A stretch of DNA of 64,000 nt from Bacillota bacterium (GCA_021783135.1 JAJXUE010000010.1:4115-68114); one strand, 5' to 3'. Positions 1-64,000 are shown, numbered from the stretch's first letter. A program made the numbers and translations. Notes: a model not told the origin generated them from the letters alone.

Positions 1-627
1 TGCCGACATACCTTGACGAAGGACGAAGAAGAAGTGAGGCGCAAAAGCAATTAGGATGAGCACAGTTAAGAGCAACATGTGCACGGAATAGAACCTGGTC
101 AAGGTAGCTCCGGTTACCTCGGAGCCATTGCGCATAACACGTACGACAAATTCCCCAATTAACGGAACATAGGCAGCCATAGCCGTACCCACAGTCGAGG
201 CCCAATATCCTTGTTGATCCCAAGGTAGGAGGTAACCGGTAAAGGATAGGCCAATGGTGCCGATCAATAATATAACACCCAATAACCATGTCAGTTCCCG
301 CGGTTTTTTGTACGCCGCCTCGTAAAAAACGCGCAGTAGGTGGAATAAGACGAGTACAATCATGAAATTAGCGCCCCAGCTATGAATCGAGCGCACGAAA
401 TGGCCGACAGGTGTGGCCTCCAAGTTCTTGATACTTTCCCAAGCATCCGTGGCTGATGGGATATAAGCCGTTGCTAGTAATATTCCCGTAATCGCCTGGC
501 TGAGGAAGATAAAGAATGTAGCAAAGCCCAGATAGTCCATAAAGCTGCTCGGCTTGGGTACGGGATGTTCAAACATGGAAGCTATTAGAGTGCTGAACTG
601 TAGACGTTCATCCAGCCATTTTTTCAT
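1..627 (-). CDS. qcrB: cytochrome b (b6-type, QcrB/PetB-like); 3' end cut by window edge
   Basis: Hand translation of the minus strand from ATG 627..625 gives MKKWLDERLQFSTLIASMFEHPVPKPSSFMDYLGFATFFIFLSQAITGILLATAYIPSATDAWESIKNLEATPVGHFVRSIHSWGANFM. This matches the conserved N-terminal helices of cytochrome b. The start overlaps the Rieske stop (TAATG). It is absent from the ORF track because it runs off the window. Confidence 0.85.
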   Translation of the reverse strand, partial: MKKWLDERLQFSTLIASMFEHPVPKPSSFMDYLGFATFFIFLSQAITGILLATAYIPSATDAWESIKNLEATPVGHFVRSIHSWGANFMIVLVLFHLLRVFYEAAYKKPRELTWLLGVILLIGTIGLSFTGYLLPWDQQGYWASTVGTAMAAYVPLIGEFVVRVMRNGSEVTGATLTRFYSVHMLLLTVLILIAFAPHFFFVLRQGMSA

Positions 628-1085
628 TACGTCAAGCGCCCCCCAACCATAACGTTATCACCTTGTTGTTGGATAACTCTGCGCGGCAAGGGGTGAGGCG
701 GTGGGCCGCCAAGCACATTGCCATTAATATCATATATGCCACCATGACAGGGACAAAAGTATTTTTTGGAGGATTGTGACCAGGCGACCGGGCAGTTTAA
801 GTGAGTACAGTGAAAATCTAAGGCCAGCCAGTTTCCATTGCCTAGGTTGGTAACGTATACCCCTTCTTTCACCCCAACACCTTGATAGGAAACCATGGTA
901 GGAATGCCTTGGGGGAAATCCTTGACGCTGCCAACCTTCTCGAGTGGTTCGGTATTTTCTGGCGGAGGCCAGAGGTAGCTTCCGGCCAAGCCCAGATAAC
1001 CTAAACCCATTGCCCCGCTGATAACCCCAACTCCCCATTTGAAAAAGCGCCGGCGCGGAACTTTAGTGGTATTTTTTGTTTGCAT
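627..1085 (-). CDS. qcrA: Rieske 2Fe-2S subunit of a bc/b6f-type quinol oxidoreductase, Tat-exported
   Basis: Twin-arginine signal (RRRFFKWG). Rieske boxes CTHLNC and CPCHGG are present. It is translationally coupled to the downstream cytochrome b gene. Confidence 0.9.
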   Translation of the reverse strand: MQTKNTTKVPRRRFFKWGVGVISGAMGLGYLGLAGSYLWPPPENTEPLEKVGSVKDFPQGIPTMVSYQGVGVKEGVYVTNLGNGNWLALDFHCTHLNCPVAWSQSSKKYFCPCHGGIYDINGNVLGGPPPHPLPRRVIQQQGDNVMVGGRLT

Positions 1086-1303
1086 GTAATACCCCCCTTA
1101 GTTTTTGGTTGACCTTGCTTATTTTTCCTTGGCAGCATAGTTAATATGCGGCGGAATAGCATCGTTCGGCTTGAGTTGGATAAAAAAAAGCCAAGATGAA
1201 AATTTATTGGAAAATCGGGCAGACTAAAAGAGCAATTAAAACCTCAATACAACTTGCAATGGTTATGTTGAGGTTGGAAAAACATGCAGAGGGAGGATTA
1301 CAC

Positions 1304-1855
1304 ATGCCAAACAAAATCCTTACAGGTTTGATGCTGGTACTGGGTTGTACCTTTGTCGCTGTTGGCTGTAGTACTCAGCAAACTCCGGCCCCGGCCCCAA
1401 CAGCTACAAACGCCGCATCTGTAGCCAGTGTTAACACCAAAGTTGACAACATTGTATCCAAAGGTTTGTATAGGTTTGGCCCGCCCATGATGGGAGTTTC
1501 CGACAGCTATGACAACATGTATTTTGCGGCGAAAGGCGGCAACTGGGCACTTGCCGACTACATGGGTGACGTGATGGATGATTTCATGGCACCGGCTCAG
1601 CTTACTAAAGCGAGCTTATACTCCCAATGGTCCGGATTTTATAAGGGTAACTTGGGTGATGGCACTGCTTTGCGCAAAGCGATAGCAAGTAAGGATTTCA
1701 CCGCATTTACCAAGGCCTATACCGCGACAATGACCAACATGTGCAATACCTGTCACAGCAATAACGGTTTTAAATTTATTAAAAAAATCCAGGCTACATC
1801 ACCGGCGGTGGACCTCGATTATACAGTTAAATCTGACGCCAGCGAAAATCAGTAA
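1304..1855 (+). CDS. lipoprotein c-type cytochrome with a single C-terminal CxxCH (class II / cytochrome c'-like layout)
   Basis: GAGGGAGGA Shine-Dalgarno (SD) sequence lies 7 nt before ATG 1304. Signal peptide has a lipobox-like AVGC. The only heme motif, CNTCH, is near the C-terminus. The upstream part of the track ORF (from 1196) has no SD. Confidence 0.7.
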   Translation: MPNKILTGLMLVLGCTFVAVGCSTQQTPAPAPTATNAASVASVNTKVDNIVSKGLYRFGPPMMGVSDSYDNMYFAAKGGNWALADYMGDVMDDFMAPAQLTKASLYSQWSGFYKGNLGDGTALRKAIASKDFTAFTKAYTATMTNMCNTCHSNNGFKFIKKIQATSPAVDLDYTVKSDASENQ

Positions 1856-1868
1856 AAACAAGCAAATT

Positions 1869-1912
1869 AATAAGCCTACACCTTGTCTGAAACGGTGTAG
1901 GCTTATTTGTAC
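1869..1912 (+). terminator. intrinsic terminator after the cytochrome c gene
   Basis: 14 bp stem AATAAGCCTACACC / GGTGTAGGCTTATT followed by TTGT. Confidence 0.75.
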
Positions 1913-1981
1913 TATAAATTTTGCAGACCAATAAACCAAGCATGGTATAATTAAACTGACTCATGCAACTGGGGGTTAAAA

Positions 1982-2182
1982 ATGGTCAGAAGGCGTTGGA
2001 GAGGCTTGCGGTCTGCGGCGTTTCGCCGGACAGTGTTTACACTGATGTTAATTTGCCTTTTTGGGGTAGGTGTTTGGCTGGGGCTGCAGCAAACCGACCA
2101 CACGCAGAGCAAACAACTTAAGTTATTGCAGGATAAGGTTCAGGAGCTTGAGGCCCAGGTTAAGCAACTCCAACAGCACTAG
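1982..2182 (+). CDS. small membrane-anchored coiled-coil protein (unknown function)
   Basis: GGGGG SD before the ATG. An extended -10 element (TGgTATAAT, 1943-1951) lies upstream. The protein has an Arg-rich N-terminus, one TM helix and a heptad-like KLLQDKVQELEAQVKQLQQ tail. Confidence 0.45.
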   Translation: MVRRRWRGLRSAAFRRTVFTLMLICLFGVGVWLGLQQTDHTQSKQLKLLQDKVQELEAQVKQLQQH

Positions 2183-2230
2183 ACCATTGGGCTGGCTAGA
2201 CAAATAATGAAGAAGAAGGGTGTCGTGTGT

Positions 2231-3337
2231 ATGCAAGCAGATGTATTTTTTATCGATATGCATGCCAAGGGAGGGAGTGGCCTGCTGACTAAATTGGAAA
2301 GGCTGATTGATCAGGCCGGGTTTAACGACTTGATTGCCCCAAACGATTTGGCAGCAGTAAAACTCCACTTTGGTGAACGAGGAAATTTGGCATATGTCAG
2401 ACCGCAGTACATAAGAAGAATAGTAGCAAAACTAAAGAGCTATGGTGCCAAACCGTTTCTTACCGATGCCAATACTTTATATGTGGGTTCGCGTGCTAAT
2501 GCTGTAGACCATCTGGAAACAGCGGTGGAAAACGGATTTGATTATGCCGTGATCGGAGCCCCTTTGGTCATTGCTGACGGATTGAACGGCAAGGACTATG
2601 TGAGTGTACCTGTGGGTTTGAAGCATTTTCAAGAAGTCAAAATCGGCAGCGCCGCAGTCCATGCGGATGCGATAGTAGCTGTAACCCATTTCAAAGGGCA
2701 TGAAGCTACCGGTTTTGGCGGTACGTTAAAGAATTTAGGTATGGGTCTGGGCAGCCGAGCCGGCAAGCAAATGCAACATTCCGATATCTTACCGCATGTG
2801 GATAAGGCCAAGTGCACAGGCTGTACAAGATGTACAAAATTCTGCCCCGCTGATGCGATTGAGGTCATTGACATGAAGGCGGAAGTAAATCAGGCCAAGT
2901 GTATAGGGTGCGGTGAATGCACTGTAACCTGCACTTTCCAAGCAATTGCGATCAACTGGAAAACATCTGCCGATGTTATCCAGGAAAAAATTGCGGAATA
3001 CACCCTGGGAGTGCTTAAAAACAAGCAGGGCAAAGCCGGCTTTATCACTTTTGTGACCCAAGTGAGCCCTGACTGTGATTGCTGCGCTTGGAATGACGTT
3101 CCCATTGTGGGCGACATCGGTATTCTGGCATCCAAGGATCCGGTTGCTATTGATCAAGCTGCGGTGGATCTAATTAATCAGGCCCAAGGAGTAGCAGGCT
3201 CAAGGCTGGGGCAAGATGTATCTGCACACGATAAGTTTCGGGTGATTCATCCGGCTGTTGATTGGTCGGTACAGCTTAGTTATGGTGAAGAAATTGGCCT
3301 AGGGACTCGTAATTATAAGCTAATTCAAGTAAAGTAG
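2231..3337 (+). CDS. DUF362-family protein with inserted 2x[4Fe-4S] ferredoxin domain
   Basis: Motifs CTGCTRCTKFCP and CIGCGECTVTC. The overall layout is typical of DUF362 Fe-S proteins. Start set at the internal ATG (MQADVFFID). Confidence 0.75.
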   Translation: MQADVFFIDMHAKGGSGLLTKLERLIDQAGFNDLIAPNDLAAVKLHFGERGNLAYVRPQYIRRIVAKLKSYGAKPFLTDANTLYVGSRANAVDHLETAVENGFDYAVIGAPLVIADGLNGKDYVSVPVGLKHFQEVKIGSAAVHADAIVAVTHFKGHEATGFGGTLKNLGMGLGSRAGKQMQHSDILPHVDKAKCTGCTRCTKFCPADAIEVIDMKAEVNQAKCIGCGECTVTCTFQAIAINWKTSADVIQEKIAEYTLGVLKNKQGKAGFITFVTQVSPDCDCCAWNDVPIVGDIGILASKDPVAIDQAAVDLINQAQGVAGSRLGQDVSAHDKFRVIHPAVDWSVQLSYGEEIGLGTRNYKLIQVK

Positions 3338-3439
3338 TTGTTTTCTAAAATTGTCTAACTAATGGGGAAATATGTTATAATGATAGTAATATTATATAGT
3401 GTCCTCTAATGTTTGGATTGCATGAAAGGGGAGATGGTC

Positions 3440-4015
3440 ATGCGGATCCAGAAAGTAAATGAAAGTACCTTGCGCATATTTCTTTCCTTTAGTGAATTAG
3501 CCGAACGCGATATTTCAATGACGGATTTATTTCAGCGCTCGACAAAAACTGAGCAGCTGTTCTGGGAAATGATCGCTAAGGCCGGCGAGGAAGTTGAGTT
3601 TGTTCTGGATGAACCTTTTTGGATTCAGGCGACGGTTATGTCCGGCGAGGAGTTTGTAATTACTGTTGTTAAACAGGCGGAACCGGACGAACAAACCCGC
3701 GACCTAAAAACAAAACCAAAGCGGCGTCCGCGCAGCACGGAATGGATTTATCGTTTTTCGGACTGGGAACATCTAGTGCTTGCTGTTCAACAACTCGGCG
3801 CTAATGCAGCTCCTAAATCGAGTATCTATTTTGTCCAGCCGGACTACTATCTTGTATTGAGCTCGCGAGGAATTACGGGTGCGCAAAGGCATAAGTTTGA
3901 GGCTGTGCTCAAGGAATTTGGCGAAAAAGTTAATACGACTAAGGTGTATCTGCAGGAATACGGTAAACTCATTCAGGCTGATAATGCTTTAGAAACTATC
4001 AAACGATATTTTTGA
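3440..4015 (+). CDS. mecA: adaptor protein MecA
   Basis: N-terminus MRIQKVNESTLRIFLSFSELAERDISMTDL plus an acidic linker and C-terminal domain are typical of MecA. AAAGGGGA SD precedes ATG 3440. Confidence 0.8.
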   Translation: MRIQKVNESTLRIFLSFSELAERDISMTDLFQRSTKTEQLFWEMIAKAGEEVEFVLDEPFWIQATVMSGEEFVITVVKQAEPDEQTRDLKTKPKRRPRSTEWIYRFSDWEHLVLAVQQLGANAAPKSSIYFVQPDYYLVLSSRGITGAQRHKFEAVLKEFGEKVNTTKVYLQEYGKLIQADNALETIKRYF

Positions 4016-4032
4016 GCAAACATGTAAGTAAA

Positions 4033-4066
4033 ACACCTGTGATTAGCAAAATCACAGGTGTTATTT
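4033..4066 (+). terminator. intrinsic terminator after mecA
   Basis: 11 bp perfect stem ACACCTGTGAT / ATCACAGGTGT, 7 nt loop, then TATTT. Confidence 0.8.
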
Positions 4067-4081
4067 AAATCAAAGATGCAA

Positions 4082-4252
4082 TTATTTACTGGCGGGTAGG
4101 AATAAGTTGGGGATATGGCGTAAACATAGATGGCAGACGAATTTGCCTTTAAATAGGGTTAAGCTCTCCACTTTCCGGCAAAAGATACAGCCGCGGTCGA
4201 GGGAACGTTTTCTCTCTGATTTGCGGTTGGGACTAGGTTTGTAAGGTTTCAT
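4082..4252 (-). CDS. 56-aa zinc-ribbon protein, tentatively sigma-G inhibitor Gin/CsfB-like
   Basis: Below the ORF-track length cutoff. Hand translation: MKPYKPSPNRKSERKRSLDRGCIFCRKVESLTLFKGKFVCHLCLRHIPNLFLPASK. AGGAG SD lies 7 nt before the ATG. The CxxC-14 aa-CxxC spacing with KFVC resembles B. subtilis CsfB (CVIC..15..KFICLDC, recalled from memory). Confidence 0.45.
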   Translation of the reverse strand: MKPYKPSPNRKSERKRSLDRGCIFCRKVESLTLFKGKFVCHLCLRHIPNLFLPASK

Positions 4253-4461
4253 TTTACCACGCTCCTGACGAAAACGTCATGTAATGTAAGAACAGTCCTA
4301 TCTTACACCAAACTACTTGTCGAAATCCTGAGAAGTATGGGAACAAAATTCACTTACTATAAAAGAATTTTAGTACAACACATAGGTTAATTCCAAAAAT
4401 AGGTAAATACTTAACTTTTAAAGCATTTTTTACCATTATTATTCAATTTTTACCGAATGAT

Positions 4462-4490
4462 TTGACAGGAATATATTGGAATATTATACT
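4462..4490 (+). promoter_or_regulatory. sigma-A type promoter for the DUF1405 gene
   Basis: TTGACA, 17 nt spacer, TATACT, about 60 nt upstream of the start codon in an AT-rich spacer. Confidence 0.45.
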
Positions 4491-4550
4491 AAATACTATA
4501 TTGCAAGCGCCTGGCGACTAATCTGATGCTATGGCCTCGAACGAGATGGA

Positions 4551-5153
4551 GTGAAAGACTTGGAGCGTTTTTTTCGGCTCCTCCAGTTTCCTCTGCAAAA
4601 AAGATGGTTTCTGTGGGCGTTGCTCGTGATCAATATTTTAGGTTCAGCCTATGGATTTTATTGGTATCGCTTTCAGTTGGCTGAAACGCCGTGGTACTAT
4701 CTTATTTTTGTGCCGGATAGTCCATTATCCAGCAGCTTGTTTTGTGTGGCCTTGACACTTATTTTGGCGCGTAAGCCTAATTCATTGATTCAGTTATGGG
4801 CATATCTTTGGGCAATTAAATATGGCATATGGGCGGTCATTATCAATGGAGACGTTGCTTACTCCTATACCGCCATGTTCAGCCGAGAAAACTTGATGTT
4901 AGCGCTATCCCATGCCGGCATGGCCCTGGAAGGGTTTATCTTTCTGCGCCACTTAAATTTTAACGTTCGGCAGCTCGGAATTGTCGCAGCGTGGTTGTTT
5001 ATCAATGACTTTGTTGATTATGTGCTGAATCAGCATCCGTTTTTATTTGCGCCCAGCCAGTTGGCTCTGGCGCAGGCGGCTGCAGTAACCTTGTCCTTAG
5101 GCCTGATTATCATCGCTAGATACTTTTTGCAGCGGCAAAATATGCTCGCCTAG
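4551..5153 (+). CDS. DUF1405-family integral membrane protein
   Basis: About 200 aa with 5-6 TM helices. N-terminal pattern (LLVINILGSAYGFYWY...PDSPLSS) is as in DUF1405 proteins of Firmicutes. GTG start. Confidence 0.7.
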   Translation: MKDLERFFRLLQFPLQKRWFLWALLVINILGSAYGFYWYRFQLAETPWYYLIFVPDSPLSSSLFCVALTLILARKPNSLIQLWAYLWAIKYGIWAVIINGDVAYSYTAMFSRENLMLALSHAGMALEGFIFLRHLNFNVRQLGIVAAWLFINDFVDYVLNQHPFLFAPSQLALAQAAAVTLSLGLIIIARYFLQRQNMLA

Positions 5154-5256
5154 CATGTCTGATTTTGAAGGATTTGTTTGTATATTGTCGAATGCATATT
5201 ACTGACATAAGTTGTTAATTTTATTAGCATTAGGGGTGTTAGTGTTGGTTATACCC

Positions 5257-5898
5257 ATGAGCCTTAATCCTGAATTCCAAAAGGCTATGCGCGGGTATCG
5301 CGTGGAAGAAGTAGATGAATTTGTTAATCAAATTTCAGCTGCTTATGAGCAAGTTAGACGTGAGCTATTAGTGGTGAAGGATGAAAACGCCAGACTTACC
5401 AAACAACTAGAATACTTCCAGGCCATAGAAAGTTCATTGAATAAAGCATTAGTAGCCGCCCAACAGAAGGCGGAAGAGATTGTGAATAATGCCCAGGATG
5501 AGGTTAATGGTTCTTTGATAGATTCGCGCGAGAGATTAACCAACATAAATACAGAAATTGCTCAAATTTTGGCTGGTGCAGCGGAAAAATCTCGTCAAAT
5601 TGAAGAAGAAGCACACCAGAAGGCAGAAGAGATATTATTACAAGTGCAGCAACAAGCTGGGGTACAAGCGGACAGGTATGCGCAGACCATGCAACGCGTG
5701 GTCGAAACCCGCCAGAGTTTAATTAGAACGCTGGGCGAGTTTGTGCAGCAATTGGACAGCATGGACAGCGGTGAGCTTGTTGCGGTCGCGGCAAGTGCTG
5801 ACAGCGGTTTAAGTGAAAGTTCTGAGGAACAGTCTGTTGTCGGGGAACAGTCTGCCACTGATGAAGCTGCCGCAACTGGCAGCGATAATAGCCGTTAG
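5257..5898 (+). CDS. divIVA: DivIVA-domain cell-division protein
   Basis: N-terminus MSLNPEFQKAMRGYRVEEVDEFVNQI matches the DivIVA lipid-binding domain and is followed by a long coiled coil. The start is uncertain; the track ORF begins at 5212. Confidence 0.75.
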   Translation: MSLNPEFQKAMRGYRVEEVDEFVNQISAAYEQVRRELLVVKDENARLTKQLEYFQAIESSLNKALVAAQQKAEEIVNNAQDEVNGSLIDSRERLTNINTEIAQILAGAAEKSRQIEEEAHQKAEEILLQVQQQAGVQADRYAQTMQRVVETRQSLIRTLGEFVQQLDSMDSGELVAVAASADSGLSESSEEQSVVGEQSATDEAAATGSDNSR

Positions 5899-5969
5899 CT
5901 ACAGGGAAATGGGTAGGAGCAGGCTTGGCCTGCTTTCTTGGTTTATTGGGCATGTAGGGGGGCAGTGGT

Positions 5970-7382
5970 TTGGAACAATTACGTCGTGCAAGGTTGCGAG
6001 AAATCCCGCCTGTAAATGAATTAAGCCAACACAGTCGGTTGCGTGAATTACAGCAAAATATTGCACCGGCCAGAATTACGGAATGCGTACAAGTGATGCT
6101 CAATGAATTGCGTCGGCAAATACTCGCCGCCAAGGATATAGACGAGTTAGCCCATCCGCTCCAAATTGATGCGCTGGCAGACGCAGTATATGCGCAATTG
6201 AGCGCAGGATTTGCCTTTCGCTTGCAGCGCGTCGTAAATGCGACCGGTATAGTGCTGCATACTAATTGCGGCCGTTCTGTGTTACCGGCAGAGGCACTGC
6301 AACGCATCGTCGCGATAGCAGGAGGATATGCCAATTTGGAGTTGAACCTGGCAACCGGCGAAAGAGGATCGCGCTACTGGCACGTTGAGGAACTCCTGTG
6401 CCGCCTTACCGGTGCAGAGGCGGCTATGGTGGTCAATAACAATGCTGCTGCGGTGTTGCTAGTGATGCATGCCCTGGCCGCCGGTCAGGAGGTAATAGTA
6501 TCACGAGGTGAGTTAGTAGAAGTGGGTGGGGCCTTTCGCATTCCCGAGGTCTTAAAGGCCGGTGGGGCAAAATTAGTGGAGGTTGGCACGACCAATAAAA
6601 CCAGACCGAGCGATTTTGCCACAGCGGTTACGGACAATACAGCTCTGCTGTTGAAGGTTCATACAAGTAACTATCGGGTAGTAGGTTTTACGCAAATGGT
6701 TAGTGCGACCGAACTGGTCGAGGTAAGCAAAGCAACAGGAATTCCTGTAGTGGAAGACCTTGGCAGTGGTACCTTGATTGATCTCAAGTGCTGGGGTTTG
6801 CCGGAGGAGCCGACTGTGCAAGCGGAAATAGCTGCTGGTATGGACCTGGTCACATTTAGTGGCGACAAGCTGCTCGGCGGTCCCCAAGCAGGCATTATTG
6901 TGGGCAAACAGGAATTTATTGCCAAGCTCAAGGCGGATCAGCTCACCCGGGCTTTGCGCATTGACAAACTGACTCTAACAGCTCTGGAAGCCACCTTGCG
7001 ACTGTACTTAACCGGCTCGTTGCAAAGCATTCCTACTTTACAGATGTTGGCTGTGCGCGAGGAGGAATTGAATGCGGCGGCAGAACAATTGGCTTGCGAG
7101 CTGCGCAATGTAGTGGGAAAGGCAGCCGATATTGCAGTAATTCCGGAATTTTCCCAGGTTGGCGGTGGTTCTCTGCCTACGGCTGACATACCAACTTTTG
7201 CGGTGAGCATTGCACCGCGCGTGGGTACGGTCAATAAATTAGAGGATTTTCTGCGTTCGGCCACAACGCCGATTTTGGCGCGAATTCAACACGATAAACT
7301 CTTATTGGATGTACGTACTCTACTGCCGGGAGATGCAACAATAATAGCCCAAGTGTGTAGCGCTTGGGCTGAGGGATATTAG
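5970..7382 (+). CDS. selA: L-seryl-tRNA(Sec) selenium transferase
   Basis: 470 aa. The PLP-lysine region FSGDKLLGGPQAGIIVGK and the KVHTSNYRVVGFT motif are typical of SelA. TTG start follows an AGGGGGG SD. Confidence 0.9.
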   Translation: MEQLRRARLREIPPVNELSQHSRLRELQQNIAPARITECVQVMLNELRRQILAAKDIDELAHPLQIDALADAVYAQLSAGFAFRLQRVVNATGIVLHTNCGRSVLPAEALQRIVAIAGGYANLELNLATGERGSRYWHVEELLCRLTGAEAAMVVNNNAAAVLLVMHALAAGQEVIVSRGELVEVGGAFRIPEVLKAGGAKLVEVGTTNKTRPSDFATAVTDNTALLLKVHTSNYRVVGFTQMVSATELVEVSKATGIPVVEDLGSGTLIDLKCWGLPEEPTVQAEIAAGMDLVTFSGDKLLGGPQAGIIVGKQEFIAKLKADQLTRALRIDKLTLTALEATLRLYLTGSLQSIPTLQMLAVREEELNAAAEQLACELRNVVGKAADIAVIPEFSQVGGGSLPTADIPTFAVSIAPRVGTVNKLEDFLRSATTPILARIQHDKLLLDVRTLLPGDATIIAQVCSAWAEGY

Positions 7383-7405
7383 GGTGCGAGCTTGATGGTC
7401 TGGGC

Positions 7406-8311
7406 TTAGAGCGCATTGTCTGCTAGATTCATGGCGTGTTGGAAGTAGGCTATACAAGTGGCGACTATGGGTGAGGGTTGCTTGTCTTTATGCTGAATCA
7501 GATAGAACTGGCGTGTCAGTTTACTGCCTTTGATGGGGCGTAAAGCTAAGGTCCCTGTGCTTTCTTCCATTTTTGCCGCTGCATGGGACACAATACTGAT
7601 ACCTAAATTGGCTGCTACTGCATGTTTAATCCCTTCGGTTCCTGTGAATTCCATGGTGGGATCAATTGCCAGGCCTGCGCGGGCAAAGGACTCTTCGATC
7701 ACAAGTCGGGTACCGGAGCCTTGTTCACGCAAAATAACATTCTGACCGATAAAATCTGTTAAGGCAAGTGACGTCTTGGCGCTGAGCGGGTTTTGCGGTG
7801 CCAAAATAGCAATTAAATTGTCTTGCCACAAGGGCAGCAGCCGTAAACTGGGATTGGGTGTTAAGCCGTGGCCCACAACACCGAAGTCTAACTCATTGGC
7901 CAAGACTTTTTGTGCGATGCCGGCGGAATTGGCAACCTCGACATGGAGTTCCACTGTTTGATGTTCGTGCTTGAAACCGGCTAAAATCGTCGGTAAAAGG
8001 AAATTGCCGGGCGTGGTGCTTGAGCCGATGTGTACGATTCCTTTTACACTTCCCTTAAGCTCTGCTAACGCCCGTTCTGCCTCCTGCAACATACTGATAA
8101 TGCTTTCACTGTAACCGAACAATACGCGGCCGGCAGGGGTGAGGTAAATCGATTTGCCTAATTGCTCGACCAATTCTAGGCCTAAACTTTCCTCTAACTT
8201 TTGTAAATGGATGGATACAGTGGGCTGGCTCAAATTTAGCTGCACGGCAGCTTTAGAAAAACTATGCAGACGCGCAACGGCAGCAAATATTTTTAACTGA
8301 TGTAGATTCAT
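7406..8311 (-). CDS. LysR-family transcriptional regulator
   Basis: N-terminal wHTH (MNLHQLKIFAAVARLHSFSKAAVQLNLSQPTVSIHLQKLE) plus a LysR substrate-binding domain. GGAGGG SD. Confidence 0.9.
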   Translation of the reverse strand: MNLHQLKIFAAVARLHSFSKAAVQLNLSQPTVSIHLQKLEESLGLELVEQLGKSIYLTPAGRVLFGYSESIISMLQEAERALAELKGSVKGIVHIGSSTTPGNFLLPTILAGFKHEHQTVELHVEVANSAGIAQKVLANELDFGVVGHGLTPNPSLRLLPLWQDNLIAILAPQNPLSAKTSLALTDFIGQNVILREQGSGTRLVIEESFARAGLAIDPTMEFTGTEGIKHAVAANLGISIVSHAAAKMEESTGTLALRPIKGSKLTRQFYLIQHKDKQPSPIVATCIAYFQHAMNLADNAL

Positions 8312-8348
8312 TAATTTAAACCCTCCAATGTGGTAGGTTACACAAAAT

Positions 8349-8388
8349 AGCTCTAAAGTCTGGCCGAGAGAGGCCAGACTTTAGAGCT
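8349..8388 (-). terminator. intrinsic terminator after the small membrane-protein gene
   Basis: 17 bp perfect stem AGCTCTAAAGTCTGGCC / GGCCAGACTTTAGAGCT with a 6 nt loop. TATTTTGTGT follows on the minus strand. Confidence 0.75.
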
Positions 8389-8391
8389 ATT

Positions 8392-8802
8392 TTACTTGTC
8401 TAGGATGATTGATTTGCCGATAGTAATACCGAGCCAGAAGGCGCCAAGGGCCTCCATCAACAAACGTAGCTGGTCATCTTGTAATACGAAATTAGGTAGC
8501 GGGAAATGTAAAACTGCTACGAAAAAGGGAAGCAATGTGAGGATTAATGCCGGCAGGCCGTATATGAGTAACAACCACCAGTCCGTATGACCGGCAACCT
8601 TACCAGTAAAATATGACCATAACCGCGGCAGTTCCAAAGCAAAGCCGGGGATAACTAACCATAGAGCCATAATCAGGCGATGAATGAAGTAAGAAGTATT
8701 GGTCGTTGCCAAGCGAGGGAGTGCATTAAGATGCCAGTTAAACAAAATCAAGCCCGTAATGACTAAAACGGTACCGAGTAAATAAAGTATTTTTGTGCGC
8801 AA
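8392..8802 (-). CDS. integral membrane protein, unknown function (4 TM)
   Basis: Hydrophobic 136-aa ORF with its own promoter (8851-8878), an AGAGAGG SD, a TTG start and its own terminator. Confidence 0.55.
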   Translation of the reverse strand: MRTKILYLLGTVLVITGLILFNWHLNALPRLATTNTSYFIHRLIMALWLVIPGFALELPRLWSYFTGKVAGHTDWWLLLIYGLPALILTLLPFFVAVLHFPLPNFVLQDDQLRLLMEALGAFWLGITIGKSIILDK

Positions 8803-8850
8803 GCTCTACAACCTCTCTTTACCGATTTAAGTGAGTCCTACTTTGTGATA

Positions 8851-8878
8851 ATTATAACATTTAATCGCTGCTTGGCAA
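8851..8878 (-). promoter_or_regulatory. sigma-A type promoter (minus strand) for the membrane-protein gene
   Basis: On the minus strand: TTGCCA, 16 nt spacer, TATAAT. Confidence 0.45.
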
Positions 8879-8893
8879 CATATTTCTAGGGAA

Positions 8894-10078
8894 CTATGGG
8901 CGCAGTGCATGTTTGTCAAGACACTGCTCAATTCTGGCTAAAGCGTCCTCCACTTCAGTATCAGGGTAGGTAACACAAATGCGCACATGGTTATCCCCCT
9001 GCTCACCAAAACCGATGCCGGGAGAGACTGCGACTCCGGCTTCTTCCAATAGTAGCGTGGTAAAATCAACGGAGTTGTACCCCCGCGGGCAGGGAACCCA
9101 GGCATACACCGTACCGTGCGGCACCTTAAGCTGCCAACCCTTGCGATTGAAGAACTCGACCACCTTGGCGAGGCGCCGCGCATAATTTGTGTTCATACTA
9201 TGGAAGAAGGAGTGCTCAGGTCCCATGGCTAAGGCTTTGGCACCTGCGTACTGGATTGGCGCAAAGATGCCGGCATTAACATGAGTTTCAATAGTTTTAA
9301 GGCCTCGGATTATTGCTGCATTGCCCAGGGCCAACCCTAGGCGCCAGCCTGCCATATTAAAGGCCTTGGAAAAGGTGAAAAACTCAATGCCTAAATCTAA
9401 AGCCCCTGGTGTTTGCAATAAGCTGGGTGAGGTATACCCATTAAATGTGGTTTGGCTGTAAGCGTGGTCGTGTAATAGTATGATGTCATTTTCTCGCGCA
9501 TATTTAACCGCAGTTGCAAAAAACTCAGGCGAGGCAACAGCGCCGGTAGGATTATTAGGGTAATTGAGGAACATGAGCTTGGCTTGTCGCGCGATATCGG
9601 TTGGGATACGGTTAAAGTCCGGCAAATAGTTATTTGCGGGGAGCAGCGGCATCGGAAACACTTGTCCTTCGGCCAGCAAGGTTCCGGTTCGATAAGAAGG
9701 AAACGCGGGATCGGGAATTAAAGCTATATCTCCACTGTCGATGAAAGCTTCGCAAATATGGACAATGCCTTCTTTCGAACCGAGCAGGGGTAAAACCTGG
9801 GTATCGGGATCTAAGTTCACGCCATACTTGGCACGATACCAGGCAACAGCAGCTTGACGCAATTCAAGTATCCCGTCAAAGTCGGGATAGTGATGGTTGG
9901 CTGCATCTGAGGCGCGCAGCTGCAATTCCGCTACAATGTCCGGTGGGGTGGCGTGCTCTGGGTCGGATTTGCTAAGCTCTAAGATCTTTTGTCCTCCCTT
10001 GCGTCGGGTGGCGACCGTGGCGTCGATTTGGGCAAAAAGATAGGGTGGCAAATTGGCCAACTTGCGTGTAGTCTTCAT
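8894..10078 (-). CDS. class I/II PLP-dependent aminotransferase (AspC/DapL-like)
   Basis: N-terminal LPPYLFAQID motif and PLP-lysine context FSKAFNMAGWRLG. GGAGGT SD lies 7 nt before ATG 10078; the track start at 10093 is a TTG inside that SD. Confidence 0.85.
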   Translation of the reverse strand: MKTTRKLANLPPYLFAQIDATVATRRKGGQKILELSKSDPEHATPPDIVAELQLRASDAANHHYPDFDGILELRQAAVAWYRAKYGVNLDPDTQVLPLLGSKEGIVHICEAFIDSGDIALIPDPAFPSYRTGTLLAEGQVFPMPLLPANNYLPDFNRIPTDIARQAKLMFLNYPNNPTGAVASPEFFATAVKYARENDIILLHDHAYSQTTFNGYTSPSLLQTPGALDLGIEFFTFSKAFNMAGWRLGLALGNAAIIRGLKTIETHVNAGIFAPIQYAGAKALAMGPEHSFFHSMNTNYARRLAKVVEFFNRKGWQLKVPHGTVYAWVPCPRGYNSVDFTTLLLEEAGVAVSPGIGFGEQGDNHVRICVTYPDTEVEDALARIEQCLDKHALRP

Positions 10079-10190
10079 GTGCACTACCTCCAATTATTGT
10101 TACTGTTGCTAGTGTGCACGCACTTTTACTTTTCTTATGCCGAGTTTTGCAGCAATTGCCGCCTTGGACCAGGGAAACTGCAGTGATTGT

Positions 10191-10219
10191 TTGAGAAATG
10201 AGAGTAAGCGTGATAGTAT
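10191..10219 (+). promoter_or_regulatory. candidate sigma-A promoter for selD
   Basis: TTGAGA, 17 nt spacer, TAGTAT, about 35 nt upstream of the selD start. Confidence 0.3.
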
Positions 10220-10254
10220 ATTGTTTATATTGTAAGCTGGAAGAGGTGGTAGTA

Positions 10255-11310
10255 GTGGATAAAGTTCGTCTTACGCAATATTCCTCGAAAGCCGGCTGAG
10301 GCTGCAAGATAGGTCCTAGTGACCTGGCGCAGGTTCTGCGCCATTTACCTCCTGCCGCTGCAAATCCCGACCTATTAGTCGGGTTGGATAATTCGGATGA
10401 TGCGGGGGTTTATCGTCTTAGAGAGGACTTGGCTTTGGTACAAACCGTCGACTTTTTTACACCTGTTGTCGATGACCCGTTTGTGTTTGGCCAGGTGGCA
10501 GCAGCGAATGCTCTGAGTGATATCTACGCGATGGGTGCCATACCTTTAACTGCCATGAACATAGTAGCCTTTCCTGTTGACAAACTTGACATGTCTGTGC
10601 TTGCGGAAATCCTTAAAGGTGGTTATGACAAACTCCGAGAGGCAGGAGCCGTGCTGGTTGGAGGCCACTCAGTGCAAGACAACGAGCCGAAATATGGTAT
10701 TTCGCTTACCGGGACTGTGCACCCAGATAAAATCTTAACCAATAGCGGGAGTAAACCGGGTGATTATTTAGTGCTTACGAAACCTTTAGGTATCGGAATT
10801 ATTACAACCGCAATTAAACGCGGGATTGTCACAGCGCAAGAAATTGACGAAGTCATCCAAATCATGGTCACCTTGAATAAAGCTGCCGGTGAAGCCGCTG
10901 TAAAGGTCGGAGTTAATGCCTGCACTGATATAACCGGTTTTGGTTTATTGGGGCATGCTCAGGAAATGGCCAAAGCCAGTGGTGTGAAATTTGTCATCCA
11001 AGCAAGCGAGGTTCCGGTACTGCAATCAACTTGGCAATACGTTGCCGAGCGAATTGTGCCGGGGGGAACGCATGCTAATCTGCGTTATCTCGCGTCGGTA
11101 GTTAAATTCGCGGACGAAATTTCATCTGACATGCAGCTTGTGCTGGCAGATGCGATAACTTCAGGCGGACTGCTCTTGTCTGTGTCCGCTGACCATGTAG
11201 ATGAACTTGTCACAGAATTGAGCGACCGAGGGACGCCAGCGGCGTCTGTAATCGGCAGGGTAGAGGCGGGAAATACGGAAAATGCGGGAACAATTACTGT
11301 TGAAGCATGA
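10255..11310 (+). CDS. selD: selenide, water dikinase (selenophosphate synthetase), selenocysteine-containing; in-frame UGA at 10297..10299
   Basis: The track ORF starts at 10384, but the frame upstream reads VDKVRLTQYSSKAG-TGA-GCKIGPSDLAQVLRHLPPAAANPDLLVGLDNSDDA. This matches the SelD N-terminus (E. coli [21 protein letters not shown]), with TGA at the catalytic Cys/Sec position. AAGAGGTGG SD precedes GTG 10255. Confidence 0.85.
10309..10342 (+). promoter_or_regulatory. candidate SECIS stem-loops downstream of the selD UGA
   Basis: Two hairpins start 12 nt after the UGA. The first is AGGTC-CTAGT-GACCT. The second is GGCGCAG-GTT-CTGCGCC, a 7 bp perfect stem. Confidence 0.4.
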
Positions 11311-12947
11311 TGGAGGTAGCTTTGCGTACTGAACAAGTAAAATTAGCCTACGGTAATCCATTTACCAATGACTATTTATATGATTTTGCTAAAGTAGCAG
11401 GTTTTTTTCAATATAATCCCTACTCAGGGGAGAGTTTCGCCCAGCGGTATGCTTATTTGCAACGTCAGCAACCGGCAGATCGCTGCGTGGCTGCAGATGT
11501 GCTGCGCGAATATAATTTACGGCTTGGCAACGGGGCTGAAAGCATGCAAAATATCGAGTTGTTGCGCAACCCGGAAACTGTTGCGGTCATCACCGGGCAA
11601 CAGTCAGGCCTGTTAGGTGGTCCGCTATATACGGTGTATAAAGCTTTAACTGCGATCCAATTGGCTGAGCGGTTAAGTCGCGAATTGGCGAAGCCGGTTG
11701 TGCCGATGTTTTGGATTGCGGCGGAAGACCATGACTTTTCCGAGATTAATGAAGTTCAGGTACTTGATCAAGCAGGTCTACCGACACGTTGCCGACTGGA
11801 ATTTGAACCTGCGGGAAAATGTTCAGTCGGAGAGATTGGGCTACCGCATGAAGTTAGTGCGCTACTGGATGAGTTGGGGAGGTTGACTCCGGAAACTGAA
11901 TTTAAACCGGAATTGTTGCATACATTAAGTGTGAGCGCTGCGGCAAGTGACAACTTCGCGGACTGGTTTGGCCGTATTATGGTTCACTGGGTAGGCTCCT
12001 TGGGGCTTGTTTTTGTTAACCCATTGGACCGGCGTTTACGTGATTTGGAAAAGAACCTGTTTCGAACCGCACTGGAGCGCTATGCAGAGGTTAATGCAGC
12101 ACTTAGTGAGAGCGCCGGCGCTCTGTCGCAACTAGGTTACCCGGTAGCTATTGCCAAAGACCCCGGCAATCTTAATTTGTTCCTATACCAATCAGGTGAG
12201 CGCTTGGCGCTGCAAGAACAGTCGGACCAGTTTGCATTACGGGGGAGTGGAGAACTGTTCAGTAAGGATGAACTCGCCCGTTTAATTGAGGATACGCCGG
12301 AACGCTTTAGCCCAAATGTAGTTTTACGGCCCTTGACCCAAGATGTCCTATTTCCTACCCTCGCTTATGTGGGGGGACCGGGTGAAGTTAACTATTTTGC
12401 CCAATATCAACACGTTTATCCGTTGTTTGGTTTGGAAATGCCGATTATTTATCCGCGTGCCAACATCTCACTGGTGGAATCCAGCGTGGAAAAGTGCATG
12501 GCAAAGTATAGTCTTAGCTTGGAAGATCTACTTTATCGGGCTGAAGGTATCCGCAGCTCCTATTTGGATGAACAAGACACTGTGGGGATTGACGCGGTAT
12601 TTAGTGAACTGCAGGCCTCAGTTGTGGCAGCCTACGCCAAAGCGCTGGAAACCATCACCCCAATTGACGCGGGCTTGGAAAAACTCGGTGCAGACAATCA
12701 GGAAAAGATCATTGCCCAGATCAATTGGCTAAAGGCTAAAACCTTGCAGGCCCATCGTAAAGCGAACGATGTTTTCCTGCGTCAGTTCGGCAAAGCCTGT
12801 AGTGGACTGGTGCCGAAAGGCCAACTCCAGGAGCGTTATTTTAGTAGCGTCTACTATGCCTTAAAATACGGTCCGGATCTTTGGTTGAAGGTAGCCGAAG
12901 TTCCCTTGACTGAAGACACTAAGCACAAGTTGATTTTCCTCAAATAA
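11307..12947 (+). CDS. bshC: bacillithiol biosynthesis cysteine-adding enzyme BshC
   Basis: 546 aa. Motifs VITGQQSGLLGGPLYTVYKALTAIQLA and FWIAAEDHDFSEINE are characteristic of BshC (YllA). The start overlaps the selD stop. Confidence 0.85.
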   Translation: MMEVALRTEQVKLAYGNPFTNDYLYDFAKVAGFFQYNPYSGESFAQRYAYLQRQQPADRCVAADVLREYNLRLGNGAESMQNIELLRNPETVAVITGQQSGLLGGPLYTVYKALTAIQLAERLSRELAKPVVPMFWIAAEDHDFSEINEVQVLDQAGLPTRCRLEFEPAGKCSVGEIGLPHEVSALLDELGRLTPETEFKPELLHTLSVSAAASDNFADWFGRIMVHWVGSLGLVFVNPLDRRLRDLEKNLFRTALERYAEVNAALSESAGALSQLGYPVAIAKDPGNLNLFLYQSGERLALQEQSDQFALRGSGELFSKDELARLIEDTPERFSPNVVLRPLTQDVLFPTLAYVGGPGEVNYFAQYQHVYPLFGLEMPIIYPRANISLVESSVEKCMAKYSLSLEDLLYRAEGIRSSYLDEQDTVGIDAVFSELQASVVAAYAKALETITPIDAGLEKLGADNQEKIIAQINWLKAKTLQAHRKANDVFLRQFGKACSGLVPKGQLQERYFSSVYYALKYGPDLWLKVAEVPLTEDTKHKLIFLK

Positions 12948-12988
12948 CCGGGGGAAACACTTGACGCGTTCATTGTGCAAATAATAAC

Positions 12989-13016
12989 TTGCAAAAATAA
13001 CAGAAATAGCTATAAT
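12989..13016 (+). promoter_or_regulatory. candidate sigma-A promoter for the LCP gene
   Basis: TTGCAA, 16 nt spacer, TATAAT. Confidence 0.4.
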
Positions 13017-13097
13017 CCTAATAGATGGAAAATTTTCCATATGAAGGGTTTTAGCGTAGGCTTTGATACCCTCGTTTTTCGGAGGTGCTGCTGATTC

Positions 13098-14729
13098 ATG
13101 CGTGCTTGGTGGCAAAAACTTAGTTTCCCCAAAAAAATAGTAGCAGGGATTGGTGTGCTTTCCTTGGTGTTTCTGATTGCCGGGTGTGTTTTGACCTATC
13201 ATTTTTGGTTTAATAAGCCTCGACAAATGGTTGCAATTGACCCCAAAGGCAATGTCGTCGTAACCGACGCTGTCAGCGCGCCGGATTTAAACTCGCGGAT
13301 TAATATTTTAGTTATCGGAGTTGACGAGCGAACATATAGTGCGGACAAAAGTTATCGCACCGATACCTTAATCTTGGCTAGTATTGATCCGAGCTCCAAA
13401 CAAATAGCCTTGTTGTCGATCCCACGTGATACTAGGGTGGAAATACCTAAAGACGGTTTGGACAAGATTAATGCAGCTGCGGCATACGGGGGTTTGAATA
13501 CAACAGTCGCGGTAGTGCAGCAATTAACCGGCGTAAAAATCGATGGGTACATTAAGACTGATTTTACGGGTTTTAAGGATGTAATCAACACCCTTGGCGG
13601 TATAACGGTTAATGTCGAGAAGGATATGTATTATTTGACGGGCGATAAGCAAGACGGTGTAATTAATCTCAAGCAGGGAGTCCAAGTCTTGGATGGCACG
13701 AAGGCTTTGGAGTACGCGCGATTCCGCCATGACGCCTTGGGAGACATCAGTCGAACAGCCCGTCAACAAGTCGTGCTTAAAGCGATCGGCAAGAAGCTAA
13801 TGCAACCAAGCACAATTCCTAAAATTCCTGCTTTGATTAGGGGCTTTTCTCAAGCGGTCGATACCAACCTGCCTATGGCGGAACTAGTCAATATTGCCCA
13901 GGTTGCTGCTCAGTATGACGCGTCTAAACTAATCAGTCAGACCTTGCCGGGCTATTTTTTAACGCTTAACGGGATAAGTTACTGGGGAGTCGACCCCGTT
14001 GAGGCTAAAAAGGTAACAGCTGAACTTTTTAATCAGGGAATTGTTGTGGGTAACACACCGGATAAATTGATTCAGGCCTCCAATGGCGGGCCCATAACGG
14101 AGTCTAGTCAACCGCCACTTAAACCACCGGCGTCTGTTGTGCCGACTGTAAGTATTGGGTCGATCACCGTGGTAGCTATTGCAGCCAATTCTGTAACGTT
14201 GCACATATCTGCATCGAGCGGCATTGATTCAGCTGAATTGTACCGTAATGGTCAACCAATTCATGGTTGGAGGGGCGGAGCCATTTCATACACAGATACA
14301 GGACTTGGCGCCGGCAAGACTTATACTTATGGTCTGAAGATATTCCGCGATGGCACGGCGCTGACTGTTGGCGCCTCCTGTAGTGCGACAACGGCCAGTT
14401 TGAATTCCAGCACTACTCCTCCAACTGCGCCGGAGGTAGCACCGCTGCTCAACGTAACTTCGCCATCGGACGGAATTACTACTGCCTTAAGCCGTGTAGC
14501 GGTTTCCGGCATGACGGATGCAGGTAATTTGGTCGCCATTGTTGTTAACGGTGAAAATGTATTTACTGGGGCGGGGACATTTTCCTACCTTGCCACTTTG
14601 GTAGAAGGCCCAAACACCATTACAGTCACCGCGACAGATGTCAAAACTAAGTTGAATACTCCAATAACACTGACGGTCATTTACCAACCTGACCCACCGC
14701 CGCTAACAACACCACCATCTGTTGAATAA
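13098..14729 (+). CDS. LytR-CpsA-Psr (LCP) family cell-wall polymer transferase with C-terminal Ig/FN3-like repeats
   Basis: N-terminal TM helix. LCP core: INILVIGVDER...YRTDTLILASID...LLSIPRDT...INAA. The C-terminal 200 aa are a beta-rich S/T/P-rich region. Confidence 0.85.
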   Translation: MRAWWQKLSFPKKIVAGIGVLSLVFLIAGCVLTYHFWFNKPRQMVAIDPKGNVVVTDAVSAPDLNSRINILVIGVDERTYSADKSYRTDTLILASIDPSSKQIALLSIPRDTRVEIPKDGLDKINAAAAYGGLNTTVAVVQQLTGVKIDGYIKTDFTGFKDVINTLGGITVNVEKDMYYLTGDKQDGVINLKQGVQVLDGTKALEYARFRHDALGDISRTARQQVVLKAIGKKLMQPSTIPKIPALIRGFSQAVDTNLPMAELVNIAQVAAQYDASKLISQTLPGYFLTLNGISYWGVDPVEAKKVTAELFNQGIVVGNTPDKLIQASNGGPITESSQPPLKPPASVVPTVSIGSITVVAIAANSVTLHISASSGIDSAELYRNGQPIHGWRGGAISYTDTGLGAGKTYTYGLKIFRDGTALTVGASCSATTASLNSSTTPPTAPEVAPLLNVTSPSDGITTALSRVAVSGMTDAGNLVAIVVNGENVFTGAGTFSYLATLVEGPNTITVTATDVKTKLNTPITLTVIYQPDPPPLTTPPSVE

Positions 14730-14741
14730 CCTAACATACTG

Positions 14742-14789
14742 AAAAAAATCAGGCTCCGCTTGCTGTAAATCGGAGCCTGATTTTTTTTA
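14742..14789. terminator. bidirectional intrinsic terminator between convergent genes
   Basis: Stem ATCAGGCTCCG / CGGAGCCTGAT, flanked by an A-run upstream and a T8 run downstream. Confidence 0.8.
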
Positions 14790-14801
14790 TATAACTATTA
14801 A

Positions 14802-15725
14802 TCATTCTTTGGGGACCAGAAAATACACTAAACGCACAAAGGGTTTTAATACAGGTAATATCAACAACGAAGAAATGATATTAAAGAAGGTATGGGCGTG
14901 AGCTACTTGGCGACCCAGATCAGGCGACAGCCTGCTCATTACGGCAGCAAACGGATGCAACAGGGGGTAGCAGACCAGGACCCCGATTGTGTTGAGCAAT
15001 AAATGCGCTATGGCCACACGCTTGGCCCCGCGGTCAGCTCCAATTGCTGCTAGCAAAGCGGTGAAACACGTTCCTACATTTGCCCCGAGGACAATTGCTA
15101 TCCCGGTTGAGGCGGTGATCATATTTTGGGAGGCCAAGACAATGACCATGCCAGTGGTAACGCCGCTGCTGTGAATGAGACCTGCCAAGGTCATGCCTGC
15201 GATAATTCCCAGGCTATGATTGTCGCCAAGCGTGTGCAGAAAACCTGTCAATTGGGGAGAGGCACCTAACGGTTTTAGTGACTCTCCCATAATGCTGATG
15301 CCATGAAACACGAGAGCAAAGCCCATTAACGCTAAGCCTAGCCACTTGAGGTTGTGTTTAGCCACAGTGAATAGTATGCCGCCAAGTGCTAAGGCCGGCA
15401 AGGCATAGGTGGATAAGTTAAATACCATTAACTGAGCAGTGATCGTGGAGCCAATATTTGAACCGAGAATTATGCCCAAAGCCTGCTCGAAGGACATTAA
15501 GCCTGCATTTACGAAGCTCATCGAAAATACTGTTACCGCGGTGCTGGACTGGATTAAAGCGGTAAGCACGGTACCTGTGAGCAGACCGCTGACAGGGTTG
15601 ACTGTTAACCGCCGCAAGAGCGCTTTAAAGCCGGCTCCGGCGGCGTTTTCCAGACCGAGCTTGAGCAGGCGCATACCCCAAAAAAGCAGACCCAGCCCGA
15701 GTGCAAACTCAAAAAATACGACCAT
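14802..15725 (-). CDS. Na/Pi cotransporter family protein (NptA-like, no PhoU tail)
   Basis: Duplicated motif region LTALIQSSTAVTVF...GSNIGSTITAQL is typical of Na/Pi cotransporter II-related proteins. Start set at the ATG after GGGGGGAAGGA. Confidence 0.85.
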   Translation of the reverse strand: MVVFFEFALGLGLLFWGMRLLKLGLENAAGAGFKALLRRLTVNPVSGLLTGTVLTALIQSSTAVTVFSMSFVNAGLMSFEQALGIILGSNIGSTITAQLMVFNLSTYALPALALGGILFTVAKHNLKWLGLALMGFALVFHGISIMGESLKPLGASPQLTGFLHTLGDNHSLGIIAGMTLAGLIHSSGVTTGMVIVLASQNMITASTGIAIVLGANVGTCFTALLAAIGADRGAKRVAIAHLLLNTIGVLVCYPLLHPFAAVMSRLSPDLGRQVAHAHTFFNIISSLLILPVLKPFVRLVYFLVPKE

Positions 15726-15983
15726 ACTGTCCTTCCCCCCGGTCAACAGCTAAAGCTACACCTTACGCCTAAACGCAAGCTTTATCTGTTTTTACAATTA
15801 TGTCCGAGTGGGAAGTCTTAGACCGGAATAACCGCAACCTAGGTGCCCTCAGTGGCCGGATTTGGACCGGCCAAGAAATTTCACTGGGGCCACAGCTTGG
15901 GGTTGTTCCAGGGTATAAGAAAGCATAAAATTAGAATTGGAATGAGTAAATCGCATATTCTGCAATAAGTGAGGCTGATATTT

Positions 15984-16988
15984 GTGGTAAAGTTAGGCAT
16001 AACTGGGTTGGAGGCGTCGCCAATTGGATTCGGCGGTATCCCGCTGCAACGCAATAGCGAGGCGGAAGCGAGTCGGATTGTACGGACTGCTGTAGACAAG
16101 GGCATAAATTTTTTCGATTCTGCTCGAGGGTATACGGATAGTGAACATAAGATCGGACTTGGTTTACAAGGTGTAAGAGGCAATGTCGTCTTGGCGACCA
16201 AAAGCATGGCGCGTACAGCCAGGGAGCTGGCCAGCGATATTGATACAAGCTTGCGAGAATTCGCTACGGACTATATCGATATTTATCAATGTCACAATGT
16301 AAGAAGTGCAGCTGAATTGAGCCAACTTTTGGGGCCAAAGGGTGGATGCGAGGCTCTGATACAGGCACAAGCTGATGGGAAGATAGGTCATATAGGGATA
16401 ACCGGTCATAAGCCGGAAGTAGTGCTGCAAGCGATCCAACAGTTTCCTTTCGCCACGGTTCAGTTTCCTTACAATTTTTTGGAGCAGCAGAATAAAGACG
16501 AATTGATTAAGGCGGCAAAAACTCGTGAGCTAGGCATAATTATTATGAAGCCTTTAGCCGGAGGCGCTATTCGCAAAGCAGACTTGGCCCTGCGTTTTTT
16601 ACTGGGACAAGAACTGGGTGTAATTATTCCGGGCATGGATAGTCTGGCCCAAGTGCAACAAAATACTGATTTGGTGCAGCCCTTTATAGCTTTAACGGAG
16701 GCAGAAAGACAAGAGCTTGCAGCCGATGTTGCCGGGCTTGCGAGTGACTTTTGCCGTCGCTGTGAATACTGCTTGCCCTGTCCGGTCGGGATTCATATTC
16801 CCAGTATGTTTTTGTTTGAAGGTTATTACACCCGCTATAATTTACCGGAATGGGCCTTGGAACGCTATGCTGCAGCTCCAGTCAAGGCCTCGGAGTGTAT
16901 TAAATGCGGCCAGTGTGAGGAAAAATGCCCGTATACCTTGCCGATTCGCGACAAATTGGCAAAAGTTCACTCTTTGCTAGGATTATGA
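15984..16988 (+). CDS. aldo/keto reductase with C-terminal 4Fe-4S cluster domain
   Basis: N-terminus (M)VKLGITGLEASPIGFGG and the AKR core. C-terminal CIKCGQCEEKCP plus CRRCEYCLPCP. GTG start lies 9 nt after AAGTGAGG. Confidence 0.85.
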   Translation: MVKLGITGLEASPIGFGGIPLQRNSEAEASRIVRTAVDKGINFFDSARGYTDSEHKIGLGLQGVRGNVVLATKSMARTARELASDIDTSLREFATDYIDIYQCHNVRSAAELSQLLGPKGGCEALIQAQADGKIGHIGITGHKPEVVLQAIQQFPFATVQFPYNFLEQQNKDELIKAAKTRELGIIIMKPLAGGAIRKADLALRFLLGQELGVIIPGMDSLAQVQQNTDLVQPFIALTEAERQELAADVAGLASDFCRRCEYCLPCPVGIHIPSMFLFEGYYTRYNLPEWALERYAAAPVKASECIKCGQCEEKCPYTLPIRDKLAKVHSLLGL

Positions 16989-17070
16989 TGCATTTGTTTG
17001 AAATAGCTAGCTTGGAGGTTGTAAAGCGAAGTATTTAGGCCCAATTGCTTGGGAAAGTTCGTACAATCAT

Positions 17071-17100
17071 TTGCGCGTTAAGTCCGAATTTTCGTATAAT
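17071..17100 (+). promoter_or_regulatory. candidate sigma-A promoter of the hdr-flx operon
   Basis: TTGCGC, 18 nt spacer, TATAAT. This leaves a leader of about 140 nt. Confidence 0.35.
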
Positions 17101-17243
17101 TTTATTAACTGTCAAATTTGCGATAGTTATGTTCTGTGTGTGTGTGTACAAATATGTTCCTTTCTCTGGTTGTGTTTGTGTAAAAATGAGCAAAGTAAAT
17201 TACTGCTCGACAAATTTAAACTTTAAAAAAGAGGGGGTAAACC

Positions 17244-17816
17244 ATGCAACCGATTAATCTGACCTCTGCCTTGGCTGCCGGCAAGGACTTAGTAGCTAAA
17301 GTCCAAACGGCCAGTGGTGTGGATGTCAAAGCATGTTATCAGTGCGGTAAGTGTTCCGCCGGCTGCCCGGTCGCTTTCGCAATGGACTATACGCCCAGAC
17401 AAGTGATGCGCATGCTGCAATTGGGGTTGGCTGAGGAGACCATAAAATCTCGCGCTATTTGGCTTTGTGCCCAGTGCGAAACTTGCTCCGCGCGTTGTCC
17501 GCGTAGCTTGGAACCTGCAAAGGTAATGGAAGCCCTGCGGATTGAGGCTAAACGAGCTGGGTTTGAAGCTGATGACGAAATTGCTACATTTAACGAAAAG
17601 TTCCTGCGTTCTGTGGCCAGTAACGGGCGGGTGTTTGAAGCGGGCTTAATCGTGGGCTACAACATGGCTACTGTTCAGCCGCTAAAAGATGCCGGTGTTG
17701 CACCTTCTATGCTTGCCAAAGGCAAGCTTAAGCTGTTTCCGTCCAAAATCCGGGGTAGAGATGTAATCAACCGCATGTTTACAAAGGCGGAGAAGATGGA
17801 GGCGGACAATAAATGA
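17244..17816 (+). CDS. hdrC: heterodisulfide reductase subunit C
   Basis: Two ferredoxin-like motifs, CYQCGKCSAGCP and CAQCETCSARCP. AGAGGGGG SD. Confidence 0.9.
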   Translation: MQPINLTSALAAGKDLVAKVQTASGVDVKACYQCGKCSAGCPVAFAMDYTPRQVMRMLQLGLAEETIKSRAIWLCAQCETCSARCPRSLEPAKVMEALRIEAKRAGFEADDEIATFNEKFLRSVASNGRVFEAGLIVGYNMATVQPLKDAGVAPSMLAKGKLKLFPSKIRGRDVINRMFTKAEKMEADNK

Positions 17817-18679
17817 AATATGCTTATTATCCGGGATGCTCGCTTCATTCGACCGGGATTGAATACAACATGTCCACGCTGGCAGTGGCCAAGAAACTTA
17901 ATGTCGAGCTGGAGGAAATTCCGGATTGGAACTGTTGTGGTGCTTCCGCAGGGCACACCACCAACCATCTCTTAGGCTTAGCTTTGCCTGCGCGCAATCT
18001 GGCTATAGCGGAAAAACAAGGACTAGACGTCATGGCGCCATGCGCCAGCTGTTATAATCGGATGAAGACGGCCGAAGTGGCTGTCAAATCCAGCCCGGAA
18101 ATCAGGGCCAAAGTGGCAGAAATCACCGAAATGGACTATGCGGGTAATAGCGGCGTGAAGTCTGCCTTGGAAGTATTTCTTAAAGAAGTGGGCTTGGAAA
18201 AAATTAAGGCTTCGCTTGTCCGTAATCTAGGCGGCATGAAGGTGGCAGCTTACTATGGTTGCCTATTGGTCCGTCCCAACGGTATAGGCATGGATGATCC
18301 GGAAGATCCCATGACGATGGACGATATGATTACGGCTTTGGGCGGTGAAGCGGTACAGTGGCCGTTTAAAACTGAGTGTTGCGGTGCGTCATTGCCTACG
18401 GCCCGCAGCAAAGTAGGCTTAAAAATGGTTAATGATATTTTGCAAATGGCTGATATTTCGGGCGTGGATGCGATTGTTACTGCTTGTCCGCTGTGCTTTG
18501 TCAATTTAGATATGCGCCAAAATGATTTGAATAAAAAAGCTGGGGGCAACTTCAACATACCAATTTTTTACTTTACCGAGTTACTAGCTATCGCGCTCGG
18601 CGAGAAGCCGGGTAAGGTTGGGGTTAAAAAACACTTTGTCAGTACTGCGCAAGTGCTGGACAAGTACAATCTGAAGTAA
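17813..18679 (+). CDS. hdrB: heterodisulfide reductase subunit B
   Basis: Two CCG domains (NCCGAS..., ECCGAS...PLC). ATGA overlap with hdrC. Confidence 0.9.
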   Translation: MKYAYYPGCSLHSTGIEYNMSTLAVAKKLNVELEEIPDWNCCGASAGHTTNHLLGLALPARNLAIAEKQGLDVMAPCASCYNRMKTAEVAVKSSPEIRAKVAEITEMDYAGNSGVKSALEVFLKEVGLEKIKASLVRNLGGMKVAAYYGCLLVRPNGIGMDDPEDPMTMDDMITALGGEAVQWPFKTECCGASLPTARSKVGLKMVNDILQMADISGVDAIVTACPLCFVNLDMRQNDLNKKAGGNFNIPIFYFTELLAIALGEKPGKVGVKKHFVSTAQVLDKYNLK

Positions 18680-18692
18680 AGGAGGCTAGACC

Positions 18693-20672
18693 ATGCGCAA
18701 AGTAGGCGTTTTCGTCTGTCATTGCGGTTCTAACATTGCCGGTACCGTTGACGTTGAGAAGGTAGCTCAAGAAGCTGCTAAATTTCCCAATGTCGTGTTT
18801 GCAACTGACTATAAGTATATGTGCTCTGAGCCGGGTCAACAGGTTATTAAAGATGCCATCAAGGAACACAATCTAGACCGGGTGGTTGTAGCCTCCTGTT
18901 CACCGCGTATGCATGAGCCCACTTTTCGGCGCTGTATCCAGACCGGAGGACTAAACCCTTATCTGTTGGAAATGGCCAATATTCGGGAGCATTGTTCTTG
19001 GGTTCACCCGGATAAAGCCAAGGGTACGGTTAAAGCTATTGATTTGGTGCGTAAAGCTGCGGCCAAAGTGGTTAAAAATGAGCCACTGCAAAAATCCAGT
19101 ATTAATATTACAAAACGGGCCCTGGTGATTGGCGGCGGCATTGCCGGCATTCAGGTGGCACTTGATATTGCCGATGCCGGTTTTCCGGTGACGATAGTGG
19201 AGAAGGAACCCACGATTGGCGGTCGGATGGCGCAAATCGACAAGACCTTCCCCACGCTGGATTGCTCAGCTTGTATTCTGACACCTAAGATGGTGGACGC
19301 GGCCCAACACCCCAATATTGAGATTATAAGCTATGCCGAAGTGGATAAGGTCGAAGGCTATGTGGGCAATTTTGACATTACAATCCGCAAAAAAGCTCGT
19401 TCTGTGGATATGAACAAATGCACAGGCTGTGGTACCTGTTGGGAAAAATGTCCCACTAAAGTGGATTCGGAATTCGATATGCAGCTGGGAAAACGTAAAG
19501 CAATTTACACCCCTTTTCCGCAGGCTGTACCCAACAAACCGGTAATTGACCGGGAACATTGTCTAAAATTTAAGACTGGCAAGTGCGGCATCTGTGAAAA
19601 GGTTTGTCCAACCGGCGCAGTTGACTTCACGATGGAAGACGAGCTAATTACGCAACAGTACGGCGCAATTGTAGTGGCTACAGGTTTCGATCAGTTTGAT
19701 CATAGTGTTTACGGCGAGTACGGTTATGGCAAATATCCCGATGTAATCACCGGATTGCATTTTGAACGCTTGGTCAATGCCTCCGGTCCTACTATGGGCA
19801 AAATTAAGCGTCCGTCGGACCACAAAGTACCGGAAACCGTGGTATTTATTAAGTGTGTCGGTTCACGGGACGAGGCTAAGGGTAAAACCTATTGCTCGCG
19901 TACTTGCTGTATGTATACGGCTAAGCATGCTACTTTAATGGCGGAAAAAGTCAAAGGCTCAAAATCCTACATCTTTTACATGGATGTTCGGACGCCGGGC
20001 AAAGGTTATGAAGAGTTTTATAAGCGGACCCAAGGGGAATATGGTGCCCAGTATATTCGAGGACGTGTGTCTAAGGTTTACCCAAAGGGAGACAAGTTAG
20101 TGGTGCGCGGTGAAGACTCTTTGTTGGGGCGCCCGGTAGAAATAGAGGCCGATATGGTAGTCTTGGCAAGCGCAATGGTCGCACGGTCAGATGCCGGTGA
20201 TTTGGCGCGGACGTTAGGGATTTCCTATGACAAAGACAATTTCTTTACCGAGGCTCACCCCAAATTACGTCCGGTTGAGACCCATACTGCGGGGGTGTTT
20301 CTCGCCGGTGCCTGTCAAGGACCAAAGGATATTCCTGATTCTGTGGCTCAGGCAGGAGCTGCTGCAGCTAAAGCTATTGGGCTGTTAGCGAAGAGTCAGA
20401 TGGAGACGGAAGCAACTGTTTCGCAAGTGGATGAGTCTCGTTGCTCAGGCTGCCTGCTATGTAAGAGCATCTGTCCGTACAAAGCTATTGATGTCAAAAT
20501 CATCGCGGAGCGAGTTGGCGGGAAGACTGTGGAACGTCAAGTGGCAAGTGTCAATAAATCACTATGCCAAGGCTGCGGCGCTTGTACGGTAGCATGCCGA
20601 GCCGGCAGCTTAAACCTGCTGGGCTTTACCAATGAACAAATACTTGCGGAGGTGGAAGCTGTATGTCTCTAG
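18693..20672 (+). CDS. hdrA: heterodisulfide reductase subunit A (FAD, multiple Fe-S)
   Basis: 659 aa. Dinucleotide fold VIGGGIAGIQVALD and several CxxCxxCxxxCP motifs. The N-terminal CHCGSNI is typical of HdrA. Confidence 0.9.
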   Translation: MRKVGVFVCHCGSNIAGTVDVEKVAQEAAKFPNVVFATDYKYMCSEPGQQVIKDAIKEHNLDRVVVASCSPRMHEPTFRRCIQTGGLNPYLLEMANIREHCSWVHPDKAKGTVKAIDLVRKAAAKVVKNEPLQKSSINITKRALVIGGGIAGIQVALDIADAGFPVTIVEKEPTIGGRMAQIDKTFPTLDCSACILTPKMVDAAQHPNIEIISYAEVDKVEGYVGNFDITIRKKARSVDMNKCTGCGTCWEKCPTKVDSEFDMQLGKRKAIYTPFPQAVPNKPVIDREHCLKFKTGKCGICEKVCPTGAVDFTMEDELITQQYGAIVVATGFDQFDHSVYGEYGYGKYPDVITGLHFERLVNASGPTMGKIKRPSDHKVPETVVFIKCVGSRDEAKGKTYCSRTCCMYTAKHATLMAEKVKGSKSYIFYMDVRTPGKGYEEFYKRTQGEYGAQYIRGRVSKVYPKGDKLVVRGEDSLLGRPVEIEADMVVLASAMVARSDAGDLARTLGISYDKDNFFTEAHPKLRPVETHTAGVFLAGACQGPKDIPDSVAQAGAAAAKAIGLLAKSQMETEATVSQVDESRCSGCLLCKSICPYKAIDVKIIAERVGGKTVERQVASVNKSLCQGCGACTVACRAGSLNLLGFTNEQILAEVEAVCL

Positions 20673-21145
20673 ACACCGAAGCCGTTCAACAACAGCCCGC
20701 AACGGCCGCGCAGCCGGAAGGTGCGCCCCAAGAGTGGGAACCAAGAATAGTCGGATTTGCTTGTAACTGGTGTACGTATGCCGGTGCCGATTTAGCCGGA
20801 CTATCCAGACTGCAATATCCTCCCTCAATTCGTTTAATTCGTGTGCCTTGCTCCGGACGAGTTAATCCCCAGTTCGTGATTCGGGCCTTTCAGCGGGGTG
20901 CGGATGGTGTGCTGGTGGCGGGATGTCACCCGGGTGACTGCCACTACTCCACAGGTAATTATTTTACGCGCCGCCGTTTCTTGTTAATGCAGAATATGCT
21001 TCAGTATATGGGCATGGACCCGCGCCGTTTCCAAGCTCGTTGGATATCTGGTTCGGAAGGACCCAAATTCCAACAAGTGATAACGCAAATGACAGAAGAT
21101 ATTAAGGCCTTGGGGCCAAACAGGAAGATGAGGGATGTGGAGTGA
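20663..21145 (+). CDS. flxD: MvhD-like 2Fe-2S protein (FlxD)
   Basis: IVGFACNWCTYAGADLAG...RVPCSGRV...GCHPGDCHY is the MvhD/FlpD signature. Overlaps the hdrA stop. Confidence 0.85.
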   Translation: MSLDTEAVQQQPATAAQPEGAPQEWEPRIVGFACNWCTYAGADLAGLSRLQYPPSIRLIRVPCSGRVNPQFVIRAFQRGADGVLVAGCHPGDCHYSTGNYFTRRRFLLMQNMLQYMGMDPRRFQARWISGSEGPKFQQVITQMTEDIKALGPNRKMRDVE

Positions 21146-22020
21146 TAACTGAGAAGATGCGCGACGTCGCCAAGGATTTGTTGACAAAGGGCGAAGTCAA
21201 TATGGTTATCGGCTGGGAAAAGGGTACTTTCTGGTATAACTCCACCCCGGTCTTTATTACCAAAGCAGAAGATGTGGAACGCTTGGTTTTTGATGAGTTT
21301 TGCACGAATAATCTGGCTAAATACCTGTTGGACTACAAAACGGCAGAGGGTAAGGTGGCCATATTTGTCAAAGGTTGTGATGCGCGCGCGGTCAACCGTT
21401 TGATGCAAGATCAACAAGTTCAGCGGGATAAAGTCTATTTGCTGGGCATTCCGTGCGGGGGTATGAAAGAGGCTGCGCCAGGTACTCAGCCGCAAGCCAC
21501 TGAGGGATTGCCATTAGTTGAAAAATGTCAAAATTGCACGTCCCCGAATCCGGTTGTGTTTGATGTGTTGCTGGGAGATCAGGTTAGTGTGCGGGATACC
21601 CAAAATCGTTTTGCCGCGGTCGAAAAGCTTGAGGCCCTGGGGACCGATGAAAAATATGCCTATTGGGGCGAGATGTTTGACAAGTGTATACGCTGTTATG
21701 CCTGCCGCAATGTTTGTCCCGCCTGCAGCTGTCGAGAATGTGCGTTTGACGGGAATGGTCTTAACTGGCTTGGCAAGCAGAATAACCTGCAAGAGAATCA
21801 GATGTTCAACATCACCAGAGCCATGCACGTTGCCGGAAGATGTATTGAGTGCGGCGAATGTGAACGGGTTTGCCCCATGGATTTGCCTTTAATGGCTATT
21901 AATCGTAAGGTCATTAAGGATTTAAATGAACTGTTTGGCGCGTATGAAGCAGGTATGGATGTGGAGAACCGACCGCCTTTAGGCCAATTCAAATTGGAGG
22001 ATCCGGAAAAGTTCATGTAA
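21142..22020 (+). CDS. flxC: Fe-S protein FlxC-like (4Fe-4S dicluster)
   Basis: Motifs CIRCYACRNVCPACSC and CIECGECERVCP. Assignment follows from position in the hdrCBA-flxDCBA order. Overlaps the flxD stop. Confidence 0.65.
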   Translation: MITEKMRDVAKDLLTKGEVNMVIGWEKGTFWYNSTPVFITKAEDVERLVFDEFCTNNLAKYLLDYKTAEGKVAIFVKGCDARAVNRLMQDQQVQRDKVYLLGIPCGGMKEAAPGTQPQATEGLPLVEKCQNCTSPNPVVFDVLLGDQVSVRDTQNRFAAVEKLEALGTDEKYAYWGEMFDKCIRCYACRNVCPACSCRECAFDGNGLNWLGKQNNLQENQMFNITRAMHVAGRCIECGECERVCPMDLPLMAINRKVIKDLNELFGAYEAGMDVENRPPLGQFKLEDPEKFM

Positions 22021-22034
22021 GGAGGTGTAGAGAG

Positions 22035-23030
22035 TTGAAAGCTATTGCCAAAACGCAAATTAGCGAATTGTTGAACCAAGTTGCTCGAGAATATAATGTA
22101 TTGGTGCCGGTTGCAGGGGCTGATAAATATGCTCCCTACACCCCCGGTATTGAGCTGAAATTAAACAGCCGTACCTTGTTGCCGCCTAAGGATGTTTTTT
22201 TTCCGCAAACTGAAAAAATGTACAAATTTAGCACGGATGGAATGGAAGGCAGCCTGGATTCCTTGCTTACCACTCCCAAACCGCAGCTTCTCTTTGGTAT
22301 CCGTCCCTGTGATGTCAAAAGCATCCATTGCCTGGACCATGTGTTTCTGAGCAAAGGTTTTGTCGATGAGTTTTATGCAGCAAAACGTGATAACACGTTT
22401 TTGATTTCCATCGGGTGCAATGGCCCGGCAGAGTCCACCTGTTTTTGCCAGTCCATGGGTATTAACCCGCAGGACACCGATGAAGTAGATGTGCATTTGT
22501 TTGATTTGGGCTCCCAATATGGTGTTGTACCTAAGTCTGCCAAAGGTGAAGCGTTTGTTGCCAAGTATGCAGCTTTATTTGCGGAGACCACAGAAGAAGT
22601 TCCAGCTGTGGCAGAGTTCACGCTTAACTTGGAATTAGATGGTGTGAGTGAAAAATTGGCACAAATGTTTGAGCATCCGTTGTGGGAAGAGGTATCCCGT
22701 AAATGTATCGGGTGTGGGGCTTGTACCTATCTCTGCCCAACTTGTCACTGCTTCGATGTGTCGGCGCGAGTTGCAGGGACGCAAGGTTTTCGCTTCCGGT
22801 GTTGGGACTCTTGCATGTTTTCGGATTATACCAGAATGGCAGGAGGCCATAACCCGCGCCCCAGCAAAAAGGAAAGGGTGCGCAATCGCTTCTTGCATAA
22901 ACTACAATACTTCCCAGAACGCTATGGTGACTCACTTTGCACCGGATGCGGACGTTGTCTCAGCAAGTGTCCGGTCAACATGGATATTACCAACATCATC
23001 AAACAGGTAAGGGAGGTTGATTTGGTATGA
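22035..23030 (+). CDS. flxB: Fe-S protein FlxB-like (AsrA/HydB-like 4Fe-4S dicluster)
   Basis: Motifs CIGCGACTYLCPTCHC and CTGCGRCLSKCP. AAGGAGGTG SD with a TTG start. Confidence 0.65.
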   Translation: MKAIAKTQISELLNQVAREYNVLVPVAGADKYAPYTPGIELKLNSRTLLPPKDVFFPQTEKMYKFSTDGMEGSLDSLLTTPKPQLLFGIRPCDVKSIHCLDHVFLSKGFVDEFYAAKRDNTFLISIGCNGPAESTCFCQSMGINPQDTDEVDVHLFDLGSQYGVVPKSAKGEAFVAKYAALFAETTEEVPAVAEFTLNLELDGVSEKLAQMFEHPLWEEVSRKCIGCGACTYLCPTCHCFDVSARVAGTQGFRFRCWDSCMFSDYTRMAGGHNPRPSKKERVRNRFLHKLQYFPERYGDSLCTGCGRCLSKCPVNMDITNIIKQVREVDLV

Positions 23031-23875
23031 CCCAAGTTGCAGTAGCGGAAAATCCGGTTTCTCCGTTGGTTCCGATTGTAGGTAAGATCATCAAGATTGT
23101 TACCGAAACGCCGGATGTTAAAACTTTCCATGTAAGTACTCCGGACGGTAATAAGCCGTTCACCCCGGCACCGGGTCAGTTGGGGATGCTCTCTCTTCTT
23201 AACGTCGGTGAGGCTATGTTTTCCATTACTACCCAAGGTCCCAATCATCTGGAATTCGCCATTAAGAAAACAGGAGTTTTAACAGATGCCCTGCATGAAT
23301 CGGAAGTAGGTCAAACTGTAGCGGTGCGTGGACCTTATGGCAATGGGTTTCCAATTGAGTTTTGCAAAGGCAAAGACTTGCTGTTTATTGGCGGGGGCAT
23401 AGGGTTGGCACCGGTGCGGTCTTTAATAAATTATTGTGTCGAAAACAGAGATGACTTTGGCAAACTGCAAGTTATTTATGGTTCGCGTTCGCCGGCAGAC
23501 CTGGTGTTCAAGGATGATATTTTGACCAATTGGCCGCAAGTACGCGATATGCAGGTCGACTTGACTGTGGACCGCGGCGATGATACGTGGCAAGGTAATG
23601 TGGGCTTTGTGCCTGCTTTTATTGAACAATTGGCGCCCTCGCCTGAAGGGGATAAGGTGTGCATCTTGTGCGGACCGCCGATTATGATTAAGTTTTGTTT
23701 GCAAAGTCTGGCCAAGCTTGGCTTTAAAAATGAGAACATTATTACAACGCTGGAAATGCGCATGAAGTGTGGGGTAGGGAAATGTGGACGGTGTAACATC
23801 GGCAGTTGCTATGTATGTTTAGACGGACCCGTCTTCAGCCTGGCCCAATTGCAAACAATGCCGCCTGAATACTAA
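23027..23875 (+). CDS. flxA: FAD/NAD(P)H-binding oxidoreductase with C-terminal 2Fe-2S (FlxA; PyrK/AsrB-like)
   Basis: Ferredoxin-reductase-type fold (FIGGGIGLAPVRS) plus CGVGKCGRCNIGSCYVC. Overlaps the flxB stop. Confidence 0.8.
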   Translation: MTQVAVAENPVSPLVPIVGKIIKIVTETPDVKTFHVSTPDGNKPFTPAPGQLGMLSLLNVGEAMFSITTQGPNHLEFAIKKTGVLTDALHESEVGQTVAVRGPYGNGFPIEFCKGKDLLFIGGGIGLAPVRSLINYCVENRDDFGKLQVIYGSRSPADLVFKDDILTNWPQVRDMQVDLTVDRGDDTWQGNVGFVPAFIEQLAPSPEGDKVCILCGPPIMIKFCLQSLAKLGFKNENIITTLEMRMKCGVGKCGRCNIGSCYVCLDGPVFSLAQLQTMPPEY

Positions 23876-23880
23876 GCTCC

Positions 23881-23910
23881 AAAGCCTCCCGTTGCTGGGA
23901 GGCTTTTTTC
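23881..23910 (+). terminator. intrinsic terminator ending the hdr-flx operon
   Basis: AAGCCTCCC-GTTGCT-GGGAGGCTT followed by TTTTT. Confidence 0.85.
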
Positions 23911-24012
23911 CTACCCGATTGCGTTTTTCTAATATCCCATAAAGGAAAAATGGCTCATAATAGCCAATAAATAGATACATATTAGATAGAAATGTGAGCG
24001 GGAGGGTATAAG

Positions 24013-25200
24013 ATGACTGGAAAAAATCAGATGCATGGTGCCGCTGCAGGTGAAATTAGGCTTCGAATAGCACAGTTGCAGACCTTGATGCTCTTGCACG
24101 GTTTTGATGCCGCGTTGCTGGTGCAACGGGTCGATGTGGTGTATTTTGCCGGAACAGGCCAAAATGCCCAATTGTTTGTGCCTGCGGTCGGTGAACCTAC
24201 ATTGTTCGTGCGCAAAAGCTTGGCCCGGGCCCAACAAGACTCACCTCTAACGACTGTGGCTCTGAAAAACTTGCAGGAGCTGGGGTCCTATGCGCAGCCT
24301 AATCAAGTGTGGGGGATGGAGCTGGATGTTTTGCCGGTTACCCTCTGGGAGCGGTATCAAAAGATTATGCTGGGAGTGCAAATCAAAGACATCTCCGGCT
24401 TGATTAAACAGTTGCGCATGGTGAAATCGGACTATGAGTTGGAACAGCTGCATCAAGCGGGAGTTATTATGGACAAGGTGTGGCGCAGTGTGCCGGAGTT
24501 ACTCCAGCCGGGTATTTCAGAGGTGGCGCTCACCGGGAAGTTAGAAAGTGTGGCCCGCAGTGAGGGGAGCCAAGGCTTTATTCGAATGCGCAGTTTTAAC
24601 CAGGAGATGAATTTTGCGCATTTGATGAGTGGAGCAAATGCAGCGGTACCCAGTTTTTTTGATGGTCCGACCGGAGGGGTTGGATTGGGAGTTGCGTTTC
24701 CGCACGGGCCTAGTCTTGCCCCGATAGAACCGGGCATGCCCATAGTTTTTGACCTTACCCTTGCCTATAATGGCTATACAGTCGATCAGACCCGTATGGG
24801 AGCTTTAGGCAAGGTGGATAGTTTTTGGCAGGAAATATATCAAAAATCGTTGGAAATCCAAGATTTGCTCATCACGCATGCTGTGCCGGGAGCTGTTGCC
24901 GGCGACCTGTATGCCATGGTTTTACAGCGGGTGGAAGCCATGGGCTTAAGCCAAAACTTCATGGGTTTTGCGCCGGATCAGGCTCCATTTGTTGCGCATG
25001 GGGTGGGCTTGGAACTTGATGAGCTGCCTGTACTGGCCAAAGGCGTCAAAACAGTATTGCAAACCGGCATGGTGTTTGCTGCTGAGCCCAAGTTTGTCTT
25101 TCCCGGCCGGGGTGCTGTCGGGATCGAAAATACGTTTCAGGTAACCCAGCAGGGTCTGGAACGCATTACGTTTGCTGATGAGGCGTTTCTGGAAATCTAA
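24013..25200 (+). CDS. M24-family Xaa-Pro aminopeptidase/creatinase-like peptidase
   Basis: N-terminal creatinase/prolidase domain plus a pita-bread C-terminal domain (VDQTRM..., HGVGLELDE..., AEPKF...IENT). GGGAGGG SD. Confidence 0.85.
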   Translation: MTGKNQMHGAAAGEIRLRIAQLQTLMLLHGFDAALLVQRVDVVYFAGTGQNAQLFVPAVGEPTLFVRKSLARAQQDSPLTTVALKNLQELGSYAQPNQVWGMELDVLPVTLWERYQKIMLGVQIKDISGLIKQLRMVKSDYELEQLHQAGVIMDKVWRSVPELLQPGISEVALTGKLESVARSEGSQGFIRMRSFNQEMNFAHLMSGANAAVPSFFDGPTGGVGLGVAFPHGPSLAPIEPGMPIVFDLTLAYNGYTVDQTRMGALGKVDSFWQEIYQKSLEIQDLLITHAVPGAVAGDLYAMVLQRVEAMGLSQNFMGFAPDQAPFVAHGVGLELDELPVLAKGVKTVLQTGMVFAAEPKFVFPGRGAVGIENTFQVTQQGLERITFADEAFLEI

Positions 25201-25270
25201 AGGTCAATTTACCACCTTCAGCCGCATAAACTGTGGATAAACGGGAAATAACCACGAGGAGCTGAAAGGT

Positions 25271-25738
25271 GTGATTATCCGGGGGGGAACAGTACGGGAT
25301 TGGCCCTTTATCCAGGCCCTGGCGCTGGAGTCGATTGTTTACAGTGCTTCACCGGTGCGTGAGGTATCAGAGGAACATGTGGTCAATTACCGCCGTCAGA
25401 CCTTGTCCGGCTTTTGGTCCTGGGTCCAACGCAGTCAGAGCAAAATATTTGTCGCCGAAGAAAAGGAACGGATGGGTTATTTGATTCTCAGTGACCGGAC
25501 AGTGGATGAGTTGACCGGATTACCGCAAGCCTGGATCATGGATGTAGCAGTAAGTAAGGAGTATTGGTCTAAAGGAGTGGGGCGACAGTTACTACTTAAG
25601 GCGGAGGAGTACTGCAAGGCAAATAATGTTAAATTTCTTGGTTTGGCGGTTACAAGTGCGAACCAGAGGGCCGCAAAGCTCTATGCTAAAATGGGGTACG
25701 TAGAGGAACGCAAACTTATGGTCAAAAAACTTGAATAA
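25271..25738 (+). CDS. GNAT-family N-acetyltransferase
   Basis: Acetyl-CoA motif region VSKEYWSKGVGRQLLLKAEEY...LAVTSANQRAAKLYAKMGY. Confidence 0.8.
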   Translation: MIIRGGTVRDWPFIQALALESIVYSASPVREVSEEHVVNYRRQTLSGFWSWVQRSQSKIFVAEEKERMGYLILSDRTVDELTGLPQAWIMDVAVSKEYWSKGVGRQLLLKAEEYCKANNVKFLGLAVTSANQRAAKLYAKMGYVEERKLMVKKLE

Positions 25739-25760
25739 AATCCCCTGCGGGGGATTTTTT
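25738..25760 (+). terminator. intrinsic terminator
   Basis: AAATCCCC-TGCG-GGGGATTT with a T-run. Confidence 0.75.
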
Positions 25761-25964
25761 CCTGCACAAAAAAAGCTTGCGTACCGAACGGCACGCAAGA
25801 AGTAAAAAGAGAGGAGTGGGGATAAAATTGGAAAACGTGAGACTAATAATGATTCTTTCCCAAATCGGTAATTATATACGTTAAATGCGAAAAAATTCTT
25901 CATGGAATAGCTGTGTCTTAGGACAAGCGGGTTAGTGGTTAAGTATTAGTAGCTTAAGTAAGAG

Positions 25965-27443
25965 GTGAAAGATTTGCCGCAACAAATACTCCAAGCCGCA
26001 TTGGCAGAAGCAGAAAAAGAAGGAGTCTATTTGATCGGACGTCATCAAGCCTTGCGGGAAACAGCCGTAGTTATTAACAACGGCAGTGTGGAGCGCATCG
26101 TGACGGAACAATCGGCAGGACTCGGTGTGCAGGTCTTTACGCCGGAGGGTTACAGTGGATTTGCGGCCAATGATAATCCCAACCAGGCAAAGGCGCGGGA
26201 ACAGGTTCAACAGGCAGCCCGCTTGGCAGATTTGGCCCAAGCGTATGGTGGGGAACAAAATAGGGCAATATTTAAGGCTGCGCCCCTCAAAGCCGAGTTC
26301 CCGCCGGTGCGAAAGTATGCTTTTGCGTATTTGCCGGTTGCGGATTTAACTCAATTAGTGATACAAGTAAATAAACACCTGCGTGAACTGTTTCCATCCG
26401 TTGCAGTACAAACAGTTTACCGTGAGATTGAGGAAGTATGGCAAATTGTGCGTTCGGACGGAACAGCTGTAGCTTTCACTGTGCCTAGGGCGGTACTTTC
26501 ACATAGTCTTACGGCACGCGCTGCCGGCAAAAGTGTAACTACGCGCAGCGCTGTGGCTGGTACGGATGTAGGATTGCTGCTTAACGCGGACGATTTGACC
26601 GAGGGAAACGCTCGCGCCGAGTTGATGGCCGGGCTGGCAGTGGCAATGCTGGACGCTCCGGCTGTTAAAGGCGGTAGTTTTAAACTGGTTATTGACTATG
26701 CCTTGGCCAAGGGTCTGGCGCATGAAGCCTTCGGCCATGCTGTGGAGACAGACGGTGTGAGAACTTCAGTGTTGGGGCATAACGGTAAACTGGCCATTGG
26801 TATGCAGGTGGCTCACCCGCAAGTATCAATTATTGACGGTCCGCTGGAGGGTGATTGGGCTTATCAGCCAATTAGTGCCAACGGAATTAAGCGGGAAACT
26901 GTAACTATCGTTGACAAAGGTATATTGGCCGCGGGGTTGGGGGACGTTTTTTCCGCCGCACAAGCGGGTGTGTCCAATTCTGGCGCCGGGCGGGCAGAGA
27001 GCTTTGCCCATATCCCGCTGCCTCGAATGAGTAATATTAGGATTGAAGTGGCTTGTCCGATACCGCTTGCCAAGCCCTGGCACCAGGTTACGCCTAAGGA
27101 GCTATACACTTTGTTGCTGGAGCGTAATTTGATCCAACCGGATGAGGAAGTATACTATTTATTGGGGTATAAAGGCGGTCAAGTTAATACCCAGTATGGT
27201 GATTTCGTATTCAACTGCAGTGCTATCTATCGTTTGGGTGAGGAGCCTGTGTTGTATCAGCCCGGTATTTTTGCCGGTAAGACTCTCTCTGCATTGCAAG
27301 CGATTAAGGCCGGACTGGGCAATATTCAGTGTGATGCAATCGGAACATGTGGCAAGTGGGGCCAAGCTGTGCCTTCCAGTGGCGGCAGTCATGCCTTTTT
27401 AGTGCTTGAGGCCAACCCTGACATTAAGCTGGGAGGTGAATAG
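25965..27443 (+). CDS. TldD-family metalloprotease
   Basis: 492 aa TldD/PmbA fold with the HExxxH-type motif LAHEAFGHAVE. The start may be TTG 25974 instead; AAGAGGTG SD. Confidence 0.85.
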   Translation: MKDLPQQILQAALAEAEKEGVYLIGRHQALRETAVVINNGSVERIVTEQSAGLGVQVFTPEGYSGFAANDNPNQAKAREQVQQAARLADLAQAYGGEQNRAIFKAAPLKAEFPPVRKYAFAYLPVADLTQLVIQVNKHLRELFPSVAVQTVYREIEEVWQIVRSDGTAVAFTVPRAVLSHSLTARAAGKSVTTRSAVAGTDVGLLLNADDLTEGNARAELMAGLAVAMLDAPAVKGGSFKLVIDYALAKGLAHEAFGHAVETDGVRTSVLGHNGKLAIGMQVAHPQVSIIDGPLEGDWAYQPISANGIKRETVTIVDKGILAAGLGDVFSAAQAGVSNSGAGRAESFAHIPLPRMSNIRIEVACPIPLAKPWHQVTPKELYTLLLERNLIQPDEEVYYLLGYKGGQVNTQYGDFVFNCSAIYRLGEEPVLYQPGIFAGKTLSALQAIKAGLGNIQCDAIGTCGKWGQAVPSSGGSHAFLVLEANPDIKLGGE

Positions 27444-28757
27444 ATGGATCTTGTAGCACACTTAGAGAGAGTTTTGCGCCAGTACCAGACCAATCCTCCG
27501 GCTGAGGAACTGCGGCTTACAGGCTGGCGCTTTAGTTTAAATGATCTTACCAATGTGAAGGTTGGTATACGCGACAATAAATTGGCTGAAGTATACGCCG
27601 CGCCAACGGTAAATGCAAATTATACCGGTGATTTACTGTTGGTGTGGGCAGGAGACCGGTGTAGTCATGCCGTGCTCAACGCGGCAATTATCACTGCTTT
27701 GGAGGATAACTTGCCTGAATGGGAGCGCGCCGCCTTTCACGACACCGCCGGTTCGGTAATATTGTCCCCCCAACCGATGCCGTTGGTAGCGGTGGAGCAT
27801 CATGCTGCTCGGGAAATAGTCAAGAACAGCGCCCGGCCGTTATTCGAATTACTGGCTCAATATCAACGAGAAATGCCACATTGGGGTGTCTCAAGTCTGC
27901 AAGCAGGGGCGCAGGCAAGTTGGGGCCTGCGCCATATTCGAACTTCGCAGGGACTGGCCGTAACTTATGGGCAAACTACTTTTAGTACTTATGTTGCGGC
28001 AGATGGTTTGTTCAGTAAAAGCTTTGTCAAACGTCGTCCCCCGACCGTAGCGGAAATTGCTGAATTGATCGAGACCACCGGCAAGATGACGCAACTGCTT
28101 AAAAATCAAGCCGAATTGCACCCAGGTCAGCTGCCAATTATTTTCGCACCTTCGGTCGTGGAAGAACTAATCAGTAAATATCTTGTGGGTAATCTATCCG
28201 GCAATAATGTGGTGAACAATCTCAGCGCCTATGACCTAGCTGATTTTAGGCAGTGCAAGCAGGTATTTGCTCCCACAATCGCAGTGGTGATAAATCCGCT
28301 TGACTCATATGAACTTAGTTCATATCTTTGCACCCGGGAGGGTGTACCCGCGCGGGCGCAGTACTTAGTTGAAGCAGGCAAATTGCTGACGCCATATCTC
28401 ACGGTGAAAGACAGCATCAAAGCCGAAATGCGGCCAACACCGTTACCCCAAGGTAGTGGAATGCGACTGGAGACCGGGACGGCGGCCAACTTGGCTGATT
28501 TGATTTCAGATATGGACGAGGGCATTTTGGTGACAAGCGTGCTGGGCTTGCACACCCAAGACAGTTCGAGCGGCAATTATTCGCTGGCAGCGCCTCAGAG
28601 TTTGAAAATCGAAAACGGCAAGCTAAAGGGTAGGGTCAAGGCGGTTATTGGCGGGAATTTTTTACAGCATTTGGCTGATCCGTGTACTCGCTACGCCGGG
28701 AGTAAAGGGGAAAATGCTCCTGCGATGCAAGTTGCGGCTCACGTAGTTAAGGGCTAA
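27444..28757 (+). CDS. PmbA/TldE-family partner protein (no HExxxH)
   Basis: 437 aa with the TldD/PmbA C-terminal beta-barrel region (GILVTSVLGLHTQDSSSGNYSL). Directly abuts the TldD-like gene. Confidence 0.8.
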   Translation: MDLVAHLERVLRQYQTNPPAEELRLTGWRFSLNDLTNVKVGIRDNKLAEVYAAPTVNANYTGDLLLVWAGDRCSHAVLNAAIITALEDNLPEWERAAFHDTAGSVILSPQPMPLVAVEHHAAREIVKNSARPLFELLAQYQREMPHWGVSSLQAGAQASWGLRHIRTSQGLAVTYGQTTFSTYVAADGLFSKSFVKRRPPTVAEIAELIETTGKMTQLLKNQAELHPGQLPIIFAPSVVEELISKYLVGNLSGNNVVNNLSAYDLADFRQCKQVFAPTIAVVINPLDSYELSSYLCTREGVPARAQYLVEAGKLLTPYLTVKDSIKAEMRPTPLPQGSGMRLETGTAANLADLISDMDEGILVTSVLGLHTQDSSSGNYSLAAPQSLKIENGKLKGRVKAVIGGNFLQHLADPCTRYAGSKGENAPAMQVAAHVVKG

Positions 28758-28770
28758 GAGGGGGATTTAG

Positions 28771-29553
28771 GTGTTTGTAGACTTGCATACTCATCCACAG
28801 GCGCATGGTGAACAAAAGTTCACCATAGAGAATTTGGCACAATTCGTCCGCACGGCTGGAGAACGGGGGGTAAGCGAATTAGGTTTTAGCGATCACGACC
28901 TCTATCGGGCAGATATTAAGCCTGAACTCGTGCGCCAGTTGCAGACGGAGTATCCTAACATTAAGCTGCGTCTCGGTCTGGAAGTCGATTACCGGCCAGG
29001 GACAAAGTGGCAGGATGTTGTGGGTACATACCCTTATGATTACCTCATAGGTTCCGTGCATGAAATTGAAAATTGGCCGTTTGACCATCCCGACTATAGC
29101 GATGGATACAGTCGCTGGCAGGGGGATGATCTCTACCAAGCCTATTTTCAATTAATATGTGAGGCTGCAGGCTCCGGCCTGTTTCAAATCATGGGGCATC
29201 TTGATGTAATTAGAGTATTTAACTTTGCCTGCCAAAGGCCGCTGGCGGAATTGGCGCGGCCTGCGTTGGAATGTATCAGGGAGGCAGGTCTGGCGATAGA
29301 GCTGAACACGAATGGTAAATATAAACCGGTGCAAGACTTTTATCCCAGCTATGCCATTTTACAGTCTGCCTGTCAACTGGGTATACCGGTAACACTGGGC
29401 TCTGATGCGCACGCACCGGAGCACGTGGCCCGCGACTTTGTCCAGGCTGTCCAGCTGCTGCAAGCCGTCGGGTATAAATCTATAGTCAGCTTTGAACAGA
29501 AGGAACGCCTGGAATACTCGCTTGAAGCTATCACCAGGGGTGAATTGCGTTAA
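28771..29553 (+). CDS. PHP-domain phosphoesterase, HisJ (histidinol-phosphatase)-family
   Basis: N-terminal DLHTHPQAH, later GSVHE and GSDAH metal-ligand motifs. GTG start after AGAGGGGGA. Confidence 0.8.
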   Translation: MFVDLHTHPQAHGEQKFTIENLAQFVRTAGERGVSELGFSDHDLYRADIKPELVRQLQTEYPNIKLRLGLEVDYRPGTKWQDVVGTYPYDYLIGSVHEIENWPFDHPDYSDGYSRWQGDDLYQAYFQLICEAAGSGLFQIMGHLDVIRVFNFACQRPLAELARPALECIREAGLAIELNTNGKYKPVQDFYPSYAILQSACQLGIPVTLGSDAHAPEHVARDFVQAVQLLQAVGYKSIVSFEQKERLEYSLEAITRGELR

Positions 29554-29573
29554 AACTTTTTTTTAGCTATAAT
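29545..29573 (+). promoter_or_regulatory. candidate sigma-A promoter for the ylbF-like gene
   Basis: TTGCGT, 17 nt spacer, TATAAT, overlapping the 3' end of the PHP gene. Confidence 0.4.
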
Positions 29574-29619
29574 TACTACTATACAAGAAACCATACAGAA
29601 AGCTTAGGGGGAGGTAAAC

Positions 29620-29973
29620 ATGACGGCATACGATCTGGCCCATGCGCTGGCGAAGGAGCTCAGTACGGGTGAAGAATATCAAGCTTTTGCAGCCGCGAAA
29701 GCGAAGGTTAAACAGGATGATGCAAATACTAAAATGCTGGCGGATTTTCAGATTAAGCAATTTGAAGCCCAACAGTATCAACTTATGGGCCAAGAAATCT
29801 CGCGCGAAAAACAACAGGAATTAGAGCGCCTGTACAGCTTGCTCAGCCTTAATCCTACGATTAAGGAGTACTTAGAGACAGAATTTCGCTTTAATCGGTT
29901 GATAACTGACGTACAGAAAATTCTATCTGAGGCTGTTCCCGAGGCCATTCCCATCATGCTGGAAGACAAGTAA
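29620..29973 (+). CDS. YlbF/YmcA-family regulatory protein
   Basis: 117 aa helical protein. The pattern YQAFAAAKAKVKQDDANTKMLADFQIKQFE...NPTIKEYLETEFRFNRLITDVQKIL resembles the UPF0342/YlbF family. Confidence 0.7.
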   Translation: MTAYDLAHALAKELSTGEEYQAFAAAKAKVKQDDANTKMLADFQIKQFEAQQYQLMGQEISREKQQELERLYSLLSLNPTIKEYLETEFRFNRLITDVQKILSEAVPEAIPIMLEDK

Positions 29974-29997
29974 AGCAGTTAGTTTATGGATAGCTCC

Positions 29998-30045
29998 GGT
30001 TGTACCATGGAAAACACGCATCTGTGGTACAACCTTTTTAATTTT
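29998..30045 (+). terminator. intrinsic terminator
   Basis: GGTTGTACCA / TGGTACAACC stem followed by TTTTTAATTTT. Confidence 0.7.
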
Positions 30046-30102
30046 GGCAGTGCTGCTTGAAGCATCATAACCCTTTGCAAAGCATTTTGGAGGAAACTAA
30101 GC

Positions 30103-31230
30103 ATGAAAATTGGCATGGTCTGCTATCCTTCCTATGGTGGCAGTGGAGTAGTGGCAAGTGAATTAGGCAAACAATTGGCCCGGCGCGGGCATGAAGTGCA
30201 TTTTATCACCTATGAACTCCCGTTTAAGCTCAATAAGTTTTATGAAAACATCTACTTCCACGAAGTTGAAGAATTCCAGTACCCAGTTTTTAAATATAAT
30301 CCGTATACACTGGCGCTAGCCAACAAAATCGTTTCAGTTACGCGGCACTTCAATCTTGATGTTGTCCATGTGCATTATGCCGTACCCCATAGTATCAGCG
30401 CTTATTTGGCTAAACAAATGCTCAAGGAACGCAATTTACCGGTACTTACCACTTTACATGGAACTGATATTACTTTAGTCGGTGCACAGGAAGAGTTTTA
30501 TGAGATTACTCGCTTGGGCATTGAAGTTAGCGACGGGGTAACCGCAGTTTCTCAGTCCCTAGCGCGCGAGACCCGCAAGATGTTTGGTATTGAACAGGAA
30601 ATCAACACTGTCTATAACTTTATCGACAAGGATGAGTATAAAAGACTCCCTTTGAGCGGGTTGCGCAGCAGAATCGCGCGTCCGGAGGAAAAAATAGTGA
30701 TGCATATTTCCAATTTCCGACCTGTCAAGCGTATTTGCGACGTGCTCAAAAGCTTTGAACTTATTCAAAGACAAGTTCCTGCTAAATTACTCCTCGTGGG
30801 CGATGGACCGGAGGCAGGGGTAATGGAAAAGTATGCGGACAAACTAGGTCTGAACGACAAAATTATGTTTTTGGGTAAGCAGGAAAGTGTAGTAGAGTTA
30901 CTCAGTTTGGCCGATCTCTTCGTACTCCCTTCGGAAAAGGAAAGTTTTGGTTTGGTTGCCTTGGAAGCAATGGCGTGCGAGGTGCCGGTAATCGCCAGCA
31001 ATGTGGGCGGACTCCCGGAAGTGGTCAAAGATGGAGAGGTCGGGTATTTGGCCGAGGTCGGTGATGTCGCAACGATTGCGGCTAAAGCCATTACGCTGTT
31101 ACAAGACGAAGCGTTACGACTGCAAATGGCACAAGCTGCCCGGAAATTGGCAATAGAAAAGTTTAATGTTGAGTTGATCGTACCGGAATATGAACAGCTT
31201 TATCTGAAAGTTATGAAAATGGTGAGTTAA
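30103..31230 (+). CDS. bshA: N-acetyl-alpha-D-glucosaminyl L-malate synthase BshA (GT4)
   Basis: N-terminus MKIGMVCYPSYGGSGVVASELGKQLARRGHEVHFI and a GT4 C-terminal ESFGLVALEAMACEVPVIAS motif. Confidence 0.85.
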   Translation: MKIGMVCYPSYGGSGVVASELGKQLARRGHEVHFITYELPFKLNKFYENIYFHEVEEFQYPVFKYNPYTLALANKIVSVTRHFNLDVVHVHYAVPHSISAYLAKQMLKERNLPVLTTLHGTDITLVGAQEEFYEITRLGIEVSDGVTAVSQSLARETRKMFGIEQEINTVYNFIDKDEYKRLPLSGLRSRIARPEEKIVMHISNFRPVKRICDVLKSFELIQRQVPAKLLLVGDGPEAGVMEKYADKLGLNDKIMFLGKQESVVELLSLADLFVLPSEKESFGLVALEAMACEVPVIASNVGGLPEVVKDGEVGYLAEVGDVATIAAKAITLLQDEALRLQMAQAARKLAIEKFNVELIVPEYEQLYLKVMKMVS

Positions 31231-31302
31231 ATCATAGTACACTGATGTTTGTGGTGATAAACTAGGTTCAAAATGGATGCGAACTGAGGAGGATGACCCA
31301 AG

Positions 31303-32208
31303 ATGGATGTAAATCTGGATACTTTGGCCCGGTCGTTTGCAGCTGAGGGTTACGTTACTACGGAAGACGATCAAATATTGATGACTGTCTACCTAGCACT
31401 AAAGCTGGGTAAGCCACTTTTGGTAACCGGTGCGCCGGGAGTAGGCAAGACGGAGATTGCCAAGGTCTTAAGTAAGGCTTTTAAGGCTGACTTAATTCGC
31501 TTGCAATGTTACGAAGGATTGGATGAGCATAAGGCGCTCTACGAATGGAATTATCAACGCCAGCTTCTGCGGATTCAAATGATGAAAGATACTGATGGTT
31601 TGTCAGAACATGATCTGTTTTCAGATGAATATTTGCTGGCGCGGCCTTTACTGCGCGCGATTCAAAATACTGAACCAACTGTACTGCTGATTGACGAGAT
31701 CGATAAAACGGACGAAGAATTCGAGGCCTTTCTGTTTGAAGTGTTGAGTGATTTTCAAGTGTCTATCCCTGAATTAGGAACTTTGGTGGCCCATCAAATA
31801 CCGATGGTGGTTCTGACCTCCAATGGTGACAGGGAACTCTCAGATGGGCTTAAACGGCGCTGCATTTTTCTCTATGTTGATTTACCTTCGGTGGACAAGG
31901 AATATAAAATTATTCGCAGTAAGGTGCCTCAGGCCGGTGAGCGTTTAAGCCGACAGGTGGCGCAAGCTGTCACGACCCTGCGCGCCAAGCTTGAATTGCG
32001 CAAATCCCCCTCCATCGCGGAGACCCTGGATTGGGTCAGAGGCATGGTAGCCTTAGATGCAGAACGTCTGACACCTGAACTGATAGGCAAGACCTTAAAT
32101 CTATTGCTGAAGACCAAAGAGGACTTGGATACCTATAACCAAGGGCTGGGGAATATAGCTTTGGTGGATCAGGTACTGGCTTGGGAACAGAAAAACACCG
32201 GGAGGTAA
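31303..32208 (+). CDS. MoxR-family AAA+ ATPase (CoxD-like)
   Basis: Walker A GAPGVGKT and Walker B LLIDEIDK. About 300 aa, as for MoxR. Confidence 0.85.
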   Translation: MDVNLDTLARSFAAEGYVTTEDDQILMTVYLALKLGKPLLVTGAPGVGKTEIAKVLSKAFKADLIRLQCYEGLDEHKALYEWNYQRQLLRIQMMKDTDGLSEHDLFSDEYLLARPLLRAIQNTEPTVLLIDEIDKTDEEFEAFLFEVLSDFQVSIPELGTLVAHQIPMVVLTSNGDRELSDGLKRRCIFLYVDLPSVDKEYKIIRSKVPQAGERLSRQVAQAVTTLRAKLELRKSPSIAETLDWVRGMVALDAERLTPELIGKTLNLLLKTKEDLDTYNQGLGNIALVDQVLAWEQKNTGR

Positions 32209-32212
32209 GGCC

Positions 32213-33553
32213 ATGGAACAGCTGGATTATCGTTTGGTTAATTTCGTACAGCTGTTAAGGGTTTTAGGTATTAGGATTAGTGTGTCGGAGACCCTCGATA
32301 CTGTAGCCGGGTTAACTTATGCTGATTTAAGCAACAAAGCGCAAGTGAAAGCTGTATTGCGGGCGACTTTACTCAAAAACATGGACCAACTGCCTCTATT
32401 TGAGGAAGCGTTTGCCGCCTTTTTCGCCACCCCGGAAGTAAAGGCACGCCTACAGCAGCAGCGGCAGGAATTGTCGCAAGCTCAGGCGGAGGAGCTGGCC
32501 AAAGCTGCCAGCGAATTAAATTTTCAGGGTGAATCCCTGGAACTTACTGTCGAACAAAAACAGTTATACAACAAAATACCGGAAGAAGGTAAACAACGCA
32601 TCCAGGACTTTTTGCAACGCAGTTCCGACGGGCATCGCTATGGTGATAAACTTGATGTCAATTTCAAGCCAATTGTGGAAAATCTGGTAAGCGGACATTT
32701 AGATTATTGGAAGCGGGTATTGGGGGAAGAGCTCCCTTTGTTTGACGTTGTTCCGACGGGAGACGATGCTGTAGATGAAGTGGTGCAGGACGTCGCTGCT
32801 AGCCTGCGCGACCACCACGCCAATTACTTGTACGAGGATTTAAAGAACATTCAGGATAAAGATCTGCCTAAGGTTAACTATTTAATTCGGCGCTTGTCGA
32901 AGCGCTTGGCAAGCCGAATTTCGCGCCGCTATCAAAAGTCAAAGCGCTTGGACCAACTTGATTTACGGCGCACTATCCGTAACAGTCTAAGTTACGGGGG
33001 GAGCTTGGTGGAGTTAAAGTATCGCGCACGGCCGAAAAAGAAGCCTCGCTTTTTGCTTTTGTGCGATGTTTCGGGGTCCATGGCACGCTATGCCAGCTTT
33101 GTACTCCAATTCACGTATGGGTTATCCAGCGTGTTGAAAGGCATTGAGAGCTTTGTCTTTGCTGAGGATTTGGAACAGGTGACACAGGACTTTGCCCAGG
33201 GACTCGATTTTGAGGCCACTATGGTGCGGGTAATGAATAACAGCCAAGGCTGGGGCGGTGGTACCAACCTGGCTAAGTCACTCGACACCTTACACCAAAA
33301 ATATCCAGAGACTGTGGGCAAGGATACCGTCATTATCATTCTGAGTGATACCAAGACCTTAGAGGCCAGAAGGGCAGCACACCTGCTTAAGGGTCTTGGT
33401 GAGAGAGTTAAGCAGATTGTCTGGCTTAATACCTTACCGCAAAAAACATGGTCGCAGCATAAGGGGGTTGGCGAGTTTCGGCGGGTATGCTCAATGTTTG
33501 AGTGCTATACTCTAAAACAGCTGGAAAAAATAATGGCCTCGCAATTGCATTAA
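32213..33553 (+). CDS. VWA-domain protein (CoxE-like partner of MoxR)
   Basis: C-terminal VWA domain with the MIDAS-like motif LLLCDVSGSM. It follows the MoxR gene with a 4 nt gap. Confidence 0.8.
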   Translation: MEQLDYRLVNFVQLLRVLGIRISVSETLDTVAGLTYADLSNKAQVKAVLRATLLKNMDQLPLFEEAFAAFFATPEVKARLQQQRQELSQAQAEELAKAASELNFQGESLELTVEQKQLYNKIPEEGKQRIQDFLQRSSDGHRYGDKLDVNFKPIVENLVSGHLDYWKRVLGEELPLFDVVPTGDDAVDEVVQDVAASLRDHHANYLYEDLKNIQDKDLPKVNYLIRRLSKRLASRISRRYQKSKRLDQLDLRRTIRNSLSYGGSLVELKYRARPKKKPRFLLLCDVSGSMARYASFVLQFTYGLSSVLKGIESFVFAEDLEQVTQDFAQGLDFEATMVRVMNNSQGWGGGTNLAKSLDTLHQKYPETVGKDTVIIILSDTKTLEARRAAHLLKGLGERVKQIVWLNTLPQKTWSQHKGVGEFRRVCSMFECYTLKQLEKIMASQLH

Positions 33554-33637
33554 TGCGTATAATATCCATGCTATCTACCCATACTTCTAATTGGAAGTTG
33601 CTCTTGTTCTATTTAGTACAAGCAGGGGGGGATAGTA

Positions 33638-33796
33638 TTGCTTGAGAAGTGCCGGAGCTGCGGTTTCGAGCATGAAGATTTGGCACATGTATTTTACCAA
33701 CGCAATCATGTTGCCAATAAGATTTTGCCGTTTTGCAGCAAGTGTTCGCGCCGTTTGTATAATGTAGCTTATCGACCACAAGGTTCAGATTTTTAG
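33638..33796 (+). CDS. possible 52-aa zinc-ribbon protein (unknown function)
   Basis: Below the track cutoff. TTG start lies 6-7 nt after GGGGGGGA. Hand translation: (M)LEKCRSCGFEHEDLAHVFYQRNHVANKILPFCSKCSRRLYNVAYRPQGSDF, with two CxxC pairs. Confidence 0.3.
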   Translation: MLEKCRSCGFEHEDLAHVFYQRNHVANKILPFCSKCSRRLYNVAYRPQGSDF

Positions 33797-33812
33797 AAAA
33801 TTTTTGTTGTAA

Positions 33813-34043
<231 letters not shown>

Positions 34044-34061
34044 TGTTCACTCTTTCACAAA

Positions 34062-34092
34062 AAGGAGGTCTTTAGACCTCTTTTTTATTTTG
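34062..34092 (+). terminator. intrinsic terminator after the ferredoxin gene
   Basis: GAGGTC-TTTA-GACCTC followed by TTTTTTATTTT. Confidence 0.7.
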
Positions 34093-34097
34093 GCGTA

Positions 34098-34126
34098 TTG
34101 ACAAGTTCACAGTATGCTTTACACTT
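34098..34126 (+). promoter_or_regulatory. candidate sigma-A promoter for the fur-family gene
   Basis: TTGACA, 16-17 nt spacer, TACACT. A TTAAT..12..ATTAA inverted repeat lies just downstream. Confidence 0.35.
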
Positions 34127-34179
34127 AATGTAAAAACAGTAATTAAACGACATGAGTATGTGCTTAAGGGGGTGGGAAA

Positions 34180-34599
34180 ATGGACGTAACGCAAGAGACA
34201 TTGTACTTGCTGAAGGAAAAGGGAATACGGGTTACACCGCAGCGTCAAGCAATTCTAGAGTACCTTAAGCATGTAGATACCCACCCGAATGCCGAAGAAA
34301 TTTATGCGCATATTCGCACTAAATTTGCCGGTATCAGCTTAGGAACTATTTATAATAGTTTAAATATGCTGTGTGATAAAGGGTTGATCCAAGAACTTGC
34401 CTATGGGGATACCTTTAGCAGATTTGACGGTAATCCTATGCCGCATGATCATATTGTATGCGATGTTTGCCGCAAAGTTGTGGATTACCACGGACCGCTG
34501 TTAGATAACTTGCTGGACTTGGCCCAGCAGGAGTCGGGCTTTGCCATCAAAGGATATCGTTTGGAGCTGCATGGGGTTTGCCCTGCTTGTCAAAACTAG
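34180..34599 (+). CDS. Fur-family metalloregulator (PerR/Zur-like)
   Basis: wHTH RVTPQRQAILEYL, an HDH motif, and two CxxC pairs (CDVC, CPAC). Confidence 0.9.
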   Translation: MDVTQETLYLLKEKGIRVTPQRQAILEYLKHVDTHPNAEEIYAHIRTKFAGISLGTIYNSLNMLCDKGLIQELAYGDTFSRFDGNPMPHDHIVCDVCRKVVDYHGPLLDNLLDLAQQESGFAIKGYRLELHGVCPACQN

Positions 34600-34632
34600 C
34601 TGTGCTAGTAAAATACTCGCAATTGAGAATGT

Positions 34633-34660
34633 CCCTGTTGCTTGCAACAGGGTTTTTTTG
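34633..34660 (+). terminator. intrinsic terminator after the fur-family gene
   Basis: CCCTGTTGC-TT-GCAACAGGG followed by T7. Confidence 0.85.
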
Positions 34661-34718
34661 TACTAGCCTGAAACTAGCTTCGGGTCGCTGGGGTCGAGTT
34701 TATTTTCTGCTTCGTTTT

Positions 34719-34911
34719 GCAAACTGCATCGCCGAGCATACTATTCGGTTCGCTACCTCACTGCCGCAAACGTAGCCATAAATTGGGCGCGAGCATTAGT
34801 GCTCTCGTTCGGGCGCTCACCGAGTATGCTAACGGCGCTTCCGTAATGCTTCTCTGCGCAGAAAGTAAACTCACCCGTGAGGTAAGTGGCCTTTGTTGCG
34901 TTTTTTGGGTC
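34719..34911 (+). repeat. copy 1 of a tandem ~193-nt element (probable structured RNA or MITE-like unit)
   Basis: Hand alignment with 34912.. at a 193 nt offset. The core 34719-34877 differs from 34912-35070 at 11 positions with no indels. Confidence 0.9.
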
Positions 34912-35098
34912 GCAAACTGCATCGCCGAGCATACTTATCGGCTCGCTGCCTCACTTCCGCGAACGTAGCCATAAATGGGGCGCGAGCATACGTGCTCTCG
35001 TTCGGGCGCTTGCCGAGTATGCTAACGGCGCTTCCGTAATGCTTCTCTGCGCAGAAAGTAAACTCACCCTTTAGCTAAGCGACCTTTGATTCATTTTC
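34912..35098 (+). repeat. copy 2 of the tandem ~193-nt element
   Basis: See copy 1. The tail (35071-35098) is more diverged but still alignable (TAAG..CCTTTG..TTTT). Confidence 0.9.
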
Positions 35099-35253
35099 CA
35101 GTGGTGCTGCAAAGCGGCCTGGGGGTCTAGCTGTGCTTTGCTTGTTTACGTGATCACTTGGCTAGAGAGAAAAAGTTATGAGATTTCTCTTATGAGCTTT
35201 TGGTAGGCAGGGTTTTGTCGCAATATATCGAATCTTAATCGTTAAGTAAACTT

Positions 35254-35288
35254 AGAGGGCGGCAAACTGGGTGCCGCTCTCTTTTAAT
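35254..35288 (+). terminator. terminator-like hairpin 20 nt upstream of the start codon of the next gene (possible attenuator)
   Basis: 11 bp stem AGAGGGCGGCA / TGCCGCTCTCT (one G-U pair), 7 nt loop, then TTTAAT. Confidence 0.45.
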
Positions 35289-35303
35289 CATAGGGGTTTT
35301 AAT

Positions 35304-37589
35304 ATGATCTTGCGACGATACAGAACTTTGTTAGCAGTAATGGTGCTCTTCGCACTGGGAGTGGTGTTGGGGAGCGCAGTACCTTATATGGGCAATCCAC
35401 CGCTCGAAACTGGGGTGCCGCAAGGCAATGATGCAAGTTACCCACTGCAGTCACCAGACAGGGTTAAGCTTGACTTAAATGGAATGTGGTACAGTTATAG
35501 CTCTCTGGAGGCGGCGAGGTCTGCTAGGCCCGCAACCGGGCAAGTAGCACAAGGAAAAGTGTCCGCAAGCACAGCTGTACCTGTTCCTGGTAGTTGGTCT
35601 AATCCGGTCGCCGTAAAACAGTTTTATTTGAGCAATACTTTAGCAGGACGCACTTTTCGCTTGCAGTTCATGAGCTTCGGGAGTAATGTGCAAGTCTTTC
35701 TCAATGGATATACAGCAGTTGACAGTTTGGGACACTTTGCTGCCAGTAATGTGCCGGTCAGTGTGGTTGTTCCCAAGCCTCGCTTGAAATTTGGTCAGCT
35801 TAACACCCTTGCGGTTCAAATGGGGCAAACTCCGAGTGACGGGCCGTGGCTTGCTGCCCCCGGGTTAACCGGTGATGTTTACTTAGAAGGTTTAAATGAT
35901 ATAGTTTTAGCCGCACCGCAGATTACCACAGTGCTTAATGCCCGGGGAGCGTTAGTAAGTTACAACATTCCCTACCAACTTACGGAACCTGGGATCAAGT
36001 TGACGAGTCAAATCAGCTTGCTTGATACGACCGCGGCGACTATGGCGGGCACCACGGACCAAACGATGGTTGGCACAACCGGTCAGACTGTGACTTCCAC
36101 GACGAGCCAGACCATAGCCGCAGCAACTCAAACTTTCACAGGTAGTGGCGGGGGGGCAATAAACGGTAAATTTGTCATTACCAAGCCGCAGCTGTGGAGT
36201 TTGGCAGACCCCCATCTTTACAGGCTACATGTATCCTTAACAGCCGCCGACGGGGAGCGTGACTCGTACACTGTGCCACTTGGCATACGACAATTGGCGT
36301 GGCGTGGTACGCACTTGTGGTTAAATGGCACGGTTATTCAACCTAAAGTTGTGCGCCGGGTCAATGACGCACCCGGCAGCGGTGCGGCTGGTAACCCTGG
36401 GGCTATTAGTAAGGATTTGGCTTGGGCCAAGGTGCAGGGATACAATATTGTGCTCGTTCCAGATCATATGCCACAACCTTATATGTGGGATGCTGCCGAT
36501 CGGGACGGCCTCTTGCTGCTGTGTGCTTCCGGTAAAACGGCTTTATCCGGTAGGCAGCCCTTGCAGCAGGCACTGCGCGAACAGGCGAGAGTGCAGGCTC
36601 TATTTGGCTACCATCCGTCCTTTCTGGCTCAGGGTGTGGGGGATGCACTGGACCTGCAGGATGCAGGAGTAAAAGCATACATCCAACAGTCAGGGGCAGC
36701 TGGGACGGGTTTTTATACTGTTTTGGGTAACCCGAAGGAGATTATATTTACTAATGGCTGGAAGTTAGATGCACAAGCACCCTATTTGGCTGATTTTTTA
36801 ACTGCCAAGCTTTCTGTGCGCGGACGAGACTTTGTCACTAACCACCTTAACCCTGACGGAATCCTTGATCGACAACGTAACCCCAAAGAAGTACCCTCCA
36901 ACCAGGCTGCCGGAGCCCAATTCCCGCGCGGGTTATTTTGGCTCGTGGCAGCGGTAGCTGTAGTACTTTTGGTGCGCACTTGGGGCAGCGGCAATTTGCG
37001 CTATCCGGACTTGACGGTGATCAAACATAAACGTAAACTACGGCGCATTATAGGGCAACAATTTTTCTGGTATGTGTTGCGTTGGGCGGCCACTGCTTTG
37101 ATTGGGGCTCAGTTAGCTTATCAAGCGGTTGTCTGGCCCGAGGGAGCTTATCTGGTCGAACGCATGCCGGCAAATTCATTACAGGCTGCGATTTGGTATG
37201 GGGCAGCTCATCCGTTAGAATTGGCACTCGCGTTATTTGCGGTGGGGATAGCGATATCATGGCTACTGGCGTGGCCCTACGCCAAGACATTGCCGGATAA
37301 ACCGGGCGCGTTTGCGCTGTTATTATGGCTGGAGAAACGCAAACGTTGGTTACTGCCCGCGCTGGGACTGTGGATCTGGGGGGACTACGGTGGTCCCAAT
37401 TGGCCCTTTTGGCTTGCGTTGGGAAGTGGACTGGGCCTGAGTGCTTGGTTGACTGACCGAGATGTCCGAACAGCCGGGGGTAAAAGTTTAGGTGTGATAT
37501 ATTTAGGATGTGCGCTGACGTTAGGGATAAGCTTAATTGGATTTAATTGGGGCACCATTGTGTATCTGTATCACTGGCTAAAAGCATAG
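35304..37589 (+). CDS. membrane protein: N-terminal TM anchor, GH2-like (beta-galactosidase-type) sugar-binding and Ig-like domains, truncated barrel, C-terminal polytopic domain
   Basis: AGGGGT SD precedes ATG 35304. PQLWSLADPHLYRLHVSLTAADG...GIRQLAWRGTHLWLNGTV parallels LacZ [23 protein letters not shown]...GFREVRIENGLLLLNGKP (from memory). About 6 TM helices in the last 230 aa. Confidence 0.7.
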   Translation: MILRRYRTLLAVMVLFALGVVLGSAVPYMGNPPLETGVPQGNDASYPLQSPDRVKLDLNGMWYSYSSLEAARSARPATGQVAQGKVSASTAVPVPGSWSNPVAVKQFYLSNTLAGRTFRLQFMSFGSNVQVFLNGYTAVDSLGHFAASNVPVSVVVPKPRLKFGQLNTLAVQMGQTPSDGPWLAAPGLTGDVYLEGLNDIVLAAPQITTVLNARGALVSYNIPYQLTEPGIKLTSQISLLDTTAATMAGTTDQTMVGTTGQTVTSTTSQTIAAATQTFTGSGGGAINGKFVITKPQLWSLADPHLYRLHVSLTAADGERDSYTVPLGIRQLAWRGTHLWLNGTVIQPKVVRRVNDAPGSGAAGNPGAISKDLAWAKVQGYNIVLVPDHMPQPYMWDAADRDGLLLLCASGKTALSGRQPLQQALREQARVQALFGYHPSFLAQGVGDALDLQDAGVKAYIQQSGAAGTGFYTVLGNPKEIIFTNGWKLDAQAPYLADFLTAKLSVRGRDFVTNHLNPDGILDRQRNPKEVPSNQAAGAQFPRGLFWLVAAVAVVLLVRTWGSGNLRYPDLTVIKHKRKLRRIIGQQFFWYVLRWAATALIGAQLAYQAVVWPEGAYLVERMPANSLQAAIWYGAAHPLELALALFAVGIAISWLLAWPYAKTLPDKPGAFALLLWLEKRKRWLLPALGLWIWGDYGGPNWPFWLALGSGLGLSAWLTDRDVRTAGGKSLGVIYLGCALTLGISLIGFNWGTIVYLYHWLKA

Positions 37590-37700
37590 CTAGAGGTTGG
37601 CAGCATCAGACTGCGCCTGGGACAGGGGTGTTGACCCTGTCGGATTAGTTTGTTATAATACAGTTGCTCAATTGAGTATAACTGAATAGCCTTATTTTAT

Positions 37701-37808
37701 CTCTTATCAAGAGTGGCTGAGGGACTGGCCCAATGAAGCCCGGCAACCGGCAGGAGGACTGCAGTGGTGCCAACCTGCAAACCGTTTTATGGTTTGAAAG
37801 ATGAGAGA
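37701..37808 (+). promoter_or_regulatory. SAM-I (S-box) riboswitch aptamer
   Basis: CTCTTATCAAGAGTGGCTGAGGGACTGGCCCAATGAAGCCCGGCAACC...GGTGCCAACCTGC...AAGATGAGAG matches the S-box consensus almost position for position. Confidence 0.9.
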
Positions 37809-37830
37809 GGCTCACCGCATCTGCGTCTGT

Positions 37831-37857
37831 ACCTCTTCCATCTGGAAGAGGTTTTTT
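37831..37857 (+). terminator. riboswitch expression-platform terminator
   Basis: ACCTCTTCCA-TC-TGGAAGAGGT followed by TTTTT, 24 nt before the hom start. Confidence 0.8.
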
Positions 37858-37880
37858 AATGTATAAAGGAGTGAAACGGG

Positions 37881-39191
37881 TTGCGCGAAATTAATATCGG
37901 TCTTTTAGGTCTGGGGACTGTGGGTTCGGGTGTTATCAAAGCGTTGCAGCAAAACAACCACAATATTTCTGCTAAACTAAACGCTGAATTAAAGGTAAAA
38001 CGAATTCTGGTGCGGGAATTGGCTAAGGAACGTGCGGTAAAAGTTGATGCCGGTATGCTTACGGGTGACTTTAGCGCCATTTTAGACGATACATCCATCA
38101 GTATTATAGTTGAGGCTATGGGCGGTATTGAGCCGGCACGGGAGTATATCCTGCAGGCCCTAGGCAAGGGTAAACACGTCGTGACAGCAAACAAAGAAGT
38201 CGTAGCTAAGTATGGACGGGAAATTTTAGCTGTCGCGGAGAAGATGGGGGTAGAGGTATGCTTTGAGGCGAGCGTGGGCGGGGGCATACCGATTATCCGT
38301 CCTTTGAAACAATGCTTGGCCGCGAATGAAATCCAAGAAATTATCGGCATAATTAATGGTACTACTAACTATATCCTGACGAAGATGGCTACCGAGGGGA
38401 AAGATTTTGCCGCTATTTTACAGGAAGCCCAGGCCAAGGGCTACGCAGAGCCTGACCCAACTAGTGATGTTGATGGCTATGATGCCGCGTACAAATTGGC
38501 GATTCTTGCCTCTTTGGCCTTTGGTACGCCGGTGGGGTTCTCCGACGTTAAATTTACCGGTATAGGTCATATAACGCGGGAGGACATGGTTTGGGCCGAT
38601 AAATTGGGTTGCGTGATTAAGTTGTTGGCAGTAGCCAAGTTGCAGGCCCAGGGTTTGGAATTGCGGGTAGAGCCTTGTCTGGTGCCGCAATCCCACCCCT
38701 TAGCGAGTGTAAACGATGTCTTTAATGGCATTTATCTCAAGGGTAATTTGGTAGGAGAGGTGCTCTTTACCGGCAGAGGTGCCGGAGATTTGCCGACAGC
38801 CAGCGCGGTCGTAGCAGATTTGATGGATGTGGCACAAACCATTTTGGCCGCGAGAAGCGCCAGACCGGCCTGCACCTGCTATCGCAATCTGCCTGTGCTC
38901 GATCAACACGAGATTCCCGCTGCTTTTTATCTGCGCGTAGCTGTGCGCAAAGCCGATGCAATTCTAAGTGTGAACCAAATCTTTAATCAAAGCTCAATTC
39001 CTGTGACTGTGGCCGGTAAGAAGCTGAAGCAGCACAAAGGCGGTAGTGTAGTTTATATAATTTCCGATATAACTTACACGGCGTTAGCTGACGTAGTTGC
39101 TAAATTACGCGAGGCCCCGGGAGTTGCCGACGTCAGCTTGTTTCCGCTGGAAGGTTTATGTGCCGACGACGTGGTATCTGCTAAAGTATAA
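37881..39191 (+). CDS. hom: homoserine dehydrogenase (with C-terminal ACT domain)
   Basis: N-terminal IGLLGLGTVGSGV NAD fold and the central motifs FEASVGGGIPII and INGTTNYILT. Confidence 0.9.
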   Translation: MREINIGLLGLGTVGSGVIKALQQNNHNISAKLNAELKVKRILVRELAKERAVKVDAGMLTGDFSAILDDTSISIIVEAMGGIEPAREYILQALGKGKHVVTANKEVVAKYGREILAVAEKMGVEVCFEASVGGGIPIIRPLKQCLAANEIQEIIGIINGTTNYILTKMATEGKDFAAILQEAQAKGYAEPDPTSDVDGYDAAYKLAILASLAFGTPVGFSDVKFTGIGHITREDMVWADKLGCVIKLLAVAKLQAQGLELRVEPCLVPQSHPLASVNDVFNGIYLKGNLVGEVLFTGRGAGDLPTASAVVADLMDVAQTILAARSARPACTCYRNLPVLDQHEIPAAFYLRVAVRKADAILSVNQIFNQSSIPVTVAGKKLKQHKGGSVVYIISDITYTALADVVAKLREAPGVADVSLFPLEGLCADDVVSAKV

Positions 39192-39211
39192 GCGATTAGG
39201 AGGAAAATTTT

Positions 39212-40279
39212 ATGCATCCGTTTTCAACTACCGGTTTGATTACCGGTGTTGGCAGCCTGCCCTTTTCGACTGCCGAACCGGCGTTGGATTTAATCTGGCA
39301 AAGCCTGCCGTTAGCTCCCCATTGGCCGCAGCTTCCTAAGGCCGGACATCAGGAAGGGTTCTCCAGTCAATATGTACAGGCGCTGGTCAGGCTTGGCTTG
39401 GTGTGTGATGAGGCAAGTTTGTATTTTACAACCAACTCGTCTGCTTGGGTTGCAGGGCTAACCGCTTTTTATGATTTATATCTCACAGCCCTTGATGGGG
39501 ACGAAGCAGCTTTGGCTAACTTTGCCTTTCCGCTGCAAGCTGCCCGTGGGTTTTACGCTTTTGTGGATGATATTAAGCAAAACGGAACTCGTCAAGCTGT
39601 GTGCCTAAAGGGTCAACTCAGCGGCCCGCTTACTGTAGGCTTTCAATTAACTGACCCGGATAAAAAGGCGAGCTATTACGATTCGCAATTGCGAGATATC
39701 GTGGTAAAAAACCTGGCCCTGCACGCTATTTGGCAGGTTAAAACCTTACAGCAGTTTAAGCTGCCGGTTATTATGATGGTTGATGATCCGAGCTTGTACG
39801 CTTACGGCGCCTCGACGCATGTCACTCTGACACGCGAAGAAATAATTGCCGATTTAAATACGGTTTTTCAGGGTATTAAACAAGCAGGGGCAAAAGTGGG
39901 AACTCACGTCTGTGCCGGTATGGATTGGACCTTGCTCTTTGACACGGATGTAGAAATCATTAATTTTGATGCTTACGGCTATTTTGACAGCATGAAAGTT
40001 TACGCCGGTAGGTTGAATGAATTTCTGACACGGGGCGGGGTTATTTCTTGGGGTATAGTGCCAACTTCACAAACGGTGTTGGACGAAAGTGCCGCCAGCC
40101 TTTTCCAGCGCTTTAAGGGTTATGTACAAGAACTGGAGGACAGGGGTATCGAACGCGAACTGCTGCTGCGGCAAAGCATGTATACTCCTAGTTGCGGCGC
40201 AGGTACGCTCAGCTTAGAGTTAGCCGATAAGATTTATGCCACCCTGCAAGAATTCGGTCGCCTGGTCAAACAACTTTAA
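39212..40279 (+). CDS. MetE C-terminal-domain-like / UroD-fold zinc methyltransferase (short 'core' methionine synthase candidate)
   Basis: 355 aa. N-terminal TGVGSLP (compare MetE TTIGSFP), an HxC motif (THVCAG) and a C-terminal PSCGAG as candidate Zn ligands. Same SAM-riboswitch operon as hom. Confidence 0.65.
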   Translation: MHPFSTTGLITGVGSLPFSTAEPALDLIWQSLPLAPHWPQLPKAGHQEGFSSQYVQALVRLGLVCDEASLYFTTNSSAWVAGLTAFYDLYLTALDGDEAALANFAFPLQAARGFYAFVDDIKQNGTRQAVCLKGQLSGPLTVGFQLTDPDKKASYYDSQLRDIVVKNLALHAIWQVKTLQQFKLPVIMMVDDPSLYAYGASTHVTLTREEIIADLNTVFQGIKQAGAKVGTHVCAGMDWTLLFDTDVEIINFDAYGYFDSMKVYAGRLNEFLTRGGVISWGIVPTSQTVLDESAASLFQRFKGYVQELEDRGIERELLLRQSMYTPSCGAGTLSLELADKIYATLQEFGRLVKQL

Positions 40280-40363
40280 GTCCTGGCCGCAGGCATTCCG
40301 CGCAGCGGCGTCCAAATATAATTTCAAGCCGCAGGTGATACTGATAGAACCGGGTTTTATGAA

Positions 40364-40395
40364 CCAGTGTCCCAGTGTCCCAGTGTCCCAGTGTG
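40364..40395 (+). repeat. 8-bp tandem repeat (CCAGTGTC) x3 plus a partial fourth unit
   Basis: Read directly: CCAGTGTC CCAGTGTC CCAGTGTC CCAGTGTG. Confidence 0.9.
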
Positions 40396-40471
40396 TGATA
40401 GGTGTGTGAAGGATAATACTTTTTGTTGTCGAAAAATTAATATTCATATGGGCGCTGAGAGGAGGACCAGG

Positions 40472-41860
40472 ATGGATAGGTACAATGTAGTGGTAGTTGG
40501 TGGAGGGCCTGGAGGTTATGTCGCGGCAATCAAAGCGGCTCAACTGGGACTTAAGGTTGCTTTGGTCGAAAAAGAGGCGTTAGGAGGGACCTGTCTCAAT
40601 TGGGGCTGTATTCCCACTAAGGCTTTGGTCAAAAGCGCGGAAGTGTGGCGTGAGATGCAGCGTGCTGCCGAATACGGCCTTAGTGCTGCCGGATTGAGTT
40701 TCGATTACGCGCGGGTGATGGAACGTAAGAACGCTGTGGTCACAACCCTGGTAAAAGGTATCGAACAACTGGTAAAGAGCAATAAGGTTACACTTTACCG
40801 AGGTAGTGGTGAAATAGTAGAGGCCGGTAAGGTGACAGTACGCACGAGCGAGAAGCTGGAAGTACTAGCTACTGACAATATCATTATCGCCACCGGCTCA
40901 AGTCCGGCGCATCCGCCCATTCCCGGCAGCGATTTGCCCGGTGTGATGACGAGTGATGATGCTTTGGCGCAAACTAAGTTGCCAGAACGCGTGATTATTA
41001 TCGGCGGCGGCATCATCGGGCTGGAGTTTGCTTCAATTTATAACTCCTTTGGGAGCAAAGTTTCTGTGGTAGAGATGCTTCCGACGATATTACCACCTGT
41101 CGATGAGGAAATGGTAAGGCGTGTTGGACCACTATTTAAACGAGCGGGCATGGAGATTTTGACCAAAACCGCTGTCAAAGGTATCGCTAGAGAGGGGTCA
41201 GAGCTGGCGGTGACGGTTGAAGACGCTAATGGGCCTAAGGTTCTGCTGGGAGAACAAGTGCTGATTGCTACCGGGAGAAGACCCGCCCTTACAGGTGTCG
41301 ACTGGCAAGCCCTTGGGCTCAAGCTTGAGCGGGGGGCGATCGTGGTTAATGACAAGTTAGAAACCGGCATACCGGGAATTTATGCGGTTGGAGATGCGAT
41401 CGGCGGCATTATGTTGGCTCATGTTGCTTCTGCGGAAGGTGTGGTGGCAGCAGAAAATTGCGCTGGTGTGCAGAGCACGATCGATTATCGGGTTGTGCCG
41501 AGTTGCATTTTTACTTATCCTGAGCTTGCTGGTGTAGGTATGACTGAGCAAGAAGTCAAAACAGCAACAATACCTTATAAAGTGAGCAAATTTCCGTTTA
41601 GTGCTAACGGAAAAGCTTTGGCCATGGGTGAAACCTTGGGAACGGTGAAATTAATCGCTCATGCCACAAGTGGTGTGCTTTTGGGCGCGCATATCATGGG
41701 TCCGGGAGCCACAGATTTGGTGCATGAGTTAGCTTTGGCGGTTAAACAAGGTTTAAGCGGGGAGGATATCGCGCATACCATTCATGCCCATCCTACCCTA
41801 AGTGAAGCGGTCATGGAAGCGGCAGAAGGGCTTAGCGGTAAGGCGATCCACTTGGCGTAA
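40472..41860 (+). CDS. lpd: dihydrolipoyl dehydrogenase
   Basis: VVGGGPGGYVAAIKAAQLG plus the redox disulfide GGTCLNWGCIPTK and a C-terminal HAHPTLSE. GAGGAGGA SD precedes ATG 40472. Confidence 0.9.
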   Translation: MDRYNVVVVGGGPGGYVAAIKAAQLGLKVALVEKEALGGTCLNWGCIPTKALVKSAEVWREMQRAAEYGLSAAGLSFDYARVMERKNAVVTTLVKGIEQLVKSNKVTLYRGSGEIVEAGKVTVRTSEKLEVLATDNIIIATGSSPAHPPIPGSDLPGVMTSDDALAQTKLPERVIIIGGGIIGLEFASIYNSFGSKVSVVEMLPTILPPVDEEMVRRVGPLFKRAGMEILTKTAVKGIAREGSELAVTVEDANGPKVLLGEQVLIATGRRPALTGVDWQALGLKLERGAIVVNDKLETGIPGIYAVGDAIGGIMLAHVASAEGVVAAENCAGVQSTIDYRVVPSCIFTYPELAGVGMTEQEVKTATIPYKVSKFPFSANGKALAMGETLGTVKLIAHATSGVLLGAHIMGPGATDLVHELALAVKQGLSGEDIAHTIHAHPTLSEAVMEAAEGLSGKAIHLA

Positions 41861-41888
41861 CCAAAAAGCAGGGATTGAGGTTGGTTAG

Positions 41889-42443
41889 ATGCAAAAAATT
41901 GTGGTCGGAATTACCGGGGCCAGCGGGGCTATTTATGGCATAAGATTGTTACAAGTGCTGCAGGAAATGGGTGTCGAAACGCATTTGGTGGTCAGTCCAA
42001 CCGGTCAAAAGGTAATTAAATTTGAGACAGGCTATGACCGCGCCGGACTGCAAAGCCTGGCCCACTGGCATGATGTTGCTGATTTGTTTGCGCCTATAGC
42101 CAGCGGCTCCTTTTTAGCTACTGCCATGGTTATCGCCCCTTGTTCGATGCACTCGCTGGCAGGGGTAGCTCAAGGCATAACCGATAATCTTTTGCTGCGC
42201 AGTGCAGATGTGATGCTAAAAGAAGGGAAACCCCTGATTTTGGTGCCGCGTGAAGCGCCGCTGAATAAAATCCATGTGGGAAATATGCTTAAGGCGATTG
42301 ATGCGGGAGCTAAGCTCGTGCCGGCCGCCCCTGCCTTCTATCATCGCCCACAAACTGTACAGGATTTAGTCGATTTTGTGGTGGGGAAAGTGCTGGATAG
42401 TTTAGGTATTGAGCATACCCTGTTTCGGCGTTGGGGAACCTAA
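41889..42443 (+). CDS. ubiX: flavin prenyltransferase UbiX
   Basis: 184 aa. ITGASGAIYGIRLL and the flavoprotein fold are typical of UbiX/Pad1. Confidence 0.9.
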   Translation: MQKIVVGITGASGAIYGIRLLQVLQEMGVETHLVVSPTGQKVIKFETGYDRAGLQSLAHWHDVADLFAPIASGSFLATAMVIAPCSMHSLAGVAQGITDNLLLRSADVMLKEGKPLILVPREAPLNKIHVGNMLKAIDAGAKLVPAAPAFYHRPQTVQDLVDFVVGKVLDSLGIEHTLFRRWGT

Positions 42444-42477
42444 TTTAAGCAGACACCGATTTTTCTTTTTAGAGTGT

Positions 42478-42527
42478 GGCAGGACTGCGTGTGTTGGAGA
42501 CAACCATGTAGTCCTGCCTTATTTTTC
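42478..42527 (+). terminator. intrinsic terminator
   Basis: GGCAGGACT / AGTCCTGCC stem with an internally structured loop, then TTATTTTT. Confidence 0.65.
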
Positions 42528-42694
42528 GGGTTTTTGTTATGTAGATTCTAGAATTAAGATGGAATATCAAGACATAATTAACTGAAAATGTATAGCAAAA
42601 AATAGGCTTGTCTACCGTTCAACTATATATTTCGACTGTTTAACTAGCAATTTATACAGTTGGGGAAAAAGCAAGCTAATCTTATCGAAAACTT

Positions 42695-42703
42695 TGCTAC
42701 AAT
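42695..42703 (+). promoter_or_regulatory. candidate extended -10 promoter of the methylmalonyl-CoA pathway operon
   Basis: TGcTACAAT, 66 nt upstream of sucC. No good -35 element. Confidence 0.3.
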
Positions 42704-42769
42704 GAATTCTAAATATAATATGTTTTCTTAAAATTCAGAATTAAGTATTGCGGTGATGAGGAGGATAAT

Positions 42770-43879
42770 ATGAAACTGTTTGAGTTTATGGCCAAGGAGC
42801 TGTTTGCCCGTAACGGAATCCCGATACCACAAGGACGGGTGGTAAGAGTGCCGTCGGAGGCGGCCGCGGCTTGTCAAACAATCGGTTCTGTGGTGCTCAA
42901 GTCACAAATACTTTCCGGCGGGAGAGGAAAAGCAGGCGGAATCAAGTTCGCCGATACCCCAGACGAGGCTGCCACTGCAGCCGGGGAAATTTTAGGAACT
43001 GAACTTAAAGGATTTACAGTTGACACGTTATTAGTGGAACAAAAATTGCAAATAGACCAAGAATTGTACTTAGCGATAACTATCGATAAGGCTGCACAAT
43101 GTCCGGTGCTGATTGCATCAGCTTTTGGCGGAATGGACATTGAAGATTTAGCTGAAGACAAGTTGGTTAAGCATAACATTGATGTTGGCATTGGTATTAT
43201 GCCGTATCTGACGCGGGAACTTAACCGCAAATTGGGACTAAGCGGAGTACTGGCGCAGCAAGCGGCAGAAATTTTTACTAATCTGTATAAGGTGTTTCGT
43301 GAGTATGATGCCGAACTGGTGGAAATTAATCCGCTCGTTGTAAGCGGTGAGAAGCTTGTCGCGGCCGATGGTAAGGTCACCATTGATGACGAGGCGATGT
43401 TTCGCGTCGGGGAGTTAGTACCGCACACCGAAGAACGTACCGACTTGGAAATTAAGGCAGCGGAGCTCGGGATATCCTACGTTCAGCTTGAGGGCGATAT
43501 TGCGGTTATGGCCAATGGGGCCGGCATTACGATGGCCACGCTGGATATTTTACAACATTACGGCGGTCACCCGGCGAATTTTATGGACGCTGGGGGCGGG
43601 GCAGGCATAGAAGCAACGGCGAAGGCTTTGGAGATCTTGCTGGCAACGCAGCCAAAGGCGATATTGGTGAATATTTTTGGTGGGATTACGCGCTGTGATG
43701 ATGTAGCAACTGCATTTGCGCAGGTTAAGCAGTCCAGAGGTATTGATGTGCCGTTAGTCATTCGCTTGGTGGGAACAAATCAAGCTGAGGGAGTGCGAAT
43801 TTTGCAGGAAAATGGTATAGATTCCTTCCGTACCATTAAAGAAGCCGTGGAAAAAGTAGTACAAATTGCTAATGCGTGA
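42770..43879 (+). CDS. sucC: succinate--CoA ligase subunit beta
   Basis: ATP-grasp N-terminus MKLFEFMAKELFARNGIPIP. C-terminal NIFGGITRCDDVA motif. Confidence 0.9.
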   Translation: MKLFEFMAKELFARNGIPIPQGRVVRVPSEAAAACQTIGSVVLKSQILSGGRGKAGGIKFADTPDEAATAAGEILGTELKGFTVDTLLVEQKLQIDQELYLAITIDKAAQCPVLIASAFGGMDIEDLAEDKLVKHNIDVGIGIMPYLTRELNRKLGLSGVLAQQAAEIFTNLYKVFREYDAELVEINPLVVSGEKLVAADGKVTIDDEAMFRVGELVPHTEERTDLEIKAAELGISYVQLEGDIAVMANGAGITMATLDILQHYGGHPANFMDAGGGAGIEATAKALEILLATQPKAILVNIFGGITRCDDVATAFAQVKQSRGIDVPLVIRLVGTNQAEGVRILQENGIDSFRTIKEAVEKVVQIANA

Positions 43880-43888
43880 GGTGAGAAA

Positions 43889-44755
43889 ATGGCAATTATA
43901 ATTGATGGGCAAACTCGAGTCTTAGTACAGGGAGCTACAGGAAATCAAGGCAGTTTTCATCTAAAGCAAATGCTTGCTTATGGTAGCAATGTGGTCGCCG
44001 GTGTTTCCCCCGGTAAGGGCGGTCAGAGCGTGGAAGCGGTGCCGGTTTTCGACACGGTCTTTGCTGCAGTTGAGGCGCAGCACCCAAATGCTTCTATTAT
44101 TTTTATTCCGGCGCGGCTAGCAAAAGAGGCTGCCTTTGAAGCAATGGAAGCGGGAATTGAGACGGTGGTTATCATTACGGAGCATATACCAGTGCATGAC
44201 GCCATGGATATTATGCATCTCGCTAAGGCGCGGGGGACGACAATTATCGGTCCGAATACGTTTGGTATTATCTCGCCGGGGCTGTGTAAAATGGGAATTA
44301 TGCCAAATTCTATTTTCCTGCCCGGTACGACGGGAGTGCTTGCACGCAGCGGAACACTCAGTTATGAAATTGTCTTTAATTTGACGGCTGCCGGCATTGG
44401 ACAATCTTCGGTGGTAGGTCTGGGCGGCGACCGGGTGGCAGGGCTATCTTTTGTGGATATTTTACAACGCTTTGAGGCAGATGAAGGTACAACCCAGGTC
44501 GTGCTTGTCGGGGAAATCGGCGGTAATGCCGAGGAAGAGGCAGCAGAATATATTAAAAGCATGCGTAAACCTGTAGTGGCCTATTTGGCCGGTAAGAGCG
44601 CACCCCCCGGCAAACGGATGGGCCATGCCGGTGCCATCATTGAGCGTGGCAAAGGTACCTTCGCCAGTAAGGTAACTGCCCTGAACGCGGCAGGGGCCCA
44701 AGTTGCAGCCCTGCCTTGGGAGGTTCCGAATTTATTGGCCCAAGTAAGCAGATAG
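43889..44755 (+). CDS. sucD: succinate--CoA ligase subunit alpha
   Basis: [12 protein letters not shown] and the phospho-histidine loop MGHAGAII. Confidence 0.9.
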
Positions 44756-44771
44756 AAAAGAGGTGTACAGT

Positions 44772-46442
44772 ATGGCAAAGGATGAGCAATTAGCTGCCAA
44801 CCAGGCGGAGTGGGCGAGTAAGCTGGCGGACAAAGTATTACCGCGTTCACCAGAGCGGGACACTGACTTTACCACAGAATCCGGACTGGAGGTTGAGCGT
44901 TTATATACCCCGCTGGATTTGGCCAGCTTGGATTATCAGAAAGATCTTGGTTTTCCAGGGGATTACCCTTTTACGCGTGGGGTACAACCTACAATGTATC
45001 GGGGACGTTTTTGGACCATGCGCCAGTATGCCGGGTATGCAGATGCCGAGGAGACCAATGCCCGCTTTCGCTATCTGTTGGATCAAGGTCAGACTGGGCT
45101 GAGTGTAGCTTTTGATCTGCCGACTCAGATAGGGTTAGACAGTGATCATCAACTATCGCGCGGCGAGGTTGGTCGGGTCGGGGTAGCCATTGACTCTTTA
45201 GCCGATATGGAATTGTTATTTAAGTCAATCCCACTCGACAAGGTCAGCACCTCGATGACGATTAATGCACCTGCGGTCGTGCTACTGGCGATGTACATTG
45301 CAGTTGCGGAAAAGCAAAATGTGGATGTTAAGAAAATATCAGGTACAATTCAAAATGATATTTTAAAAGAATATGTCGCCAGAGGAACTTATATATTTCC
45401 CCCGGCCCCTTCAATGCGCTTAATTACCGATACATTTGCGTATTGCGCGGAAAATTTACCGGATTGGAATCCTATCAGCATCAGCGGTTATCATATTCGT
45501 GAGGCCGGGTCTAATGCAGTGCAAGAAATGGCATTTACTTTAGCTGACGGAATAGCCTATGTTGAGGCGGCGCTTAAAGTTGGTTTGGATGTGGATGTGT
45601 TTGCGCCCCGCCTTTCCTTTTTCTTTAATGCTCATAAGAACTTTTTTGAAGAGGTAGCTAAGTACAGGGCCTTACGCAGGATGTGGGCTAAAATAATGCG
45701 GGAGCGTTTCGGTGCCAAAAATCCCAAGAGCTTGATGTTGCGCTTCCATACCCAAACCGGAGGGAGCACCTTAACAGCACAACAGCCTGATGTCAATGTG
45801 GTACGGGTAGCCTTCCAAGCTTTAAGCGCTGTCCTAGGCGGTACCCAGTCCCTCCATACCAATTCAAAGGATGAGGCGCTGGCGTTGCCGACAGAGGAAT
45901 CAGCACGGTTAGCCTTGCGTACCCAGCAAGTAATCGCCTATGAAACGGGTGTAACCGATACAGTCGACCCGTTGGCAGGCTCTTACTTTGTGGAGAATTT
46001 GACTTCGCAATTGGAAACGAGGGCATGGGAATACATTGACAAAATAGACCAGTTGGGTGGCGCAGTCGCCGCGATTGAGACCGGCTACATGCAACGTGAA
46101 ATCCAGGAGAGTGCGTACAAATATCAACAGGATATTGAGAATATAGAACGGATTGTAGTTGGTGTCAATAAATTCCAAATTGTCGAAGAACGTCATGACG
46201 GCTTGTTGCGAGTAGACCCAAATATTGCAGAAAAGCAAGTAGCCAGGCTGCAACAGGTCAAGTCGGGACGCGACAACCGCGCTGCCGCCAGTGCTTTGGT
46301 GAAGCTACGCTCGGTTGCCGGAACTACAGAAAACGTTATGCCTTACATTATTGCGGCAGTGCGAGTGTATGCTACGCTAGGTGAGATTTGCGGTGTTTTG
46401 CGCGATGTCTACGGTGAGTACAAGCCGACGGCCACAATTTAG
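44772..46442 (+). CDS. methylmalonyl-CoA mutase, catalytic (N-terminal/large) subunit
   Basis: [28 protein letters not shown] and ...[11 protein letters not shown]... are classic MCM barrel motifs. AAGAGGTG SD precedes ATG 44772. Confidence 0.9.
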
Positions 46443-46483
46443 CAGATAGCGGATAAAGCTGTTTAGTTGAAGGAGGGTTTATA

Positions 46484-47299
46484 GTGAATGACCCAATTAG
46501 GGTATTAGTGGCGAAGCCGGGCTTGGACGGGCATGATCGCGGCGCGAAGGTTGTGGCACAGGCTTTGCGCAATGCCGGTATGGAGGTTATATATACCGGT
46601 CTGCGCCAGACGCCGGAACAAATTGTGGAAACCGCCGTACAGGAAGATGTCAAAGTAATTGGTCTGTCAAGTCTTTCCGGCGCCCACATGCAATTGTTTC
46701 CGGCGGTTGTAGATATTTTGCGGCAACAAGGTGCGGGTGACATTATGGTCGTCGGGGGCGGTGTGATTCCGGAAGATGACATACCTTATCTAAAAGGGTG
46801 CGGGATTGCTGAGGTGTTTACACCTGGAACATCGACTAAATCCATTGCCGAATATATCAAAAAACAGTTTCAAAGTGACGGTTTCACATTAAGCCGTATT
46901 GATCATATTGGTATAGCAGTGCCTGATCTGGCGACAAGTCTGGATTTTTACACTCGGATTTTAGGGTTAAATTGCACTGCGATCGAAGAAGTAGCTGACC
47001 AACAAGTCAAAGTTGCTTTCGTGCCGCTTGGGGATAGCGAATTGGAGCTATTGGAACCAACTTCCCCGGACAGTCCAGTGGCCAAATTCTTAGCCGCTAA
47101 GGGCCCCGGCATGCATCATGTTGCCTATCGGGTAACTGACCTTGGCTTAGCCCTAAGCTCGCTTAAGGCGCAAGGGGTGCGGTTCCTGGATGAACAGCCT
47201 CGCACAGGCGCAGGCGGAGCGTTGATTGCTTTTGTGCATCCAAAAGCTTCCGGCGGAGTATTAACAGAGCTTTGTCAGCGGACCACAGCGGAAGGTTAA
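46484..47299 (+). CDS. fusion protein: MCM cobalamin-binding domain plus methylmalonyl-CoA epimerase (VOC fold)
   Basis: Residues 1-130 carry the B12 motif [19 protein letters not shown]...GLSSLSGAH. Residues about 137-271 read [11 protein letters not shown]...ELLEP...GPGMHHVAY...FVHPK, an epimerase/glyoxalase fold. A single uninterrupted ORF. Confidence 0.85.
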
Positions 47300-47365
47300 T
47301 TCATTTTTCTGACGAATCATATATTATTGATAATAGTCCTATAATGCCGTCTAAGGGCAGGGGAG

Positions 47366-48892
47366 ATGAATATGGACAAAAAGATTGAGGACTTGGCTGT
47401 AAGAAGGGAACTAGTTAAATTGGGTGGCGGCGAAAAACGCATTCAACGCCAGCATAAGGCGGGCAAACTAACGGCGCGGGAAAGAATTGAGCTGTTGCTT
47501 GATCCAGGCTCTTTTACCGAATTAGATATGTTTGTCCAAGGTGAGGACGAAGAGTTCTTCGGTGAAGGTGTGGTCACCGGTTATGGCACAATTAACGGCA
47601 GATTAACCTATTTGTTTGCCCAGGATTTTACTGTCTATGGTGGTTCGCTGGGCGAACTGCATGCGCAAAAAGTGTGTAAAGCCATGGATTTGGCGATGAA
47701 AACAGGATGTCCGTTTATCGGGCTTAACGACTCTGGGGGAGCAAGGATCCATGAGGGAGTATATTCTTTAAGTGCCTATGGTGAGATTTTTTATCGCAAC
47801 ACCGCAGCTTCTGGTGTAATTCCGCAACTATCGGTAATTATGGGACCTTGCGCTGGGGGAGCAGTTTACTCCCCGGCCATTACGGACTTTATTTTTATGG
47901 TGAATGAGACTAGTCAAATGTTTATTACAGGGCCGCAGGTTATCAAGTCGGTTACAGGTGAAGACGTAAGTTCAGAGGTGTTGGGGGGCGCTTTGGCCCA
48001 CAACCAAAAGAGTGGTGTCGCGCATTTTATCGCGGCCAACGAACAAGAGAGCTTTGCCTCGCTTCGACACCTGCTGGAGTTTATCCCGCAGAACAATTTG
48101 GAGGACCCGCCGACGGTGGCGCCGCGTCCTCCAATAGTTGACCCAGAGGAGATCATGAATATTGTGCCGGGCGAGGCTAATCGTTCGTATGATGTGCGTG
48201 ACGTAATCAGGGCAATAGTCGACGGCGGGGATTTTCTGGAGACCCACAGTATGTTTGCCCAAAATGCAGTAGTAGGTTTTGCCCGGATGGAGGGCAATTC
48301 GGTTGGGATTGTGGCTAACCAGCCCAAAGTACTGGCAGGTTGCCTAGATATTAACGCTTCGGACAAAATTTCCCGCTTTGTGCGGTTTTGTGACTGCTTC
48401 AATATTCCCTTGATTACCTTGGTGGATGTGCCTGGCTTCTTGCCGGGAGTAGCGCAAGAACACGGTGGGATTATCCGGCATGGCGCGAAAATTTTGTACG
48501 CATATTCTGAAGCAACGGTGCCCAAAATCGCCTTGATTTTGCGCAAGGCGTATGGTGGAGCTTATGTGGCGATGTGCAGTCGTTCACTGGGTGCTGATGC
48601 CGCATATGCGTGGCCGATTGCCGAGTTAGCTGTCATGGGTCCGGATGGCGCGGCGAACATTATCTACAAAGACGAAATCAATTCTTCGGCAAACCCGGAC
48701 GAGGTTCGGGCGCAGAAGACGGCAGAATACCGCGAAAAATTCGCCAACCCCTATGTAGCTTGTGCTAAAGGTATGATTGACGATGTAGTTGACCCGCGGG
48801 ACACTCGCCGTAAATTAATTAATACTTTATATGCGCTACGGACCAAAAAAGAGACGAGGGCCCCCCGCAAACACGGCAATATTCCATTTTAA
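47366..48892 (+). CDS. propionyl-CoA carboxylase beta chain / methylmalonyl-CoA carboxyltransferase (12S-type)
   Basis: 508 aa carboxyltransferase. Motifs GKLTARERIELLLDPGSF, DSGGARIHEG and GGAYVAM. The start may be ATG 47372 instead. Confidence 0.9.
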   Translation: MNMDKKIEDLAVRRELVKLGGGEKRIQRQHKAGKLTARERIELLLDPGSFTELDMFVQGEDEEFFGEGVVTGYGTINGRLTYLFAQDFTVYGGSLGELHAQKVCKAMDLAMKTGCPFIGLNDSGGARIHEGVYSLSAYGEIFYRNTAASGVIPQLSVIMGPCAGGAVYSPAITDFIFMVNETSQMFITGPQVIKSVTGEDVSSEVLGGALAHNQKSGVAHFIAANEQESFASLRHLLEFIPQNNLEDPPTVAPRPPIVDPEEIMNIVPGEANRSYDVRDVIRAIVDGGDFLETHSMFAQNAVVGFARMEGNSVGIVANQPKVLAGCLDINASDKISRFVRFCDCFNIPLITLVDVPGFLPGVAQEHGGIIRHGAKILYAYSEATVPKIALILRKAYGGAYVAMCSRSLGADAAYAWPIAELAVMGPDGAANIIYKDEINSSANPDEVRAQKTAEYREKFANPYVACAKGMIDDVVDPRDTRRKLINTLYALRTKKETRAPRKHGNIPF

Positions 48893-48910
48893 GTAGGGGA
48901 GGGAAGGAAA

Positions 48911-50437
48911 GTGTTTAAAAAGGTTTTAGTCGCTAACCGGGGCGAAATAGCTGTTAGAGTTATTCGAGCCTGCCGCGATATGGGCATCAAAACAGTTTTG
49001 ATTCATTCTGCCGCAGACAAGGAATCAATGGCTGCGTTATTGGCAGATGAGACTTACAATATGCAAGATACAAAATGCTACCTTGACCTGCCGAAAATTA
49101 TGGAGGCGGCTAAAACCGTGGGAGCTGACGCCATTCATCCGGGTTATGGTTTTCTATCGGAAAATGCAGGTTTTCCCAAGGCTTGTCGTGAGGCCGGCAT
49201 TACATTTATCGGACCTTCGGAAGACGTTATCAAGCTGATGGGTGACAAAGCGAAGGCCAGAGAGTTGGCGATAAAGGCAGGTGTTCCTGTTGTACCAGGG
49301 TCGCCCGGACCCATAACCAGCGTGGAAGAGGCTACAAATTATGCTAAAAAAATTGGCTACCCGGTAATCCTTAAAGCTGCTGCCGGTGGCGGCGGCCGCG
49401 GGATGAGGGTCGTTAATTCGGCTCGTGAAATGGAAAACGCCTTGGAGCAGGCGAAGGCGGAAGCACTCCTGGCCTTTAAAAATGACACCATGCTACTGGA
49501 AAAATATTTATTAGAACCGCGGCACGTGGAGATTCAGCTAATGGCTGATATGGATGGCAACGTGCTGTATCTGCCGGAACGGGATTGCTCTGTGCAGCGC
49601 CGGCATCAGAAACTGGTGGAAGAATCACCATCTCCGGCTGTAAAGCCTGTCTTGCGTAAAAAAATTGGTTCGATGGCGGCGAAGCTTGCTAAAGAGGCAG
49701 GGTACCATACGGTCGGCACAGTAGAGTTTTTGCTGGACAAAAAGGGTGCATTTTATTTCATGGAAATGAACACCCGCATTCAGGTGGAACACCCGGTTAC
49801 GGAGATGGTTACCGGAATTGACCTGGTCAAAGAACAACTTAAACTGGCGGCAGGTTTGCCTTTAACGTTGCGGCAGAAGGACATTCAATGTCTGGGATGG
49901 GCGATAGAATGCCGCATTAACGCGGAAGATCCGGCCAAGGATTTCCAACCCCGTCCGGGGCGAATTGAGCATTTTGAGCCACCCGGAGGACCTGGTGTAA
50001 GAGTGGAAGTTGGGGTTTATCAAGGATGGACCATTCCTCCTTTATATGATTCCCTCTTGGCTAAGCTGATAGTTTGGGGCATTGACAGGGATGAAGCGTG
50101 TCGGCGGATGGATCATGCGTTGGCAGAGTTTAAGATAAAAGGAGTTCCAACAACTATTCCTTTTCATCGGGCAGTAATGACGAATGAATTTTTCCGCCGC
50201 GGGGAAGTGTATACTAATTTCCTGGAGACACACATGCCCAATTTCGGCGCCAATATGCCCAAATCAGTGGAAGTAGCGGCGGATGAGTCAGACGAAGAAG
50301 TGGTAGCAGCAATAGCAGGAGCCATAGCTATGCTGGCCCAAGCTCAAGGCTCAAATTATCGCATTGTCGGCATAACACCTGCAGCTTCTAATTGGAAGCT
50401 TATCAATCGGCAGAATGCAGTGCTAAGCCGGATATAG
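48911..50437 (+). CDS. accC: biotin carboxylase (ATP-grasp) with ~60-aa C-terminal OadG-like extension
   Basis: KVLVANRGEIAVRVIRACRDMGI, HPGYGFLSEN, KAAAGGGGRGMR. It is 508 aa versus about 450 for typical AccC. The tail is DEEVVAAIAGAIAMLAQAQGSNYRIVGITPAASNWKLINRQ. Confidence 0.9.
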   Translation: MFKKVLVANRGEIAVRVIRACRDMGIKTVLIHSAADKESMAALLADETYNMQDTKCYLDLPKIMEAAKTVGADAIHPGYGFLSENAGFPKACREAGITFIGPSEDVIKLMGDKAKARELAIKAGVPVVPGSPGPITSVEEATNYAKKIGYPVILKAAAGGGGRGMRVVNSAREMENALEQAKAEALLAFKNDTMLLEKYLLEPRHVEIQLMADMDGNVLYLPERDCSVQRRHQKLVEESPSPAVKPVLRKKIGSMAAKLAKEAGYHTVGTVEFLLDKKGAFYFMEMNTRIQVEHPVTEMVTGIDLVKEQLKLAAGLPLTLRQKDIQCLGWAIECRINAEDPAKDFQPRPGRIEHFEPPGGPGVRVEVGVYQGWTIPPLYDSLLAKLIVWGIDRDEACRRMDHALAEFKIKGVPTTIPFHRAVMTNEFFRRGEVYTNFLETHMPNFGANMPKSVEVAADESDEEVVAAIAGAIAMLAQAQGSNYRIVGITPAASNWKLINRQNAVLSRI

Positions 50438-50453
50438 GAAGGAGAAGGGCCAG

Positions 50454-50801
50454 ATGACCAAGCAATTTAACATTAAAGTTAACGGCAAAGCTTATATAGT
50501 TGAGGTAGAGGAGCTGGCAAGTCCAGCCGGCGCCGCCCAACCTGCGGAAGCGGGCTCCGGGGTGGCAAATTTTCAACCCAGAGTGGTTCAGGGCGCTATT
50601 ACAGCCCCGATGCCAGGCATGATAACCAAGATTGCGTGTAAAAAGGGCGACGCAGTCGAGGCTGGGCAGGTTTTAATGGTGCTGGAAGCTATGAAGATGG
50701 AAAATGAAATTACTGCTCCGCAGAAGGGCATCGTGCAAGAGGTTAGGGTAAGCGATGGTCAAACAGTCGCACCCGGCGACATGCTCGCTGTAATTGCGTA
50801 A
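50454..50801 (+). CDS. biotin carboxyl carrier protein (biotinyl domain)
   Basis: C-terminal biotinylation motif LEAMKMENEI. Confidence 0.85.
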   Translation: MTKQFNIKVNGKAYIVEVEELASPAGAAQPAEAGSGVANFQPRVVQGAITAPMPGMITKIACKKGDAVEAGQVLMVLEAMKMENEITAPQKGIVQEVRVSDGQTVAPGDMLAVIA

Positions 50802-50978
50802 AATGTCGTTAATTCACTAAGGCGCAAAATAGGTGACCTTTTAATTATTAGCTACTAATAAGGCCTGACTATAGTCGTCGGGCCTTAAATTTATACCTTT
50901 CAGCGAAAATATATCAACTTTTTACGACTTTGCCAGTAAACTAAGGTTACAGGAGGCTCGCAAAGGAGGTAGGAAGGC

Positions 50979-51497
50979 ATGGACGATACTGCTATTGAGG
51001 TAAGACTAGGGAAACCGGCAGATGCTAAAGGGATTTTAGATTGCCTACTTTTGACATTGTCTGAACACACCTGGTTTGACCGGGATGAAAATGAGTCAGG
51101 CATAACCAATCCGGATGTGTTGGGCATCAAGATTAGCCAGTTTAAGCTGGGGGAAAAGGCCTACATAGTCGCAGTGGACCAAGACAAGGTCGTGGGTTTC
51201 ATCCTTTTAGTACGGGGTGGGTTGCACAGTGTGCGGCATACCTGTGATTTAGGGATGAGTCTTTTGCCCGAATACAGGGAAAAAGGTATTGGGTCGCGCT
51301 TACTCCAAGCTGCGATTGATTGGACCAGGCAGCATGGAATGGACAAAATCTACTGCAGTACCTTTAACACCAACCATCGAGCAGTTCGGTTGTACGAAAA
51401 GTTTGGGTTTGAACGTGAGGGGGTTCGGCGCAAACAGTATAAGATTGCGGGTGAATATGTCGATCAAATTCTTTTTGGCAAACTCCTAAACGCCTAG
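50979..51497 (+). CDS. GNAT-family N-acetyltransferase
   Basis: Acetyl-CoA binding region EYREKGIGSRLLQAAIDW...NHRAVRLYEKFGF. Confidence 0.8.
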   Translation: MDDTAIEVRLGKPADAKGILDCLLLTLSEHTWFDRDENESGITNPDVLGIKISQFKLGEKAYIVAVDQDKVVGFILLVRGGLHSVRHTCDLGMSLLPEYREKGIGSRLLQAAIDWTRQHGMDKIYCSTFNTNHRAVRLYEKFGFEREGVRRKQYKIAGEYVDQILFGKLLNA

Positions 51498-51537
51498 GAG
51501 ATAGTTTTGCCCGGGGTAGTTTTGACACAGTAACATC

Positions 51538-51584
51538 AAAGCACTTAGTCCTTGGTCGTATGATCGAGAACTAAGTGCTTTTTA
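51538..51584. terminator. bidirectional terminator between convergent genes
   Basis: AAAGCACTTAG / CTAAGTGCTTT stem with TTTTT on the plus strand and TTTGATG on the minus strand. The right arm overlaps the stop codon of the minus-strand gene. Confidence 0.7.
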
Positions 51585-52398
51585 ATTGCCCGGCGAGTTG
51601 TCCGGCGGCCTTGGCTTCCCAGTAACTGTTAGTCAATAGACGCAGTACGAAGGGGTGGGCGCTCACCTCACCCTGGGCGAGGGAAAGATAGATGGCATAG
51701 GCCCATTTAGCGTGCAAAATTAACGGGAAAGTTTGCGCGAAGTTGAGCAGGCTGGTCTCGATGGCAGATTTACGCGTAGCGTGCAGCAATTTTTTCAGGT
51801 AAAGGTTGCTGCGCGGTGAAAGTTTGTAGTTTTCTAACTCAAGGGCCAGAGGAATTAACTCAGCGGGCAAAAAGTACAGGTGTTTAAATTCGGGATAGTC
51901 TGCAAGAATAACGGAAGGTGTGAAGTATAAGGTTAGGTTCCAGGCCACTTCCTGCGGTAAAAACGGCAGGTTTAAGTCGCCGGAATGGATGTTTATTTTG
52001 GCTGCGGACGCTACGGACCGCAGGCGTGCGAGAACTTGGTTTACTGTATCCAGCCTATGTGTTGACAGCCTGGGCATGATGCCGGCTGCCCACACCTCAA
52101 AAAATTGCACAGTAGCCCAGAATTCTCTGCCACCGCCCCAGATGTCACCGTAGGTTTGGGTTTTGCTCAGAAATTCGCGGTAAAAATGGATAACCTCCTC
52201 AAAAACCTCGAGGCCGTGTTCAATTAGTACAGAGGGCAGGCAATCGGCATGGGCCTCCACGGCCAGGTGACCGAACAGTAACTGACAACAGGTTGCTTCG
52301 GGGGACAGTTTGATTTGGCGTTTAATCTGTTGCCAGGCAACCTGGTCGGCGGGGCTACCGGCTAAACGTGACAAAAGGGGTTCAAGCAGCGTATCCAT
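51571..52398 (-). CDS. hypothetical protein, no recognisable family (275 aa, soluble, helical)
   Basis: Long ORF with a GAGGTG SD 6 nt before ATG 52398; the track start at 52407 is the GTG inside that SD. It has its own terminator. Confidence 0.6.
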   Translation of the reverse strand: MDTLLEPLLSRLAGSPADQVAWQQIKRQIKLSPEATCCQLLFGHLAVEAHADCLPSVLIEHGLEVFEEVIHFYREFLSKTQTYGDIWGGGREFWATVQFFEVWAAGIMPRLSTHRLDTVNQVLARLRSVASAAKINIHSGDLNLPFLPQEVAWNLTLYFTPSVILADYPEFKHLYFLPAELIPLALELENYKLSPRSNLYLKKLLHATRKSAIETSLLNFAQTFPLILHAKWAYAIYLSLAQGEVSAHPFVLRLLTNSYWEAKAAGQLAGQLKST

Positions 52399-52561
52399 AA
52401 TACTCACCTCGTTTCTAGCATTCCCAAGTGCTTGAGTATTAAATATAACTTTACACCTAGTGGGTTCATTTGCAATAAGATATGAGCTAAACGGCGGCAG
52501 TAGTGAAAAAAGTTTTTAGTTTGAGCAGAAGCAAGCAGGAGAAGGGGCTTATTTATAGAAT

Positions 52562-52592
52562 AGAGTGGGGAGAAGTGGTGGAAAGTGGAGGA
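52562..52592 (+). promoter_or_regulatory. MraZ operator: three direct repeats with 10-bp period
   Basis: AGAGTGGGG AGAAGTGGTG GAAAGTGGAG, with GTGG at 52565, 52575 and 52585, located 26-56 nt upstream of mraZ. Matches the known MraZ repeat logic (TGGGN / AAAGTG[G/T] every 10 bp). Confidence 0.55.
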
Positions 52593-52617
52593 AATCCACG
52601 CTGGGTGAGGTGGCTAA

Positions 52618-53070
52618 ATGTTCAACGGGTTTATAGGAGAATTTCAACATAGTGTTGATGGCAAAGGAAGACTTATCGTTCCGTCTAAATTCCGGGAGGG
52701 TCTGGGTGACAACTTCATAGTCACTAAAGGACTGGATAAGTGCTTATTTGTGTACCCTATGAACCAATGGTCGGAAATGGTGGATAAGTTAAAGGCCCTT
52801 CCGGTCACAGATCCCAATGCGCGAGCCTTCGTCCGCTTTTTCTTTTCCGGCGCTGCTGACTGTGAAATAGACAAACAGGGCAGAATATTACTTCCAGTAA
52901 ACCTGCGCGAACACGCCAAGATTGACAAAGATGTGTTGCTGGTGGGTGTCTCGACCAGGGTGGAAATTTGGGACAAGGCGGCCTGGGAAAAATATACCGA
53001 TGATTTGGCAGAGTCTTCTTCGTACGAAGCAATGGCTGAAAAGTTGGCAGGATTTAACCTAGGCATATAA
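52618..53070 (+). CDS. mraZ: transcriptional regulator MraZ
   Basis: Two SpoVT/AbrB-like halves with DxxGR motifs ([20 protein letters not shown]). Confidence 0.95.
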
Positions 53071-53080
53071 GTAGCTTGAG

Positions 53081-54040
53081 GTGAATACGTTGGAATTTTC
53101 TCACATAAGTGTCCTGCTGCACGAGGCAGTGGATTTACTGCAAGTAGTTCCCGGTGGCATTTATGTTGACTGTACGCTAGGCGGTGGAGGACACAGTTCC
53201 GAGATTTTACGGCGTTTACAGGGTCAGGGAAGCTTGCTTGCTTTCGATCAGGACCCTAGGGCCATTGCCGCAGCCGACGCGCGCCTAAACGCCATCGGCA
53301 CTAATTATACTTTGGTACAGCAAAACTTTGCTCGGCTCGCTTCGGTTTTGACTACCGATTATCCTCAGGGGGTTAACGGAATTTTATTTGACTTGGGCGT
53401 ATCTTCCCCCCAACTGGATGAAGCTGAACGAGGATTTAGTTATATGCAAGATGCTCCGCTGGATATGCGGATGGACCCCAGCGCAGAATTGACGGCCAAG
53501 GACATCCTTAACTACTGGCCGGAAGCAGAGTTAGCGAAAGTACTCTGGGATTACGGTGAAGAACGCTGGTCCAAGCGTATCGCCCAATTCATCATTGCCC
53601 GACGTGCGCATAAGCCGCTGGAAACCACTGGAGAACTGGTGGAGACTATTAAAGCGGCAATCCCAGCAGGGGCTAGGCGGGATGGACCACATCCGGCCAA
53701 AAGAAGTTTTCAGGCAATCCGCATCGCGGTGAATGATGAACTTGGCGTCTTTGCAAGGACTCTGGACATGGCTCTGCAGGGACTGCTCCCGGGTGGACGG
53801 ATAGTTGTTATCACCTTTCATTCCTTAGAGGACCGTATAGCTAAAGAAAAATTTCAGGTATGGGCGGGAAAATGCAGTTGTCCGCCGGAAATTCCTCTTT
53901 GTGTATGTAATGCCAAAACAAAGGTACGTATTTTAACTCGCAAGCCAATTGTGGCAAGTGAAGCTGAGTTAGACCTAAACCCCAGGGCGCGCAGTGCCAA
54001 GCTGCGTGGGGTAGAATTGCTTGGTTTGACCGATGGTTGA
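53081..54040 (+). CDS. rsmH: 16S rRNA (cytosine1402-N4)-methyltransferase
   Basis: HISVLLHEAV, DCTLGGGGHS, DLGVSSPQLD, SFHSLEDR. Confidence 0.95.
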   Translation: MNTLEFSHISVLLHEAVDLLQVVPGGIYVDCTLGGGGHSSEILRRLQGQGSLLAFDQDPRAIAAADARLNAIGTNYTLVQQNFARLASVLTTDYPQGVNGILFDLGVSSPQLDEAERGFSYMQDAPLDMRMDPSAELTAKDILNYWPEAELAKVLWDYGEERWSKRIAQFIIARRAHKPLETTGELVETIKAAIPAGARRDGPHPAKRSFQAIRIAVNDELGVFARTLDMALQGLLPGGRIVVITFHSLEDRIAKEKFQVWAGKCSCPPEIPLCVCNAKTKVRILTRKPIVASEAELDLNPRARSAKLRGVELLGLTDG

Positions 54041-54080
54041 CGCTAAAGCTTGTCATATTTAGTTTTAGGGGGGAATAAGC

Positions 54081-54581
54081 TTGGTAGTAGCTCAGGAAAA
54101 GATTCAGTATGAACAGGTAGCTTATGATTTGCCGATCAAGGGCAGAGTCGTGACGCGGAAGGCGCACACGACTGATACTTTCCGGCGAGCAAAGGTCCTG
54201 GCGGTATCTGCCGTAATGCTATTATTTATTGCCGGAATAGCGGTTGCAGCTCAATATGCACGGTTAGCGGTAAAAAACTACAATGTGACTAAGCTGGAGA
54301 ATGCAATTGCCGCGCAAAAGCTTACGAATGATCAACTCCAATTGGAGATTAGTGAATTGCTTTCCGTGAGCCGTATCGAAACAATAGCAACCAAACAGCT
54401 GGGCATGGTTAAACCGGACAAGTATGCTTATTTGGATTACCAAGTGAAAGAAAAAGCTAAAGCGCCAGAGGTGGGGGCGGCAAACCAGCCGGCAGTGGTT
54501 GCCCAAAAAGCACAGGGTAATCCGATAATCGGGCAGGTAGCTGATATTTTGTCAGGTATATTTGGTTCACAACGACGATAG
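54081..54581 (+). CDS. ftsL: cell-division protein FtsL-like (single TM plus coiled coil)
   Basis: Position between rsmH and the PBP gene, with one TM helix followed by a coiled coil. TTG start after AGGGGGGA. Confidence 0.65.
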   Translation: MVVAQEKIQYEQVAYDLPIKGRVVTRKAHTTDTFRRAKVLAVSAVMLLFIAGIAVAAQYARLAVKNYNVTKLENAIAAQKLTNDQLQLEISELLSVSRIETIATKQLGMVKPDKYAYLDYQVKEKAKAPEVGAANQPAVVAQKAQGNPIIGQVADILSGIFGSQRR

Positions 54582-54637
54582 GCTAAACCCGGCAAGATGC
54601 GGTGTTGCTCCCTTTGGCAAGATTAGGGGGGAGAAAT

Positions 54638-56695
54638 TTGTACACCAGTATGCTCATGCGTAAACGGGTAGCCTTAATTTTTTTAGTTATGATCGTTTGT
54701 TTTAGTATCATTATCGGCAGGCTGGTTTATGTTCAAGTTGCGCATGGAGCGGCGCTGCGCAAGATTGCGGATGAATACCACTTTCGCGGGGTGCCGGTGT
54801 CTCCCAAACGGGGTGACATTGAAGATCGTAACGGCAACAAATTAGGGACAAGTATCAGCACCGAGACTGTTTATGCCATTCCGGCTGAGGTGCGTACCTC
54901 AGGCCGGCAACAAGAAATTGCCCAACGGCTTGCCCCACTATTAGGTATGAAGGAACAAGATACGCTAACTCGGTTGACACGCCGCAGTTCGTTAGAATAT
55001 TTGAAAAAACGCGTTGACAGCAAAGTGGCTGCTCAAGTGCGGGCGATGGATTTGCCCGGTGTCTGGACGACAGAAGAAAGTCAACGTTACTACCCACACG
55101 GAACCTTAGCTGCTCACATTATTGGTTTTGCCGGAGTTGACAATCAAGGTTTAGAGGGCTTAGAGCTATCGCGCGATAAGGATTTAAAAGGAACCCCGGG
55201 CAGCATCTTGACCGAATATACTGCCGGGGGAATTCGTATCCCGGGCGGGGGGCATAGTTATATTCCGCCCCAGCAGGGTAATACCGTCAAGCTCACTATC
55301 GACGCCAATATCCAAGCCTTTGCCGAGCGTGAGCTGGACAAATTAATGAGTGGACAAGGTAAAAATTTAAACGGGCAAATACCAAAAAATGCTTCGATCT
55401 TGGTCATGCAGCCTAAAACCGGAGAAATGCTGGCCTTGGCAACTCGACCGACCTTTGATCCCAATAATTATAAAGCGTATGATCTTGCAACTCGCCGTAA
55501 TATTGCGGTGCAAAATGGGTACGAACCAGGATCTACTTTTAAAATCATTACTTTGGCAGCTGCGCTACAAGAACAGAAGATTAAACCTAGTGAAACTTAT
55601 ACCGATCCGGGCGCTTATACTGTACTGGGCAAAGCTATCAGGTGTTGGAAAAAGGGTGGCCACGGTACCCAGACTTTTGTCCAAGTGGCTGAGAATTCCT
55701 GCAATCCCGGCTTTGTGGAGATGGGTCAACGGTTGGGCATGAATAAGTTTTACAGTTATTTATATAGTTTTGGCTTTGGCCGCAAAACCGGAATTGAGAT
55801 GTCTGGAGAAGCTAAGGGGATTATTGCCAACAAAAAGCGAGCTACAGCCTTGGACTTGGCGACGATGTCGATTGGGCAGACTAATAATGTCACTCCAATT
55901 CAACTTATTACTGCTGTAGCGGCAGTTGCTAACGGCGGGGAGTTGCTGAAGCCGCAGCTGGTCAAAGAAATCGTCAGCCCCAGCGGCAAAGTTGTGCAAC
56001 CGTTTACAGTACAAAAAGTACGCCGCGTGATTGATCCTGCTATCTCGCAGCTGGAACGGCAGATTCTTGAATCAGTCGTAACTAACGGTACCGGGCGAAG
56101 AGCGTTCTTACCCGGCTATCGCGTAGCCGGTAAAACCGGCACTGCGCAAAAGGTTATTAACGGGCGTTATGCCGAAGGGGAATATGTCGCATCGTTTGTG
56201 GCCTTTGCCCCCGCCAACGATCCGCAGCTTGTCGTCCTCGCGGTGATCGACGGCGTGCGAGATTATGGCGGGATGGTAGCCTCTCCGGTGGTGCAAGGGG
56301 TGTTGTTGGACAGTCTGAAGTATTTGGGTATTAAGCCTCAGCCGGATGCACCGCAAACTCCGAAACCGCTGTATGGGTTAGAGGTTCAGCCGGTAAAAGC
56401 GGGTACCACTGTTCCGAGTGTAACCGGTCTGACGTTTAGCGAGGCCGAAAAATTAATCAAACAAGCTAAATTAAACATGGCAATCGAGGGTCAGGGACCG
56501 GAGGTAATTCAAACAATCCCCGGTGGAGGTGCGCTGGTGGCGGAGGGGACCACAGTGTTGGTTCAACTCGGGAACCAAGGTGATAAACCGGCATTCGCAC
56601 CGTTTTACGACGCAGAAGGAGTGGATGAAGATATTAGTGTCATCCAGCAATTGCAACGTAAAGTACCTGATGTCCTATCCCGGTTACAGGACTGA
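54638..56695 (+). CDS. class B penicillin-binding protein (FtsI/PBP2B/SpoVD-type) with C-terminal PASTA domain
   Basis: Transpeptidase motifs STFK, SCN and KTGTA. PASTA region VPSVTGLTFSEAEKLIKQAKL. Start is uncertain (TTG 54638 after AGGGGGGAG; the track ORF starts at 54602). Confidence 0.9.
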   Translation: MYTSMLMRKRVALIFLVMIVCFSIIIGRLVYVQVAHGAALRKIADEYHFRGVPVSPKRGDIEDRNGNKLGTSISTETVYAIPAEVRTSGRQQEIAQRLAPLLGMKEQDTLTRLTRRSSLEYLKKRVDSKVAAQVRAMDLPGVWTTEESQRYYPHGTLAAHIIGFAGVDNQGLEGLELSRDKDLKGTPGSILTEYTAGGIRIPGGGHSYIPPQQGNTVKLTIDANIQAFAERELDKLMSGQGKNLNGQIPKNASILVMQPKTGEMLALATRPTFDPNNYKAYDLATRRNIAVQNGYEPGSTFKIITLAAALQEQKIKPSETYTDPGAYTVLGKAIRCWKKGGHGTQTFVQVAENSCNPGFVEMGQRLGMNKFYSYLYSFGFGRKTGIEMSGEAKGIIANKKRATALDLATMSIGQTNNVTPIQLITAVAAVANGGELLKPQLVKEIVSPSGKVVQPFTVQKVRRVIDPAISQLERQILESVVTNGTGRRAFLPGYRVAGKTGTAQKVINGRYAEGEYVASFVAFAPANDPQLVVLAVIDGVRDYGGMVASPVVQGVLLDSLKYLGIKPQPDAPQTPKPLYGLEVQPVKAGTTVPSVTGLTFSEAEKLIKQAKLNMAIEGQGPEVIQTIPGGGALVAEGTTVLVQLGNQGDKPAFAPFYDAEGVDEDISVIQQLQRKVPDVLSRLQD

Positions 56696-56840
56696 GGTTA
56701 CAATTATTTAGTTAATACTACATTTGTTGGCAAATGTACCCACTTACCGTAGACAACAAATGATGGTAAGTTTAAAAAAGTGCTAATTACTTAGTGCACC
56801 ATTGCAAACTATATTTTAAGTAAGGGAAGCGAAAGGTAGC

Positions 56841-58340
56841 ATGCATAGCGCACCGGTTAACCTAAATATCTTGCTCCAAGGCCATAACTTCTCATCGATA
56901 GGTAATATCAATATCGAGATAACCAGCATATGCTATGATTCCCGCATGGTTAAGCCCGGGGCTCTATTCGTGTGCATACCAGGACTAAAGGCGGACGGAC
57001 ATTCCTTTGCGACTAAGGCAGTGCAGCAAGGGGCGGTGGCCTTGGTTGTGGAACACTTCCTTGACTTGCCAGTAAGCCAAGTGAAGGTAAAGGACTCCCG
57101 TCAGGCGTTGGGCCTTTTGGCCGCAGCATTTTATCACTGGCCGTCTGACAGCCTGCGCCTAATCGGGATAACAGGTACTAACGGGAAAACTACTATCACC
57201 TATTTACTCGAACATGTCCTGCGCCGCGCCGCGCACAATATCGGCTTGATCGGCACTTTAGGGGCGAGAATCGGGGAAACTGAATTTCCCGGCACGCGCA
57301 CGACACCGGAAGCTTCGGATCTGCAGGGGCTTTTAGCGACAATGGTGCAGCGCCAAGCGGAGTATGTCGTGATGGAAGTGTCCTCACATGCGCTGGAATT
57401 GCATCGTACGTCAGGGTGTGAATATGACGTGGCAGTGTTTACTAATTTGACTCAGGATCATCTCGATTTTCATCAAACCATGGAACAGTATCTGGCTGCC
57501 AAGGCGAAGCTGTTGGCGGGACTGGACGATAATCCTCGCAAACAGGGCCGAAAGTACGCAGTAATCAATGCGGATGATGCCGCAGCACCTGAACTATGCG
57601 CCAAGACTACGGCCAAGGTTTTGACTTACGGTTTGCAGGCGGGCGCAGTTTATCGCGCGGTAAATGTGCAAAATACGGCCGCCGGGGTGAGCTTTGAGGT
57701 AGTATATCCGGGCGGCACGTTGGAGCTGAAATTGCAAACTCCTGGATTGTTCACGGTTTATAATGCTTTAGCGGCATTTGCTGTCGGGATCGAAGAGCAA
57801 CTTGATCCCAGTCACTTGGCTATCGCGTTGAGTGAAATGACCGGGGTGCCGGGGCGTTTCGAAACGGTAAGCGGAAAACAACCATTTAACGTTATCGTCG
57901 ACTATGCTCATACGCCTGACGGGTTGGAGAATGTGCTTAAGACAGCGCGGGGCTTTTGTCAGGGCAAAGTAATAGCAGTTTTTGGCTGCGGCGGTGACCG
58001 CGACAAAACCAAACGGCCGGTTATGGGTAGGATTGCGGGCAGTTTGGCGGACGTGGCCATAGTTACCTCTGATAACCCGCGTACAGAACAGCCGAACGCC
58101 ATAATAGCAGATATTATAGCCGGGATAAAAGAGATTACCCAGGATTTTATTACTGAACCTGATCGCGGTACCGCCATAAACTTGGCGTGCGCGATGGCTG
58201 ATAAGGGCGACTTGGTATTAATTGCGGGTAAGGGGCACGAAGATTATCAAGAGATTTGTGGCATAAAGTATCCCTTTGATGACCGTGAAGTGGCCAGAGC
58301 ATGCCTGGAGAGGATGGGTTATGGAAAAGATAACGCTTGA
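56841..58340 (+). CDS. murE: UDP-N-acetylmuramoyl-L-alanyl-D-glutamate--2,6-diaminopimelate ligase
   Basis: GITGTNGKTT P-loop and the DNPR motif (TSDNPRTE) that specifies meso-DAP-adding MurE. Confidence 0.9.
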   Translation: MHSAPVNLNILLQGHNFSSIGNINIEITSICYDSRMVKPGALFVCIPGLKADGHSFATKAVQQGAVALVVEHFLDLPVSQVKVKDSRQALGLLAAAFYHWPSDSLRLIGITGTNGKTTITYLLEHVLRRAAHNIGLIGTLGARIGETEFPGTRTTPEASDLQGLLATMVQRQAEYVVMEVSSHALELHRTSGCEYDVAVFTNLTQDHLDFHQTMEQYLAAKAKLLAGLDDNPRKQGRKYAVINADDAAAPELCAKTTAKVLTYGLQAGAVYRAVNVQNTAAGVSFEVVYPGGTLELKLQTPGLFTVYNALAAFAVGIEEQLDPSHLAIALSEMTGVPGRFETVSGKQPFNVIVDYAHTPDGLENVLKTARGFCQGKVIAVFGCGGDRDKTKRPVMGRIAGSLADVAIVTSDNPRTEQPNAIIADIIAGIKEITQDFITEPDRGTAINLACAMADKGDLVLIAGKGHEDYQEICGIKYPFDDREVARACLERMGYGKDNA

Positions 58341-59721
58341 AAAAATAGCCCGTTATGCTGAAGGACAGGTATATGGCAGGGCTGATCTAACAATTGCTGG
58401 CGTGCAAATAGACTCGCGTCACGTGGGCAAAGAGGATTTATTTGTCGCGCTGACTGGGGAAAATGTAGACGGGCATGCTTTTGTTTTTGCAGCCCTGGAT
58501 ACGTGTGATGCCGCGCTTGTTGCGCGTGAGTGGGCAGAAGCCAACAGCCCTAAACTCCCCGCGGGTAAAGGACTGGTGGTTGTGGAGGAAACACTAAGCG
58601 CATTGCAGAACCTGGCACATCGTTATCGGCAACGTTTTCACATCCCTATAATCGGAGTAACAGGGAGTTCTGGTAAGACCACGACTAAGGATATGATTGC
58701 CTCTGTTCTGGGTGCCAAATTTAGCGTGCACAAGACCAAAGCTAATTTTAACAACGAGTTAGGTCTGCCGCTCTCTCTTTTAGGTATCGAACCAGACCAT
58801 CAAGCCGCAGTTGTAGAAATGGGGATGCGGGGGCTGGGGGAGATTGGCTTTTTGGCAGAGTTAGCCGAGCCAACTATCGGCGTAATTACGAATGTCGGTG
58901 AAACCCACCTGGAGCTTTTGGGTAGCCAAGCTAACATCGCTTCAGCCAAGGGTGAACTGTTACGCGCCTTGCCTTCGGATGGGATTGCAATCTTAAACGG
59001 GGACGATGTCTGGTGCCGCACTCTGGCAAGTGAGCTCGAATGTAGCGTGCTTTATTATGGCCTTAATGACGGGGTGTTGGATCTGGTTGCCAGGTCAGTA
59101 ACACCGATGGGGGAACATGGGACGCGTTTTACAGCAGTTTGGCTGGGTCAAACCGAGGTGGAAGTGCTTCTGCCGTTGCCGGGACGTCATAACGTCGCCA
59201 ATGCATTGGCAGCAATGTGTGTGGGATTAAGCCTGGGGATGGATTTAGCTGCGTGCGCCAAGGGGCTAGAGGAAATACAATTGACCGGCATGCGCCTGGA
59301 AATATGTGCCGGACCATGGCAAAGTACAATAATCAATGATACCTATAACGCTAATCCTGACTCCACCAAGGCATCTCTGCAGGTCTTGGCTGAAAGTGGT
59401 CTGACAAGTCCCAAAATAGCGGTTTTGGGCAGTATGCTGGAGTTGGGCAGTGCGACTGAACCGGGACACAGGCAGGTAGGGGAATTTGCCGCGACAGTTC
59501 CTGATTTGGCCTATCTGATTACAGTGGGCGAGTTTGCCCGGTTTATTGCTCTCGGGGCCGAACAAGCTGGTTTGCCGTCTGATAAAATTCATGCATTTAT
59601 GGACACACAGCAAGCGGTCAGTTGGCTGGAGAACCACCCGATTCAGGATGCCTGGATTCTGGTCAAGGGTTCACGCGGTATGGAAATGGAACGGATTGTA
59701 CAAGCTTTGAGTGCGATTTGA
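58321..59721 (+). CDS. murF: UDP-N-acetylmuramoyl-tripeptide--D-alanyl-D-alanine ligase
   Basis: GVTGSSGKTTTKD P-loop and a Mur ligase C-terminal domain. ATG 58321 overlaps the murE 3' end by 20 nt. Confidence 0.9.
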   Translation: MEKITLEKIARYAEGQVYGRADLTIAGVQIDSRHVGKEDLFVALTGENVDGHAFVFAALDTCDAALVAREWAEANSPKLPAGKGLVVVEETLSALQNLAHRYRQRFHIPIIGVTGSSGKTTTKDMIASVLGAKFSVHKTKANFNNELGLPLSLLGIEPDHQAAVVEMGMRGLGEIGFLAELAEPTIGVITNVGETHLELLGSQANIASAKGELLRALPSDGIAILNGDDVWCRTLASELECSVLYYGLNDGVLDLVARSVTPMGEHGTRFTAVWLGQTEVEVLLPLPGRHNVANALAAMCVGLSLGMDLAACAKGLEEIQLTGMRLEICAGPWQSTIINDTYNANPDSTKASLQVLAESGLTSPKIAVLGSMLELGSATEPGHRQVGEFAATVPDLAYLITVGEFARFIALGAEQAGLPSDKIHAFMDTQQAVSWLENHPIQDAWILVKGSRGMEMERIVQALSAI

Positions 59722-59743
59722 CATAAAGCATAGGGAGGAACCG

Positions 59744-60742
59744 ATGGAAAGATTGCTCACTGCCCTCGTTGCAGCATTTTTAATATGTTTGATGATTGGA
59801 CCTTTCGTTATCCCTTTGTTGCGTGCGTTCAAGTTTGGACAGAATATAAGGGATGATGGACCGCAAAGTCACTTGAAAAAAGCAGGTACGCCGACCATGG
59901 GCGGTTTAATCATGTTAAGCGGAATTATCGGGGGCACCCTTTTGGCGGCTGAGCGACCGATTTCGCCGGAAATCGCCCTGCTTTTACTTTTCTTGGTTGG
60001 TTTCGCTCTGATTGGTTTTCTGGATGATTTCATTAAGATTGTGAAGAAGCGCTCTTTAGGCTTGCGTGCCTATCAGAAGTTTTTAGCGCAAGTTATGCTG
60101 TCAATTGTCTTTGCTTGGGTTGCCGTGAATTATCTGGGACGCGGCACGGATATTGCGATACCGTTTACATATTTAAGGATTGACCTGGGGCATTGGTACT
60201 ATCTGTTTGCCATTGTGGTCGTTTTGGCAACGACGAACGCCGTAAATTTCACGGATGGCTTGGACGGTTTGGCTTCAGGCTGCGTGTTTACCACGAGTAT
60301 TGCGTACAGTGTGATAGCTTTAATGGCCATTACTCAGGGTGTGGGAATACTTACGCATGACTTTGACCTTGGGGTGTATGCTGTGGCCTTGGCAGGAGCG
60401 TGTCTAGGATTTTTGCGGTTTAATCACCATCCGGCGCAAGTATTTATGGGGGATACCGGGTCACTTGCCTTAGGCGGTGCCTTGGCCTCTTTAGCTATTT
60501 TAACGAAAACGGAACTCTTGTTAGTATTAATGGGAGGGATATATGTATTAGAGGTACTTTCTGTCATCATTCAAGTAGCATCGTTTAAAATCAGGGGCAA
60601 ACGAGTCTTTAAAATGGCGCCGTTGCACCATCATTTTGAATTGGTGGGCTGGAGTGAAACGAGAGTAGTATATACCTTTTGGACAGTGTGCGCCGCGTTA
60701 GGCGCCATAGGAGTAATCAGTTATACTGCTATGTTAAGGTAG
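59744..60742 (+). CDS. mraY: phospho-N-acetylmuramoyl-pentapeptide transferase
   Basis: KAGTPTMGG, NAVNFTDGLDGLA, MGDTGSLALGG, APLHHHFE. Confidence 0.95.
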   Translation: MERLLTALVAAFLICLMIGPFVIPLLRAFKFGQNIRDDGPQSHLKKAGTPTMGGLIMLSGIIGGTLLAAERPISPEIALLLLFLVGFALIGFLDDFIKIVKKRSLGLRAYQKFLAQVMLSIVFAWVAVNYLGRGTDIAIPFTYLRIDLGHWYYLFAIVVVLATTNAVNFTDGLDGLASGCVFTTSIAYSVIALMAITQGVGILTHDFDLGVYAVALAGACLGFLRFNHHPAQVFMGDTGSLALGGALASLAILTKTELLLVLMGGIYVLEVLSVIIQVASFKIRGKRVFKMAPLHHHFELVGWSETRVVYTFWTVCAALGAIGVISYTAMLR

Positions 60743-60745
60743 GAG

Positions 60746-62116
60746 ATGAAACGAGTTACCATGGATTTTCGCAATAAAAAAGTTCTGGTGATAGGCTTGG
60801 CTCGCAGTGGTATTGCCGCTGCCAAGGTGTTAGCCACGCAAGGGGCTCAGGTGTGGGCAACGGACAGCAAGTCTGCAGACAGACTTGAGCTGAGCGAGTT
60901 GTCCGGCCCGAACGTGACGGTTATGGCCGGCAGTTATCCTAACGTGGCTGAGTTGAAGCCGGACTTTTTGATCTTAAGCCCCGGAGTGCCGCATAACATT
61001 CCACCGATCCAGGCTGCGCTGACGTTGGGCATACCTTTGTGGAGTGAAATCGAACTGGCGTATCATTTAACTGAGACGCCGATTATCGCTATTACCGGCA
61101 CCAATGGCAAAACTACCACAACAGCTCTGTTGGGGCAGATATTCGTTGATGCCGGGCGTGTAGTCACGGTCGGAGGTAATATTGGCCGAGCCTTGACGCA
61201 AGAAATAACGGATATGGCCGCCGCAGATGTAATTGTCGCCGAGGTTTCCAGTTTTCAGTTGGAATGTGTCGAGGCGTTTCGGCCCAAAGTTGCGGTCGTA
61301 ACTAATATCACGCCGGACCACTTGGATCGGCACGGGAACATAGCCAATTATATTGCGGCGAAGGCTAACATTCTGGCTAAGCAAACAAGTGCTGATTGGG
61401 CTATTCTGAATTATGATGATGCTTTGGTGCGTGGATTATCCGGCGGCGGGCAAAAAATCTATTTTAGTCAACGCGAGGTTCTGGCAGAAGGGATATGTCT
61501 CCAAGCAGATTGGCTGGTGATCAGGCAATCAGGTTGCGAGCTTCCGGTTATACGGCGACAGGATATTCTGATGCGCGGTAATCATAATCTGGAAAATGCT
61601 ATGGCGGCCACGGCTGCCGCTTGGGTTATGGGTGTTCAACCCGCCCAGATTGCTGCGACACTGCGTAGTTTCCGTGGGGTAGAGCACCGTCAGGAACTGG
61701 TAGCCCAAATTAACGGTGTAAGTTATGTCAACGATTCAAAAGGCACAAACCCTGATGCGGCGATTAAGGCCTTGGAAGCTTTTGCAGAGCCAATTGTCCT
61801 GATTGCCGGGGGTAAGAATAAAGGGTGTGATTTTGCCGAATTTATGGCCGTAGTCAAAAACAAGGTGAAAGAGCTGGTCCTAGTAGGTATGGCTGCGGAC
61901 GAAATGGCAGATGCAGCATATCGGCAAGGAGTGTTGCGTATTCACAGGGCTGATGACTATGCATGTGCTGTGGACACAGCAGCAGCTTTGGCTGTGCCCG
62001 GTGATGTAGTTTTACTGTCGCCGGCGTGTACGAGCTGGGATATGTTTAACAGTTACGAGGAAAGAGGAGACCTATTTAAAGAATTGGTCCGGAAGAGACT
62101 TCAGGACAAAGCGTAG
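60746..62116 (+). CDS. murD: UDP-N-acetylmuramoylalanine--D-glutamate ligase
   Basis: VIGLARSG N-terminal fold, ITGTNGKTTT P-loop, and position in the dcw order. Confidence 0.9.
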   Translation: MKRVTMDFRNKKVLVIGLARSGIAAAKVLATQGAQVWATDSKSADRLELSELSGPNVTVMAGSYPNVAELKPDFLILSPGVPHNIPPIQAALTLGIPLWSEIELAYHLTETPIIAITGTNGKTTTTALLGQIFVDAGRVVTVGGNIGRALTQEITDMAAADVIVAEVSSFQLECVEAFRPKVAVVTNITPDHLDRHGNIANYIAAKANILAKQTSADWAILNYDDALVRGLSGGGQKIYFSQREVLAEGICLQADWLVIRQSGCELPVIRRQDILMRGNHNLENAMAATAAAWVMGVQPAQIAATLRSFRGVEHRQELVAQINGVSYVNDSKGTNPDAAIKALEAFAEPIVLIAGGKNKGCDFAEFMAVVKNKVKELVLVGMAADEMADAAYRQGVLRIHRADDYACAVDTAAALAVPGDVVLLSPACTSWDMFNSYEERGDLFKELVRKRLQDKA

Positions 62117-62149
62117 ATAGGGTTCGGACCAACCATGGAGGTTGGGAAG

Positions 62150-63256
62150 ATGCAGGATGCCAACAGGCATAAACCGGATTACGTATTGTTAATTACTGTC
62201 TTAGCCCTACTGGCGCTGGGCGTAGTGATGGTGTATAGTGCCAGCGCGGTTAAGGCTCACCTGGAGTTTGATGATCCGTTTCACTTTCTCAAACTACAAT
62301 TGCTGTGGTCGGCGTTAGGGATTGCCACGCTTGTACTGGGTATGAACATTGACTATGGGTGGCTCCGGGCATATGCAAAACCACTTTTGTATGTCGGCCT
62401 GATTTTATTGGTAATGGTTAAGATTCCCGGCGTCGGGCGTGAAGTCAATGGCGCAGTGCGCTGGATCGGACTAGGCCCGTTGTCGTTGCAACCATCGGAA
62501 GTAATTAAGCTGGCAATGGTCATCTTTTTGGCGAAAGTGTTAGCGGTAAAACCGGAAAAAATTCGCTTCTTTTTCAAAGGCTTACTGCCCCCGCTTGGTT
62601 TGCTGGTCGTAATCGCGGGGTTGATAATGCTGCAACCTGATTTGGGTACCACCCTGGTTATCGCAGGCACAACCTTTATGGTGTTAATTGCCGCGGGGGC
62701 TAGGTGGGGACATATTGCTGCCTTAGGGTCTGCCGGTGTTGGACTGGTGGTTCTGGCTATCGCCGCTGCACCCTACCGAATGAAAAGAATTCTAGCCTTC
62801 CTTGATCCGTGGGCTGACCCCAGCGGTAAGGGTTATCAGACTATTCATGCTTTACTGGCCTTGGGTTCGGGCGGATTATTCGGTCTGGGCTTTGGCCAAA
62901 GCCGGCAAAAATTTCTCTATTTACCGGAAAGCCATACCGACTTTATTTTTGCGATTATTGGTGAAGAACTAGGTATTCTGGGTGCTGCCGTAATTGCGAT
63001 TCTCTTTGTGATCTTTGCTTGGCGAGGTTATAAAATTGCGATGGCGGCACCAGATCCTTTTGCTTGCCTCTTAGGTGTCGGTGTGACTTCGATGATCGTT
63101 ATTCAGGCTGGGATAAATATTGGTGTAGTGAGCGGTTTACTGCCTGTAACAGGTATCACCCTGCCGTTTATCAGTTATGGGGGCTCCTCGTTGTTGTTTA
63201 CCATGGCTGCGGTGGGTATTCTGCTTAACCTGTCACGGTTTTCTAAGGTAACATAA
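62150..63256 (+). CDS. ftsW: SEDS-family peptidoglycan polymerase FtsW/SpoVE
   Basis: 10-TM SEDS protein. Motifs RWIGLGPLSLQPSE, PESHTDFIF and LPFISYGGSS. GGAGG SD precedes ATG 62150. Confidence 0.9.
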   Translation: MQDANRHKPDYVLLITVLALLALGVVMVYSASAVKAHLEFDDPFHFLKLQLLWSALGIATLVLGMNIDYGWLRAYAKPLLYVGLILLVMVKIPGVGREVNGAVRWIGLGPLSLQPSEVIKLAMVIFLAKVLAVKPEKIRFFFKGLLPPLGLLVVIAGLIMLQPDLGTTLVIAGTTFMVLIAAGARWGHIAALGSAGVGLVVLAIAAAPYRMKRILAFLDPWADPSGKGYQTIHALLALGSGGLFGLGFGQSRQKFLYLPESHTDFIFAIIGEELGILGAAVIAILFVIFAWRGYKIAMAAPDPFACLLGVGVTSMIVIQAGINIGVVSGLLPVTGITLPFISYGGSSLLFTMAAVGILLNLSRFSKVT

Positions 63257-63306
63257 CCTTTTGCCAGGCAGTCCATTTGACAAGAACCGATAAAAGGGGG
63301 ACAAAC

Positions 63307-64000
63307 ATGCGAGTAGTTCTAACCGGCGGTGGCACCGGGGGACATATTTATCCGGCGATTGCAATCGGACGTGATCTACAGCGGCGCGTTCCCGGAGTAG
63401 AGATAATATATATTGGCACGGACAAAGGATTAGAGGCGGATATTGTACCTAAAGAAGGTTTTGCGTTTCGCACGGTAGAAGTGGAGAGCCTGCCGCGTAC
63501 TTTGAGTGTGCAAACTGTGCGTACCGGCTATAAACTGGTCAGGGGATTGGTTGGGGCCAGAGGTATACTCCGTGACTTCAAGCCTGATATCGTAATCGGA
63601 ACCGGGGGCTATGTGTGCGGGCCGGTAGTTTTTGCGGCTGCCCGTATGGGTATTGCGACGGTAATTCATGAGCAAAATGCCTTGCCTGGTATCACTAACA
63701 AGCTTTTGGCCCGTTCCGCGCGGGCGGTTTTGCTGACTTTTCCAGAAAGTCGCCAATATTTTCCGGAGCGTGCCAACGTTGAAGTTACCGGCTTGCCTAT
63801 CCGACCTGGTATTCTAGCGGTTAAGCGTGAGGCGGGGATCGCAGCTTTGGGGCTTGATCCGAACAAATTTACGCTCTTTGCTACAGGTGGGAGCAGAGGC
63901 GCTAAAAGCATCAACCTCGCAATGGCAGATGTTATCGCGCACTTAATTGACCGGAGTGATATCCAAGTGGTGCTTGCTACAGGTACGGCCACCTATAACG
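63307..64000 (+). CDS. murG: UDP-N-acetylglucosamine--N-acetylmuramyl-(pentapeptide) pyrophosphoryl-undecaprenol GlcNAc transferase; 3' end beyond window
   Basis: Hand translation MRVVLTGGGTGGHIYPAIAIGRDLQRR... after an AAGGGGGA SD. It is not in the ORF track because no stop codon lies within the window. Confidence 0.9.
   Translation, partial: MRVVLTGGGTGGHIYPAIAIGRDLQRRVPGVEIIYIGTDKGLEADIVPKEGFAFRTVEVESLPRTLSVQTVRTGYKLVRGLVGARGILRDFKPDIVIGTGGYVCGPVVFAAARMGIATVIHEQNALPGITNKLLARSARAVLLTFPESRQYFPERANVEVTGLPIRPGILAVKREAGIAALGLDPNKFTLFATGGSRGAKSINLAMADVIAHLIDRSDIQVVLATGTATYN

Follow-up and report, generated by a model that had tools for sequence, protein, structure and literature searches.

The tandem array downstream of the fur-family gene in the window analysed here (the whole 64,000-nt stretch of DNA from a Bacillota bacterium) probably consists of two head-to-tail copies of a non-coding, highly palindromic, lineage-restricted interspersed repeat of the MITE/ERIC/BOX/bcr1 type, a reading to which we assign a probability of roughly 60%. 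It is based on the occurrence of the element at multiple loci, its modular build, its variable copy number and junctions, and the defective copies found elsewhere. A sequence-only reading had proposed an unclassified structured RNA; the array is indeed self-complementary and its arms covary, but it is also a multi-locus repeat with differing neighbours, mosaic junctions and defective copies. Objects of this kind are well known, and the element itself is new, because no described family matches it.

The direct repeat noted after fur was confirmed by TRF, which reported a 193-nt period at 34719–35088 (1.9 copies, 90% matches, score 628, no indels), and by a repeat search, in which the pair 34719–34904 / 34912–35097 (90% identity) was the sole pair of the element in the 64-kb window. 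Position-by-position comparison of core copy 1 with core copy 2 gave 11 substitutions and no indels, at exactly the positions first listed (34743, 34744, 34749, 34755, 34763, 34768, 34784, 34797, 34798, 34818 and 34819). The element is wider than first described: homology to other copies sets the limits of the array at 34663–35131 (~470 nt), with homology to copy 3 of contig L002 starting at 34663 and homology to L002 ending at 35131. The array begins 4 nt past the T-run of the terminator of the fur-family gene (34180–34599), and its GC content is 54% versus 39–40% in the flanking non-coding DNA. Because the arrays in the independent assemblies L001 and L123 are identical to that of the window, it is not an assembly artefact; the L002 array is 97.6% identical.

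Units measure ~190–275 nt and follow the module order left end, left arm, core, right arm and tail (Table 1). The left-end module is kept in L002 copy 3, with an altered hairpin loop, and in L127b, and the tail module is kept in L002 copy 2, L126 and L127a, where its hairpin survives through U.G / C-G changes. The inverted arms (15–20 nt) are subterminal, lying ~30 nt (left) and ~60 nt (right) inside the conserved ends. The junction between copies 1 and 2 lacks the 34 nt that hold a proper left arm, and the junctions in L006 and L002 are of other types, formed at short homologies. CTAG stands at both ends of the array (34663–66 and 35127–30) and a single CTAG joins two units in L002; it may belong to the element rather than represent a target-site duplication. 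The palindrome TCTGCGCAGA occurs in all copies, fragments included, and is absent elsewhere in the window and in the 128 fetched loci.

Table 1 Features of the array and its upstream boundary (window coordinates)
Feature	Position	Strand	Description
Intrinsic terminator of fur-family gene	34633–34659	+	Stem 34633–34652, 8 pairs, then TTTTTTT (terminator scan)
Left-end module	34663–34695	+	CTAG; hairpin CCTGAA (34667–72) / TTCGGG (34679–84); motifs GGGTC GC TGGGGTC
Left arm GAGTTTATTTTCTGC of long-range inverted repeat	34696–34710	+	Sole left arm of the window array
Core copy 1	34719–34877	+	Long helix 34730–34749 / 34819–34837, hairpin 34791–34804, right arm 34858–34872 (TRF and repeat search; MFE and consensus folds)
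Perfect 10-bp palindrome TCTGCGCAGA	34853–34862		Centre of the most conserved block TCCGTAATGCTTCTCTGCGCAGAAAG; second copy 35046–35055
Unit junction	34878–34911	+	Tail-like, weakly alignable to the left-arm region (alignments; comparison with L006 and L002 junctions)
Core copy 2	34912–35070	+	Right arm 35051–35065 (TRF, repeat search, alignment, arm-pattern search)
Tail module	35071–35131	+	Hairpin GCTGC-AAA-GCGGC (35106–35118); terminal GGGGGTCTAG (35121–35130)

The check for copies in related Peptococcaceae, suggested from the sequence alone, placed the element at five intergenic loci: downstream of fur, rimM, a lactamase_B gene and aspS, and upstream of yhbY. They are spread over two related sets of MAGs of uncultured Peptococcaceae. 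The window matches contig DAIBIE010000005.1 of MAG GCA_027420895.1, and a conspecific MAG is named 'Peptococcaceae bacterium'. Mistaken ORF calls led to the further copies (P0001 to L006; P0005 to L126; P0006 to L127 and L128). In GCA_028069455.1, which is of the same species as the window and whose fur locus is 99% identical, a further copy lies upstream of yhbY-nadD on contig L006, which begins inside an array and holds one full copy preceded by the tail of another. In the second set, which comprises MAGs and metagenomes, L126 carries a fragment downstream of rimM and upstream of the 6S RNA gene; blastn and nhmmer located a fragment at L127:4963–5047, between the lactamase_B gene and a radical-SAM gene; and a copy at L127:10047–10198 lies downstream of aspS at the contig end (L127, L128). 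All three second-set copies are fragments or deletion variants without an intact long helix: only the right ~100 nt are left in L126 and L127a, and in L127b the centre is deleted, including one strand of that helix.

The element points the same way as the flanking genes at each of the five loci. Its neighbours are unrelated housekeeping contexts with the element alone in common, and the next genes differ from locus to locus (GH2-like, M42 peptidase on the opposite strand, yhbY, 6S RNA, radical-SAM). Nor is it placed as a riboswitch or 5′ leader, since no consistent set of genes follows it and, at the loci with a known upstream gene, it starts 64–79 nt past the upstream stop codon. Copy number after fur is two in the window and three in L002 (ENA ERZ27236853). 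In L002 the third copy is followed by an M42 peptidase gene on the opposite strand, a gene absent from the 64-kb window, and comparison of L002:3953–6420 with the window from 35131 onward showed that synteny is lost exactly at the end of the array. The same sample also gives a contig that begins in copy 2 and continues into the downstream gene of the window; judged from these contigs, the L002 arrangement could reflect a true rearrangement at the repeat or chimerism of the metagenome contig. Copy 2 of L002 / L003 looks recombinant, its left part resembling window copy 2 and its right part the L006 type, and the family as a whole appears mosaic. Nine contigs end in or at the element (L003, L004, L005, L006, L123, L124, L125, L127 and L128).

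Fold stability resides in the full unit. Cores alone (150 nt) were no more stable than dinucleotide shuffles, with z scores of −0.85 to −1.14 on either strand, and full units with arms gave −2.87 (window copy 1), −2.96 (L006) and −2.99 (L006, reverse strand). The palindromic architecture is thus significant, but with equal stability on both strands it carries no strand information. The long helix CGCCG-AGCATACT...AGTATGCT-AA-CGGCG and the hairpin GAGCA-TTAG-TGCTC, both predicted earlier, are found in the MFE and the consensus fold. The proposed helix CAAACG/CGTTCG is absent from the + strand MFE and from the consensus, as is a local hairpin that had been called switch-like and that comprises only 3 bp.

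The 15-nt left arm was found, as first described, to be complementary to the ends of both copies (34858–72 and 35051–65), the arm pattern giving three matches versus 0.02 expected. Four copies hold both arms. In window copy 1, GAGTTTATTTTCTGC faces GCAGAAAGTAAACTC with one G.T, and in L006 GAGTTTGCTTTCTGC faces GCAGAAAGTAAACTC, again with one G.T; pairing is perfect in L002 copy 3 (GAGTTTGCTTTCTGC with GCAGAAAGCAAACTC) and in L127b (GAATTTTCTTTCTGC with GCAGAAAGAAAATTC). Left and right arms covary in L002 copy 3, L006 and L127b, at two positions (A-U / G-C / U-A and G-C / A-U), so that the set comprises three mutually complementary versions and two G.T intermediates. Both non-canonical pairs are G.U on the + strand (2/2; p = 0.25 by our own estimate, not significant). 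In this comparison the arm helix is the best evidence for pairing under selection; the same covariation would be expected of inverted repeats bound by one protein.

In the interior there is one compensated pair, 34749/34819, besides one uncompensated G-to-T change in the long helix (L002 copy 3) and several A.C mismatches, and the fold differs between copies. The RNAalifold covariation term was −0.16 for the unit alignment. For the right module, which alone is conserved in both genome sets, it was +1.4 and no consensus fold was supported. Paired cells amounted to 97.6%, with four pairs changed on both sides, a number reached in 6 of 500 shuffles in a test where related sequences can beat shuffles even without structure. 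The earlier statement that copy-to-copy differences preserve pairing stood under the consensus fold, in which 8 of the 11 core differences are unpaired, two form the compensated pair and one is a mismatch (binomial p ~0.03, our own estimate, for a structure derived from those same sequences), but not under an independent structure, the MFE of L006 alone, whose loops hold no excess of variable columns (p = 0.51). Because the 10-bp palindrome leaves no room for a loop, a double-stranded DNA site would suit it better than an RNA hairpin, and by its sequence the surrounding block TCCGTAATGCTTCTCTGCGCAGAAAG would fit a recognition site in double-stranded DNA no less well than an RNA element.

Rfam gave no match at the gathering score that would account for the array in the whole window, and in the region 34550–35350 nothing overlapped the array at E up to 10, only weak unrelated matches outside the repeat being found; this agrees with the first impression that no known riboswitch or sRNA class applies. 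No Rfam family lies on the element copies in L002, L006, L126 or L127. Among phages and plasmids, blastn found no relative (one 40-nt chance match), and two exact-pattern scans of viral contigs gave no match. Peptide-derived degenerate patterns found no copy in 185,579 species genomes (one per species) and none in JGI metagenomes, where the 18-mer GTGCTCTCGTTCGGGCGC gave 98 matches, all by chance inside high-GC coding genes. The best relative of the window Fur in the 185,579-species collection is 42% identical, and hence the source lineage is not represented there. Within the 64-kb window, nhmmer with a unit profile detected no further or diverged copy. No transposase, and no parent IS sharing the ends of the element, was found in the window or the fetched loci; no integrase or recombinase gene adjoins any copy, and neither a complete solitary copy nor an empty site was seen among the assemblies compared. 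A literature search found no described Peptococcaceae MITE.

The coding alternative, already raised with the sequence-only reading, posits a tandem-duplicated small protein gene of ~55–83 aa in a + frame (..QTASPSIL..EYANGASVMLLCAESKLT..). The frame is open in both copies and was called three times in public data (P0001, P0005 and P0006), but the core is open in three of its six frames, codon positions 1, 2 and 3 take 4, 2 and 5 of the 11 differences, 6 of 53 residues are altered between the copies, and changes in the conserved block between the two genome sets are mostly non-synonymous. By eye there is no SD or ATG upstream of the + frame, as had been remarked; the array contains no Pfam family, and gene callers leave the stretch from fur to its next neighbour empty in assemblies with the whole array. 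When 1.84 billion representative proteins were searched exhaustively with a profile, those three called ORFs alone matched, two cut at contig ends and one on a truncated copy, and among 15 billion proteins all matching ORFs are partial, at contig ends or on fragments. Word-index protein searches, run with the + frame, with one − frame and with a profile, recovered P0001, P0002, P0005 and P0006 only; P0003 and P0004, from the exhaustive search, were discarded as relatives, being translated low-complexity tandem repeats. Judging by these sequences we reject the coding reading as very improbable.

P0001 and P0002 are listed by NCBI as 'hypothetical protein, partial' (loci M0Z55_04755 and M0Z55_04265). 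They are the repeat translated on opposite strands and called at contig ends, and from this they are very probably not genes.

In the main alternative, the array would be two paralogous genes of a functional multi-copy structured ncRNA family (sRNA or 3′-UTR module) on the + strand, the arms serving as a 5′–3′ clamp. We regard this as a tentative possibility. It would account for the covarying arm helix with its two G.U pairs, the compensated interior pair, the surviving tail hairpin, the paired-cell and shuffle figures, the orientation shared with genes at every locus and the GC content above that of the flanks. It fits less well with the + strand scan, which showed no promoter-like site in or before the array, and with the position of the array behind a strong terminator; the opposite strand folds equally well, the covariation term is just −0.16 and turns positive for the cross-species right module, the interior fold is inconsistent, a change in the long helix of one copy is uncompensated, all second-set copies lack that helix, loops of the independent structure are not enriched for variable sites, and the most conserved block is a loopless palindrome. 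A related idea, which we think unlikely, combines mobility with function: the element would be a functional mobile RNA module of ~200–270 nt, clamped by the covarying 5′–3′ helix, that takes up sites shortly after genes, oriented as they are, and works within the transcript, perhaps as a 3′-end stabiliser, a terminator or a source of 3′-UTR-derived sRNAs. The invariant TCTGCGCAGA block would then be the recognition site of a trans-acting protein. More speculatively, spread could be of a retro type, copying from the 3′ end, which is conceivable because all three second-set copies (two 5′ truncations and one internal deletion) keep the 3′ part.

An origin confined to the fur locus, as a minisatellite, a recombination scar, or an att site or junction of an integrated element, with the other loci arising by segmental duplication, seems improbable to us. 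Copy number does vary, synteny in L002 breaks directly after the array and unit junctions lie at short homologies; yet five unrelated contexts share the element alone, neither integrase nor recombinase stands next to any copy, and copies occur in two diverged genome sets. The interspersed-repeat reading has counter-points of its own: no parent IS was found, the arms are subterminal, the 64-kb window holds one array only, the contig breaks are also explicable by the tandem structure itself, and co-orientation at five of five loci together with covarying arms is equally expected of a functional RNA. Several other candidates were rejected. The array lacks the RYYYAAC / GTTRRRY ends of an integron attC; a DGR TR/VR pair would differ at the adenines of one copy only, whereas the differences here are mixed (among them A>T, T>A, T>C, G>T and C>T), and the called neighbours include no RT; a retron likewise has no RT. 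A type I toxin–antitoxin tandem repeat was discarded because no frame gives a hydrophobic peptide with its own start, and a Fur-regulated tandem sRNA pair because the element also occurs away from fur.

Intergenic repeats often lie at gene 3′ ends and can fold into stable structures, BOX forming tandem arrays and bcr1 showing compensatory changes that maintain pairing (PMC3184786). In description the element resembles bcr1, an intergenic Firmicutes repeat of ~150–200 nt from the Bacillus cereus group with a stable fold and compensatory changes, whose genomic distribution is not conserved between strains (PMC3184786). It differs in that bcr1 has flanking 5-bp direct repeats and known transcription, neither of which is established here, and is a two-hairpin cruciform, whereas our element forms tandem arrays and has a nested fold that the long-range helix of the arms closes. 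BOX of Streptococcus pneumoniae is likewise modular and intergenic, with tandem modules in variable number and predicted structures that suggest a role at the RNA level (PMC3184786). BOX belongs to another host lineage, with no evidence of sequence relatedness to the element described here. BOX modules are also much shorter. ERIC (RU-1) is a ~127-bp enterobacterial imperfect palindrome that is intergenic, often at gene 3′ ends and co-transcribed, with chance open frames (PMC3184786; PMC2759123). ERIC comes from a different phylum, our element is ~2x longer, and an effect on mRNA decay is experimentally documented for ERIC only.

The MITE-like alternative put forward from the sequence alone proved closest to the evidence, except that the 15-bp arms it took as terminal are subterminal. 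MITEs such as Correia/nemis, RUP and Nezha are small, without transposase, have inverted repeats around a core, and are intergenic, multi-copy and able to fold into a long stem (PMC3184786). Our element is small (<~400 bp; unit ~193–275 nt), has no transposase gene, only short chance ORFs and no Pfam match, and exists in multiple dispersed intergenic copies (five loci, two genome sets). On present evidence it is not a canonical MITE: its arms are not terminal, a target-site duplication is unproven and a cognate (parent) IS was not found.

For the interspersed repeat we propose that the element spread as a non-autonomous MITE/ERIC/BOX/bcr1-like element, with the inverted arms and the conserved palindromic block as the parts recognised in trans. 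The tandem pair would have arisen by unequal recombination or slippage between units, the junction of copies 1 and 2 losing 34 nt, including an arm. Pairing may be preserved as the hairpin or inverted-repeat architecture needed for persistence of the element, which could take effect at the level of single-stranded DNA, through symmetric binding sites for a protein or in a co-transcribed RNA hairpin. The likeliest host effect, if any, would be that of a 3′-proximal RNA stem on termination or mRNA stability, by analogy with ERIC and REP-type repeats and not documented for the element itself.

For annotation, the 470-nt stretch should be labelled a repeat element and not a riboswitch, sRNA or hypothetical protein. 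The element marks a breakpoint of metagenome assemblies in its lineage and possibly a point of genome rearrangement. If transcribed and acting in cis on neighbouring mRNAs, it would be a Peptococcaceae example beside ERIC, REP, BOX and bcr1, the few bacterial repeats with effects at the RNA level; for the present, it is an object of an ordinary kind from a poorly sampled lineage.

Several further features were seen around the copies. Another family of small repeats, whose members form a GC-rich, terminator-like hairpin (GAAAAGCGCGC ... GCGCGCTTTTC) with the conserved loop motif AGAGGAAA, occurs at L002:4179–4235, L006:6352–6408 and L126 ~5605–5660 (89% identity between L002 and L006 over 57 nt); its members follow leuS, the third element copy in L002 and the 6S RNA gene. 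That 6S RNA gene (112.6 bits) lies at L126:5342–5519 (+), ~170 nt downstream of the element fragment, which is itself preceded by an inverted tail hairpin (ATGCCGC-TGG-GCGGCAT), and a T-box leader stands upstream of hisS at L127:6645–6869 (+). GGAGTC-containing short direct and inverted repeats, CAGGAGTCAGAA ... TTCTGACTCCTG, are found just 5′ of copies (L127:9975–10045; L126:4985–5040) and resemble the right end of the element itself, GGGAGTCTGAATTC.

In the window, a promoter-like TTGTCA-16-TAAAAT (10/12) at 34587–34614 (+) overlaps the fur stop codon; a transcript from it would meet the fur terminator at once. Downstream of the array, a terminator-like hairpin, GAGGGCGGC / GCCGCTCTC followed by TTTT, occupies 35255–35285 (+) and could be the end of a transcript coming from the array or an attenuator; a weak L20_leader match (16.9 bits) is merely this hairpin. 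It ends ~7 nt before the RBS AGGGG (35292–96) of a 772-aa GH2-like membrane protein, for which ATG 35304 is the likelier start, because the mechanical ORF start, GTG 35271, falls inside the hairpin. After this 772-aa gene, a SAM riboswitch (RF00162, 86.9 bits) at 37701–37807 (+) lies directly upstream of a homoserine dehydrogenase gene.
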